A stretch of 64,000 nucleotides of DNA from Alloascoidea hylecoeti (taxonomy: Eukaryota). The DNA lies in the NCBI GenBank assembly GCA_001600815.1, contig BCKZ01000007.1, forward strand, positions 372,001 through 436,000. Reading direction: 5' to 3'. Of this stretch, positions 1 through 64,000 are shown piece after piece. Both the position numbers and the translations under genes were made by a program. Under the pieces are notes generated by a model, which worked only from the letters and a program-made list of their open reading frames with translations, was not told the origin of the DNA and did not search any database. Within the stretch, counting starts at the first letter, position 1. The number at the start of each line of letters is the position of its first letter.

Positions 1-1455
1 CTCCCTTTCAATTACAATAATTTTATATATTTCTAGAATGCTATTTAATTTATTATAATTGGAAAATAAATTCTTGATGATATAGATTGGTAATTATAAT
101 GGTTCCTTATATCATCAGGTTTGGAATTTTTGACAAACGTCAGGTGACTCTATGGCGTTCATGAGGAATAAAAGAGATTTTTCTATGTATGATTGTTAAA
201 GGACAGACTTTACTAGTAGACGATGATGATGATGGATATAAGTGAATATATTGCATTTGTGATTTATATTCCCGGATAAAAACAATAATTATAACAATAA
301 GCAGTTAACGTTTCTTCAGCTTGAATGCCATTTCTACAACATTTAAATGCATTTATTTCCGCATTTTTCTATAATTTAAAACCATGTATGAGTTGGTATA
401 TTTTCAGATTTCTATATTTAGTGTCCAATTGTAATTAGAGAAGGTTATAATCAAGAACATAGTTAACGCTGCGGAATAATTAATCGAGCCTATACAATTG
501 AATCCACCAAACAATCATGTCCCTAAGCGAAGATTCCGCAATTTAAAAAACGCTATTTCAAATATGATCAACTGCTATGATCATACTATAGCTATAAATT
601 TCCAAAAGATCAATAGTTAACTATCCTGGTATACGAAATAAGTTATATATACGTTAATCCTAGAGAATATGTCAATAATCGTAAGTTTAAGAGTTGTATA
701 ATCCTTTGATCCCAATCTTTACTTGTGATTATAATATAACTACTTAGCCTCCATTTGGAATAGATATAACCTATATCTCCGGAGGGGTCTATTTATAAAT
801 ACTAAGCAGTATCTAATAATATGTTTTGAGTATTATGTGGTATTCTGAAACAATGAGACAACAACATTTATAACTTCACTAGCATATAATATTGCGACTT
901 AAATCATCTCCACATTATTTAATTGCATTTAGAAACAACCAATGTTGTATTGAATTATTTATAGAATCAAAATGATAAGACGTTTTATAATAAGTTTATG
1001 AGACAAGTTGACAGTTAAGGCATTTTGCGGGTAGTCGTCCACAACCACAACTATACACGATTTCAACCAACATTTCCAGGCATTTCAGAGGAACCAAAAC
1101 AGATACTTCCGCGATTTTTGGGGATTTTCTTGATGATTAAGATCAAAATTTAAACAGAGACGATGAGCGTCAATTTAGGAAAAAACACCCCGATTCCAAA
1201 TGCTACATTGGAAGCGTCCTGACCCGATAAAATTGAGATGAGACAGACCCGGGTTGAATATTCGGAGGTGGATGGATGTTTCCGGTTTAAGATTGTGTTT
1301 GTCTTTTGTTATTCTTTCTTTTAATCTCCACGCTTATTTGAATATCTGTGATATTCCTTCCTTCATTGAACTCATTTTGGATCTTCCTGTCAAATTTTCT
1401 GTGAAGCTTTCTGTGAAAGTGTTTGTTTTTCCTTAATTTTATAACCTTTGACAAC

Positions 1456-4400
1456 ATGAACCAAGACGAATTCTGCTTCGAGCAACCTCTTCGCATACCG
1501 AAGCAAGCCCCTATTTCTAACGATGCAACGGGAACAGAGATGGATACAGAACTCCCCGAAAGGCGAACAAACCGAGTGGATCCATGGCTTATTATTGACT
1601 TGCAAAAAAAACAAATCGCACAACTTACCTCGAAATTGGATTATGCTTACGAATTGATCGAGAAGTATAAGAAACAACTAAATAGAAAAGATGCTAGACT
1701 TTCAAATAGTTCATCAACTTCGAATATAAGAAGGAAAAGAGCTTCAAGTTCACCAATGATGATAGTTGATGAACCATGTGTTGCTGATTTAACACCAACC
1801 AATAGTTTATCAAATAGTAATTCAAACAAAGAAAATGGGGATGATTCTTCAGGTTCCGAATATTCCCCCGTACCACCAGAATCGGATTATGAAAATGATC
1901 AAGAAAGTATACCAATTGTCGTTGCTTCGGCTGCCGGTTTACGGATACAGAAAAGTTTAGATAGCTTATCGATGTTGTCTAAACAAAGTGGATATTCTAA
2001 TAATACTAAGCAATCTACTTCTAATTATAATAGTAACAACAGTAACAATAATCTAAAAGAAATAAATGATGAAATAGAAGAAGATGGCTTATTACGAAAA
2101 CCTTCAAAACATGATCGATCAGTTTCAATGCCGATAAATGCACCGAGAGACTTACATGTAGACACAACTGCACCTTCAACAGTTTCTACTTTGAATTCTA
2201 ATTTTAGTCCAAGAAAAAGTTTACAATCATTACCACTGGATTCTGGTATGTCTATTAATTCTTCAGAAACAAGTATCAAGACATATTCTCCTATTCGGAA
2301 AGGGAACGCATCTGTTTCATCTCCTATAAGGAAATCTTTCCGGGCTCTTTCCAATTCATCAACAACTAATAATAATCAACAGCCATTATCGCCTGCTAGA
2401 TCTAATTTATTAAATAATGATAATTCATCAATAGTGGTTCATCAAAGAACGAAATCGACTGAAGTACCGGTAACATTATTTGTTAAACCAGAAGAAATGT
2501 CATCAATTACAATCCACGTTCATTCATCAATATCATCATCATCAATTAATTCATCAAAGAAATCTTCAGCAGATCCAATTATAACTTTTTCATGTAGAGA
2601 TCGAGAATCAAATAAAGAATTATGGAAAATTAATAAATCATTTAAATCAATTTCACAATTAGATAAAGAAATTAGATTAAATATTTCAATATTTTCATTA
2701 CCTAAATTACCAAATAAGTCATTATTTTTATCACATTCACCAATTAAAATAGAGAATCGTCATCAATCTTTATTAAATTATTTTCAAGCAATTTTTTCAA
2801 TTCCTCATTTACCTCATGATACTGCAATGAAAATTTGTAAATTTTTATCTTCTGATATTGTTAATCCATTAGATGATAATTCAATGGGTGGTAGAAAAGA
2901 AGGTTATGTTACAACAAGAGGTAAAGGTTTAAGTGGTTGGAAAGCAAGATATTGTGTACTCGATGGTTCAATATTAGATTATTATGATGAAAGAAATGGT
3001 ACTTTATTAGGTTCAATTACATTATCTGGTGCAAGAGTATTTTGTCAAATAGATGACAATACAAATAATAATACTAATAATACTAATGATAAAACAAGTT
3101 ATAGGCATGCCTTTTCAATTGTTGAACAACAAAAGGGTAATCAAAGTACAAAACATGTCTTTTGTGCAGAAAGTAATGAAGATAGAGATGATTGGATGGA
3201 AGCATTACTTGAATTTATTGAACCTGTTGGTAATTCAAATAATAATCATAATAGTTTATATCAACTTGGAAATGGTAATAATCGATCTGGGCAAAGTTTT
3301 GGATCAACTGAACCATCATTACCGTCAGTTGGACCATCAAGTGGAGATTATTTAACATCATCAGGATCAATTAAAAATAATGGCAATAATTTATCAAATA
3401 ATAATAATCATAAATCACATTCAAGAAGTTTAAGTGGTTTGTTAATGAATACTGATGATTTAGAAAAATCAATGGAAAATGCAATAACTTTAGAAAAAGA
3501 ACGAGAAAAAGATTTAAGAAAACAAAGAAAAAGATCATTTTTCCCATTTAAAACAAATATTTTACAACATACAAGTAATTCAACTTCTTCAATATCAAAT
3601 TCTGGTTCATTTAATAATAATAATATTAATGCAGTTACTGATTTAACTGATTTGGCATTCTCTTCAGATTCAAGTCCAAGGGCTCCTTCTAGAGCTAGTG
3701 GTCAAGGTTCAATGGGGACTCCAGTACAAACAAATAATAATGAATCATCACCGTATCAATTAAAAGCGTTACCTAGATCTCCAACATATGGAAGATTTGT
3801 TGAATCTCCGTTAAATTATACACCTGAGGAATCAATGTCAAATCCTGTCTTTGGTGTAACTTTAGAAGAATCAGTTAATATTTGTTCAAAAGATTTAGAT
3901 GGTAAAATAATACCAGCTGTTGTATTTGAATGTTTAGTTTATTTGGATAAGCATGATGCAATTTTTGAAGAAGGAATATTTCGATTAAATGGTTCATCAT
4001 CAATGATTAAATCATTAAAAAAGAAATTTAATGATGGTATTGATGTTGATTTATTTAAATTACCAACATTACCAGATATAAATTCAATTGCAGGATTATT
4101 AAAATTATATTTAAGAGAAATTAAAAGTGAAATTTTAACAATTGAATTACATTCAAAATTTAGAGATGCAACATTATTTCCAAATTTTTCAACAACCTTA
4201 TTAACATATCAAGGTTTAGTTGAATTATTGCCTCAAAAAAATAAAGATTTATTATATGTTTTATTTAAATTTTTAGATATTGTCATTGAAAACTCAAATT
4301 TAAATAAAATGACTTTAAGAAATTTAAGTATTGTTTTTTCACCAACTTTAAATATTAGTATTGATGTTTTATTACCTTTTTTAAGTGATTGGGGTTGTAT

Positions 4401-4470
4401 ATTTAATGGAAATTCACCAGATTTTGAAAAATTTAAAAAGGTTGTTGATGTACCATCTATTAAGTTTTAA
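1456..4470 (+). CDS. BEM3: Rho GTPase-activating protein with PX, PH and RhoGAP domains (Bem3-like)
   Basis: First ATG at 1456. N-terminal coiled coil, PX-like region (LPKLPNKSLF..KIENR), PH domain (KEGY..GWKARYCVL..DDWMEAL) and RhoGAP domain (EEGIFRLNG, AGLLKLYLRE, NKMTLRNLSIVFSP). Confidence 0.85.
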   Translation: MNQDEFCFEQPLRIPKQAPISNDATGTEMDTELPERRTNRVDPWLIIDLQKKQIAQLTSKLDYAYELIEKYKKQLNRKDARLSNSSSTSNIRRKRASSSPMMIVDEPCVADLTPTNSLSNSNSNKENGDDSSGSEYSPVPPESDYENDQESIPIVVASAAGLRIQKSLDSLSMLSKQSGYSNNTKQSTSNYNSNNSNNNLKEINDEIEEDGLLRKPSKHDRSVSMPINAPRDLHVDTTAPSTVSTLNSNFSPRKSLQSLPLDSGMSINSSETSIKTYSPIRKGNASVSSPIRKSFRALSNSSTTNNNQQPLSPARSNLLNNDNSSIVVHQRTKSTEVPVTLFVKPEEMSSITIHVHSSISSSSINSSKKSSADPIITFSCRDRESNKELWKINKSFKSISQLDKEIRLNISIFSLPKLPNKSLFLSHSPIKIENRHQSLLNYFQAIFSIPHLPHDTAMKICKFLSSDIVNPLDDNSMGGRKEGYVTTRGKGLSGWKARYCVLDGSILDYYDERNGTLLGSITLSGARVFCQIDDNTNNNTNNTNDKTSYRHAFSIVEQQKGNQSTKHVFCAESNEDRDDWMEALLEFIEPVGNSNNNHNSLYQLGNGNNRSGQSFGSTEPSLPSVGPSSGDYLTSSGSIKNNGNNLSNNNNHKSHSRSLSGLLMNTDDLEKSMENAITLEKEREKDLRKQRKRSFFPFKTNILQHTSNSTSSISNSGSFNNNNINAVTDLTDLAFSSDSSPRAPSRASGQGSMGTPVQTNNNESSPYQLKALPRSPTYGRFVESPLNYTPEESMSNPVFGVTLEESVNICSKDLDGKIIPAVVFECLVYLDKHDAIFEEGIFRLNGSSSMIKSLKKKFNDGIDVDLFKLPTLPDINSIAGLLKLYLREIKSEILTIELHSKFRDATLFPNFSTTLLTYQGLVELLPQKNKDLLYVLFKFLDIVIENSNLNKMTLRNLSIVFSPTLNISIDVLLPFLSDWGCIFNGNSPDFEKFKKVVDVPSIKF

Positions 4471-5361
4471 ATTATCAATACTACTTCAAAATATAAAGGA
4501 AAGACATTTTAATAAATAAATGAATAATAATTTCATATGCTCAATCAAAATTAACGATTCTTTTACTTCACTGATGGACTTTTAACTGGGTAATACATAA
4601 TTGGTATTGGTATTGACCGGTTGGCCGGTTGGTTGAAATTGTGATATTTGATTTAGTTTTGTTCTTTTTTACCGGTTCAACAATAGACACAGTTAATATA
4701 AACAAAGATAAAAGAAATTATTATACACTTATATTATCAGAGTTTTAATTCTTTCCAAGATTTGAATATAAATTGAATTTGAAATTGAAAGTTAAAAATT
4801 TTCATATCTGATCTTTTGATACAATGTATTTTCTTTGGGATTTTTTATATTATGGCCAGGTAACTTTAGAATTTAAATTTATTTCTTTAATTGATTACTT
4901 TTATTTGCAATTTAATTCTAGTTAACGGTGTATCATTTATATATATATATATATATTTTATCATTCTTTTTATTCGTTTTATTCGTTTGACAATTTTTAT
5001 ATTTTTATTTTATATTTGTTTTTTGTTCTTATTCTTATTCTTATTGTTAATTTAATTCAAGTTTAATTGTTCCATTAATATCAATCAATCTAATATATTC
5101 TTAAGGGTGAATTTCACAATGATTAATTATTTATATAAATTTAAATTTGATTTTTAACTAAATTAAAATACCCTTAAACTAATAATTGATTCCTAATATA
5201 ACCATTAATAAAACATTGTGTAACAAATTTAAAGAAAACAAAAAAAGAGAGGAACAATTATGTATCATGATATGTCCCCATATCGTATGGTATGGGGAGA
5301 AAATATATATTCAAATTCACTATAACCGGATATATGAATTATAAAGCTAGTAATCAAGTAA

Positions 5362-6633
5362 TTAATGTAATAATGAAATATCAGTAACTGGGGCATTGGT
5401 ATTTGAAGAGTTTGTAGAAGTAGTAGAAGCAGAAGCAGCTCTTCTCTTCTTTAAAATATTTTCAATGAAAAATTCTCCAGCTTTATAAGATGATCTAACC
5501 AATGGGCCACTTGCACAATAAGCAAATCCCATTTCTAAAGCTTTCACTTCCCAATATTTGAATTTTTCAGGGGTAATGTATGCTGAAACTTTCATATGTC
5601 TTTTCGTTGGACGCATATATTGACCAAATGTAACAATATCACAATCAACTTTACGTAATTCTTGTAAAGTTGCTAAAACTTGATCATCAGTTTCACCAAA
5701 ACCTAACATTATACTTGTCTTTGTAAGAACTTGTGGAGCTGATTTTTTAGCTTGGTTTAAAATTGAAAGACTTTGTCGAAATGTTGCTCTCCTATCTCTT
5801 ATAAAAGGAGTCAAATCTTCAACAGTTTCCAAATTATGAGCAAAAACATCAACACCTGAAGTTGCCAGAACTGTAGCCATTTTTAAATCTCCACGAAAAT
5901 CACCAGATAGTGTTTCTACCAAAATATGAGGAGCTTTTTGTTTTATTCGTCTTACAGTATCTGCGAAATGATAGGCACCACCATCTGATAAATCATCTCT
6001 ATCAACAGTTGTTAAAACGACATAACCAAGACCCCATCTTGCAATTGCTTCAGCTGTATTTTCGGGCTCGTGTGGATCCAAAGGTGCAGGAGCTCTATTT
6101 GTTTTAACTGAACAAAATCTACAACCTCGTGTACAAGTATCTCCCATTAACATTATTGTAGCAGTTGCTTTACTTTTATCAGTACCACCCCAGCACTCTC
6201 CAATATTCGGACATCTTGCCTCCTCACAGACTGTATGTAGTTTGAGACCTTTAACATCATTTTTTAATTTTGTGAAGTTTCTACCTTTTGGAATGGGGAC
6301 CTTCAACCATTTTGGCAATCTAGCATCCGGATCTTGACGGGCTCTAGTTACTGGATCGATGAATAATTCCTCTTTATCGGCAGCTTTTTTCGTTAAAAAG
6401 TCCTCAAATGATGGACCTTTATTCAGCTGATCAGTGAATATCGTTGTTCTGCGACGACGTGGTTTAACTGGCTTATTGACTGATTCACTAACTGATTCAC
6501 TATCTGATTTCCCTGAGACAGATGCAAAATATCTACCATTGTTGAGGATAACAGGCACAATCCTCGTCGCACTCCTCATATTAACCACTCGAGCAGCCTG
6601 ACACAACGAACCCACCCCAATACTTTTCATCAT
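5362..6633 (-). CDS. LIP5: Mitochondrial lipoyl synthase (radical SAM)
   Basis: [20 protein letters not shown] and RSSY motifs, with an Arg/Ser-rich presequence. Confidence 0.97.
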
Positions 6634-6717
6634 ATCTTTTTAAATGTTAATTTCAATATTTGTTAAGAGAAGAGGCATTGGTCAGCAAATTATATTTTTT
6701 GTGTATAACAAGGAGAT

Positions 6718-6733
6718 GTCACGTGGATGACTC
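6718..6733. promoter_or_regulatory. Cbf1-type GTCACGTG site next to a Gcn4-type TGACTC site upstream of LIP5
   Basis: gtcacgtggatgactc lies about 90 bp upstream of the LIP5 ATG. Confidence 0.5.
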
Positions 6734-7716
6734 GGTGAAAATGTTCCGATGAAAAAACTTGCGAATATTTCCTTCGTATGGTGCCGTTTATTTAATACAT
6801 TCATTATACCGTAGAAGACCACAACAAAATGTACAAAAATAAAATATAGAGCATATAGGTTTTCCACTCTGAATCTGCCATATTTTAGACAAGACTCTGT
6901 CACATCATTGTTTTTACCTTTGACGTACTGGCAACTCACAAGTTACAATATATTTCGTTAATTGTCTTCCTCATAAGCTTAGTATACATTTTATTCGCCA
7001 TGTATATGAAGTAAGTGGCTCAATAATTTTTAATTTAGCTACCCAATTTGGCATATTTGTGTATTCATTTTAACCATGGGGAGAATAACGTTCGTTATCG
7101 TGGTGGTACACATATTGCGCAACCTTTTCTCAATATATTTCGTGATTTAGACGACACATAAATTTTATGTATTTCTTTTGTATTAAATTAAACGAACAAT
7201 GAGCACCCTATTATTGTTTAGTTGAAACCCCAAATTCGTCAGCTCCCTTTATATCTTTAAATTTACTATGCATATCATTATACTAGGTAAAGATAACTTT
7301 AAAAACTAAAGTCGATAGATAGATGGCCAAATAAAACTACTATTCTCTTGTGTTTTTGTTGTGGTTTGTGTCGTGAAGTTATGTGGTGTGTATATATGGT
7401 ATATGCATGCACAAAGTAATGCATGTCGACCCTACAATATCCATTAGCAATACTAAATACAGTAGATTTTCTATGCGCATACCCCTAACAATGAATCAGC
7501 ACATGTGCAGCCCCAATAAAAAGATTTCACAATCGTCCCCACTATGTATTATGCGTCAATCTCAGTGAGCCGCTTCATATCCGTTAAAATTATCTAACAT
7601 TTATCATAAGGAGATCTATTTCTGTATTAATTGTTGTAATATGGCTTTGTTGTGTTCTTGATATAAGCTTATAATTCTTGTTTTTTTTAATATTTAGCTA
7701 CTAATCAGACTTAAAT

Positions 7717-9343
7717 ATGATCGTGCACGTGAAATTTATTATCTCTTTGTATTTATTCTACAGCCCTCTCTTTTTTTAGTGATGGTGAAACTACTTCCTC
7801 TGGAGCAAATAATTCCATTGATAATATTACACAAAGTTTAAATTATTTAGACATTGCTAAACACATATGTGGTGATGATTTACTCGAAGAAAATGCAGAA
7901 TTAATTAGAAATCTTTGGAATCAATTAAAGGCATCTGGTTTACTTCAAGAATATTATTCTAGTTTACAACCTCAAGCTGATTTACAAAATCAAGCAATAA
8001 CACAAAGAGAAATTAATTTGGATGATTGGGATGATTTGATTACAGATGACCTGTTTCCAAATCATCAGTTAAGAGTTAAGGAGAATAATCCTGAAATTTT
8101 AGGTATTGATACAGTTAAACAATATACAGGATATATTGATATCGCAGAAGGTGATAAACATTATTTTTATTGGTTTTTTGAATCAAGAAAGGATCCAGAA
8201 AACGATCCAGTTGTAATTTGGTTAAATGGTGGTCCAGGTTGTTCATCAACAACAGGCCTTTTCTTTGAATTAGGTCCTTCGTCGATTTCAAAAGATTTGA
8301 AACCAATTCGTAATCCTTATTCTTGGAATAGTAATGCAAGTGTCATTTTCTTAGAGCAACCACTTGGTGTTGGTTATTCATATTCTTCTTTAGGAGCAAA
8401 AGTTTCAAGTACTGATCAAGCAGCTAAAGGCTTTTATGTATTTCTTGAATTATTTTTTCAAAAAATTTAAAAATTTAGACATTTACCATTTCATATTGCA
8501 GGTCAATCATACGCTGGACATTATATTCCAAGATTTGGATCAGAAATAATAAATCATCCGGATGGAACCTTTAATTTAATTTCAGTGTTTATAGGTAATG
8601 GTGTAACAGATACATTTAAACAGTTGGCATACTATGGTCCAATGGCTTGTGGTCAAGGTGATTATCCAGCTGTCGTTTCACCACAAACATGCAAGGACTA
8701 TGATACACAATCTAATGGAGGTTATGCGATAATAGAATCATGTTATAAAACCGGATGGACACCCGTTTGTATTCTAGGATAATTTGTTAATAACAACTTG
8801 ATTATCAATTTTGTGGGTTCTGGAAGGAATGAATATGATATTCGTGATAAATGTGTAGGTGCTCAATGTTATCCTGATGCAGTATATAAAGACACTTATT
8901 TGAGTCAGGAAAACGTAAAAAATGCTCTTGGTGCACATTTGGAAGGTAACTTTTCGGATTGTAATGTTATTGTTTATTTCCAGTTTGGATTCAGTGGCGA
9001 CTCGGCAAGGCCATTTCAACAATATGTCACAGAATTATTAAATAAAGAAGTGCCAGTATTGATATATGTAGGTGATAAAGATTATATTTGTAACTGGTTG
9101 GGCAATAAGGCATGGACAGATGCTTTACCGTGGAATGGAGCTGAAGCATATAGCCATTCTCCAACAGAACAATGGATTACTAATCATCCTGTAAAAAACG
9201 GTTCTGCTGGAACTGTTAAAAGTGCAAATAATTTGACATTTTTAAGGGTTTTTGATGCTGGACATGGGGTTCCACATGATCAACCACCTGAGAATGCATT
9301 AGCAATGTTGAACAGCTGGATATTTAGTGGTGCTATTAACTAG
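7717..9343 (+). pseudogene. Serine carboxypeptidase S10 (carboxypeptidase Y-like) pseudogene
   Basis: Motifs [28 protein letters not shown] and AGHGVPHDQP. ATG 7717 begins a signal peptide, then there is a frameshift in the poly-T near 7771-7777. In-frame TAA stops at 8468-8470 and 8780-8782. ORFs 8018, 8585 and 8798 share one frame. Confidence 0.9.
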
Positions 9344-10699
9344 AATATATGTTATTTTTTATTAATTCTTCAAAGATGTAGATAATATACTCTAAAAATA
9401 TAACCCTTTTATCTATTAATAGCGCTATTTTCAAAAATAATTTCAGCAGAAAAAGGATTCTATATGCATAACAGGGCAAAATAATTGTAAACATGTGCCT
9501 GCATATTTCCTTGCTTCATAAACTGCTATCATTAAAAGAATATTGATTTAATCCATAAACGAACATATACATCATCTTTAAAAGATAATACAAATATCAG
9601 TGGTAATGAAATTTTCTGTACTAGATGTAAGAGGGGCTTGTGTGATCTTTATCTTTAACTGTCTCTAAAGAACTAGTATTATCATGTTCCCAAGGAATGA
9701 TCTGTTGGATAACTATCATGATCACTGTAGCTATTGATATCACCAGTTCTCTCTGGCTCTGGAGACGGAGTAATTAGAGAAAACAAAATTTGTTTAATTG
9801 CTTGAATTTGAATCAGTTGTAGCATCAGTATCATTATTATTCGAGCTTTGCCTAGCGGTACTAGTTGAAGCTCCATCATATATATATTATTAATCTCCAA
9901 CTCGTCAAGTTTAATAGACTAGTTATTATTCTCAACCAGTTGATAAGACATGTTTATTAATAAATATATAAATTCCAATAGTATAAATGGAGTGAGAGGA
10001 GTTTTAGAAAAAACTCATACTAGAGCTGGAAAAAGAATGTGCAGCCATATATTTGGTTTTTAATTAAAAAAGAGTTTTGATTGTAAATAAATATACATGT
10101 ATATTCTATACCTTAGTTTTATAAGGACTCGTTCATTCTTGCTGATGACTCTTTTTCAGATATTCTCACCTTGTCTTCAAAATTCAAACCACACATGATA
10201 ATACCAGCTTTGGGAATATGACCGTTAGTTATCTTGCATGAAGATACCGAAATTTTCGACGAGGTGAAGCTCATTTTTCGGAATTGTATCGCGAGACAGT
10301 TTCGCGATACCCATCAACATTAATCTTAAAAGTGAAACCCCAGAAAATACCAATATTCTTTTACTACCCTTTAAAAATGTTTCCAATGTGGTTTTTGAGG
10401 AAATGATATATCAGATATTTCTGATATGTTTCATTCTACATACATTGGACCTTTATTTTTTAATTGATTGGATTAACTCAATCTGCCTATGTAGTCTCAT
10501 ACAGCTGTAAGCCTTATAAGATATCTCATTATTAACCGAAATTAGTGTTTAGTTCAAACACTAATTCATCAGCTGCCTTTATATCTATCTGAACTCCAAA
10601 ATAAACCCCATAATCTATAATTAAATTTTGTTATTATATAACTATTTATCTAATTATTTTCGTTATTACCAGTACTATCCATTTGCTATACCAGTATAT

Positions 10700-11050
10700 G
10701 CATGCACTCATCTTGAAGAAGTAGGTTTTATTGTGTCATTTTGTACATTATCCTTAGTTATTTGTATGGGCCAAAATGAAACGACAATATGCAGATTCGC
10801 CATTTTCTACCCTCTGTTGTCTCCAGCATGGTTACTATAGCATAATGGAAGTAATATTAGTGGCGTGGGGCTGTGAGTGTTCTTCTACGCTTTGGCGTAT
10901 TGAGCTCTCTAGCTCCAAGCTTCCCACACACATCTCTTTGTTATCTCTATAATTGTGCTATCAGTGGTCATTCCCCTCTTATAAGTCTGAATTCCTGGAA
11001 TAGTTTTCAGGGGATCTTCGAGCACTGTAGTTGTAGTGAAAGGTTGAGCG
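10700..11050 (-). mobile_element. Possible highly decayed Tc1/mariner N-terminal relic
   Basis: Minus-strand fragments VLEDPLKTIPGIQ and GKLGARELNTPKRRRTLTAPRH*YYFHYA loosely resemble the Tc1 linker (..KKPxLT..H...RL.FA). Confidence 0.25.
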
Positions 11051-11689
11051 AATAAAGCTTACTGCATCCCCTTGATGTGTCCAACAAGTGCATAAACTTA
11101 TATCTCATAAGGTTATATGTTTTCAATTTTTCCAACCACACTTTGAAAGCGTCTTCTTTACATTCTTGGTGGACATATATCATCCAAGTAAATCCTCATA
11201 TAAAATGAATTTTCTCTCAATTTGTTTGGTTACTTCTACCTCTTTTTAACCTGTCCCAACCTCTCAAAACCTATATGCATCTGGGAGTTAACAGTATTTG
11301 AGAAATACGAATGACATGCATATACGACATGGTTTGAATAATTTGTCTATTTGATCTATTTGTTTATTTATTAATTTATTTGTTTGTCTAAATAAGTAAA
11401 TAAAAAAAATAAAAAAAAAAGTAGAAACCAATTGTTTTCTAAAAATGACAGCCTTCCAGCCACGAAGAAGAAGTTGCCCCAATTTACTGGTTGAATCCGA
11501 ATTCATTTCATCTTCTTGAAATAAACCTAACTATCTGAGATATTGTTTCTTGTTTTTAAAATCTCTAACGTAAGGGTGATGATTTTATTTATTCAAAATT
11601 TTCGTAATACTTTCGATCACATTTTGAATTAAAATCCACAGCCTTATTTTGAATTAACAAGTACTGAACTATTTTATTATGATATTCAA

Positions 11690-12800
11690 AACAAAACAAT
11701 AGGAAATGAAAGTGGAATATATCACAAAGTTTGAGATAATATAACGATTGGTGGATTAAATTCGTTGACAGTTTCAGAAAGTTTATATCAAAGAGGACTA
11801 TCTAAGGTGAATAGTGTAGCTATTTGGCTAGGTCAAGATAACTTCAAAGGGATAGTTACTTTTGGAGGTTTGTATAAAAGTCTATTAAAGAAACAGAAAA
11901 TAAAGGAATTTCCAGCTGTCTATCTCACTCAAATAACCTCAGAAATCATTTAATAACGCCGCTAGAGAATGCAAGTATTCAAAGTAATGTATTCGTTTAC
12001 AATGTGACAGAAAATGCAAGTTTTAGAGATACCAATTATTTCTATTATCCAGATAATTTCTTAAAAAATATAGTTTCGCTTCATGACTTGAATAGATCAG
12101 ATGAGAATGCAGAATTTGTTGTTGACTGCCAACTTGCTCAATCAATTCCAGGTGATCTATATTTAGTATTTCTATCCAAAAAGAAAATAAAACAAAAGAA
12201 AATTCCTCAATACATTCTACGTCCATCCATGAGACTTGTGGACTTCCAGTCGGTTCAACATCAGAGTTTGAAAATGTTGGATTGAATGAAAAAATCATTG
12301 GACTGTATGCTGCTCATTGGTATTATCTAGTTTTTGACTATACCTCATACTCGTTTAGCTTCGTACAGGTTGTAACTAACCAGAAAATGTATATATATGA
12401 CAATTTTGAGTTGTTAAAAGACAAATGGAATAAATTTTCTCTGAAGCCAGCGGGTGAGAATTATACAGGGTTGATTTGAGAAATTGTATTTACTTCTTTA
12501 GTAGCATTAGAAGTTTATGTTCAAGTAGGTAATATTAATCCGCTATTAATTGGTATTGATATTAATAAAGCTTTTGAATTAATGGGAGAAGATAGGCCAG
12601 TTGAGAGACCTATTCCACAGGGCGCTGAGAAAAAAAATAAAGGCCTGAAGCAGCTTCTCCTTCAGTTCCTGATCAGGCACATAATAAATGAATCAACAAT
12701 AATGACGCTTTTAGTGTTGATCTTGAACGTGGTCCCGAAATGGTAGGTCTTAAAGCAGGAATTAGAAGAGTATCTCAAGACGAAAGTTCAGATGATGAAT
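11690..12800 (+). pseudogene. Pepsin/yapsin-like (A1) aspartic protease relic
   Basis: Ordered fragments across frameshifts: LYQRGLSKVNSVAIWLG..GIVTFGGL, RDTNYFYYP..FVVDCQ and KIIG..YYLVFDYTSYSFSFVQ. These match the order of the C-terminal lobe of fungal A1 proteases. No intact D(T/S)G motif was seen. Confidence 0.65.
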
Positions 12801-13603
12801 TATCAAACTATGTTGGGTATATATGGCACTCTTAGAACACTAACATCCAAACATCCCAGCAAGCAAAAACGGGGTAACCCAATTGTTGAGCGTCAATTGC
12901 GAATATTTACTCTATACACCCAACAATGGGGTCACCCTGCTTTTGATTCTAATTTTACACTAAGCTTTCTTACTTCCGATATATCCCAATAATAAAATTA
13001 TGAAACTAAGCCTACTTTATATCCGATATATCCTATATTATTGCCTAAACATTAACATTAGTATATTTGAAATATCCAAGTTGTATTATGTGATATATAT
13101 ATATGACATGATTGATACATAATAGCTGTGCTATATAAAGATGATATAACAGATAATTATTACAGTTTCAAGTTTTCTAAACATCATTCAGTTACGTTGG
13201 GATAAGACACCATACTATAACTACACAATTATTATAATTACGGAGAATATCAACGGGATTATTCGCATGTTTGCCACTCTATTCAGACAAACTTTATATC
13301 ATAAAAATTAGTTGAATATGTGTATTTATTGATATCTGATTTGTGGAAATCGTTATCCTGGCGTCTATACACTTGTAAGAATTAATCCTGGTAAACGCAG
13401 AAAAATTCGTTCGTTTAAAAAAGAATGTTTGTAAACAATCGATCTCTGATAATATACGAGATTTCAGTATTATATAAATTAAACCGATTTCCTGCCATAG
13501 CAGCTCGTTAACATTAACACAACAATTTGATAATTTAAAATATTAAAAGCAATCAATTTCAAATAATTTTTTTTTTTTTCATTTTTTTTTTCAAATATTA
13601 ATA

Positions 13604-14518
13604 ATGGGTTTATTAGGAAAAGTTCTTCCCATTTTTTCAACTGACCCAACTTCTGAAATATCAAAAATTCTCCCGATTGCTGATTGTGCAGCAGAATGTT
13701 CTATTGAAGATTGTTATACTAAATTTCCATCATCTTTAAAGATTGAAAAAGATTCTCCTTTATGGGGGTCAGCCAGACCACATGTACTGCATATCCTAAT
13801 AGCTACAGGTAGTAAAGATTGGAGTCATTCTGTAACTGATTCTAGTTCATTGGCAGCAGCCGTTGATAAATGGGGAGGAATTTTAGGGAAAAAATTAGCA
13901 GGAGGGACAGTGAAAATTTCAGCATCATCAATTAGTCCACCTAAATCAACATTTACTGAAGAATTTGATAAATTACCAGCTAAGGAAAGGCCAGGTGTGG
14001 TATTGATACTTCCATATATGGTGAAATTAGAGAATATAACTCCTTCAAATGCAGCGTCAGTGTTAACAAAGGTTATGGAAAACTTAAATGAAATGAAACA
14101 AAAACAATCACAAAAAACCCCAGAGATGCCTAATATTATCGATGGTGTAACGATAACGAAAGTTAAAGATAAAGCAATTGTTTTACTATGTTCACACCGA
14201 ACTAGAGATAAGCGCTGTGGGATAACTGCTCCTTTAATGAAGAAAGAGTTTGATATACATTTACGGGATAACAATTTATACAGAGACTCGGATGATGAAA
14301 CGCCTGGTGGTGTTAATGTTTATTTTGTGTCACATATTGGGGGTCATAAGTTTTCAGCCAATGTCATGATATATTTAGATAGTGGTAAAAGTATTTGGAT
14401 GGCAAGGTGTACTCCGAGAAATGCTAAGCCTATTGTAGAGCATACCATTTTACAGAACGGTGAGGTATGGCCCGAACTTGTCAGATCCGCTTCCACCAAC
14501 AAAGTAATGGATTGGTGA
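13604..14518 (+). CDS. APD1: Thioredoxin-like [2Fe-2S] ferredoxin (sucrase/ferredoxin family, Apd1-like)
   Basis: CSHRTRDKRCG and SHIGGHKFSANV provide the bis-Cys/bis-His ligands. No mitochondrial presequence, which favours Apd1 over Aim32. Confidence 0.85.
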   Translation: MGLLGKVLPIFSTDPTSEISKILPIADCAAECSIEDCYTKFPSSLKIEKDSPLWGSARPHVLHILIATGSKDWSHSVTDSSSLAAAVDKWGGILGKKLAGGTVKISASSISPPKSTFTEEFDKLPAKERPGVVLILPYMVKLENITPSNAASVLTKVMENLNEMKQKQSQKTPEMPNIIDGVTITKVKDKAIVLLCSHRTRDKRCGITAPLMKKEFDIHLRDNNLYRDSDDETPGGVNVYFVSHIGGHKFSANVMIYLDSGKSIWMARCTPRNAKPIVEHTILQNGEVWPELVRSASTNKVMDW

Positions 14519-14677
14519 TCAGGTATCACGGTATATATAACTTATAGTTAATTGTGTATAAATAATAATATGGCTTTCATTGTTTCTAGATTTAAAAATA
14601 ACAATAAAATTTAATATCTTGAGGTTATAAACTTTTTTTTAAACTATAAATAAGATAGAGAATCCCAATTATCCCAA

Positions 14678-15900
14678 TTATTCATATGCTTCTCTAAAAA
14701 CATTAAGAATATTGATTCGTTGTTGAAAATTATCAGCCTTTGATGGAACTAAATTTCCTTTTCCCAAAAGGAATGATAATCTCTTGTATTCTTTACTAAT
14801 AAAGAATTCTTGCTTATCTAAAATCTTGTTGATAAGCTTTTTGTAATAAGATGCAGTCTTGGCTTCAATAATGTTTAATCTTGAAAGCAATTCAGCTGCA
14901 AGTGAAGTCTGTTCATCCTCGCTAGCGTTAATCAACTTCTTTATATCATTATCTAGACTGGCAATAACACCAGCATGACTATCCAAAGAACCATCAGCCT
15001 TACGGTTAAGTCCGGCATGTAGATTAATATACTCAACTAAGTCACCGACTTCCCTTCCTGATTCATATGCAATTGGATTCTTTTTGTCACCTTTTGGAAA
15101 GTAAAGAATTGTTGGGAAAGAACCAACATTATATCTGGATGTAAGGTAATCGGCTGGACCATCAGTTGTAGAAACTTCAGCTACTATAATATCATCATCA
15201 TTTTTGTAAACTGTAGCAAGCTTTTCATACTCTGGCTTTAATCTCTTACAATGACCACACCAGCTGGCGGTAAAGGCCACGATTGCAGGTTTATCACTAC
15301 CAACAACAATATCATCGAAGTTGTCATCGTTGACTTTAATAATAGCAGATGCAGGTTTGGGTTGAACTTTAGCTCTTGCACCAGTCTTTTGTGAAACATA
15401 CGAAACCAAAGAATCAAAATCACGACCACCTTCATAATCTTCTGGACTATCAGAATTTGGTGAAAAAAGCTTCAATGTTGGGAAACCTTTGATACCATAT
15501 TTATTACCAATTTTCTTGTTCTCATCAGCGTCAATTTTCACTAATCAATATATAATTAGTAATTAAGATTTAAATGAAAAGTAATGGCTGAACAAAAAAG
15601 AACATACCGATTTGAACCTTATTGCTTTGTTTAGCAAAAGCTGTGGCAACTTCTTCATAAATTGGAGCAAGAGATTTGCAATGTCCACACCAGCTGGCAT
15701 AAAACTGTAGTATTTTTTTTGAATATTAATAAGTTGAGCCTTAAAAAAAGGTAAATGAAGACACTTACCTCAACTAGTGAATATTTACCACTATTGACAA
15801 CAATATCTTGAAAATCTTTTTCTGTCGCAACAATGACATCGCTGGCAAATGCCATTGAAGCAAATGAAACCAACGAGATAACAATACTAGAAAACTTCAT
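14678..15900 (-). CDS. Protein disulfide isomerase, ERp38/TigA type (a-a'-D), 3 exons
   Basis: Signal peptide, two WCGHC motifs and an ERp29-like helical C-terminus. Introns 15768-15705 (GTAAGT..CAG) and 15607-15541 (GTATGT..TAG) restore the frame. Confidence 0.92.
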
Positions 15901-16710
15901 TTTAGTAGAGTGTTAATAAAAAGAAGCAGGAATGCCAGAGTGGAGGTTTTATAAACTTAGATCACATGTATGTGTATTATATCAGCATTATCTAAGCGAT
16001 GACGTCCATCGACTTCCATGTTTGTTTGGAACACTTTGAATTTGCCAAAATAATAAAACATTAGAACGGATTTTATCCAGTATTTGATTATTTGATGAGC
16101 TCGGGAGAATCGTGAATTTCTTCTAATACAAAGTCATCTGGGGTTTCGAGATTACACCCTCATTCAAATCTTGAACTTTTTGATGGTTAAGAAGCAGTTT
16201 GTTAACATTACCCTTAGAATCATTGGCATTAATCGGTTGAGGCTTGTAGTTTTCCACTTCCCTGATGTAAACATCTTGGAGCAAGTGTAGAGTAGAGATA
16301 AATTTGACCGAATATTTTTCTTCAATTTAACGAAAATAGATGGAATAGATAAGCGTAATAATATTAATAGATCTAGAATTAATATTAATCAATCATAAAG
16401 TTTTTGTTTTATATTGTTTCGTGTCAGACAGTGTAAAGTTATATTTAAATTATGAGAATATATTCATAGAAAATGTCAGAAGCTGGATATAGTAACTTGA
16501 CTTCTATCAGTATCATATATTCATACATATCAATAGGATTGAAAAATATATGTGTTCATGATTGCAATTGCGTGCGATTAGATTATACTCGTACCACCCC
16601 CGTTTCGCTTAGGTAATAAATGTTCGGTTTTCCGCATATTAATTATTATAAAGGAGCCAGTCTCCTATATTTAGGACAGGTCTGTATCTCTCCTACATAT
16701 TTTACTAACA

Positions 16711-17454
16711 ATGAAGATCAATTTTTTTTTATTTGCAATCTCAATAATAGCATCTGTTTCTGCAACTCCAATCTACATCGATAAAGTGCCATCAGTTGAA
16801 GAGGCTGCTGATGAAGCTCGAACCTTGGTAAAACGGGAATCACTTGCTACTATAGCTTCAATCTACCAGTCTGGAGGGTTGGCAGGCACCCCTGTTGCTT
16901 TTCCTGAATATTATGTTGATGTCTTTGATGGAAACCCCAGATTTTTAGTTGTTGAAATCGGCTCAGCGTTTCGTAATATTGCCCAAGGAAGTCCCCTTTC
17001 TGCTACCATTCGAGTGGGTGATCATGCTTTGGGGGATCATGTCAACCCCAAATATCCAGGAGGGATAGTTCGTTCTCCAGCTGGATCACCAAGAATATCT
17101 TTAAGAGGAAATCTAACTAAACTTGAAGATCCCAGACAGATTTTACTGACGGAAAAACTATTCTTACAGCGCCATCCTGATGCCAAATACTGGCTCCCTG
17201 GAAATCCAATTCATCAAACTCACTGGGCTCAGTTAGAGGTCTCTGGCGTTTATTTCGTTGGTGGGTTTGGAGATAGAGCTTACATTGGTGAAATCCCAGT
17301 AGAAATTTACAAATCGGCTAAGCCTTATGAGGAGTTGGAAGGGCAAGTGATGGATAGATACACACCTGCTGAGGTCGATGTTTTCGTGGCTAAGAAGCAG
17401 GATTGGTGTGGGGTATTACACAAAATAACCACCTTCATTTCTCGCTTTTGGTAA
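16711..17454 (+). CDS. Secreted CREG-like / pyridoxamine 5'-phosphate oxidase-fold protein
   Basis: Signal peptide, ARTLV, SPRISLRG, RHPDAKYWLP and YFVGGFGDRAYIG motifs. Confidence 0.8.
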   Translation: MKINFFLFAISIIASVSATPIYIDKVPSVEEAADEARTLVKRESLATIASIYQSGGLAGTPVAFPEYYVDVFDGNPRFLVVEIGSAFRNIAQGSPLSATIRVGDHALGDHVNPKYPGGIVRSPAGSPRISLRGNLTKLEDPRQILLTEKLFLQRHPDAKYWLPGNPIHQTHWAQLEVSGVYFVGGFGDRAYIGEIPVEIYKSAKPYEELEGQVMDRYTPAEVDVFVAKKQDWCGVLHKITTFISRFW

Positions 17455-17802
17455 ATACATTCTATAACAGTTTAATATAATGATTTATAACGTAAAACCA
17501 TTTTCAATGGGTTAAGTAGCTTTATCAGCTATATCAGAATTCATATAAATGTAGTAGACCTAGAATACAAGGATTATTGTAATCAACACCACAAATGTTT
17601 TATAGGAAATTGATGTCTCTTTCAATAAATTTACAATTTGTAACATTAATATTGTTTCTTTCAGTTATTTATTGCAATTGTGATTACAAGATCTTACAGG
17701 GGAAGGAACACATGCTAATAATATAGGATATAATAGTTTATAGTCAGACACAATCCACCGCTAACCTAATAATATGAACGCTAATATCTGAGCTTCTATT
17801 TT

Positions 17803-19567
17803 CTATTTTTGATCTTTTCGTCGTTCCTTTCTATCCTTCTTCTCATTATCCTGCTGTTTTTCTGGATTTTCAATTATGTCTTGAACCGTATAGTTCTTAA
17901 TAGTATTTCTAATAAACCAATCTCCGAATTTTCGTGCAGTCTTGGCTTCTGAAACATGAACTAAATCATTCTCTAAAGCAACATCAAGTTCAAATACATT
18001 TGTATAATCACCTTGTAACAAGTCTCCTTGTGTCCATTTTAGTTGTCTATTTTTTAGCTTGAATGTAATAAGTTCACTTTTTAAAGAATCAAGATCATTG
18101 GTTTTATCCAAGAAAACTGCCAATTTCTTTAACTCCATAGTAGCATATAAGTTTAAATAACCTTTCAAAGTTGGAGCCAAAACTGAATTTTTAACAGTTG
18201 ACATAAAAATCTTCAAATGTAATTGTGTTGGATCAACATTATATGCTTGATTGGTATAACTTGGTAAAGAAGAAGTTATAAATTTAGGGGCACCAAATTT
18301 AAACAATTCTTCATATACGGGTAAAGCTTCTTGCCCACCTCTTTGTAGTTTAGAAAATTGTTCACTATATTTTTCTCTGATTCCGGAATGTAAACTATCA
18401 TCAAGTCTTGTTGGGTTTAAAGCAACACAAATAGCTAATAATGCATACATTTGTTCAGATTTTCTGGTTACAGCATCGTATTGACCGGATTTACTAATAT
18501 TTTTAGTTCTTGCAATGTAAAGTAAAATATGTGAAAATGTCTTGATTGCATCAGCATATCTATGGAGCATTAATAAACAAAAACCAACATAGTAGTAAGT
18601 TGTGAAATGAGCTCCAGGAACACGGGTGAAAAAGGCCTTCTTGTTGAGTTCAATTCCTTCCATTGTTTTCAAGGCAAGAGCAAAATCACCAAGTAAAGTA
18701 TGGACTCTTAATAAACCAATGATACTGAAGTAACCTAAGTTTCTATATAGAGAACGGGATCCATATTCACCTGCAGCCATAGAAGAATCCTGACCTGCCT
18801 GAGTAGCCTTTAACTGTTCATTAATGTTGGACTTGATTATTAAAGAATACAAAGCATTGAGAACACTGTAAGAGTTCCAAATGTCATGGTGTTGTTGAAC
18901 ATATTGGAATTCTTCACTTGGCTCAGAACCCTTATTACCACCCAACTCTTTTCTAATCAATCTTGAACGATAGACAGAGTATTGATTGAATTGATAAATA
19001 AATTCATCAATGATATCCCATGTCCATTTATTTGGTAACTCAAAGTTGACTGGACCTCCTTCATTGTTCAAAATAAGATTGAACAAGTTACAGTAGTTGT
19101 TATAAGAAGCGACCCTATGTTCCAAAGTTGGTTGTAGTCTAGCATAAATATGACGATAGTAAACTTCACTATATAAAACCAAAAAAATCTGATCATTGTT
19201 CACTAATGGGGCAACATCTTGTTCTGGATCTGGCCAGGTTGCTGATTTGTAAAACTTTTCAGTAAGTTTATTGAAAGAATTTTCATAACATCCGTGAAGT
19301 TCATATGTATTTTTTTCGGTAAAACACTTGTAAAAATACAAAATGAAGTCTCTAACAGCATCTGGAAGTGGAGTTGAAACTTGTGAATTTTGAATTTGCT
19401 GTTGATAAGTTTTTTGTTGAGCGTCAAGTTGTGATTCATCATATCTACATCAATGTTAAACTCCAGTGATCACAAAATATTCATAATATAAATTGTACTT
19501 ACACCACATTACCAACTGCAAACTCCCCATTGGAGGAAGGGAAGATATTATCCTCAAAGTCTGTCAT
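17803..19567 (-). CDS. eIF3L: Translation initiation factor eIF3 subunit L, 2 exons
   Basis: Motifs WDIIDEFIYQF, LGYFSIIGLLRVHTLLGDF and YYYVGF. ATG at 19567. Intron 19502-19445 (GTAAGT..TTTAAC..TAG) joins in frame. Confidence 0.93.
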
Positions 19568-19755
19568 TTTTCAGTGTTGAAAACGTTTTACAGGAAAAAT
19601 AGAGGGATATCTCTGATTTTTGGTGGTTGGAGGAAAGTGAAAAAATGAGTGCTCGTGATCATGTGACGTATCATTTTGAAATATTGTTTATCTACTAAGC
19701 CTAGGGACAGATTCTTTTGTCAAGGTTTAGAGAAGACCTACTAGCACCTTTAATC

Positions 19756-20648
19756 ATGTATCATCTAGTTCAAGGCCTTTACAGTAAATGGAACAGGCAG
19801 GAAGGTGAGATATTCTATTGGGATATTCATAGGCTTATTGTTTCTCTAACTGGTTGACTAGAGTACCGTGTTTTAATATTGGGTCTCGATAGCGCAGGCA
19901 AGACAGTATGTTAAAATTAAAGCCTTTCATTGTTCAAAGTGTATCTAACGGAAGTGGGAAAGACTCTACTGGAACATCTAAAGAAGTTATATAAGCCAAA
20001 TGCTAAGATTACTCCCGCGGAAAGGATTGTTCCTACTGTTGGTCAAAATTGTATGTTTATTGTTACCTTTTTTAACAGGCTTTCTTATCAATTAACATTT
20101 TCTTAAACAGTTGCAAAACTCAACATAAATGGAACAACTTTAAAGATTTGGGACATTGGTGGACAAACCGTATTACGGTCTCTTTGGCAAGAATACTACG
20201 CAGAAGCACATGCAATTGTCTTTGTTGTAGATTCAACAGATCGAGATCGGATTGAAGAATGTAGGGAAGCTTTAAGTAAGCCTTTCTTTTTTACTATTTA
20301 TGATATTCAATAAAATGCTCACATATCTTAATAGAGGAGGTAGTTACAGATGATGAGGTTGAAGGCATTCCAATTCTCATGCTGGCAAACAAACAAGACT
20401 GCCAAGAACACATGGAAGTAGAAGATATCAAAGAGATATTCAATAAAATTGCAGAACAACTTAGTGCTAGGGATAGTAGGGTATTGCCTATTAGTGCGTT
20501 AAAGGGGTAAGTGATTTTTACAAGAAATTTCTGAGGTATATGAATTTTTTTCTAACTATATTTTAGTGATGGTGTTGAAGAAGCAGCCGAATGGCTTGTA
20601 ATTCGTCTAATACGAAATAAAAAGAACAGACCCCCAAATTATAAGTGA
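19756..20648 (+). CDS. ARL3: Arf-like GTPase Arl3/ARFRP1, 6 exons
   Basis: Spliced product reads MYHLVQGLY..GLDSAGKT..PTVGQN..WDIGGQ..ANKQD..ISALKG. Introns at 19805-19861, 19906-19962, 20051-20110, 20276-20334 and 20507-20566. Confidence 0.93.
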
Positions 20649-20824
20649 ATGCGATATGTGTATTCTAATCGCTTTACTTTGTATAAGCTATTTAGTTTTA
20701 TATGAAATATCTATTTATTTATAAATTATTCATACTCCACACTTTCCGTAGTCAATAATCCGGGTAATAATTTATCAACTTTGTGCCTGAAAATCCTTAG
20801 TTTACTTTTCAAGTTAGAGGGAAA

Positions 20825-21661
20825 ATGACGGATAATTTTAGAGATTACTATAAACAAATAAGGCCCATTATAAAATCTATCACGAAGGTTTTCCCACCAC
20901 ATGTAGTAGATCTTGGAGAATCAATTATTGGCAAACAATGTTACTTTGAACTAGTGAAAGAAGCTGATTTAGGAAATCCAAATTCAATTCCATGTATTAA
21001 ACTGGCAATCTCCAAAGTCCTTGGAGTTGGAATTGTTTCCATGTCCTCAATCATAAAACTTCCTCAGATTATGAAGATTTTCTCTTCAGGCTCAGTTCAA
21101 GGTTTATCATTAGTTTCTTTTATGTTGGAGACTTTTGCACATTTGATTACAACTGCTTACAATTTTAGAACAAATCAACCATTTGGTACTTTTGGTGAGA
21201 CTACATTTTTATCAATTCAAAATATAATAATAACTGTTTTAATTGCTATATTTTCTAAATCTGTTAATAACTGGGTAACAATTCGTCGCATATTTATTGT
21301 TTTATCATTTTTCTTAGTGATACTTTATTCACTCTTTTTTCAAAATACATCTCTAATTAGTGATAAAGTTATGCTTTATTTACAAATGATTACAATTCCT
21401 TTGGGTTTAGCTAGCAAGATTCCCCAAATCTTGAAAAATTGGGGCAGTAAATCTACAGGACAACTTAGTGGCGTCAGTGTTATGAGCAGTCTACTTGGAT
21501 CACTTGCTAGAGTTTTCACAATTGTTCAAGAAATTAAGGATAATACCATTTTAGCATCATCTATATCTGCTGTTATATTGAATTCTATATTAGCATTGCA
21601 AATGCTGAATTATGGAAATACCAATGAAAAGAAAAGACATTCTAAGAAGAAGACATTATAA
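20825..21661 (+). CDS. Mannose-P-dolichol utilization defect 1 (MPDU1/Lec35) PQ-loop protein
   Basis: Two PQ loops (IKLPQIMKI, KIPQILKN..STGQLS), FGTFGE, and a C-terminal dilysine (KKKTL). Confidence 0.9.
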   Translation: MTDNFRDYYKQIRPIIKSITKVFPPHVVDLGESIIGKQCYFELVKEADLGNPNSIPCIKLAISKVLGVGIVSMSSIIKLPQIMKIFSSGSVQGLSLVSFMLETFAHLITTAYNFRTNQPFGTFGETTFLSIQNIIITVLIAIFSKSVNNWVTIRRIFIVLSFFLVILYSLFFQNTSLISDKVMLYLQMITIPLGLASKIPQILKNWGSKSTGQLSGVSVMSSLLGSLARVFTIVQEIKDNTILASSISAVILNSILALQMLNYGNTNEKKRHSKKKTL

Positions 21662-22285
21662 TGATTTTTAAAATAGCTTTAGTAATAGTAGAACAGTATT
21701 TGTTTTAAATTTTAAATTAAAAAGTAAATTTATGGTTAGGTTCATACAATGGGCCAAAATTAAATTTATTTCCTATTGCTGCAGATCGATTTATTTCAAT
21801 TTTCACCCTTGCCAATAGCACTTTTCCATGGTAATATAATGGTTGTTCCCTTTACTGAAATTAAGGTGTTTTGCAGGCCATACACTATCACAGTTACATC
21901 AGATCTAAAGGGCTAGGCTTTAATTTAGAATACATTAGTAACTTCTCACTAATATTGGTAATTAATACCGCGGAATTAAAGATGGCAATTGTTTAAAGAT
22001 ATAATCAAAAACATAATTTATAAAAAGTAATTTATCAATTGCAAACAAAGAAGTTGAAGAGAAATGTATATATAAAGAACAAAAACCTTAGGCAAATTCT
22101 AGAAGCATTTATATATAAAACAAAGAGCAAAAACGCCAAAAAAAGTTAAACCCCCACAATAATAAATAAAGAATAAATATCTTTAAACTTAATTTGTGAT
22201 ATAAGAAAAATCTTAAATAAATTTAGCATGCACAAGAAAAATAAAAAGACGCAGTTACAACGTTGGAAAAATGAAGTAAAATAAT

Positions 22286-24385
22286 TCAATCATCTTCGGC
22301 ATCTCTAGATGGTGGTTCCCGAGCAGCGTTAAATAAATTGATAAAATCTGCTGGGTGGCCTCTGGTTGCCCAATATAAGCCTCGTTGCATACCCGAATCC
22401 GAGGCATTGATATATTGTAAATAACCTCTCTCTGCTGCTTTTGAGTTTACAACGATATCCTCAATTGTAGATTGGGTTAACCAAGTCAAGTTACAAAGAG
22501 ACAAGTGTTTCAAATATTTCAATGAGATTAATAACTTCACTATATCATTTGAAGAAATAGCTGTAATATCAGTGTCTTCCCAAGTATATGTTCTTGGAAC
22601 ATCAGAGACATAAATATTTCCATCATGAAATCTGTACATAATCTTTTCATAAGTTGACAAACTGGTTACAGCATAATCAGGGGCTAAAGGAAGACATGAA
22701 ATATCCACATATTCCAAATTAGAACAAGCTTGTAAAACATGAAGTAAGTGACCAACAGGAACATCTTTGTTGGAAGCATGTCTCAACAACAAATTACTTG
22801 CTAAAGGGTGAGGAGTTGAAAAAGGTCTAGCCCATTGTCTTAATTCAAATGGTGTAACATATTTGCACCATCGATCAATCTCATCATAGAAATACTTATT
22901 GATTCCTGACTGAACCAGTGTTTTTAGTTTTTTATCAGCTAAAAGAAAAAGTGATTCGGATGGCGAGCCTTGACTTACAGAAGGAACCAACTTATGATTA
23001 TCATGCTCCTCAGGTAAGTTAAGCGAGGGCAAGCTACTACTTCTTGGATCTGCTTTCTTTTTAAAATTAGACTTTGAAAAAGAAGTAGATAGACTATGAT
23101 TTCTCCTCCTATTTTTTCTGCTTCTTCTACCCCTCAAGGAAAAAAAACTATCCGAATTCCGTAACTTATCTCTATTATTGTAATCTGAAAAAGTCACTGT
23201 GGGAACCAAATTCTGTTCTCTCGGAATTAATAATACATTTGTGTTTCCTGATAATTCATCAGAAAATTCTGGATCATCGCTGTTTCTTGAAAATGGATTT
23301 TTCCAATGTAGTAAGCTTGTAGAAGATTTATATTTGCGATTTTTGTTGCTCAATGCATGTGAATGTCTAGGGACATCGGGTAAATTCCTAGAAATAGCTG
23401 AATAAAGTGGATCAGTTCTGTATTTCCACTCTCTCCATCCAGCCAAAGCAGGTTGATCCGCAATTTCATCAGCATCGTCATTTTCAGGTAAACCTGGTTG
23501 TAAACGGCTCAAGTCCAAGACATGGACAAATTGTGCATAATCGGGATTTTCAGAGATAACCGACACAAACTGGGCGAAGCGATATGTAGAAGTGAATTGA
23601 GGGTTGTAGTAAAGATGCCTACAGGCTACAAGGTTAATATATTTGCAGACGTGTAATAAGTTAACAACATCGATCTGATCGCACCAGTCAAATACTTTAT
23701 CCAGTATCTCCGGAGGAAATGATAAAACGGTTGGTTTCATGTAGTATTCATCGTGTTTTGAAAGTAATCCTGATTTGAGGACATTTTGTCTTATGGTGGA
23801 TCCGGAACAAAATGACTTGATGGAGTTCCGTGACGATGAGATGGTTGATTCAAGTGGCGCTAAAAGAGATTTATAGGTGTATTTAAATTTCAAGGAACTG
23901 GAATTTACGCTTTTAGAGCCTTTTTGCCTATATGTATGAATGTTTGTTGCTAGTTGTGACCCACCAGTACCAAATGGCGCCACCGAGACCCGAGGTGACC
24001 GATCGGCTACTTTAGAAGGTGGTGTGTTCATAATATCAATATTTCCACTAATGGCATCACCTTTAAAGCCCATGGTTGTCTCCATATCAGAATAATCAGA
24101 TGACGAGCCAGATTCCGTCGGACTCAAGATATTATCATCTTCGTCCGTGCCGTCTGTAAGATCCGTTTGGTCAGTGTCGTCTATAGAAGCCACCACATCA
24201 CCTGTATTTGAACGCTTGTTCAAAGTCACAACCGAGGTGGAAGAAGACACATATGGACTAGAATATAACAATTGTGAATATGAAGGGAAATGAGGGTTGG
24301 ATGATCTCAGAAGCAGAGCGTTTGACCGGAGTGAAAGATACAAAGATTTAGACTGCGAGCCGCTGTGAAGATTGGAACTGCTCAT
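22286..24385 (-). CDS. F-box protein, Cos111-like
   Basis: F-box (SFPPEILDKVF..LHVCK..LYYNP), then YRFAQFV..LDLS and AGWREWKYR, with an LRR-like C-terminus. Confidence 0.7.
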   Translation of the reverse strand: MSSSNLHSGSQSKSLYLSLRSNALLLRSSNPHFPSYSQLLYSSPYVSSSTSVVTLNKRSNTGDVVASIDDTDQTDLTDGTDEDDNILSPTESGSSSDYSDMETTMGFKGDAISGNIDIMNTPPSKVADRSPRVSVAPFGTGGSQLATNIHTYRQKGSKSVNSSSLKFKYTYKSLLAPLESTISSSRNSIKSFCSGSTIRQNVLKSGLLSKHDEYYMKPTVLSFPPEILDKVFDWCDQIDVVNLLHVCKYINLVACRHLYYNPQFTSTYRFAQFVSVISENPDYAQFVHVLDLSRLQPGLPENDDADEIADQPALAGWREWKYRTDPLYSAISRNLPDVPRHSHALSNKNRKYKSSTSLLHWKNPFSRNSDDPEFSDELSGNTNVLLIPREQNLVPTVTFSDYNNRDKLRNSDSFFSLRGRRSRKNRRRNHSLSTSFSKSNFKKKADPRSSSLPSLNLPEEHDNHKLVPSVSQGSPSESLFLLADKKLKTLVQSGINKYFYDEIDRWCKYVTPFELRQWARPFSTPHPLASNLLLRHASNKDVPVGHLLHVLQACSNLEYVDISCLPLAPDYAVTSLSTYEKIMYRFHDGNIYVSDVPRTYTWEDTDITAISSNDIVKLLISLKYLKHLSLCNLTWLTQSTIEDIVVNSKAAERGYLQYINASDSGMQRGLYWATRGHPADFINLFNAAREPPSRDAEDD

Positions 24386-27239
24386 TTATTATGGAGTATT
24401 CATAAATCTGAAGGTCTTTTGGTGAAGAACAGGTAAGAGCCGGGAGAAGGTGTTTATAAATACATCAAAATTTATTAGAACGAACAATGCATGTGAGTGG
24501 AGCGAAATCAAGCAAACTTAAATTAGTTGAATGGCTGCATACAGTAACCCTGATGTCTCACCTCACTACTTTTGCCAAACGGCTTCCCCTTTAAAATCTA
24601 TCAAATCTAAAACCTACTTCTCCTTATCAGCTATTTTGCCCAAATCACGCCCACAACTCTGAACCATTTTATAGTTAATCTAGTTGCACGACCATTAATA
24701 CCCGCCTGCATCAAAAATCGTCTAGAGCTAAATCTGTTCCAAGTAAAACTCTTTCCAGTAGATCTTTCATGACATGTACAATTAAAATTGTGATATATGT
24801 ATGATATAACGTATAACTCGTTATAGTTTTTATTGTGCCATATTAATCTCAGTTACATAATTTCTTCTTTTTTTTAATGTTGCAATTGCCCTTTAAATTT
24901 TACTTTTTTTCGAATTTTCTTCCCATTGTCTTGGTCAGCTTTTAATTATAATTATGATGGACCCTCGCGTTCAATAAATATGTTATATGCATATGGTTTA
25001 TAATTATCAGATTTTCATATGCCTAATACCCTATGTGTAACGAATCTGACGATGTGTTTTTCAATTGTCATTAATGTATTTTATTTCAAAATGGTGATAT
25101 GCCTAATCATTCACATATATAGTGATCATCTTCTATAGGTATCTTTCCTTTGTAGTTTGAAGCTAGGTATACATATGACCACTTTTACCAACCCTAAATA
25201 TTAGTTCGGCCTTGCGCATGATCCTAATAAACATTCAAATATAAGTAAGCAGCTGACCATACGCTATAAAATTTAATATAGGAGTTAATGGGTTCTTCAT
25301 TTTCATTGTGTTTCTTAAAGGGAATTGGTTACTATAGTACTCCATATGGCCGCGGGGTTTTATTCTTCTTTTCCGCTGCAGCGGTTAATTAGATACTACG
25401 TTAATAGCAATTTGATTTTATCGGCTAGGTTAACTATTTTGGGTAGTCGTGGTCAATTCTATTATATATTACAACGTAAAGCTACACTGCCTGTATAAAT
25501 ATACCAACTGCAGAGCTTTCATGACCTAATATCTATATAGGAATTTGATTAATATTAGTTGAAATTAAGCCGCTCATATAGGCCTATTAGTCAATTTTAG
25601 TTGAACTTGCAATTGCAATTTGGCAATCTGGATAACAAGTACCAGCAACATCGATCTGGATTTGTAATTCGATTATATAAATGTACTTCGCCCCTTGAAT
25701 ATAAAGCTAATTGTACTAGGGGTGTTCTGTTAATTATAAATAGGTATTGCCAAGTGCACCTTAATACATATTGTAACATGGTGCAACATGCCGGAGCTGT
25801 GAGGTTTAGCACATTATAATTGCAGATAGATTTCTTGTTCTATAAATTCAACGACAAAACTTCTAGAACTCTTTATTTATGTTAAATAACAATATTCTAT
25901 TTCTATACTTCATAATATAACTTACAGTTACACCTAAGAATTATAATACTAGTGTTTGAGGAAAATTCTAAAGTTTTAGTTAAGTTTCCTGAATTCGAAA
26001 TTAAGACTGTAACGTTTATCAATTATTGGCAATCAAAGTAACTTACAGACCCATATATGTATGTTCCGCTAAAATCTTTAGTGAGCTCAACTCAACTGTC
26101 ATCTTGACCCATAAACTTTAATTATACCGGTATTGATTTAGAATTAAATAGTCCGAGCGCATACTCTTTATAAACTTGCTTAAACACAATTCAGTTACAT
26201 AAATATTTTCCGTCAATGACTAATATTCGGATACGTGTTTCCAAATTCGTATTTTCTAATCATCATTAATCATCATGATCATTGATCATAATGCGATTAG
26301 TATATGTAGGTTATAATCAGCTGTATACGCAGCTATTCAAGTCACTCATCTCATGCTACTAAACGATCTAATGTTTAATCTCATTGATATAAACTAAGAT
26401 AGTACACTCGCAACAGCTATGGATAGATAGCGCCAAGGATCATTACACCGACTTATTGATGATTAACCAAATTTCAGATTCGGTTACAATTTACAATCAC
26501 AATATTGAATATTATATACCATACTTTAATCACTTTATATTTCGGATTAATTTCAATTGCATAGTTTTCTGCAGGTAATAAATGTTTAATTTTCTTTTCG
26601 GCTATAACTAATTCACGCTAAATAAAAAATTAATATCAACTAGATCCGGATCAACCCATGATGAAAAACATCGATCCGATCAACGTCACGTGTAATATAA
26701 TTTTATGGCCGGGTAAATATAGAAATCGGGATTTTTCTTTGAAAGTTGGCCGGGCCATATCATATGCATCAAGGTGACCCATTTCTTTATCAACTCAACA
26801 ATTTTCCGTGATGAAATTCTTAACAACTGTTAAGGTTATATCCGACCAGCATTTTTAATTCGTTACCATGGATAAAAATTAAAGTACTGTTGTAAAAAAG
26901 CACTATGGCATGGCAGATATAACTTCCCGGGAAACTGCACTGAACATTCAGTAACAGGTGGAAAATAATAGCCATTATTATATCGGCAGAGGATTCATTT
27001 TATTTTTTTGAGTGACAGCTATGGCCTTTAAGCTTATATGATGTAACTATACGTAATATACAACCTATTTATAGTTAAAAATTATAACTGTGACAAGCGC
27101 CGCTACATTTTCAAGAACGTCTTGACGAGACCGATCCACCAGTAACTGATAGATCTGAAATATCCGAGAAATTAAAATTCATATCCTAATCAATTAAAAT
27201 TTCCCTTTATTGTTTGTTTGTTCACTTTTTTTCAACTTC

Positions 27240-28290
27240 AAAGACAGTTTCGGTTGGTCCACCTATTGTATGCTATGAGTGCCAAGGTCTTTCGCATGCA
27301 GCTTCTGCGACTCTTAGAGTTGAGCGAGAGTCTTCTCTAGTTTGAGGATCTTCAAGCTACTCATAATTAGAACATTGCTCATATGATCATGATCAGAACA
27401 CTTGGCACGGAATTCGAATTCGAATATACAATCTTCTTAAGCTTAATTATATAACTATTTTATAAACGTTATATTTCAAAAAAGTGTAAAGAATGTGTTG
27501 AAGGTGATTATAATTTTGTTAAATCATCCTGTAAATTTAAGACTTTATTTTTCGCAAGTTTCTTTTGTTAACGTTTGCTTTTGGTAAATTAAAATTAATC
27601 ACAATAAAAATCGATCCAAAAAAAGAATAAATTATTCCATTCTGGAATATACTTTGAAGCTTAATCTAGGTATAAACAATTCAACTCCTCCATTACTCTT
27701 AAAATCAAATATTGTTTCTTAAACCGGGATAAGATCTGACCATGATAGTTCAGTTCCAGATGCACAATAAGACAATTAGAGATCCAGGAGATTTTTCGAT
27801 CTTTTCGAATTCATAAGGAAGGATTTTGAAGGAAATAGTTCGAATTGCTGTAAATGTCTTCTACTTCAAATTCTGTAATATATACAGTATATATATCCCA
27901 TTACTGTAAATGATATCTCCCACAATGATTAATAATTTAATATGGCCACAGTCACTTAACTTTATAACTATGCATGTTTCATAGTACTCCATCTACTCTA
28001 AAAAATGAATGTTAAACAGTTTAGATGTTTACCGGAAGATATTACATATCAATAATGGTTACAGGCAGGAATGAAAAGATGTGGTCTGAATTCTAACTAC
28101 TGGAATTTTCAATATTGTGCTATATTCCCCACATTTTGATATAAAAAAAATATTCGACCAGTCGTTTCACTTAATTTAGGCCACCTTTATGTCAAACAGA
28201 ACACGATCACTCAAGATGAAATAGATGTCCTTCAACATAGAGAATTAATTGAACAAGGAAATTGGGCATCCCTTATTTTAAGGTCGTTAG
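27240..28290 (+). mobile_element. Possible decayed LTR-retrotransposon (Ty3/Gypsy-like) fragments
   Basis: CYECQGLSH at 27271 is a partial CX2CX4H gag knuckle. Downstream, QDEIDVLQHRELIEQGNWAS at 28212 resembles the start of Gypsy RT (EI..LL..G.I..S.WASP). Confidence 0.3.
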
Positions 28291-28949
28291 AGGACTTTCA
28301 GTATAAGAGAAAGTCGATGTTCCTTTGTAATCTTATATGGTATAACTACATTAGTAGTGTTGTGGTCTGATCTATGTAACTTTCTTGGTATTCGTTGTAG
28401 TATATTGATTAATTATAAATATGTGAAGTGCTTTTAGAGCTTAGGGTTTAAATCTCGTGTTATGAGTACGCAGCAGTTTGATTCTCTTATATTTAATCAA
28501 AAGGGCCGATTGTTTGATTGTTCTTAGTTTTCTCTTTTAATAAAAGTTATTTTTTTTGATGTGTATGACTTTTATGGTGAAGTGCAATATTAATTTCAAT
28601 ATATTTAGAGCTTTTTTAAATATTTTCATGTTGTACATTTCTATCTCAGACGAGTGAAACCAGTACTCTTACAATTAGATTTTGTTTCTTTTAGAAATGA
28701 AGGATGAACCTGTGTACAATCCATAGCTAGGCCTGCAGAAATCCATTCTATAATCATGGAATAGTTACACTTTAGTCTGAAGGTTCGACTACAGTAAATA
28801 ACTTTAATAGTCGGCCGCAAATGCAGTTGAAAGTTTTATACTTAAAAGGACCATGTCAGAACTGTTGGGAGTAACTTCAAAAATCCCAACCTCTACATGG
28901 AAATGAGCCATACTTGGTACATGTAGTTCTATTATAGGTTTTGGGGTAA

Positions 28950-29680
28950 CGTAGTCCGCCGAAGAAATCACTTTTCAACATCCTTACCCTCTTCCATTTA
29001 TCCATTGAATTATATTATACTATCTAGCGTAAATTAATTGTAATTCCAAAAACTGTAGAATGATTCTCAATGAGAAACTCGACTGAGAGACGCTTCACTG
29101 AAGCCGGTAATATGCGCATTTATAGTATGCGAAATGATTTTATGTTCTTCAACTGTGAGATTTCTGAAAATATCAACGCATCCCGCGATGCTGACTATTT
29201 TTACTCACGCTACTAAAGGGTCAAATGCTTGGAGGGCAAAAACCCGTGGAAGAAAGCCGGCAAATAAACCTAGGTCCGCAAGGCACTTGGCACGTATGGC
29301 GCTTATTCTTGATCTGCCACTGGGAAATATGGCGAAACAATTTCTCATGAAACATTTGGCGAAATCTTCAGGAAAAAAATAGCCTTCACGCAAGATAATG
29401 CTCCTAATCATAAATCTGATGTTATCATGTCGTGGAGCGAAGAGGAGGCTAGGGATTTTGAAGTGATGTAATGGTCTGCATATATACAGTATAGCCAGGA
29501 TCTGATCTTAAATGGAAAGATGTGAAAAAGAATCACCAGCAAAGATAAACCGGCGCTTGTACAACTGCCGGGGTCAGGAAAAGAAAGGTGGATCAACTTC
29601 AAGGCTACACTACAGCTAGTAGGTATTTTGAGGTCATCGGCTCAAACTTCTACTCCAAGTTTATATCTTGAATGACAAAG
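28950..29680 (+). mobile_element. Decayed Tc1/mariner DDE transposase relic
   Basis: FTQDNAPNHKSDVIMSW...EVM*WSA..YSQDL from 29385 matches F.QDNAP.H.S....W...V..WP..SPDL. It shows DNA similarity to the copy at 44 kb. Confidence 0.75.
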
Positions 29681-32600
29681 GTGGTGATCATTTGGCGGGT
29701 GGAGCCGCAAACATTCCTCTTGATATGCTGGAAATGGCATGGTTAAAGAAAGGTAATCTGGACCATTCCTTTCTTCCATAAAAAGTATTATGCTACTTTA
29801 ATAAATTTGTATAATCTATGACTGAATTAATATCTAGAAAGGTACTTGGATTTAACATTATTTCTAATTCAAGCTGTATTTCCGTTTAAGTTACCCTGAT
29901 TGTGAAGCTAATTCTTTTAAGATTTTTTTTACTTCATGCATATAATTAAGCTTAATATGGCAACTAGCCAAATTGAATTTTTGAGATTTTTAAAATACAC
30001 TTGCACCTGAAATTAAATTTTAAATTGTATGATAAGCTTGAAATAACATTCAATTTCTCGTAGTTTTTGAAATTCAGGTCATTAGATGTTATGATTAGCC
30101 TAATGGGAGTTATTCTTTATAAATTAAATTTATACTTGTTTCAGAGTTATAATTAGCAGTTGAGATATTTTAGATATAGATTTATTTCCAAGTACAATTC
30201 CAGATCTTGGCAGCTGTCTTTAAGCTTTATTTATGGCAATGTATAACACCACATAATTAATGGAAATTGGAGATCTTATTCGCCTTAATATATAATATTT
30301 TCTTTCAAGCTTATATAAATTCCGACTAGATGCTCTAATTTTAATTATAAACCACAGCTTGTTTTGTGCTATATGGTAGTAAATATATTGCTTCTAATTA
30401 ATTATGCATATACACAATTATTAATTTGAGGGAAAATTTAAACAAATACTATTTTGTTTATGTAATAAATTACAACTATGAAGTTTATAATAGCTGATAT
30501 TGATACAGACTATCCATATAGCTATATATATCTAAATCACAAAATCATTATGATAATCACCCTAGTCCTATAGGTATATAAATTTATATTTCATTGAAAC
30601 TGTTGATAATTATATCGTACTACATACCAGCATACCAAGATTTCTTGAAATAATATAAACTATTTGATCTGTGTCTGTACGATTATTTAGCAATATCTCA
30701 ATCGCAATTAATCTGATTAATATTGTGCATCAACTTCAAGTCTAATCAATTGTTAAATGTCTTTATGATTCATGATCTAACTCTATATCTAACAAAAAAA
30801 TGCAGCTGATGGCAACATCTAAATATCTATTATCTAGAGCTGCAGCTAATCGGCAAAATATATATCTATTATCCATAATTCCACGTTGGCCTCATTAATT
30901 AATATATGTGTATATGTATTGCATCATTGATATTTTATAATGATTAAGAATCAAGATATATGTGAGATATGTATAATTGATTCGAAGTTTGGTATTATGG
31001 AGTATGATGTGAAATTATTACCAATTTGGGACTGTGCAGGTTATTGATATGTTTAATCTAGCGCTATCACAGCAATTATTGAATAATTCAAGTTTGTTTA
31101 ATTTGCAGTAGTATTTAAATAGGGCATGTTAATTATTTGAAAAAATCGTTTAGTATAATAGTATAGTTAGCTAAGGAGAATATTGGTAAAATCATATCAC
31201 AACGAACCCAATGTAGAGCTCCAGCGCAAAACATGGAGCAATGAGTACCCAGCTGCTTTATATTGCTATAAGGTCCTTATATATATTTGCGCTGATATCA
31301 CATTGCCAAATCCGATTATAGAAGTTGCAGCTTATTAGCATTACAAAATTTTTGTTGTAACTCATCATATCTAGCGTCTATAATTCCGCTTTATAAATTT
31401 AAATTCCATACTAATATATATCTTCATTTCGTAGTTAACTTGAGGGTATATATATATTTAAAGGTATATGTATATTTAAAGGTATATTTATTATAATAAT
31501 TATAATGACAACCATAAAGGGGAGACTATTTTTCTTATATAAGCTATGGCTATAAGATAAGGCTGCGGCCGAAAGTTGGCGATAAGTTTGGAATGGAATA
31601 TAACCTTATTTATTATGTATGATATGATTGTAATAAGTTTTATTATAATAAGTACTACATTGATTTCAAGGAAAATTTAAAGGTCAACTAAAAAATTCTC
31701 TGCGATTCATGAACGTTGTAATTGCAATTAAGCTCAAAGCTTTTGTAGTTAATAAATATTAATCATTCTAGTGTAAGATATTACACCCACTTATCTCCAT
31801 TAAATACCTTTAAATAGTCTATGTTTCGTTAATAAATTTAAAGGCTTTGAGATAATCTTCAGATTTTGCTACTCGTGTGTTCATCACACGTACAGTAATA
31901 ATATTCCATTGAATTAATTTGCCCCACATAAAGACTTACAAGCTTTAGTTGTTACGATAACCGGCATGCCGATCTCGAATAAAAATAAAATGTCCATGCC
32001 AATATTAATCGTTTAATCATATATTAAGCTTATAATTAAGTACATTCCATAATGGGCTTAATTATTCATTAATTTACCAATTAATTACGGGTAAATTTTA
32101 GGAGATATTAATAGGTATAATTTGGAGTATAATTTCTACTTATTTTACTCGCTTAGATATTTCGAATTTATTTGAGTTTTTTTCCTTTGTTGCTCCTAAC
32201 GTCAAAATTTGAAGCCTAACTAAACCCACTTTTAATCAGATCGAAATATTATGTTGGTGAAAGTGAAACCTTAAATTACAAAAACAATATTAAATGTCAC
32301 CAAGGAAATCGTCGATTTTTTCTTTCATATAAATTTAAGATTATAATGATGAAGATAGATATATTAGCCGTATTATTTTTGCACGTGGTCAATTAATCCT
32401 AATTAACCTTATTACTTTATTTATCCTAACTGCATTTTCAATCAATCAAGCACAAACATTTTATAGTGATATCGATAACTATTATGGCTCTATTGATAAC
32501 TATTATCGCTAGTTATCATAAATATTATATCTTTAATATATTAGTGCAGAAAGTGGAGGGTACCATTATATGTAACTCCATTAAATTGTAATCTTTTCTT

Positions 32601-34266
32601 ATTCTTTAGATCTATAATCAAGAATTAGTTACAGTCGGTATTTTTATAAATTTCAATTATTATTATATATTTATGCAATTGAACCTTTGGAAGCACTGAG
32701 TCTTAGTAATTCGAACTTCGAGGTGGAGAACAAATTACGTGGTTTGATTAATTCTATCAAAATTTCATTTTTATAATATGGAATGATTCTTGGATCCTCT
32801 TTAACAATTAACAAATAGGCTTCTAGACTTGAGCATACATTAATAGTATTAATTCTATAGGCTACAGTTGTTAATTTATATTTAAATGGAGTCAGTCTTG
32901 ATCCAATAGCATTCAAGAGAATGATAACAAAAGTGCGAACATATTATGACATTTATATTAATTATAATACGAGTTAATATTTCAGAACTTTGTCATATTA
33001 ACTCTATTATATAAAAGTTCAATAATTATAATGGAATATATATATGACATCAAAGACTTTAAATTTTTAAATAATATGTATATAATAGCGAAGGTTGAAC
33101 ATTAAATATTTAAAATTTGCATTAATTGTGAAACCCAATTGCATTATAATAACAAGTTCGTGTCTATGCTCGTCATCGTCGTCGTTCACGCGTAGAAGTA
33201 AAAGTATGAAGAAGTCTAGCTTGTACTTACATTATTATAGTGTTTGTGACATGGATTGTTTAAGCCTACTTGATCTTCCAATTAATTGCAATTGTGCCTG
33301 CAAATCAGAATCCTTTGACCATCAAACAATTGGAACAAACAAACGTCATGTATATTCTCAAATGATGTTGAGGGGTAGCCATTCAGATACATGTAAGAAT
33401 ATCGAACTATGGCTGAGTTTCATCATAAATGTTAAACGTGTTGTATTAACATTTGATATTTAAAAGAAAGTAAATATATGGATAAATAATTATTGTATCG
33501 TGACCACAAACTTAATTAAAAATATTATACGGGGAATCATAATTTAAAAACGGTAAATACATAATAAATAAAGGTGTGGTTGAAATATTACTTTTAGCTG
33601 ATCGATCCAATAAATCTTTAAATATAATATGCATATGCTCTACAACATATTATAGAATAAAAAAGAGGCTTGCATTAATAAAGATTTATAGCCACAATTA
33701 TCGATATCAACAAATGGTAAAGTCCATTTATTTCAATTTCAATACTCCATCAAAGATTCATTATAAAGCTATTTATAATGTTAATTTAGAAGTTGTACAT
33801 GCATATGAGTATATAAATAATAATAACAGCAATTATAATGTGCACAAAGCCCAGCTGCAGCATACAGTTACGTTGCTAGGATTACATGGGTATATGCCAT
33901 GTCTTAACTGCAACTGCATCTTATTTTTGTAACATTTATGTGTCGACTCATGATCAAGACTCGTGAGACTTGAACAACTGCAGTAAGTTTAAAGTAAAGT
34001 TTTAGCAACAGGCTTCGGAATACTATAATATCTTTAAAAGAAGTTTAAGTATTTAAATTCATTTTATATATGAATAGTGACATAATTATAACTTATAATT
34101 AAGATTAACTGTTACTTTGTTTTAGAGGTGGGAGAAATCAGAATAATTTTAACCTCTCCCAATGTATTCGTACATTTCAAAATATATTTAATTACGGGTG
34201 TAATTTAAGATTGTGGAATGTTATTGGCTCCAGCTTTACTTACAATAACGAAAATAAAATAACCGC

Positions 34267-34368
34267 TATAACTTATAAATATAACTTATAAATATAACTT
34301 ACAGATATCAAGTAGATGATATGTTATAATCTAGCTAGTTATACTTAATAGTTATACTTAATAGTTAT
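34267..34368. repeat. Short AT-rich tandem duplications (13-mers tataacttataaa and tagttatacttaa)
   Basis: Two to three consecutive copies of each unit are directly visible. Confidence 0.7.
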
Positions 34369-35568
34369 TATTATACGAGAGCTTCAGGTTCGAGGATGAA
34401 TAATTCTTCCGAAACGGATAACACCTACATAAGTTCAGTTAGTAACGATATTTGAACCTTCAATTGTGGCTTGTTGGATTTGATTACGTAATGAGGTTTC
34501 GGTGTTAATCTGGAACCTCCCAAATTTAGCTACCACAAAACACGATCACGTTACCCTTGTTATAAAGCTGTAATTAATCCACCAATATTAATATTGATTT
34601 ATAGAAGTATACAAGAGTACATTATAAATAAATACGTAACCTGAACCAAGTTTTTCAGTGATTATATTACATTAATTATGTTATTCAGTAGTACTGGTGA
34701 GTTATTCAGCTTATCGATCAATAAATGCCATTAATTAAGGTACTTCAAAATACATCCCTCGAACTTGCAATCAAACTCTCTAAGAACTAGGATTATTGGT
34801 CAGGTTTTATAACTTATAAATTAAAGTAGGAAGTTCCATACTAAATATCATGGATAGGTCAAGGGAGAAAATGAATGAACATGTTGATATGCATGATCCA
34901 ACCGTAAATAGAGCGCCTAAAGTTATGAAATACAGGGGAATTTATTGTAAAGTGAACTTAATCATGAGTTGTATATCCCGTATTCAGATATATATATTTA
35001 ATTTCTAATAATAATATTATTCTTTGTTATCGTTATGTTAAACGTGAGACAGATCTAGAAAGTAGCTAGTTATCGTTAAAATTTCACTAAAATGTTAATT
35101 GTAGAACGTTGCAAATCTCATGATCAAAATGTTTAATAGGTGTTTAAATGTGAATAAATTTATAAAAACTCAAGTGCTTTATATTAATTTGTGTAGACCG
35201 TAATTCGGTCATTTTCTCAACAATACCATTAATATTTTTAATGCTTATAATTAAATATATGAGTTGTTGTAGAGTCGATCTCTTATTCTCTTATATAACG
35301 TTGAATTGCATATTGATCGATGTGGCTAAATTTCAGACTCATTTCGAAATTTAAGTTGGCGTGGATTTAATTAAATATCAATGGAACCAGGTCCGTTTTC
35401 TCTTGAGGGAATCGCCGGTCATTGCGATTAATATTGGTATAAAATAGTGTGTTTTTTGGACTAGACATTTCCGGATACAATTACAATCACAATTGAAATA
35501 TTATGATTGTTTATAATAATAGAGTATCGCGTATTTGATCGTTGAGCTGGCTGGAGCCTGGAGGGAAA

Positions 35569-35673
35569 ATGCGCGTGCGTGAGCTGCGCAACTTTCGCAG
35601 AGTGCGCTGCGTTAGTGCGGCCCGAAGAGGAAAGGTAGGTGAAACGTTGCATGTTACGCGTCGCCGCGCATGA
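35569..35673 (+). other. GC-rich island containing a 34-codon Arg-rich ORF upstream of SFP1
   Basis: aaaATG start, translating to MRVRELRNFRRVRCVSAARRGKVGETLHVTRRRA*. Function is unproven. Confidence 0.4.
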
Positions 35674-35818
35674 TGCAGTGCAGACGCACGAGAAAAGCAT
35701 GTATTATAATTGTGCGTGTAAATTTCAGTTTAATTTTGGAGATGGGGGACTATATATTTCAAACATCCCCCAGCACTTTGATTTTTTTTCCAATTCAGTT
35801 GGAATCGTCGATATATAA

Positions 35819-36955
35819 ATGCAATTTCAGTGCCAAGTTGAAGATTACTCCGTCCACTCAGATGGTATCAACACAAAACCAATTCCAATCGACTTTTCCA
35901 AAACAAAGTCCTCCAGCTTCAAACTGAAAAAGGAGTCAATTGCCTATTCTCAGGGAGTTGGTGGCATTTCTTGGGGTTCCCACGCTATCGGAAGTTGGAT
36001 TAGAGATGAGCTTTCTGTCAACGACCATGCCACCGCCCTAGCCTTGGGCGACCACCTCCTACCTCCCTCCAATTCAAACAACATGCCAACAAACTCATAT
36101 TCCCAATCTCCGATGCTCACTTCCTCATACTTCCCAAAGTTAGAAAACAACTACTGCCGAAATTATAACTGTTGCGGACAAATTCTCTCAAACTTGCACG
36201 AGCTTCTAAGACATTACGAAGAGTCGCATATTACCATGTCAACCTCCTCCTCAAACGACAAGCACGGGTCACACAACAATGAAACCGATTCATACATATC
36301 CCCGGCCGTTTCTGGTGCTGCCACTCCCACAAGAATCTCCAACGATGAAAAGTCGTTTAAAAAACAGATGCGATATGCGAATGACTACTCATATACTCCA
36401 TACTACGATACTGTACCCACGAATGATGTTTTCCTAATGAATGGAAATGATGCTTATAACTCTCCTGATTCCTTATCGTTATTGATGGATGACGAATCAA
36501 TCATGCATCATGAAATAAATAGTCCTATAGGAGACGAAGATGGTGATGTTTCTATGGCTGATGATATACTACCGATGAGTTTATCCACTCAGGCTAGGAA
36601 AAGGCAACTACACCGACAAAATCAACAACAATCACGATGTATTGACGATCCTGCTCGTCATTTATATGTATTGGAAAAGGATGAAGATAAACCATTTAGA
36701 TGTCAAGTTATTGGCTGTAACAAGGCTTATAAGAACCTAAATGGCTTAAAATATCATAAAAGTCACGGTCACAAAGGTCAAAAATTATTAAATAATGGAA
36801 ACGGGACGATTTCCGTGATTGATCCAGATTCAAACTGTCCATATCCGGAAGGAGCTGATATTGAAAAAGATAAACCTCACCGGTGTGAAATCTGCGGTAA
36901 GCGGTATAAGAACTTGAATGGTTTAAAATATCATAGAGGTCACACTCATCATTGA
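35819..36955 (+). CDS. SFP1: Split C2H2 zinc-finger transcription factor Sfp1
   Basis: KPFRCQVIGCNKAYKNLNGLKYHKSHGH and KPHRCEICGKRYKNLNGLKYH, with an upstream CCG..LHELLRHYEESH finger. Confidence 0.9.
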   Translation: MQFQCQVEDYSVHSDGINTKPIPIDFSKTKSSSFKLKKESIAYSQGVGGISWGSHAIGSWIRDELSVNDHATALALGDHLLPPSNSNNMPTNSYSQSPMLTSSYFPKLENNYCRNYNCCGQILSNLHELLRHYEESHITMSTSSSNDKHGSHNNETDSYISPAVSGAATPTRISNDEKSFKKQMRYANDYSYTPYYDTVPTNDVFLMNGNDAYNSPDSLSLLMDDESIMHHEINSPIGDEDGDVSMADDILPMSLSTQARKRQLHRQNQQQSRCIDDPARHLYVLEKDEDKPFRCQVIGCNKAYKNLNGLKYHKSHGHKGQKLLNNGNGTISVIDPDSNCPYPEGADIEKDKPHRCEICGKRYKNLNGLKYHRGHTHH

Positions 36956-39298
36956 GTTGTTAACTATTCTATTTCTAATTCCTTTTTCACATTCATTACT
37001 TAAGAAGTATGGCTACTTATCCTCTTGTTTCCAGCGTTAATTCTTATCTGCATCTTACTTCTTTGTTATGGTTATCTGTGTATTTTGTTAATTTTCTGTT
37101 GTTTACGGGCTTTTCGGATTCAGGGTGTTCTTGTTTTCCCATCTCTCGGACATTTTATCTTACTTTTTCCACTCCATAATATGCATAGGTCCTTTACCTA
37201 CCTTTTACTATATTAATATTTATTTTTGTGACTATGATCTTGACATGGGGTGTTTTTTTTTATACTTGTCTATATTTCAAATTATTTTAAAATTTTGTGA
37301 TATCTTTTCCCTTTTTTTGGTTTTTAATATATCACTACTATACTATGGCGGTTAATTTAAAATTATATCTTTTATATTATATTTTTTGTTAAGTTCTCTT
37401 CTTTATTTAAATTTGGTCAGGTAACCAGTATAATTATAAAAACTGAGTGACATTTTTAGAGACTTTTTTATTATTATTATAAGATTATTAATATATATGA
37501 AATATTATTTTCATTATATTTTTAAATTTATTCAACTTTTATATTATTGTTCGTTTTTATTAATAGCGATTTTAAATTAAATTATATATTTGGGGCTACA
37601 TTTATACTACGTATACTTTGGTTATATTATATGAGTTAATGATGTTGTATTTATTCATATTAATTGTAGTGGTGGTTTTAGAATAGATATATATATATAT
37701 ATATATATGTGGTGAATGTTTGAATTTAGTATAATTATCCTTTAAAATTAGTATTGCAACTGTATGTTCTTTACTAATACAAATATTATGATTTGTGTAT
37801 TTGATATTTACATTTTGTTATTGTGAACATTTTCAGCAACATAATGAGGATTATTAATTGATATTATAATTTCCATACCTATAAATAATCCATGGCCTAG
37901 CTAAGATCCAGTTTCCTTAAATGGTATGAAGCATCCTCATTATGGAAATAATAGTCTTTGAAAATTCTGAAACTAATCGATCTGTTAAAGCAGTACTTTG
38001 AGTCTTTCTTTAAATGTATTTATATAATCTTTGATTGTTATTATCACAAGCTCAACTTGCCTTTAATTTATGGATTATACAAACAATTTCCACAAACAGG
38101 CTAAAACATGACTTTATTATTCTTGCTCATGACTATTATGATACTTTTTATTGGGCTAAAGTCTTGCTTAGTGGCTGTGAGACCATGCGTATGTATCACC
38201 GTTTTCAAGCCGAGCATAACTTTAAACTCTACATGTTATAATTATTAAGCAATTAAATAATTATTTTATTATTACCATAAGCATAGTAAAACTTTTCAAT
38301 ATTTAATTAACTGCAATTGGACATGAATTTTAATCATGATCATTTGACTTGTGATTATTTTTCATTCAATTGTTATTGTGCTCTTCTGATTTAAATTTCA
38401 ATTTAAGAGGCGACCAGTGGTGTCCGGCGGTGACCGAACCATTTGGGTGTGTCATATATAAACTATATAAACTAAATTTGAAAAAGCGCTATTCTTATTA
38501 AAGATCAAAAATATGTTAATGTAGTACTATAATGCTAACTTTATCCTATACCCAATTTAAATATATCATATGTAAATTTACAAATTTACTTTACCAATGT
38601 GCTTGAAATTTATACCACATAAATATTTAAAAACTATATTGGCAATTGAATTATTTTTCAAATTCTAAAAATGTTCAAATTTAAAATGTTTAAATTTAAT
38701 GTTTCGATTTATAAAAATTGCAATTGATATGTTTAATGCTTTTATGTGCTTTGAACATGATGTCTAGTACATAATTACTATTAATACTTATGTACGATTT
38801 TATAATATTATGATCTACAAGACTTCATCTTCCTTGTAATTGTATATTCAATAACACAAAATATCAATCAAAAATTGATTGCTTGGAATTTTACACGTCG
38901 ACATTTTTTACAGGCTGAAGTGTTGAGAATCAATGAGACAAGGATAAAAACAATACTCTGATCTCCAATTTTCCCCATATATAAGTTACCAATAATTATA
39001 TAACTAGAATGTTACTGAGACAATTGATTCCAAGTTCATTTTATTGCTATATTTATAAGTATTATATAATAGCTATAGCTAAATGTATTGTTTGTATCCG
39101 ACAAGTTTTAAATTTGTCCTTCCAAGTTTTAAGAAACCAAAATAAATATTCATGGGTATCTTATGCGATAATTTACAAGCCTAAATTAGAATTAAAAAAA
39201 ATGTAAAGATAGGTAAAGAAAAAAAAAACCATAATAGAACAATTAAATGTTCATATTAATCATTATAAGCAATTTATCCAACATAGCCTAGAATATTT

Positions 39299-42200
39299 TC
39301 AATGTTTAATTACATCTGGACTATCATCAGGAATTGCAATTGGCATAATCTGTTTATCTCCTTGTTTTAATAAATGAACAGGTTCAGTATTAAGATCAAG
39401 ATTTGATAAGGGGGTCCTTGTTTCGGAATTTAATCGTAAAATGTCATGTTGTGAAATTAATTGAGATCTAGGTTTAGTGCGTGGAACTTTTAAAGGAATT
39501 TTAAAACTTCTAAATGTAGGAGTTGAATTCTCATCTTTAAAGTATTGAGTTCCTTTGATTGTATTATTGATATTTTTCACTCTATTAATGGCATGCTCCG
39601 AGAATGTATCAATTGTTGAAATATGCCCGTGTATTGAATCCTTGAAGAGGGGTAAATATTTCTCCATTATATCATTACTCTTTAACATTTCTTCAGAAGT
39701 CCGTTTACAATTCTGATTAATACCTTCTCTAATTGGATTTAAAGACGTTACGTATTGATTATGTTGTTCCTCATTTACATTTTCAATATTTTTTGCATAT
39801 TCGTCTAAACATTGCATCTTATCCTCTAATGCTTCAATTTGTTTATCAACACCTTTCCCAGAATCAACAATACTTTTAGATACTTGTTTTTGAACTTTTT
39901 CAAGTGTTGTATCTGATTTTGAAAAAGCAATTTGGGAGTTGTTTTCAATTGTGGTTTTTTGTTCTATCAATTCACGAGCATAATCATTATGTTTTTCAAT
40001 CCAAGAATTTGAAGCATTGGAATAAACTGATGTTACTTCATCAATATTTGAAGCAATTTTTAACATATTACCATCAATATCTTTAAATCTTTTTGATAAT
40101 CGTTCTTCTCTTTTAAGATCAGATTCTTCAACCATTGATATCATTTGTTGTAATAATAATTTTTTATCATTTTGTGATTTTTGTTCTTCTTCTTTTCGTA
40201 TTTGTTCAAATTCTTCTCGTCTTTGAATAACTAGTTGTTTATTTTTATTATTTGCTTCGGTTAATTTTTCTTTTAAATTTATAATTTCATTTGCTTGTGA
40301 AGAAAGTTGTTTTTCTAAAGTATTAATTACAGATTTAAAATTTTCAGAAAGTGTATTATAACTTTCTTTTGCTTGTATTCGAATATCTTCCATATCTGTT
40401 GTAACCGTAACTGCAAGTTTTTCAGCATTTATTTTTAAATCTTGTAATCCAACACCAATATTATTTTTAATACTTTCTTTCAAATCTTTAACACCAGAAA
40501 TTGTATTATTTAACTGTAATTTTGATTCATCTAATGTATCTAATGTTTTATTAACATCTTTTTTGAATTCATCATTTTTAATTAATAAATCATTTGAAAC
40601 ATTTTGAAAATGATCTTGTTGAGTTTTTAAAAAAGAATCTAAATTACCATTAATTTCATTTTCAAAATCTAATGAATGATTTAATAAACTTTGAATACCA
40701 TTTTCAATAGCAATTGATTTATGACAAATTTTATCTTTTGTTAAATTTAATTCAATTTGACTTTTAATTTCAATTTCTTCACGTTTTTTAATTAAGTTTT
40801 TTGATAAATTTAATTCATTGTTCATTTCTTTTTGTAAATTAAATAATTTTTCAATTAATAAATCCATTTCTTTTTCTGTTTTTTCATGTGCTTCTTTAAT
40901 AATGATTTCATCATTTAATTCTAATTTTTTATTTTGTAAAGAAGTTTCCGTAATTGATAATTTTGAATCTAATTCAAAAAGTTCAGATTCTTTAATTTCA
41001 ATTTGATTTTTTACAGATTCAAGTTCTTTTGTTTGTGATTCAAAACTTTCTCTTGTTTGTTTTATTTTAGTTTCAAGAACTTCTAATCGGAGTCGTTGTT
41101 CTTCTGCTAATATTCTCCTACTTTCACTTTCTTCAGTAATTTCTTTATAATTTTCTTCAGTTAAATAAATTCCATTTTTAGATCTTGATGCAGTAAGTGC
41201 TTGTTTAAGTCGTTCAATTTCTAAAATATATTCTTTAATTAACAATTTTTTAGACATTTGTTGATTCACTTGCGGTTTATTCTTAATACTTTTTGCTCGA
41301 TTTGCATATTCTAAAGTACTTAATGTTTCATCTAAACTTGCCTTTGCAGGGGAAATTGTTGCAATTATACAAGTTTTTGTACGACCACCTAAAGAATCTT
41401 GTAATAATCTTGTTAATTTAGATTCTCGATATGGAATATGAGCAGTACGATCAACAAGACAATTAATTACTCTACCAAGAGTTAATAATGATTGATTGAT
41501 TATTCCTGCTTCTCTTGCACGTTTGTTTTCGGCACCAGATCTATTAATGTTTTCAGAACCAGCTAAATCGACTAAATTTAATTTACCAACTCTTAAACAT
41601 TCTTCACCGGATGGATTAACTTCTTTTATATGAACAGTTATTGTAAAAACAGAATGAGATCTACTTGAATGATCATTACAATTTGTTGCAGCAACTTGTC
41701 TTTTAATTGACCCATCATTTAAAACTTGAAATCCTTCGGCAGCAGATTTGATAAAGATTTCTTCCATACCTTGAACAATGGTTTGTTTTTTAGAAGTATC
41801 ATCAAATATTCTAACTTTTCTTTCATCATTACCTTGTGGAGCCAATAAATCTCTTAATTCTTCATTATATAATTCAATAAATGATAATTTAACAGAAAAT
41901 TCAGAAGTCATTGATTCCAATTGTTTAAATAAATAAGTTAAAGTACGAGGAATAATACCAGCTGAATCAGAAACTCTTTCACCAGCAATAGTTTGAGAAA
42001 TATCACCAGACATTGTATAAGTTTTCCCAGTTCCAGTTTGACCATAAGCGAATATGGTACAATTATAACCTTCAAGCATTTCATTTAAAATGTTTTCAGC
42101 AATTCCTTCAAACACCATTTCTTGATCACTTTCAGGACCAAAAACACGATCAAAGCTATAAGTTTTAGAACTCACAGCCATTGGACCAGTTTGTAGTATT

Positions 42201-42580
42201 ACATCTTTCCCGTTGTGACCTAAAGTTGAAACAACAACGCCGCTATTTTCTTTAATTTCTCTTTCATTTCGTGCTCTACAGCGAACGTAAACATGAATAT
42301 TTGTCTCTTCATCTGAAGCCGAAGTTGAAGTTGAATTTGAAGTTGAATTTGAAGTTGCAGTAGTGTTAGATTTGTTACTTGGGTTCGAACTACCAGAAGA
42401 TCCTGAAGAAGTAGAAGGGATACTGGATAAAGTTGATCTTTTCTGTCTTTTCTTTGCACCTACCGAACTGGCTCTGGGACCTCGTGAAGGTGCTCTGTTT
42501 TGATCTCTGGAGGAGGCAGAAGACATTGATGCTCTGGATCTTCCGATTCCGAAGGCAGAAGTTGTGCCAAAAGAAACCAT
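39299..42580 (-). CDS. Kinesin-5 (BimC/Kip1/Cin8 family)
   Basis: GQTGTGKT, SSRSH, DLAGSE, HIPYRESKLTRLLQDSLGG and ETLSTLEYA motifs, followed by a long coiled coil. First ATG at 42580. Confidence 0.95.
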   Translation of the reverse strand: MVSFGTTSAFGIGRSRASMSSASSRDQNRAPSRGPRASSVGAKKRQKRSTLSSIPSTSSGSSGSSNPSNKSNTTATSNSTSNSTSTSASDEETNIHVYVRCRARNEREIKENSGVVVSTLGHNGKDVILQTGPMAVSSKTYSFDRVFGPESDQEMVFEGIAENILNEMLEGYNCTIFAYGQTGTGKTYTMSGDISQTIAGERVSDSAGIIPRTLTYLFKQLESMTSEFSVKLSFIELYNEELRDLLAPQGNDERKVRIFDDTSKKQTIVQGMEEIFIKSAAEGFQVLNDGSIKRQVAATNCNDHSSRSHSVFTITVHIKEVNPSGEECLRVGKLNLVDLAGSENINRSGAENKRAREAGIINQSLLTLGRVINCLVDRTAHIPYRESKLTRLLQDSLGGRTKTCIIATISPAKASLDETLSTLEYANRAKSIKNKPQVNQQMSKKLLIKEYILEIERLKQALTASRSKNGIYLTEENYKEITEESESRRILAEEQRLRLEVLETKIKQTRESFESQTKELESVKNQIEIKESELFELDSKLSITETSLQNKKLELNDEIIIKEAHEKTEKEMDLLIEKLFNLQKEMNNELNLSKNLIKKREEIEIKSQIELNLTKDKICHKSIAIENGIQSLLNHSLDFENEINGNLDSFLKTQQDHFQNVSNDLLIKNDEFKKDVNKTLDTLDESKLQLNNTISGVKDLKESIKNNIGVGLQDLKINAEKLAVTVTTDMEDIRIQAKESYNTLSENFKSVINTLEKQLSSQANEIINLKEKLTEANNKNKQLVIQRREEFEQIRKEEEQKSQNDKKLLLQQMISMVEESDLKREERLSKRFKDIDGNMLKIASNIDEVTSVYSNASNSWIEKHNDYARELIEQKTTIENNSQIAFSKSDTTLEKVQKQVSKSIVDSGKGVDKQIEALEDKMQCLDEYAKNIENVNEEQHNQYVTSLNPIREGINQNCKRTSEEMLKSNDIMEKYLPLFKDSIHGHISTIDTFSEHAINRVKNINNTIKGTQYFKDENSTPTFRSFKIPLKVPRTKPRSQLISQHDILRLNSETRTPLSNLDLNTEPVHLLKQGDKQIMPIAIPDDSPDVIKH

Positions 42581-42674
42581 TTTTGCAAAGTTCAAGGTTC
42601 AAAAAGTGTTTTGTTTTGTTTTGTTTTGTTTTGTAAAAAAGGTAAACACACAAACACCCAGACAGCCGATGGCG

Positions 42675-42696
42675 CACGTGTATGGAAATCACGTGA
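42675..42696. promoter_or_regulatory. Two CACGTG E-boxes in the 174 bp divergent promoter between kinesin-5 and PRX1
   Basis: cacgtg at 42675 and atcacgtga at 42688. Confidence 0.55.
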
Positions 42697-42754
42697 ATTC
42701 ATCCAATCATTTATTTGCCTTTCCTCCCGATTATTCATCTTCAACAGTTTTATA

Positions 42755-43636
42755 ATGCTTTCCATCATAAGATCTCCTCTCAGAAACTCCCTCAGAAATA
42801 TCCCAAGGCTTCCAAAAGTCTCAATTGGTGCCAGATCTTTTGCTCTTAAAGCTCAAGATCAACCAAGATTGAGAATTGGCTCAACTGCTCCAAATTTCAA
42901 GGCAACTACAACTACCGGTGACATTGATTTCCATGATTTTATTGGCAGTTCATGGACAATCTTATTTTCTCATCCTGCTGATTTCACTCCTGTTTGTACT
43001 ACTGAATTGGGGGCTTTTGCTGCATTGAAACCTGAATTTGATAAAAGAAATACAAAATTAATTGGTTTATCCGCTCAACCTGTTGGTCAGCATAAAGAAT
43101 GGGTTAAAGATATTGAAGAAACCTCTACTGGTGGTGCCAAATTTAGTTTTCCCATCATTGCCGATGAGAATAAAGATGTCGCCTTTCTCTATGACATGGT
43201 TGATGAAGAAGGTTTCAAGAACTTGAAGACGGCTTTCACTATCAGATCGGTTTATATCATTGATCCGAAGAAAAAAGTGAGATTAATTATGACTTACCCC
43301 GCATCTACTGGTAGAAATACTGCAGAAGTGTTGAGAGTTTTGGATGCCCTCCAATTAAACGATCAATCTTCCTTGGTTACTCCAGTTAACTGGGTTGATG
43401 GAAGAGATGTCATTATCCCTCCATCTGTTTCAAATGCCGATGCTAAAGCTAAATATGGTGAATTTGATGAAGTCAAGCCATACTTAAGATTTACAAAGCA
43501 ACCAACTATTAAGAAATCTTCTATGTTTTCAATTGGCTTAAATAATGGTCAAACTTCTTTTGCCCAAATGATTATTGGTGGTTTAATATTAGCTGTTGCT
43601 GCTTCATCTTTAACCAATGAAAATAAACAAGAATAG
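42755..43636 (+). CDS. PRX1: Mitochondrial 1-Cys peroxiredoxin with a C-terminal extension
   Basis: FSHPADFTPVCTTE, YPASTGRN and KPYLRFT motifs. The Arg-rich presequence starts at ATG 42755. Confidence 0.95.
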   Translation: MLSIIRSPLRNSLRNIPRLPKVSIGARSFALKAQDQPRLRIGSTAPNFKATTTTGDIDFHDFIGSSWTILFSHPADFTPVCTTELGAFAALKPEFDKRNTKLIGLSAQPVGQHKEWVKDIEETSTGGAKFSFPIIADENKDVAFLYDMVDEEGFKNLKTAFTIRSVYIIDPKKKVRLIMTYPASTGRNTAEVLRVLDALQLNDQSSLVTPVNWVDGRDVIIPPSVSNADAKAKYGEFDEVKPYLRFTKQPTIKKSSMFSIGLNNGQTSFAQMIIGGLILAVAASSLTNENKQE

Positions 43637-43949
43637 ATTTAAAACTCTTAATAATATACAATTGTATCTTGAAAGATGATAAATATATATATATATATAT
43701 ATACCTATAGTTAGTTTGTATTAATGGTATTATTCATTTTATTTTATATGAGATTTATGACGGGGTCTCAAGTTTACTTACACCATGTAAATTGCAGAAT
43801 GTTCCAAACTTCTTATCATTCAAAATCGATATATAAACATTGCTAAACTTTAATATCTATAAATCCTCTTTTGTTTTTCCACCTCCCAAAGGTACTCTAC
43901 AAGCGTATTAACTCAATTTTATAAGCTTAACTTTAATTACAAGAACTGC

Positions 43950-44400
43950 CAAGTGAATCTTGAGACACTTCACTGATACCGATAAGATAAATGCGCATGT
44001 ATGGTATGTGAAACGACTTTGTGCTCTACAATCGCATTATTTCTGATGAAAACGTGTACCACGCTCCTGTCTGTTCTTCAAACAATTAAAAAGGAAAACA
44101 CACTCTATTTCGAATAGCGATACCTATATATACAAATATGTCCACAAGGCACTTGCGATAGGCGCTTGCTGACCATCATTTTCCATTGGCCAATATCGCG
44201 AAGCAATCTCTAGTGCAACAGTATACAGTAGTTACAATATCGGAAAGTGCCTCACATTATCGAAAACTTTGGAAAAAATTTCAGATGCAAGATAATGCTC
44301 ATATTCGTGAATCCTGGTGCTATCATATTGTGATTTGAAGAGGATGGAATTGAAATAGTGGAGTAGCCTGAATAGTGCTACATTTATACTCTAATATTGT
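43950..44400 (+). mobile_element. Decayed Tc1/mariner DDE transposase relic
   Basis: RIISDE at 44033, MQDNAHI at 44285 and *FEEDGIEIVE*P occur in canonical order. DNA matches the 29 kb copy. Confidence 0.75.
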
Positions 44401-45495
44401 ATCTCAAACTCCGAAGGTAGTGAATGATGATGATAATATTCATATATAATATATTTTAAAAAAGTATAATTTTATAGAGGAGATCTGGATCTTTCTTCTT
44501 CTTCCTACAATCTATCTTCCTATGCGTATTGATAAATTTTGTGTAATCCGTGACAGTACTGAATCAATATCGAAAAGGTGATATCAAATATTATTTAATT
44601 TACTGTAGCTATATCATTACATTCGTTATTCAAATTAATAGAATTGTATAATCACTAATTATAATAGATTGATACTTTACAGCCAGATACCAGTTCATAG
44701 ATCAACTTACTAAGTAGTGATATTGTTGTCTGTAAAATGTTATCTTACCTTATTGAGAACTCGCATATGCCTGCATTTCACAATTTAATCCACTACCTAT
44801 CTGATTAAGCTTCAACCCAACTATTAGATCTTATTGTATTATTAATTCTTAATATTATTGCCTCAAGAAGTTAAGAGCTCTTATACTAACATATTTTTCT
44901 CAATTCAACTAACTTACGATAAAATCTTCTACTATTAACAAGTATTATCAATTGTTAAATGAACTAAGGGTATCGGTATACTATGTTAGTATACAATTAT
45001 AGTTTAGGATTAATTATAAACTATAATGGACTTCTTATATATAAATGATCTGAAGACATAGTGAGATCTCCAGTACCTATATAAAATATTCACAAACACA
45101 AAGCCATAATAACAACTCGTAATCATGTATGGAATGTTCCAATCTATCTCCATCTTAGATATAGCTGGTGGTTATTGAGACACAATTTCCTCCCGAAGCT
45201 GCAGCCAACATCTATTAGAATGCATTGAATGCATAATGAAAGACAATTGCACGGATTTATATTCTGCTGTCTTTAAATTTAAGTCTAAAGCCATGTATAC
45301 CAGTGGTGAGGTAATATTAAGACCCCCAATAATTCTGATAACTAAATCTTCTTTCCTAGATATTATTTTCTTCTTATACCTTCTTAGTCATTCTTTTTTA
45401 ATCTTTCATTCTTATATCTTCTCAGCCATTCGTTTATATCCTCTTTATACCTATATCTACTATTTCAATATCGTCAGAAGTAATATCAAATTAAA

Positions 45496-45999
45496 ATGTC
45501 TATTATAAACATATGTGGTTCTAGGCCCACTAGCAACAATACAGGGTACATTCCATTCACAAATATCAACAACCATCATCTTAAGGGTTCAAAGGATCTT
45601 TCGCAGGATGATGATTTAGAATTCTCGGATATAGAAGCTTGCACAATACTACCATTCTTAAGGATCAAAAATCATTGTCTTCAACAAAACAGTGTCCCTA
45701 AAGAAATACATTTATATTCAACTGAATCTGCCCTTTTAAAAATACAATTCAAACGACTTTACACATTGATAAATTCTCTTCCAGCTAAAGTTAAAGAAAA
45801 ACAACTTATTACGCCAAAGAAGGATTTTGTTACCGCCAAATCGGAAAAACATGATCGAAATAAACGATCGAGAAAAAAATATAGTATATTAACAACGATA
45901 TTAATTCTCATCATTCTAACTATTGGAACTTCTGCATTCTTAGGCTATTATTTGATAATTTCTAGGATTCAGTTATTCACAGTTTTAACCAATTATTAG
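45496..45999 (+). CDS. Hypothetical tail-anchored membrane protein
   Basis: 167-aa ORF with aaaATG context. A basic patch precedes a C-terminal hydrophobic helix. No family recognised. Confidence 0.5.
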   Translation: MSIINICGSRPTSNNTGYIPFTNINNHHLKGSKDLSQDDDLEFSDIEACTILPFLRIKNHCLQQNSVPKEIHLYSTESALLKIQFKRLYTLINSLPAKVKEKQLITPKKDFVTAKSEKHDRNKRSRKKYSILTTILILIILTIGTSAFLGYYLIISRIQLFTVLTNY

Positions 46000-46476
46000 A
46001 TATACAGAAATACAAATATTGGCTTATACTTAAACCCTTAAAGCTTCGTTAAATCATATCTCGAATGATTATAATCTTTTTACGGCCTGAGTCTTATATC
46101 CTATAGTACTATCTACTTACTTATAGCATTATAGCATTATTAACTTTTAATTTAAATGAACTATCTATCTTTAGAGTACATGCAAATGGCTGTTGCATTC
46201 AATTACCGTTTATAATTATATATCCCAGTTCACGACCTATATTATAACTAGATATTTATATAAATTCCATTATATTCTTATCAGCAAATATTTTCAATTC
46301 AAAGAACCAAATAAAATCCTCAAGTATGTTTACTTAAGGTAGAAGTAGCTGTAATTAAGATTGGCTATATAAACTTATAGTCAGGGGAATTATATCATCT
46401 TAGGTGGCGATTAAGCTGACGATGTATCAAGTCTGATTACCAGAAACAAAGAGAGAGACCATGACGATTGTGATTT

Positions 46477-47361
46477 TTAGAACGGTGATGGATAGAGTGC
46501 GAAATAAATTGATGAATGGAGTGATGAAAAGGGTGATGAAAAAGGTGATGAAAAAGGTGATGAAAGAGGTGATGATATTGGAGGTGGCTCTGTAATTGTA
46601 AAAGGTTCCGGGGTAGTATATCTTTTAAGTTGAGAATCTTCTTCTGAAGATGATTTTGTACTTTCTGGGTTTTCCGCAAGTCCTCCTTCACCAATATTGA
46701 CCCATACTAAGTCGGGAGAATTTTCTTTTGTTCTTTGTACTAATATAACTTTTGATTTCTCAAGACGATCTATAGCATCTACACAGCAGTCCCATTCATC
46801 AGTTAATTCTTTTACAGAAACTTTTTTGAGAGTTGGTTGTGACTTTAAAGCTTTGAGTAAATCCTCATCGCTTTTAATTGGTAAATACTCTAAGGTTTCC
46901 TTTTCAGAATCATACTTAATTAGAACATTTTCTTTTAATGATGGTAATAACCCAATGACCGGAAATACACAATTGGCTTGTAGTTCATCCAGTCCGACAG
47001 GCCAATTATTCGCTTTCAAAAATGAAATAGCATAAGATATCCGTGTTGAAAGATGTTCTCCTGCCAATGAACGCTGTATCTTCTCCCTTCGGCCTGTTAC
47101 AGCAGCTGATTCTGAATACCTAAATGGTGATATTGATCTCACATAGGGACGATATCTGGATGAAGAAGGAAAAGATCGTGGCACAAGAGAATCCCGCCAT
47201 CGTCGCCCGGCGCTAATATCATCAGAACCTTGTTCCATAGAAAATTTAATACTTGTAGATGATTCAACAAAATTTGGACTCTTGGGCATCACAGAGAATT
47301 CTAATGAAGAACCGATCGCAAATATAATCTGGATAAAAAAAATTAATATGATTTTAGTCAT
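46477..47361 (-). CDS. Chimeric ORF: signal-peptide-like N-terminus, TFIIE-beta (Tfa2)-like winged-helix region, Ser/Pro-rich tail
   Basis: Residues ~101-225 (HLSTRISYAISFLK..IKYDSEKETLEY..LLKALKSQPT..VSVKELTDEW..IDRLEKSKVILVQRTKENSPDLVWVN) follow the Tfa2 pattern. Confidence 0.7.
   Translation of the reverse strand: MTKIILIFFIQIIFAIGSSLEFSVMPKSPNFVESSTSIKFSMEQGSDDISAGRRWRDSLVPRSFPSSSRYRPYVRSISPFRYSESAAVTGRREKIQRSLAGEHLSTRISYAISFLKANNWPVGLDELQANCVFPVIGLLPSLKENVLIKYDSEKETLEYLPIKSDEDLLKALKSQPTLKKVSVKELTDEWDCCVDAIDRLEKSKVILVQRTKENSPDLVWVNIGEGGLAENPESTKSSSEEDSQLKRYTTPEPFTITEPPPISSPLSSPFSSPFSSPFSSLHSSIYFALYPSPF
46521..46575. repeat. 12-bp tandem repeat (ggtgatgaaaaa)x~4.5 encoding SSPF repeats
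   Basis: Directly visible. Confidence 0.9.
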
Positions 47362-47676
47362 TTAAATACCAATTTTTGCCCTACCCGCCAATGTCCAATT
47401 AGGATAAATACAGAATTAGTTAAATACCGAATTAGATAATTAAGAGCAATTGAGAGTTTACGAATCTAAGATAATGATGGTGAAATTATACAATAATCTC
47501 ACCTATGCGTCACTATATTAAAAAAACTGAAATCACAATAAATTCACTCATATCTTCTCTAAATTTATTTCTCTGTATAGATTGTACTTGTTGATTGACA
47601 ATTTCTTAAATTGATTTGACCTTAGATATTACACTAGAACAAAACTATATATTGACACTTTTATCCTTGTTCAATC

Positions 47677-47707
47677 AATCAAATCAAATCAAATCAAATC
47701 AAATCAA
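47677..47707. repeat. (aaatc)n pentanucleotide microsatellite
   Basis: Directly visible. Confidence 0.9.
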
Positions 47708-48354
47708 TACCGGAAATTAAAGGCAGAGTCTCTTGAATCTCTTCTAACTCTTTTAGCTGGCGCGATATTTCCATAGGATTTTATTTTGCATTTATATATC
47801 TTAACCTTAAATATAACAATCGATAGTAACTTTAACTGTATAATACTGAATATTATTTTGAGTTTAGACTATGACATATGGAATATATAAAGCATGGTGC
47901 CTATAGATAGGAAGGGAGCAAAAGGATGAATCGATTACAATGATATTAAACCATTTTATGCACTATAGCTAAATGTTCACCCATATCGATTACAAATTAT
48001 CGGCCACCCACTTCACTAATCACTTTTTCTAGACTATGGTTATTATAGGATATTTTTACTGCCCAGGATTATTGAATATATATAGGTCTTTAATTGGGTG
48101 GAGGGGACGGCCGAGAATTATTCATAAACATGGCTGAAATTTTAGTTTAAAAAGATGGCCGAAATAGGAAGTAAATGGACTAATATTATAAAAACTTAAA
48201 AATTATAATTAGGACATATAGACAATATTACACCAAAATTATCACATTTCATTATCATAAATATTATTTAATTAAGATCATTTTAAAAAAGTAAGCAAGT
48301 TCAATAATTAAATTCACTAAACAAAACATTACCAATATATTAACATGTTATTAT

Positions 48355-48876
48355 TTATTTTGATATCCCAGTTAATCCGACTGCCGATGGTCTTCTTCCC
48401 TGAGAATGGACAGAAAACACAGGCATGGAAAAAACAGGAGGACCATCTAAAGCAATAGCACCACTACTATTTGAATTTGTTGGATGATATTCTCTATCAC
48501 CAGACAATGTATGGTATGGTTGTAATTGAGGTTGTTTTGTAGAAGTAATTGATTTTCTTTTTGGTTTTTTAATTTCATCAGATTTTTTTGTAAGTGGAAT
48601 TGAGTCTTGGGGAGCTGCGTCCAATGATGGTTTATTATTAATATTGTCAGATAGTGAATTTGGGGCTGAAGAGAGAGGGGAATGCGAATCTTTAGATATT
48701 TGCTTGGCTAATGCATCTCTATCTTCATTGGCATTGATAGTATTTGATGGATCTGGAGTTACAGCCAGTTTTTTTGAATCCTTGGCAATTTCTTTTTTCT
48801 TTGAATTGTTATTTTGCTTATTATCTTTTTTAGAACCATTTAACTTTTGCTTAAGAGTAGAAGTATGGTTTCCCAT
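48355..48876 (-). CDS. Small hydrophilic protein, probably N-myristoylated
   Basis: aaaATG context, MGNHTS (MGxxxS) followed by a Lys-rich stretch, and RRPS near the C-terminus. Confidence 0.65.
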   Translation of the reverse strand: MGNHTSTLKQKLNGSKKDNKQNNNSKKKEIAKDSKKLAVTPDPSNTINANEDRDALAKQISKDSHSPLSSAPNSLSDNINNKPSLDAAPQDSIPLTKKSDEIKKPKRKSITSTKQPQLQPYHTLSGDREYHPTNSNSSGAIALDGPPVFSMPVFSVHSQGRRPSAVGLTGISK

Positions 48877-49629
48877 TTTAATTCTTTTTCGATATATCCA
48901 ACGATTGTATATGATTAACGTTATTTTGAGATATAAAACTTATTATGAAGAAGTATTCAAGCCTTCAAATTTATAGTCAAATAGAGTAACTTATAGGTAT
49001 ATTGATTATCAAGGGGGGAATATTCATATTTATACAAGAATTTATTAATACATCAAATATGTGCATCTAAGGTCATGATTTCTCATAAGGCTCCTATATG
49101 AACATCTATTTAACTATACGCAGATTAAAACCAAAGCACCACCAATTAAATTTGACGATTAGTTTTAAAGCTTTTATTATTTAGATAATGTTCTAATCAT
49201 TTCAATGGCATCGAAATCGATTATCGGATCGACTTCGGATCGACTTCGGTATGCTCTTAATTATGAGGTTAGCAATGGTTAGCGATTACTTATCCATTCT
49301 TATTAATAAGTTATTAGGCAAGGGACTTATAATAAATATGCATAAATATGGATAATTATAATGATCAAAATCTGCACAGCCTTAAATGTCTAAGCTTTTT
49401 TAGATATCGAGTCTTTTATCAACACCACTCCAAATAAAATGGCGTTATTCTAACCAACCTCTGCAGGGCCTTAAACTGCTCTTTAAGTGGTGCATGATGT
49501 TGCTCCGTCTATATACAAGATATCGATCATATTGAATACATGTAGGACTAAATATTAATATATAAATTGACACTTTAAATTTAAATTTACGATTTAGCCC
49601 TCTTAACCCTAGGCCTATATAGTATATAC

Positions 49630-49830
49630 CATGTGCTTGATAAACTATGTTGAAGAGATTCCAAATGAGCTCAATTGGATTTGGATTCAGGTCCGATAAA
49701 AAGCTAAAACACCTTTATCTCCTTCTCGAAATTAACTCACCACGATTCCAGCTTTATGAATAGACATGGTACTCCGAGATCCTCTTCCAGAAGTTTTATG
49801 CAGGGACATATGGGGTTCTGTTATTAGGAT
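49630..49830 (-). mobile_element. Decayed Tc1/mariner transposase C-terminal relic
   Basis: Minus strand reads SIHKAGIVVS*F..EIKVF..SDLNPNPIELIWN, i.e. the SPDLNPIExxW motif with an NP duplication (49696-49661). Confidence 0.75.
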
Positions 49831-50938
49831 CCTCAACTACACGTTTTTGATTTCTTGCAAGCGCATTTTGTACTTTTTCATTTTTCATTTATTACTATTT
49901 TACTTATATTTATTTTGCTGGTAACACAGTCTTTACAAAAAAAAAGTTACATGTAGTACTATCAATTATACCTGGACTAAATTGACCTACGTATACTTTT
50001 CTATGACGTATATAAGCTTTTGATAGCAAGTTATACTTTTTATTAAGAGGATTAGTTATATTTGAATGTTACTCTCAGGTATAATATTACTTTCATCTAA
50101 ATCTCTTTCAATTGTGTTTATGGAATTTTTCCAAATATTAGGAGTTAATTCGAATACATGATTTTTTTATTTCAATTATAGAGAAATCGATTAGAATTTT
50201 TGTGTCATCTACAGTAGATGTTCTATAAATAATGTTATTTTCATTATCAATATCTGCTTTCAAAATCATAAGGTTACACTCATTTTGTGCAATTTTGATA
50301 TCTTCGTTATTTACAGTACTGGGAGTCTTGTGATTAACTAAAACGCGGTTTACACTATTGTAACAAGTCATTTATTTATGACTCGTTTTTTCTTAGCGTA
50401 AGCGTGTTTTAAAGTTTAATCCCCATTTTATATATAATTAAGCTAAAATCTTAAGACTTTCTAGATATAGAAGTAGAAGTTACCATTTATAGAGCTAAAG
50501 CGTAGTATCTTTTCTTAACAAATAATCGAAATACACATGTACAGGATGTAAAGAATACAGCGTACTCAGAATGCTAACCCGACGAAAAAAGAGATATTTC
50601 ATCGTGGTAGATGGACCTGCAGGAGGATCAACAACTTCGAAGTTCGAACGCAACCGAAGTAAACGTGTAATCTGAAATAGTAGAAGCAACAGTAGTAGTT
50701 TCTGATACAGTATCAACTGCAACCCCAGAAGAAGGTGTAGAAAAAGATTATTTAACAGAGCTAGGCTCAGGCGTTCAACAGCAGAAGTATAGTACATCTG
50801 GTGTTTCTCACGGAAGTCTTCTTTATAGAAGCACGAGGAGAATTATTTGAGGTTCTTATAATAAAAAAACTTACGTATTAAACATTTTCAGTTATTGTAC
50901 ATTTTTGATATGAATGACAACTGGAAGGGTAGGTATCA

Positions 50939-52150
50939 GTGACGTGCTATGAAGCTGTTGCAGGCTTCCATCCCACAAATATATCACAATTTATTTATAA
51001 CCGGTTCATGAATCAAAGTTACCTTTTATTTCACTATCAGCTTACTGGAGTGGATTCTCTTACAACTTGGTCTGAGGCTCAATCCCGCCCCAACAGGTTT
51101 GGAATCATCAGCACCTTTGTTCGCCATAGGGGAGGAATGTCTTCGCTTCACACCAATTCTATTTTGTCCCCATATGATGCTCACACTAATGGTGATGAAT
51201 GACTATTCATCTTGAGAACCAATACGTCGGTTATTATTGCAACCCTCTTTCAGTGGCTTCATTCTGTATCCCAACACTTGAGCCCATAAATGGAATTGGC
51301 AGTATCGACCATACACAATTTCTTGAGATCCATCATTCCATCCCAAAGTATCTTTGAGCAGTTATCCCTGGCCACTCGTGAAATGCTTATCACCACCCTT
51401 ATAGGTATCATATTGAGTCTTATTTTATTATTGGCCATTACATTCGTTTGGAAAAAAACGTGTCAATCACTCTAAACCCGCAAGGTTCACTGTTACTCTG
51501 CAACAGCACTTTCTTTGTGACAGCATACCTAGGTCAGCCAATTCGTCTTCCAATGTTCCAGCAACCTCAATATCTCTTGAGAGAAAATTGGATAAGCTAT
51601 CCATATACTGTGGTGAGACGAGAAGATGACGCTAGCACATCGGAAGCAACATGGAAAGGTTTGAAATATGTGGAAACAGGAGATATCTCATCATCTAAGA
51701 GCACAATGGACAAAATGGTCTTAAAAATTGAAGAAAGTCAATCGGAAAAACAAGATGAAAGTGCACAACTTTTATCAAAAGTTTTAAGGATCCCATCGTC
51801 AAATCTAGAGAAAATCGTGACGCTTGGTGAGACATTTAGAAATGATATCAGCTTTTTGTCTATCAGCATTGATAACTTCAAAGATAGTGTCTCTATATAC
51901 ACACTTGCCGCGAATATATTGATCGATGATTTAACAAGATGTCACACTTCAATGCTTCATTATATTGATGACTTTCTCTCACAGCTCCAGAATTGGTAAG
52001 CTCTCTAGTTGTTTGGTTTACCAAGAAATATAATGATATACGGTGATGAATTAGAGATTGGATCAGCACATTTAACAACTGGAAAAGAAGAAAAGAAAGG
52101 AGAAAGAATTGGAATTGGAGTTACAGAATGTTCTTGTCTGGATCTTTAAG
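50939..52150 (+). pseudogene. Decayed gene for an unknown membrane/coiled-coil protein
   Basis: ORFs 50939 and 51290 share a frame and are separated by two stops. A frameshift at the A7 run near 51455 leads into the 183-aa ORF. Confidence 0.5.
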
Positions 52151-52201
52151 GATGGTTGCCTTCACACATTCTGTAACTTCAATTCCAATTCTTTCTCCTT
52201 T
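52096..52201. repeat. 36-bp inverted repeat with a 34-nt spacer (hairpin)
   Basis: Arms 52096-52131 and 52166-52201 are reverse complements except for one G:T pair. Confidence 0.95.
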
Positions 52202-52619
52202 TCTTCTAACTCTAACTTATATTTACAAGAACCAAGAGCAACTAAAAATCATCTTCATTTTTCTCCCCATTAGTCAGTGTTTTATGTGCTTATATTAACT
52301 AGTTTGTGTGTGTTATTCAGCATCACTTTGGAGGTGGCCGTTGGTTGACACATATGTTGAATGGATCATATGTATGAAATGATACCAGAGATAAGACAAG
52401 TCAATTACATTAATTGTTATTTAGCTGTATATGAGATTACTCCTTCCGTTTATAGTCTCAGAACTCCTTCACAATTTTTTGATGGAGCCGATCTTCCCAA
52501 CTGCTGCATATGTGCGTAAACGCCCTGTGGTGGTGTTAAGCCAACCCCTCAACAGTTAGCTTTAGTGGCAGATTAGACATAAAAATATTCAGATGAGCAG
52601 CCATCTCATCTAAAATCGA

Positions 52620-52980
52620 ATATTCTTCCAGAAGATCAACAAACCATTTTTTTCATATTTTGTTTATTATCCTTTTCAGTGAGTCCTTCATATACAATAG
52701 AGTTATTTTCAATTCCTTTGCTTTTTCTCATTCAGATAGGGCCTTTTACTTGCTGGAACTGCTCGTTATCTACGTTCTTTCAAAAGGTTTATCAGGCAGG
52801 TCTCTGATATTATGAACTTTCCAGTTAGCCAGTTAGCTCATCAAACGTATCCACGGGTGAGGCTTTACAAAAAATAGTAAGTTCTGTAGACTCTTTACTT
52901 TAGGAAGGTGTCATACCAGAAGAGTTGTCGCACTTCTTTACAGTGAACCGCACAGATGAAATAAGCCTTCTGCCTATTTT
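52620..52980 (-). mobile_element. Possible Tc1/mariner N-terminal (HTH/linker) relic
   Basis: Fragments SSVRFTVKK, CKASPVDTFDELTG*L and PASKRPYLNEKKQRN occur in Tc1 order. Confidence 0.35.
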
Positions 52981-53475
52981 AGTAACTGATCATGATAAGA
53001 TAAGTAATGCTCAATCACACCCACTTAAACTTAAGTGCTTATATTAATATTAATTAGTTGGTTGGTTGAAATACAATTACCTGAAATGTGGCGTGGAATT
53101 TTAGAAGTCGCGCCATTACTAATATTTCTATGATATATTTGGAGTGTGCCTGAAAAAAGCTTAGCCATGTAGTTAAGGCTATAGCCGCTATACCCGGTTG
53201 TCTTTACTTCATCTACAAGTTAGATGATGTTCGTAGTACAGTGTGTAAATGTAGGTTCCAGGCGAAAAATGAAAAAATCAAGACACACTCTAGTTTGATT
53301 TATGAAAAGCTTCTCTGAATGTACAGCCACAAATGCAAACATATGTATTATGATATGATTATACTTAGCCAATTGCAATAACTTAAGGAACTATATGCCT
53401 GAGAATTCTTGAAGAATGTAAGTGAATATAACTATACGATGTAATATTTTTAATAAATTAATTCATATAATAAGT

Positions 53476-54651
53476 TTACTCTTCTTTTGGATCACCAATA
53501 CCATCTTCATAAATAGCAAAAACACAATCAGATTCAGGTAAACAAGGAGAATCATAAATTTTACAAATTCTTTGTTCACCTCTACCTTTTCTTAAAGATA
53601 ATCTAGTTGTTGAAGAATGAGCAATTATATTACCACCAATGGGTTTTTTTGGATCAGGATTAAACATCGATGAAGCACCATCAACTTGAGCAACTACTTG
53701 ATTCGTGATAACAACAGCAATACCAAATTCATCAGCTAAACGTTGTAAAGTTCTCATATATTTTGCGACATGCATCTGTCTTGCAGATAATTCAGCTCTA
53801 CCACTATAATCAGTTCTATAAAGAGCCATTATTGAATCAACAATTAATAAAGCAAAACGAGATTCAGCCATCATTGCAGCAGCTTGATTTAAAAGTTGTA
53901 ATTGATGATCAGCATTATAAGCTCTTGCATAGGCAACGTTATCTAAAGCATCTTCGCCATTTAAACCATATCTTTTACTTATTGATAATAAACGCGTAGG
54001 TCTAAAAGTTCCTTCAGTATCAATGTATAAACATTTACCCTCGCCTCCGCCCATATCAACAGGTAACTGACAAGTAACAGCTAAAGTATGACATATTTGA
54101 CTCTTACCAGTTCTAAATTCACCAAAGATTTCAGTTATTGAACCGGTTTCTATACCACCACCTAAAAGAGTATCTAATTGTTTTGAACCAGTGGTAATAC
54201 AAATAAGTTCACTACGTCTATGATGAAATTCAGACGCGGTTGTAAAACCCATTGGGACGAATTTAGTTGCTTCAATCAGAAGTTTATCAGCTTTAGCGTC
54301 AGATATTCCTTTTACAGTGAGAAGAGCTCTTTTTGGACTATTTCCTTTTAATTAGTTTCGGTCAGTTATAATTTAACAAGGGTAGAAGTGGAAATTCAAG
54401 TATCGTACGTATAAGCTATTGCTTCCACCGTGTTGTAGCCGGATTCTATCAGTTTGCGGATATCGGAAGAGGTGATGCCATTTCCCTATGAAATTTGAAG
54501 GTGAGAAGCGCGTTCACAACAGAACAAGAAACCCACGTACTTCTAGTTTTGAGATTGGCATTGGGCCGTATGTCTCTTCCTCGTCGTCATCCTGCTCGTC
54601 TTGCTTGGAGGTCTCCAGGTTGTCCGGGATGGTTGGCTGTGGAGATGCCAT
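53476..54651 (-). CDS. RAD51: DNA recombinase Rad51, 3 exons
   Basis: [15 protein letters not shown] and [13 protein letters not shown] motifs. ATG at 54651. Introns 54540-54486 (GTACGT..TAG) and 54408-54338 (GTACGA..TAG). Confidence 0.97.
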
Positions 54652-54853
54652 TTCTGCTGGAGATATGTTGACGTAAAATGAGAGATGAGTAAATATCAGA
54701 CGTGTGGGTGTTTTGATTTGAAGGGGTGAAATCTGCAAATGCACGTGTGCATGTCAAGTAAGGCATGAAGATTACTTCAATTCCAATTCCTCACATCTTT
54801 TGACTTTACTACTACAGTGTATCCTAATCTACAAATTTACTATACACACCAAA

Positions 54854-57487
54854 ATGCAAACCTTCTCCCACACGTTGGACGACCAGCTTCACGCCCAGGC
54901 CCAGAGGTTGTTTGCTGGCAGGCCGTTTCTCCCCCGCGATAAGGTGGTCGCTTACCTGGGCGACCCCAAAGAGGAACAGAGGCAGGTTTGTCGTTATTTC
55001 ATGCAATGCTTCGACTGGAAGAACAAAACGGTCCTGGAGGCTCTCCGAGAGCTTTGTGACAAGCTTTATTTGAAAGGTGAGTCCCAGCAGCTGAATAGAG
55101 TTTTGGAATCCTTCGCTCAACAATGGACAAGGGTCAACAGACAGAACAATACTTTTTGCTCTGAAGATAATGTTCACACCGTGGCCTTCGCTTTGGTTCT
55201 TTTAAATACTGATTACTATGGTCCTGAGAAAAGATCTATCACCCTGGAAAAATTTGTTTCTGGAACTACTGCTATTGTCATGCCAGGAATCCCAGAAAGA
55301 GAAAAATATAGGAAACCGATTGTCGAAGCGACGTTACGGAGATTTTATCACTCTATTGCAACTAATGAATTACCCCTGCTAGACTCATCTTCCTCTTCCA
55401 ATAGTCCAAGGTCTGGTTATAGAACTTTAAAAGTTCGTAAGCAGAAATCAAATGGAAAATCAACAGGAACGGGTTCCGATAATCTTTCTTCAAAACTACC
55501 CTCAGATAATAATAAATCTTATAGAGCTATAATAGATGATAGAGCTTTTCGTGATCCTCTTACTATTCAAAGTCAAAGGATTTCAACGTTAATGTATGAT
55601 TCAAAACGGAAAAGTATTGATCGATATCGTGATCAAAATCAAAATCAAAGTCAAAATCAAAATCAAAATCAAAATCAAAATCAAAATTTAAGGAACACTT
55701 TAAATCATTTTGAATTTAAAGAATCTTCAAACAATGTTAATAATAATAAAGAAAAAGATCTTCAAGATCTAGATGACCCTTTTGGATCAGGACATAGCCT
55801 TCCAAATGAAAATAAAAATGAAAAAGAAAACGCATTACAGAGAAACCCTGTATCATCGACATCGGTTAAACTTCCAAATACGCCTCCTCCTACAATTCAC
55901 AATATTACGTCACAAAATGTTAACATTGATAATGATGCTTTTATTGAATCTGCTGGATTCACGAATATTCTTTTAAATACTCCAAATGCCGTTAATAAAC
56001 GTTCATGTAGTATTGCAAATAAATTGTCTCGTATTAATTCACAACCAGCCACACTGCCTGCTTCAAGAAGTTTCCCACAAATAGCTCCTTCAAATACACA
56101 TCCAAGTACATATTCAACAACTAAAGATGACCAATTTCCAGGTTATATTAATACAACTTTATCATCTGATAATAATGATCACGATGAAATTTTATCTGCA
56201 ACTACAAGTACAGTAACAACACCTGGATTTGATGATTATACACCATCAAAAACAATTCATCATAATGATATTAGTTTAAATGGTGCACCATGGATGAAAG
56301 AAGGAATATTACGTTTTAGAAAATGTGATACAGTAACAATGGCAAAAGAATCAAAAACAACAACAAATTATAATAATAATAATAGAAGAATGAGTGGTGT
56401 AACAAATGAAGTTTTAGGTAAATCATTATCTGGTTTATTATTAAATAGATCAAGCTTAAGACAATCAAGACAACAAAAAAAATGGAAAAATGTATTTGCA
56501 GTTGTTGAAAAAACACAATTAAAATTATTTACATTTGATCATTCATCATCAAATACTTCAAAATTAGCAATTACAACTCCAAATCCTGTTCATATAAATC
56601 CATTATCACCACCAAGAAGAAATAGTGCTCCACAATTTTCTCATTTAGGTGATGGGAATTGGATATCAAATGCGAAATGTGTTTCAACTTATAATTTAAT
56701 GCATAGTTTGGCACAAACTTTACCATCAAATGATAATGATTCATCATTTCAAGGTTTATGGATGTTATCTGTACCAAATTTACTTTCTTCATATCCAAAA
56801 GATACAATATTAGTATTTGAAGCAGGTACAGTTGAAATTGCAAATGAATTTGTTATAACTTGTAATTATTGGTCAGCAAAATTAAGTGTTCCACCTGTTA
56901 GTGAAATTTATAGTAATATTGAATATGGTTGGGGTCATGTTTTAAATTTATTACCAATTGATAAAAATTATTCAAAAGAAGATCCAAAAATTGTTAAAGC
57001 AGATTTAAAAAGAATTCATTCAGAAGCTGATAATCTTTTAATTTATGATTGGGAACCAGTTTTACCAATGACTGATGTAAATATGATTGGATCAACAAAT
57101 TGGTCATTAACTGATGATTATTTAGAATATGAACAACGTAATAAATTATTAGATTATTTAGGAGAGTTGGAACAAAGTTTAGAAAAACATAATGTTTTAA
57201 GGGTTGATATTGATGTTGTTTTCACACCTGGTGGTAATAATCATAAAAAAGCAGTTTTAAATTGGAATAAAAAAAAATCAAATATTTTAAAATTATTAAT
57301 ACAATATAAAGAATATATTAATGCATTAAATTTTGCAATTTTAAGAAAAAATGATATTGAAAAAAATAGAAAATCTTTAATGAATGATATAAGGAATGAA
57401 AAATATATTGTTAAAAGATTTACAATTAAAAGTTTTAGAAGAAGTTCTGCTGTATCGAATTTATCTTATAATAATCTTAAACAGTAA
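54854..57487 (+). CDS. Sec7-domain Arf GEF with PH domain (Yel1/EFA6-like)
   Basis: LYLKGESQQLNRVLESFA (glutamic finger), FALVLLNTD, a PH domain (KEG..WKNVFAVV..NYWSAKLS) and SNIEYGW. First ATG at 54854. Confidence 0.85.
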   Translation: MQTFSHTLDDQLHAQAQRLFAGRPFLPRDKVVAYLGDPKEEQRQVCRYFMQCFDWKNKTVLEALRELCDKLYLKGESQQLNRVLESFAQQWTRVNRQNNTFCSEDNVHTVAFALVLLNTDYYGPEKRSITLEKFVSGTTAIVMPGIPEREKYRKPIVEATLRRFYHSIATNELPLLDSSSSSNSPRSGYRTLKVRKQKSNGKSTGTGSDNLSSKLPSDNNKSYRAIIDDRAFRDPLTIQSQRISTLMYDSKRKSIDRYRDQNQNQSQNQNQNQNQNQNLRNTLNHFEFKESSNNVNNNKEKDLQDLDDPFGSGHSLPNENKNEKENALQRNPVSSTSVKLPNTPPPTIHNITSQNVNIDNDAFIESAGFTNILLNTPNAVNKRSCSIANKLSRINSQPATLPASRSFPQIAPSNTHPSTYSTTKDDQFPGYINTTLSSDNNDHDEILSATTSTVTTPGFDDYTPSKTIHHNDISLNGAPWMKEGILRFRKCDTVTMAKESKTTTNYNNNNRRMSGVTNEVLGKSLSGLLLNRSSLRQSRQQKKWKNVFAVVEKTQLKLFTFDHSSSNTSKLAITTPNPVHINPLSPPRRNSAPQFSHLGDGNWISNAKCVSTYNLMHSLAQTLPSNDNDSSFQGLWMLSVPNLLSSYPKDTILVFEAGTVEIANEFVITCNYWSAKLSVPPVSEIYSNIEYGWGHVLNLLPIDKNYSKEDPKIVKADLKRIHSEADNLLIYDWEPVLPMTDVNMIGSTNWSLTDDYLEYEQRNKLLDYLGELEQSLEKHNVLRVDIDVVFTPGGNNHKKAVLNWNKKKSNILKLLIQYKEYINALNFAILRKNDIEKNRKSLMNDIRNEKYIVKRFTIKSFRRSSAVSNLSYNNLKQ
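55633..55687 (+). repeat. (caaaat)n coding repeat encoding (QN)n
   Basis: Directly visible within the Sec7 GEF. Confidence 0.9.
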
Positions 57488-58397
57488 TTATAAAGATTTC
57501 TTTAAAATTTAAGATGTTGTTTTTGTTGTGGTTCGAATTCTATTGAAATTGTCTTTTTATCTCATATCAACTAATATTGTTGTTAATATTTATAAATTTA
57601 TGCGCCTCTTATCATTTATTTTGTTTTTATTTGCATTTCCATTCTCATGTTGATTTGATTTTCATGTTAATTTTTATTTTCATTGTTTTTATAGTTATGT
57701 TTATTGGCTTCGTTCTTTTTTTCTGTGTTAATTATGTAATTGGGGAATACATGTGTTTTTACAATTCTATATGTTTAATTTTAAATTTAATTATGATCGG
57801 TGTTATCTTTTATAGATAAATGAATCTTATTAATATTAATATTTGTATACATTTGAATTCTGTTATCCATCATTATATCATTATATAAATTCTCTTATAA
57901 GACCTAGTTCAGCTAGGTTAATATTATATAACATTTTCCCCTGGGCAGATTCCCTGGTCCAGATATGCCCTGAACATGCATCCCTATCATTATCACTAAT
58001 TGTCTACATACAAAAGTAATCAAATATCACAAACTCCAACCTTCAAGGCTTTTATATATTATGACTGGGCTTAGGATGGCACTGCCCCCATCAAACATAA
58101 AATTAGGGGCGGTTTAAAAGGAAAAGCGTAGATTCTGGTGAGGAATGATTGAATGCCACCGTGTCGCATATAAAAAGTAAAATCTGCACAGAACCTTCTT
58201 GCAAAAATTTAAAAATATTATAAAACACTAGCCATATATTTAGTTTCTTAAACTTTCTTCATTACTTGTAAAAAGCATATGATATATATAATATCAATAA
58301 TTAATAGTAACAATATAAATCTACCGGTACAAGAAAAAAGAAGTAAATAAGTTATTATCAAATTATTAAAAAAAACAATCTAAAGGAAACGTTCATA

Positions 58398-61300
58398 ATG
58401 GATAACGCTTTCGTTTTACCTATTGAGGAGGTTGCAAAACAACTAGATGCCAATACAGAAACTGGTTTAACTGATTCTCAAGTTATTGATCATTTAAAGA
58501 AATATGGTCCAAATAGTAAGTAAATCATTTTACGTTCAATTTCCTTATCGAAATATTAATCATTAAAAACTAACCTAAATGTTATTTGATTTTAGCTATT
58601 CCGGAGGATCCTCCGACTCCGATGTGGGAACTTATTCTCAAACAATTTGAAGATAAATTAACAATAATTTTACTTATTTCAGCATTAGTATCATTTATAT
58701 TAGCTTTATTAGAAGGAGAAGATTTATCTTGGACAAGTTTCGTTGATCCTATAGTTATTCTTACAATTCTTATACTTAATGCAATAGTTGGTGTTCAACA
58801 AGAATCAAGTGCTGAACAAGCAATTGCTGCTATTGGTAAATATTCATCACCAGAAGCAAAAGTTTTAAGAAATGGGAAAATTATTAAAGTTGATACTTCA
58901 AATATTTATCCAGGTGATATTATTGAATTATCAATTGGTGATTTAATTCCTGCTGATGCTAGATTATTTACAATTAAAAGTAAAGCTTTTAGAGTTGATC
59001 AAGCAATCTTAACTGGTGAAAGTGTTTCTGTTGAAAAAATAACAAAACAAATTGATGATGTTCAAGCTGTTAAACAAGACCAAATTAATATGGTTTTTTC
59101 AGGAACTGTAGTAAGTGCTGGTCATGCAACTGCTATAGTTACAGCTACTGGTAAATCAACAGCAATCGGTTTCATTCATGAAAGTATTGTTTCTCAAATA
59201 GATCAATCTACTCCATTAAAAGAAAAATTAGATGGATTTGGTGATCAATTAGCAAAAGGAATTACAATTATTTGTATATTAGTTTGGGTTATGAATATAA
59301 AAAATTTTGGTGATCCAAGTCATGGTAGTTATTTAGATGGAGCAATCTATTATTTTAAAATCGCTATTGCTTTAGCTGTTGCTGCAATTCCAGAAGGTTT
59401 ATCAATTGTAATAACAACATGTTTAGCACTTGGAACTAAAAAAATGGCTAAAAAAAATGCAATTGTAAGATCTTTACCAAGTGTTGAAACTCTTGGAAGT
59501 ACAAATGTAATTTGTTCCGATAAAACTGGTACACTTACTACAAATCAAATTTGTGTTAAACATATTGGTTATTTCAATACATCAGATAATATTAATGAAT
59601 TAATAGTTAGTGGGAACAGTTTTGAACCACAAGGTGTTATTGTTAATAAAGATGGTAAAGAAATATCATGTGCTATTAGAAGTTCAGCTGTTATTAATCT
59701 CCTTGCTAAAGTTTCGTCTATCTGTAATGAATCTCAATTAACATATGATATAGAAAATGATGCATATAGTCATGTTGGTGAACCAACAGAAGCTGCACTT
59801 AAAGTATTGGTTGAAAAATTGGGTAAAGGTAGCGAATCTACTCCTTCTAATGTTGATCCTATAAATCAAGAATTTTTATCATCTACATCTAAACTAGCAA
59901 CATTCGAATTTTCAAGAGATAGAAAAAGTATGTCTGTTCTCATAAAGTCTGATAAACAGGAAGGATTCAATACTTTACTTGTTAAAGGTGCTCCTGAATC
60001 TATTATAGAGAGATCTACAAGTTATTGTTTTGATACAGAAAGTGGATATGAAAAGAGTGATCTTTCTCAACAGAATAAAGAAGAAATTCAAAGATCGGTT
60101 ACATTATTAAGTTCTCAAGGATATCGTGTTTTGGCATTAGCTCAAATTGATGGAATATCAGAGGATGATAATTTAGTAAATACAGCAACTACATCAAAAG
60201 AATATCTTGAAATCGAACAAAACTTAACATTTATTGGTTATGTTGCAATGATGGATCCTCCACGAATGGAAGTAGCTGAAAGTATTCGAAAATGTAAAAA
60301 CGCAGGAATTAGAGTCATTGTTATTACTGGTGATAGTCAAGCTACTGCTGAAGCCATATGTCGACAAATAGGAATATTTGATGAAGATGAAAATGTTAAT
60401 GGTAAAAGTTTAACAGGAAGACAATTTGATAATTTATTAGAAGATGAAAAATTAGAAATTGTTAAAACTGCTAGATTATTTTCAAGAGTTGAACCAAGTC
60501 ATAAAAGTGCATTGGTTGGATTTTTACAAAGACACAATAATGTTGTTGCAATGACAGGTGATGGTGTAAATGATGCACCTGCTTTGAAAAAAGCGGATAT
60601 TGGTATTGCTATGGGCTCTGGAACTGATGTTGCTAAACTTGCTGCTGATTTAGTTTTAGCTGATGATAATTTCTCAACAATTGAAGCCGCTGTTGAAGAA
60701 GGTAGGGCCATTTATAATAATGTTCGACAATTTATTAGGTATTTGATTTCTTCTAATATTGGAGAAGTTGTGACGATTTTCTTAACTGCTTCTCTTGGTA
60801 TTCCAGAAACTTTAATCCCAGTTCAACTATTATGGGTTAATCTTGTTACTGATGGTCTCCCTGCAACTGCTTTGGGATTCAATCCTCCTGATAAACGTAT
60901 CATGTCTAGAGCTCCAAAACCCAAAGATGATCCTTTAATCAGTGGATGGTTATTCTTTAGATATCTTGTTGTAGGTGCTTATGTCGGAGCTGCAACTGTG
61001 TTTGGTTATGTTTGGTGGTTTGTGTTTTATTCAGGTGGACCTCAAATCACATTTAAACAATTATCACACTTTCACCATTGTGAAGTAGATTTTCCAGAGC
61101 TTGGATGTGAAATATTCAGTAATGATATTGCAGCACATGCTTCAACCATGTCACTTTCTGTTCTTGTTATTATTGAAATGTTAAATGCAATGAATAATCT
61201 TAGTGAATTTGATTCTTTAATCACTTTCCCATTATGGAATAATCCTTATCTTATCGTTGCAATAATATTATCAATTTTCCTCCATGTTTTAATACTTTAT

Positions 61301-61483
61301 ATTCCAGCTTTGAATTCCATCTTTTCAGTAACACCATTGAATTTTAAAGAATGGATTGCTGTATTTATTATTAGTTCACCTGTCATCTTTATAGATGAAT
61401 TATTTAAACTTTATGAAAGAGAAGTTTTACTTCGTGAACCAAAATTTTTAGTTTTAGAAGACGATGAAAAGAAGAAGAAATAG
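58398..61483 (+). CDS. SERCA-type (P2A) ER Ca2+-ATPase, 2 exons
   Basis: TGES, AIPEGL, DKTGT, KGAPE, GDGVNDAPALKKA and VQLLWVNLVTDGLPATALGFNPPD motifs, with a KKKK end. ATG at 58398 and intron 58516-58595 (GTAAGT..ACTAAC..TAG). Confidence 0.95.
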
Positions 61484-62913
61484 ATTTAGATTTAGATTTA
61501 GAGATGTATTTCATTAATTGTAATTAGATATTGCATATAAGAATAACTATGAAATATTTAGAGTGTATTTTATAAAAAAAAACTAAAGTTTAAGAAATTC
61601 CATTCACTGTTTTGCATAAAACCTTATATCAACAACAATATCTTAAAATGTTTCAGTAACCCAATAACAAAGTACCATTTGGATTGTTTTTTTTATTTGT
61701 GTTTGAATAAATATCAACAACAACGACAAATGACACTTAATAGTAGAGAAATTATCCTCAAAAAGAGGAAAAAGTATCTGCAATGAGTTGGCACTAATAT
61801 TTTGTTCTCATAATTTTTGCCTGTCATTTCCACATTTTCATTCCTCGATTTTTGAGTGTTATTCTCTTTGTAACCTCAGTTTAAAATAAGTGAACTCTCG
61901 TTGCGCAGATCTTTAGTCCTATAAATATTTATTGAAGTATACCAATAGTTATATAAGCATAGTTATAAAGTTAGTCTTCAGAATAATAATCAACAACTGA
62001 TGAAAGATTAACAAGAGAAATAAAATATAATTGAATCTTGTTAATATGTTGAACAAAGTATGATGATCTCTCTCTTTTGCGTTCCTTTCCAATTGATTGA
62101 GTTGATTAGTATTTCATCATTATGAATATAAAAACAAATACTATTTACGTTACCCGGATTATCACAAATCGATACCCAAATTTAAGATCATATATATCAG
62201 TGTAATTGCATTACAAACTTATAAAATAAATGAGTGAACATCATGATCATTATGTATCATTTATAAAATTATATCCATCAACATTTACTTAAAATATAAT
62301 TAATATATTACAGTAATGTTTAATTAAGTTTAAATCATTGCAATTGAATTTCATAATATCAGTAAATTCTCAGACTAACGTTATTATATATATTTAATAA
62401 TAAAAACTATCACTACTGTTCACTAGTCAATCCCTTGTTTTTAGCATAGGTCATACCGTGAATCAAATGGAAAATGATGGGATTACAGATAAAATATATC
62501 AAATAAAAATAAATATTAAAAATTAAAAATTAAGAAAAAAAAAAAAAAAAAAAACTCATGATTATTATAGTCATTAAAGGACAAAAGCACGTATGTGTGA
62601 ATATACCAAAAAAGATAATAATTAAGATAAAAAAAGGCATTTAAAATAAGATAAAAAAAAAGGCATTTAATATAAGACAAAAAAATTTAAAAGAAAAAAA
62701 TAAAATATAGGCTTGGGTAAATAAAATAACGCAAACATGATAATCACATATAATATAGTGAGCTATAATATAGAAGAGACCTAGAAAAAGTTAACACTTC
62801 ACACGGAACAATACTAATATGTCTTGATATGATTAGCATGATATGCTACGAATCACGTAGAGTTTGAGATTTTAAATTTTAAATTTTAAAGCATTTTTTT
62901 TGGTTTGTATTGT

Positions 62914-64000
62914 TCACTTTGAAGGAACAGTAGAAGATTGTTCTGCTTCAATTTTTATATCATCATCAGTAACTTCTTCAATTTTTTCTGCATCTTCAGC
63001 ATCAGAATTATCAATCTCTTCAATCTCTGAAATATCACCTTCTGTACTATTAACATTAGGGTTGATACCCAATGAAGCCAACAAATCGGTAGCATTATGA
63101 GAATCTAGATAAATAACACCATTATCCTGTGTTAATGTAGAGTTTGCTAATAGACTCTGTAAAGTAATAGCATTTACATTTGGATCTTCATTCTCAATAT
63201 TTCCATTTGAACCACTAACACCTTCTTCATTTATCATTTCCCTTTCTCGCTCTTCATCTAATTTTTCCTCTGCTTCACGTAATTGTTGACCATAATTTTG
63301 GATTTCTTCAGGTGTCATTTTTGGTGCTACAGGACCATCTCCAGCATCAACCCGTTTTCTAATAGTTTCATACCATTCTTCTTTTGTTTGTCTATTAAGC
63401 AAAGCAACAATCACAATAGACATATTATCACATCCGATTCCACTAAAACTGCTAGCTGGTGCTAAACAAGTATCCAAAACAGTTTCAGAAATCTCAGCAA
63501 GAGATTTGCCTTCAGCGATTTCACGTCTAATAAATTCAACAGCTTGTTGAGAAGAAAGACAATCCCAAATACCATCACAAGCAAGAATCAAAAATTCATC
63601 ATCTGGAGTAATGTCATGAACTATAATATCAGGAAGAACGGTAACAATTTGTTCTTCAGCAGGCAATTCAGAATTTTGTTTATATTCAAAATCACCAACT
63701 GCTCTAGATAAGGCCAGATTACCATTGACACGTCCAACTTCCACATAACCACCGGCGGCAGATATTCTTGCTCTTTCACCTTCATTTTGAGGTTTATGAT
63801 CATAAGATAATGGTTTAGCAGTTCCTTTTATTCCCAATACAGTTCTTGAATCACCAGCATTTGCACAGATGATTTTATTGTCGGCAATGATGGCAGTAGT
63901 AGCAGTGCATCCACTTTCAACATTCTTCGTGGCTTCATCGGATAAAATTTGTTGATCTGTTTTTAAAAAACCTTCTTTAAGAGCAGTCACATAATCTTTT
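62914..64000 (-). CDS. PP2C protein phosphatase Ptc2/Ptc3 (5' end outside the window)
   Basis: SGCTA, ANAGDSR, DHKP, RVNGNLALSRA, LACDGIWD and GCDNM motifs, with an acidic tail. Confidence 0.93.
   Translation of the reverse strand, partial: KDYVTALKEGFLKTDQQILSDEATKNVESGCTATTAIIADNKIICANAGDSRTVLGIKGTAKPLSYDHKPQNEGERARISAAGGYVEVGRVNGNLALSRAVGDFEYKQNSELPAEEQIVTVLPDIIVHDITPDDEFLILACDGIWDCLSSQQAVEFIRREIAEGKSLAEISETVLDTCLAPASSFSGIGCDNMSIVIVALLNRQTKEEWYETIRKRVDAGDGPVAPKMTPEEIQNYGQQLREAEEKLDEEREREMINEEGVSGSNGNIENEDPNVNAITLQSLLANSTLTQDNGVIYLDSHNATDLLASLGINPNVNSTEGDISEIEEIDNSDAEDAEKIEEVTDDDIKIEAEQSSTVPSK

Follow-up and report, generated by a model that had tools for sequence, protein, structure and literature searches.

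The closest described relatives of the gene reported here are the TFIIE-beta subunits of the general transcription machinery (Tfa2 in S. cerevisiae, GTF2E2 in human; Pfam families PF02186, PF18121 and PF22254), which share with it a core of two tandem winged helices, WH1 and WH2. The basic tail of Tfa2 binds single-stranded DNA. Of the other parts of the protein, WH2 contacts TFIIE-alpha (PMC6504876; PMC13335146) and continues into a C-terminal extension that binds to the coiled coil of the RPB1 clamp, while the winged helices bridge the cleft (PMC7111264); Tfa2 WH2 also touches TFIIH in a yeast initiation complex (10.1101/2021.05.03.442346). The wing lysines are proposed DNA contacts, and charge reversal there weakens archaeal TFE-beta (PMC4495717). 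Stalk-eyed flies carry testis-specific duplicates of basal transcription factors with TFIIE-beta in two to four copies, whereas TFIIE is otherwise given as single copy from yeast to humans (PMC4824122). No yeast TFA2 duplicate appeared among the open-licence papers that our literature searches listed.

Here we describe a locus, lying in a 64,000-nucleotide stretch of the Alloascoidea hylecoeti genome (hereafter the window), that most likely encodes a translated paralogue of TFA2 under relaxed selection. The host, a budding yeast from an isolated lineage, reads CTG as leucine, which in the parent gene is seen at the conserved positions 135, 139 and 153. An open reading frame of 294 amino acids runs along the minus strand at 46477-47361 without a single internal stop, as the original prediction had noted, and has Met codons at residues 1, 25 and 42. 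Frame, Pfam matches and tree mark it as a diverged second copy of TFA2 (TFIIE-beta). Pfam detects TFIIE_beta (PF02186) at residues 105-162 with 34 bits (cut-off 28.1) and TFA2_Winged_2 (PF18121) at residues 163-222 with 50.9 bits (cut-off 26; 84.6 in the parent), so that both domains score above their cut-offs and together span about 47049-46696, where a tandem winged-helix region had been placed at about 47061-46687. By Pfam and predicted fold WH1 corresponds to codons 101-162 (46876-47061) and WH2 to codons 163-222 (46696-46875), the latter with near-invariant residues missing. The best solved relative of the copy is S. cerevisiae Tfa2 (PDB 5FYW chain X, E 3.8e-14). A structure model, which leaned on a Tfa2 alignment, gave two confident winged helices (pLDDT about 83-97 across residues 101-220) with disordered ends, and the top 10 Foldseek matches to this model were all chains of yeast preinitiation-complex structures.

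Exactly two places in the genome match either TFA2 protein, the copy and a complete parent on contig C3, which is the canonical TFA2 expected elsewhere in the genome. The parent encodes a 271-residue Tfa2 with WH1, WH2 and E-tether in Pfam. Copy and parent share 57% of their amino acids, and the core is 71% identical. In a tree of the core built from 36 sequences they are sisters (UFBoot 97), and the branch of the copy measures 0.74, that of the parent 0.074. The sister placement and the unequal branches together indicate that the TFA2 copy is a lineage-specific duplicate with nearly all protein change on its own branch, its protein having evolved about ten times faster than that of the parent. 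A young pseudogene had been among the options offered originally, but the copy is not young, its dS from the parent being about 0.74. Because the parent gene is intronless, copying through RNA and copying through DNA would look alike. Beside the parent we also observed an out-of-frame ATG 35 bases before the start whose 23-codon frame overlaps that start (locus L002, 2073-2110, minus strand), and the intergenic stretch between the parent and a divergent gene seems to be very short.

By DNA alignment the copied segment is nearly full-length TFA2, parent codons 18-242, placed on another contig. In frame, copy codons 48-89 align with parent codons 18-53 and copy codons 223-262 with parent codons 191-242. 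Either alignment score was reached by none of 5000 random window segments, and codon shuffles reached it in 9 of 5000 cases for codons 48-89 and in 1 of 5000 for codons 223-262. The Arg/Ser-rich “linker” (codons 48-100, 47062-47220) is by this alignment the N-terminal region of the parent (codons 18-64), and its Arg/Ser richness is largely a matter of transitions, with Pro turned into Ser. On the other side of the core, codons 223-262 (46576-46695) form a decayed E-tether region that corresponds to parent codons 191-242 at the DNA level and gives no Pfam E-tether match; a free DNA alignment scores 47.5 here with non-triplet gaps against 29 in frame, and short compensating frameshifts may have occurred within it. 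The core carries two deletions of 9 and 3 bases. Only codons 1-47 and 263-294 are new relative to the parent. They comprise a signal-peptide-like leader (codons 1-19, 47305-47361), a spacer (codons 20-47, 47221-47304) that holds Met25 (47289) and Met42 (47238), and a Ser/Pro/Phe tail (codons 263-294 and stop, 46477-46575) in place of the basic tail of the parent. No homology was detected between the spacer and the first 17 codons of the parent (2578 of 5000 random segments scored equally) and no DNA homology was found between the new tail and that of the parent. The tail is built on a 12-bp repeat, as had been seen originally, with 5.5 copies and 83% matches at 46510-46575; an origin as the inverted parent tail was rejected, 544 of 1000 shuffles scoring as high. 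The original prediction had described a duplicated TFA2 fragment in a chimeric gene, which would make linker and tail foreign parts. The duplication stands but the copy is no fragment, since parent codons 18-242 are represented, and the chimera gives way to parent DNA at codons 48-89 and 223-262 and to a leader for which no donor was found in the genome, 47200-48350 (1151 bases) matching only itself.

Compared with Tfa2/TFIIE-beta the copy lacks the E-tether, the N-terminal helix and the basic tail, has altered invariant residues in WH2 and has gained a new 47-residue leader and a Ser/Pro tail, beside a complete parent. The E-tether (PF22254) gives no Pfam match in the copy, against 45.5 bits at 194-227 in the parent, and with our own E-tether profile the scores are 0 and 77.7. 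Our profile of the basic C-terminal tail scored 0 against 59.4 bits in the parent, bearing out the missing basic C-terminus, and that of the fungal Tfa2 N-terminal helix 0.4 against 33.6 bits. Basic residues in the C-terminal region drop from 20 in the parent to 3, and Cys residues number 3 against 1. In WH2 the changes are, in parent numbering, G147K, K154T, G156E, the absence of one wing Lys, and R185D; G147 and G156 do not vary across the family, and both are absent from the copy. At core positions conserved in at least 90%, 16 of 20 residues are retained, and those gone are G147, G156, one wing Lys and R185. It follows from these losses of domains and residues, read against the known roles of the parts, that the copy would fail as a working TFIIE-beta yet probably retains the module that meets Tfa1. 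When residues 98-226 and Tfa1 exon 1 were modelled together as a complex, with no controls folded, the scores were 0.17 and 0.29 against a mark of 0.34, which speaks neither way.

To what extent the remaining frame is constrained can be read from its divergence. Synonymous differences from the parent are spread evenly along the copy (pS 0.47 in the N-terminal part, 0.47 in the core and 0.52 in the E-tether part), so that the three regions are of one age, and gene conversion of the core is rejected on the same grounds. The corresponding pN values are 0.52, 0.22 and 0.38, and the difference between core and E-tether region has p=0.006. Conserved residues, defined as those that the parent has in common with 70% or more of the family alignment, are retained at 38 of 47 positions in the core versus 4 of 16 in the E-tether region (p=1e-4), and changes within the core fall on 7 of 45 conserved versus 15 of 38 variable positions (p=0.024). 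Among the conserved core residues 19 of 24 polar and 20 of 22 hydrophobic ones are kept. This pattern of changed sites favours selection. The pairwise dN/dS of the core is 0.37 (0.20-0.63); as the branch of the copy accounts for about 91% of the protein change, we infer for that branch, with no outgroup DNA at hand, a ratio of roughly 0.45-0.65 with an upper bound above 1. Codon usage set neither the copy nor even the parent apart. In neutral simulations that started from the parent, with mutation parameters of our own choice, 225 codons escaped stops in 3 to 8 of 10,000 runs when divergence was 0.23 changes per site, in 2-3% at 0.10 and in 12-15% at 0.05, and the argument from absent stops is inflated by the ORF having been picked for its intactness. 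The core profile score of the copy, 106.8, lies below all 110 family cores (minimum 155), and stop-free neutral simulations reached it in 25 of 300 cases with 39 changes and in 8 of 300 with 42 changes. We read the winged helices as having been under relaxed but real constraint, until recently or now.

The tail, as a tandem repeat, is the kind of feature that could suggest an assembly artefact or a mis-assembled sole TFA2, but the probability of this is negligible given that a complete parent is present in the genome, that the core of the copy is merely 71% identical to it and that codons 34-294 recur exactly in a contig of an independent study. This single contig, from run X4 (a wood-decay metagenome of a separate study), crosses 42700-47262 and shows 0 substitutions and 0 gaps against the window over 4563 bases, including codons 34-294 with the tail; X4 is identical across all ORF bases that it covers. 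For codons 34-294 an assembly error is refuted, and the complete parent disposes of the caveat of the original prediction that this might be the only TFA2. Run X2, which is possibly the source of the window DNA, covers the entire ORF, and X5 contributes a small share in short pieces only. Codons 1-33 and the bases just upstream (47263-47375) are supported by runs that are possibly the source DNA; X4 has no contig there, a gap that carries no weight. Metatranscriptome run X8 yielded no piece on the ORF, which says nothing for or against expression.

The surroundings had been described as transposon-littered. Short dispersed repeats, 66-80% identical to other places, do lie nearby at 43963-44577, 49653-49771, 51429-51559 and 52571-52734, but all are separated from the ORF by about 2 kb or more, the gene itself is free of transposons and none of the 24 frames scanned in Pfam, of 42 listed, matches a transposon family. 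The repeat at 52571-52734 has about 20 genome matches at 71-80% identity, and an inverted repeat at 52096-52201 has 36-base arms that are 97% complementary and 34 bases apart. Convergent with the TFA2 copy is an orphan ORF of 167 amino acids (45496-45999, plus strand) with a hydrophobic C-terminal stretch and no Pfam match above cut-off. It has an intact 171-residue paralogue on contig C10 (L005:1515-2030) with about 70% DNA identity, the differences numbering 49, 37 and 59 at the three codon positions over 153 codons. About 1 kb upstream of the copy and on the same strand lies a low-complexity ORF of 173 amino acids (48355-48876, minus strand), again with no Pfam match, which starts with Met-Gly and may be myristoylated. 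A 205-codon frame on the plus strand (51382-51999) has no Pfam match and overlaps a dispersed repeat piece.

An orthologue of the copy was sought in other organisms. Two protein searches returned just the parent and one distant Tfa2, a further one yielded 45 proteins of which the best were 41-49% identical and none was an orthologue, and two metagenome scans gave 269 and 338 pattern matches with none confirmed as such. The parent has itself no relatives above about 52-58% identity, and none above 52% over its full length, among 120 listed of 140 matches. Proteins without tether and tail that have at least 40 residues after the winged helices number 3 of 159, namely the copy, P0020 and P0028, the last two presumably reflecting intron read-through. 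In the ESM Atlas we found TFIIE-beta clusters only, with scores below 0.9. For P0001, two of the three nearest clusters there list both winged-helix families and no E-tether family; these have 64 and 183 members, mostly from land plants where known, and at scores of 0.88 they are a lead only. A genome search for co-duplicated partners found one TFA1-type locus, one TFIIF-beta and one TBP; the second PF02002 match is a longer protein read as Rpc82, and the two TFIIB-family loci are read as TFIIB and Brf1. TFA1 itself (L023, 452-1833, minus strand) apparently has two short introns with degenerate branch sites, as read by eye. The yeast resembles the stalk-eyed flies in having an extra lineage-specific copy of a normally single-copy TFIIE-beta gene, whereas the flies duplicate most of the basal machinery and express it in testis; in the yeast TFA1, TFIIF-beta and TBP each occur once and the copy has been reduced to its winged helices.

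The N-terminus of the copy does look like a signal peptide, as originally proposed. By our own heuristic, which is not SignalP, the best 11-residue mean hydropathy of the leader is 3.25; it has one Lys, an uncharged hydrophobic core and small residues at -3/-1 before residue 18 or 20, and its n, h and c regions are as good as those of a secreted-looking control in the window (h 3.25 versus 2.65). Our rule was passed by 12 of 311 background frames in its loose form and by 1 of 311 in its strict form (ATG-started frames outside masked genes), and the single strict case looks like a real secreted protein. Shuffled leader DNA was as hydrophobic in 1.5% of cases and 1.3% of random intergenic positions are preceded, 47 or more codons away, by an in-frame ATG with no intervening stop, rates to be read with the finding having been selected for its leader. 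The leader DNA is T-rich, and Met1 follows directly after a stop and has T at -3. A TATA-like octamer (47361-47368, minus strand) with one mismatch to the consensus overlaps Met1, one of 27 such octamers in the window on both strands, and faintly suggests that the leader DNA could belong to a core promoter; the nearest consensus TATA lies about 430 bases upstream of Met1, with short ORFs between. In yeast, core promoters are rich in T ahead of the start site (PMC3675475), and intergenic DNA has a raised potential to encode hydrophobic stretches (PMC10063215). The leader is likewise donorless, T-rich and hydrophobic, similar to the de novo hydrophobic sequence from T-rich intergenic DNA treated in the latter, and differs from de novo ORFs in that it extends an old duplicated gene in frame instead of forming an entire ORF by itself. 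Other origins of the leader found no footing. A derivation from the parent 5' UTR is suggestive in that Met25 is collinear with the parent start, but it is not significant (93 of 1000 shuffles). A short upstream ORF at 47774, tried as the lost N-helix or a first exon, was rejected, since it was equalled by 48 of 2130 tiles and was not singled out by the profile. The leader resembles the end of a TFA1 intron, but as an intron 3' end it is unsupported, no canonical donor being present in 48354-47100.

The reading we tentatively prefer is that the copy makes an intracellular tandem-winged-helix protein from Met25 or Met42 which acts as a weak decoy for Tfa1, where we infer expression, start, binding and effect. 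A TFA2 copy landed on another contig and evolved fast at the protein level; its frame stayed open and its tandem winged-helix fold persisted, but N-terminal helix, E-tether and basic tail disappeared or gave way to other sequence. Of this account, the comparison of the two genes shows the duplication, the loss of these domains and the pattern of constraint. Translation would start mostly at Met25 or Met42 and give a soluble intracellular protein; an intracellular start is favoured because Met1 has T at -3 and because no canonical splice donor lies upstream. WH2 of the product may bind Tfa1 weakly, or else other partners of the winged-helix bridge. Without the C-terminal extension and with a less basic wing it would neither be anchored to the clamp nor hold DNA, and no productive initiation complex would form. 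When expressed, the protein would be a weak and probably conditional decoy or damper of TFIIE. The leader would be T-rich upstream DNA that by chance reads as a signal peptide, although it resembles one more closely than chance would readily produce. Archaeal TFS4, reportedly a transcription-factor paralogue turned RNA polymerase inhibitor, offers an analogy of a basal-factor duplicate that retains its binding module and interferes, although it belongs to a different protein family and inhibition is demonstrated there but inferred for the TFA2 copy. Of the three fates offered by the original prediction, namely a secreted or membrane neo-gene, a dominant-negative TFIIE modulator and a pseudogene, the decoy fits best, none of them being demonstrated.

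The intracellular decoy has to be weighed against a copy that is simply dead. The gene may have been a relaxed functional duplicate that recently fell silent and is now neutral, with leader and tail incidental, which we consider somewhat unlikely. Its ten-fold faster protein evolution, the loss of invariant residues, a profile score far below the family and a branch dN/dS that, as inferred, is inseparable from 1 would all be expected of such a copy. The lack of an orthologue in the protein searches and metagenome scans points the same way but is weak evidence, because the parent itself lacks close relatives. Zero stops and zero frameshifts speak against it, simulated decay permitting a short dead period only, as does the concentration of change outside the winged helices at equal synonymous divergence. 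Another quite different fate, in our view improbable, is an alternative TFIIE-beta that pairs with Tfa1 for initiation at some promoters or stages. Both winged helices scoring above the Pfam cut-offs would suit it, and extra TFIIE-beta copies have a precedent in diopsid flies, with two to four (PMC4824122), but the E-tether, N-helix and basic tail are gone and the partners were not co-duplicated.

A further reading, in our judgement unlikely, is an ER-targeted neo-protein from Met1, in which the signal peptide would be cleaved to leave a secreted or cell-surface winged-helix scaffold with an O-glycosylated Ser/Thr/Pro tail, the nuclear features having been dropped as no longer needed. The quality of the n, h and c regions is in its favour, as are their rarity among the background frames, leader shuffles and intergenic positions counted above, the drop in C-terminal basic residues and the additional Cys residues. 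The leader however has no donor gene, Met1 is in a poor setting with its T at -3, the overlapping TATA-like octamer and the short ORFs below the distant consensus TATA, and the conserved polar, surface-type residues of Tfa2 are largely retained. The copy has no N-glycosylation sequon and its tail is too weakly hydrophobic to serve as a GPI or membrane anchor (mean 0.49 over the final 15 residues), marks that are common for secreted proteins though not required of them. In addition the leader rule is a heuristic and the finding was selected for this very feature. A form from Met1 that is bound for the ER, possibly beside a leaderless TFIIE damper from Met25 or Met42, with start choice switching between secreted scaffold and decoy, is likewise a doubtful prospect. 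On balance we keep to the intracellular winged-helix protein as the preferred reading.

For the biology of TFIIE, the copy amounts to a domain-deletion experiment done by nature, in which only the tandem winged helices were kept. Should it be no more than a duplicate in slow decay, it would be ordinary. If the leader works, a nuclear basal factor would have become a secretory protein via a newly formed signal. And if binding to Tfa1 proves true, this yeast would possess an endogenous damper of a general transcription factor.
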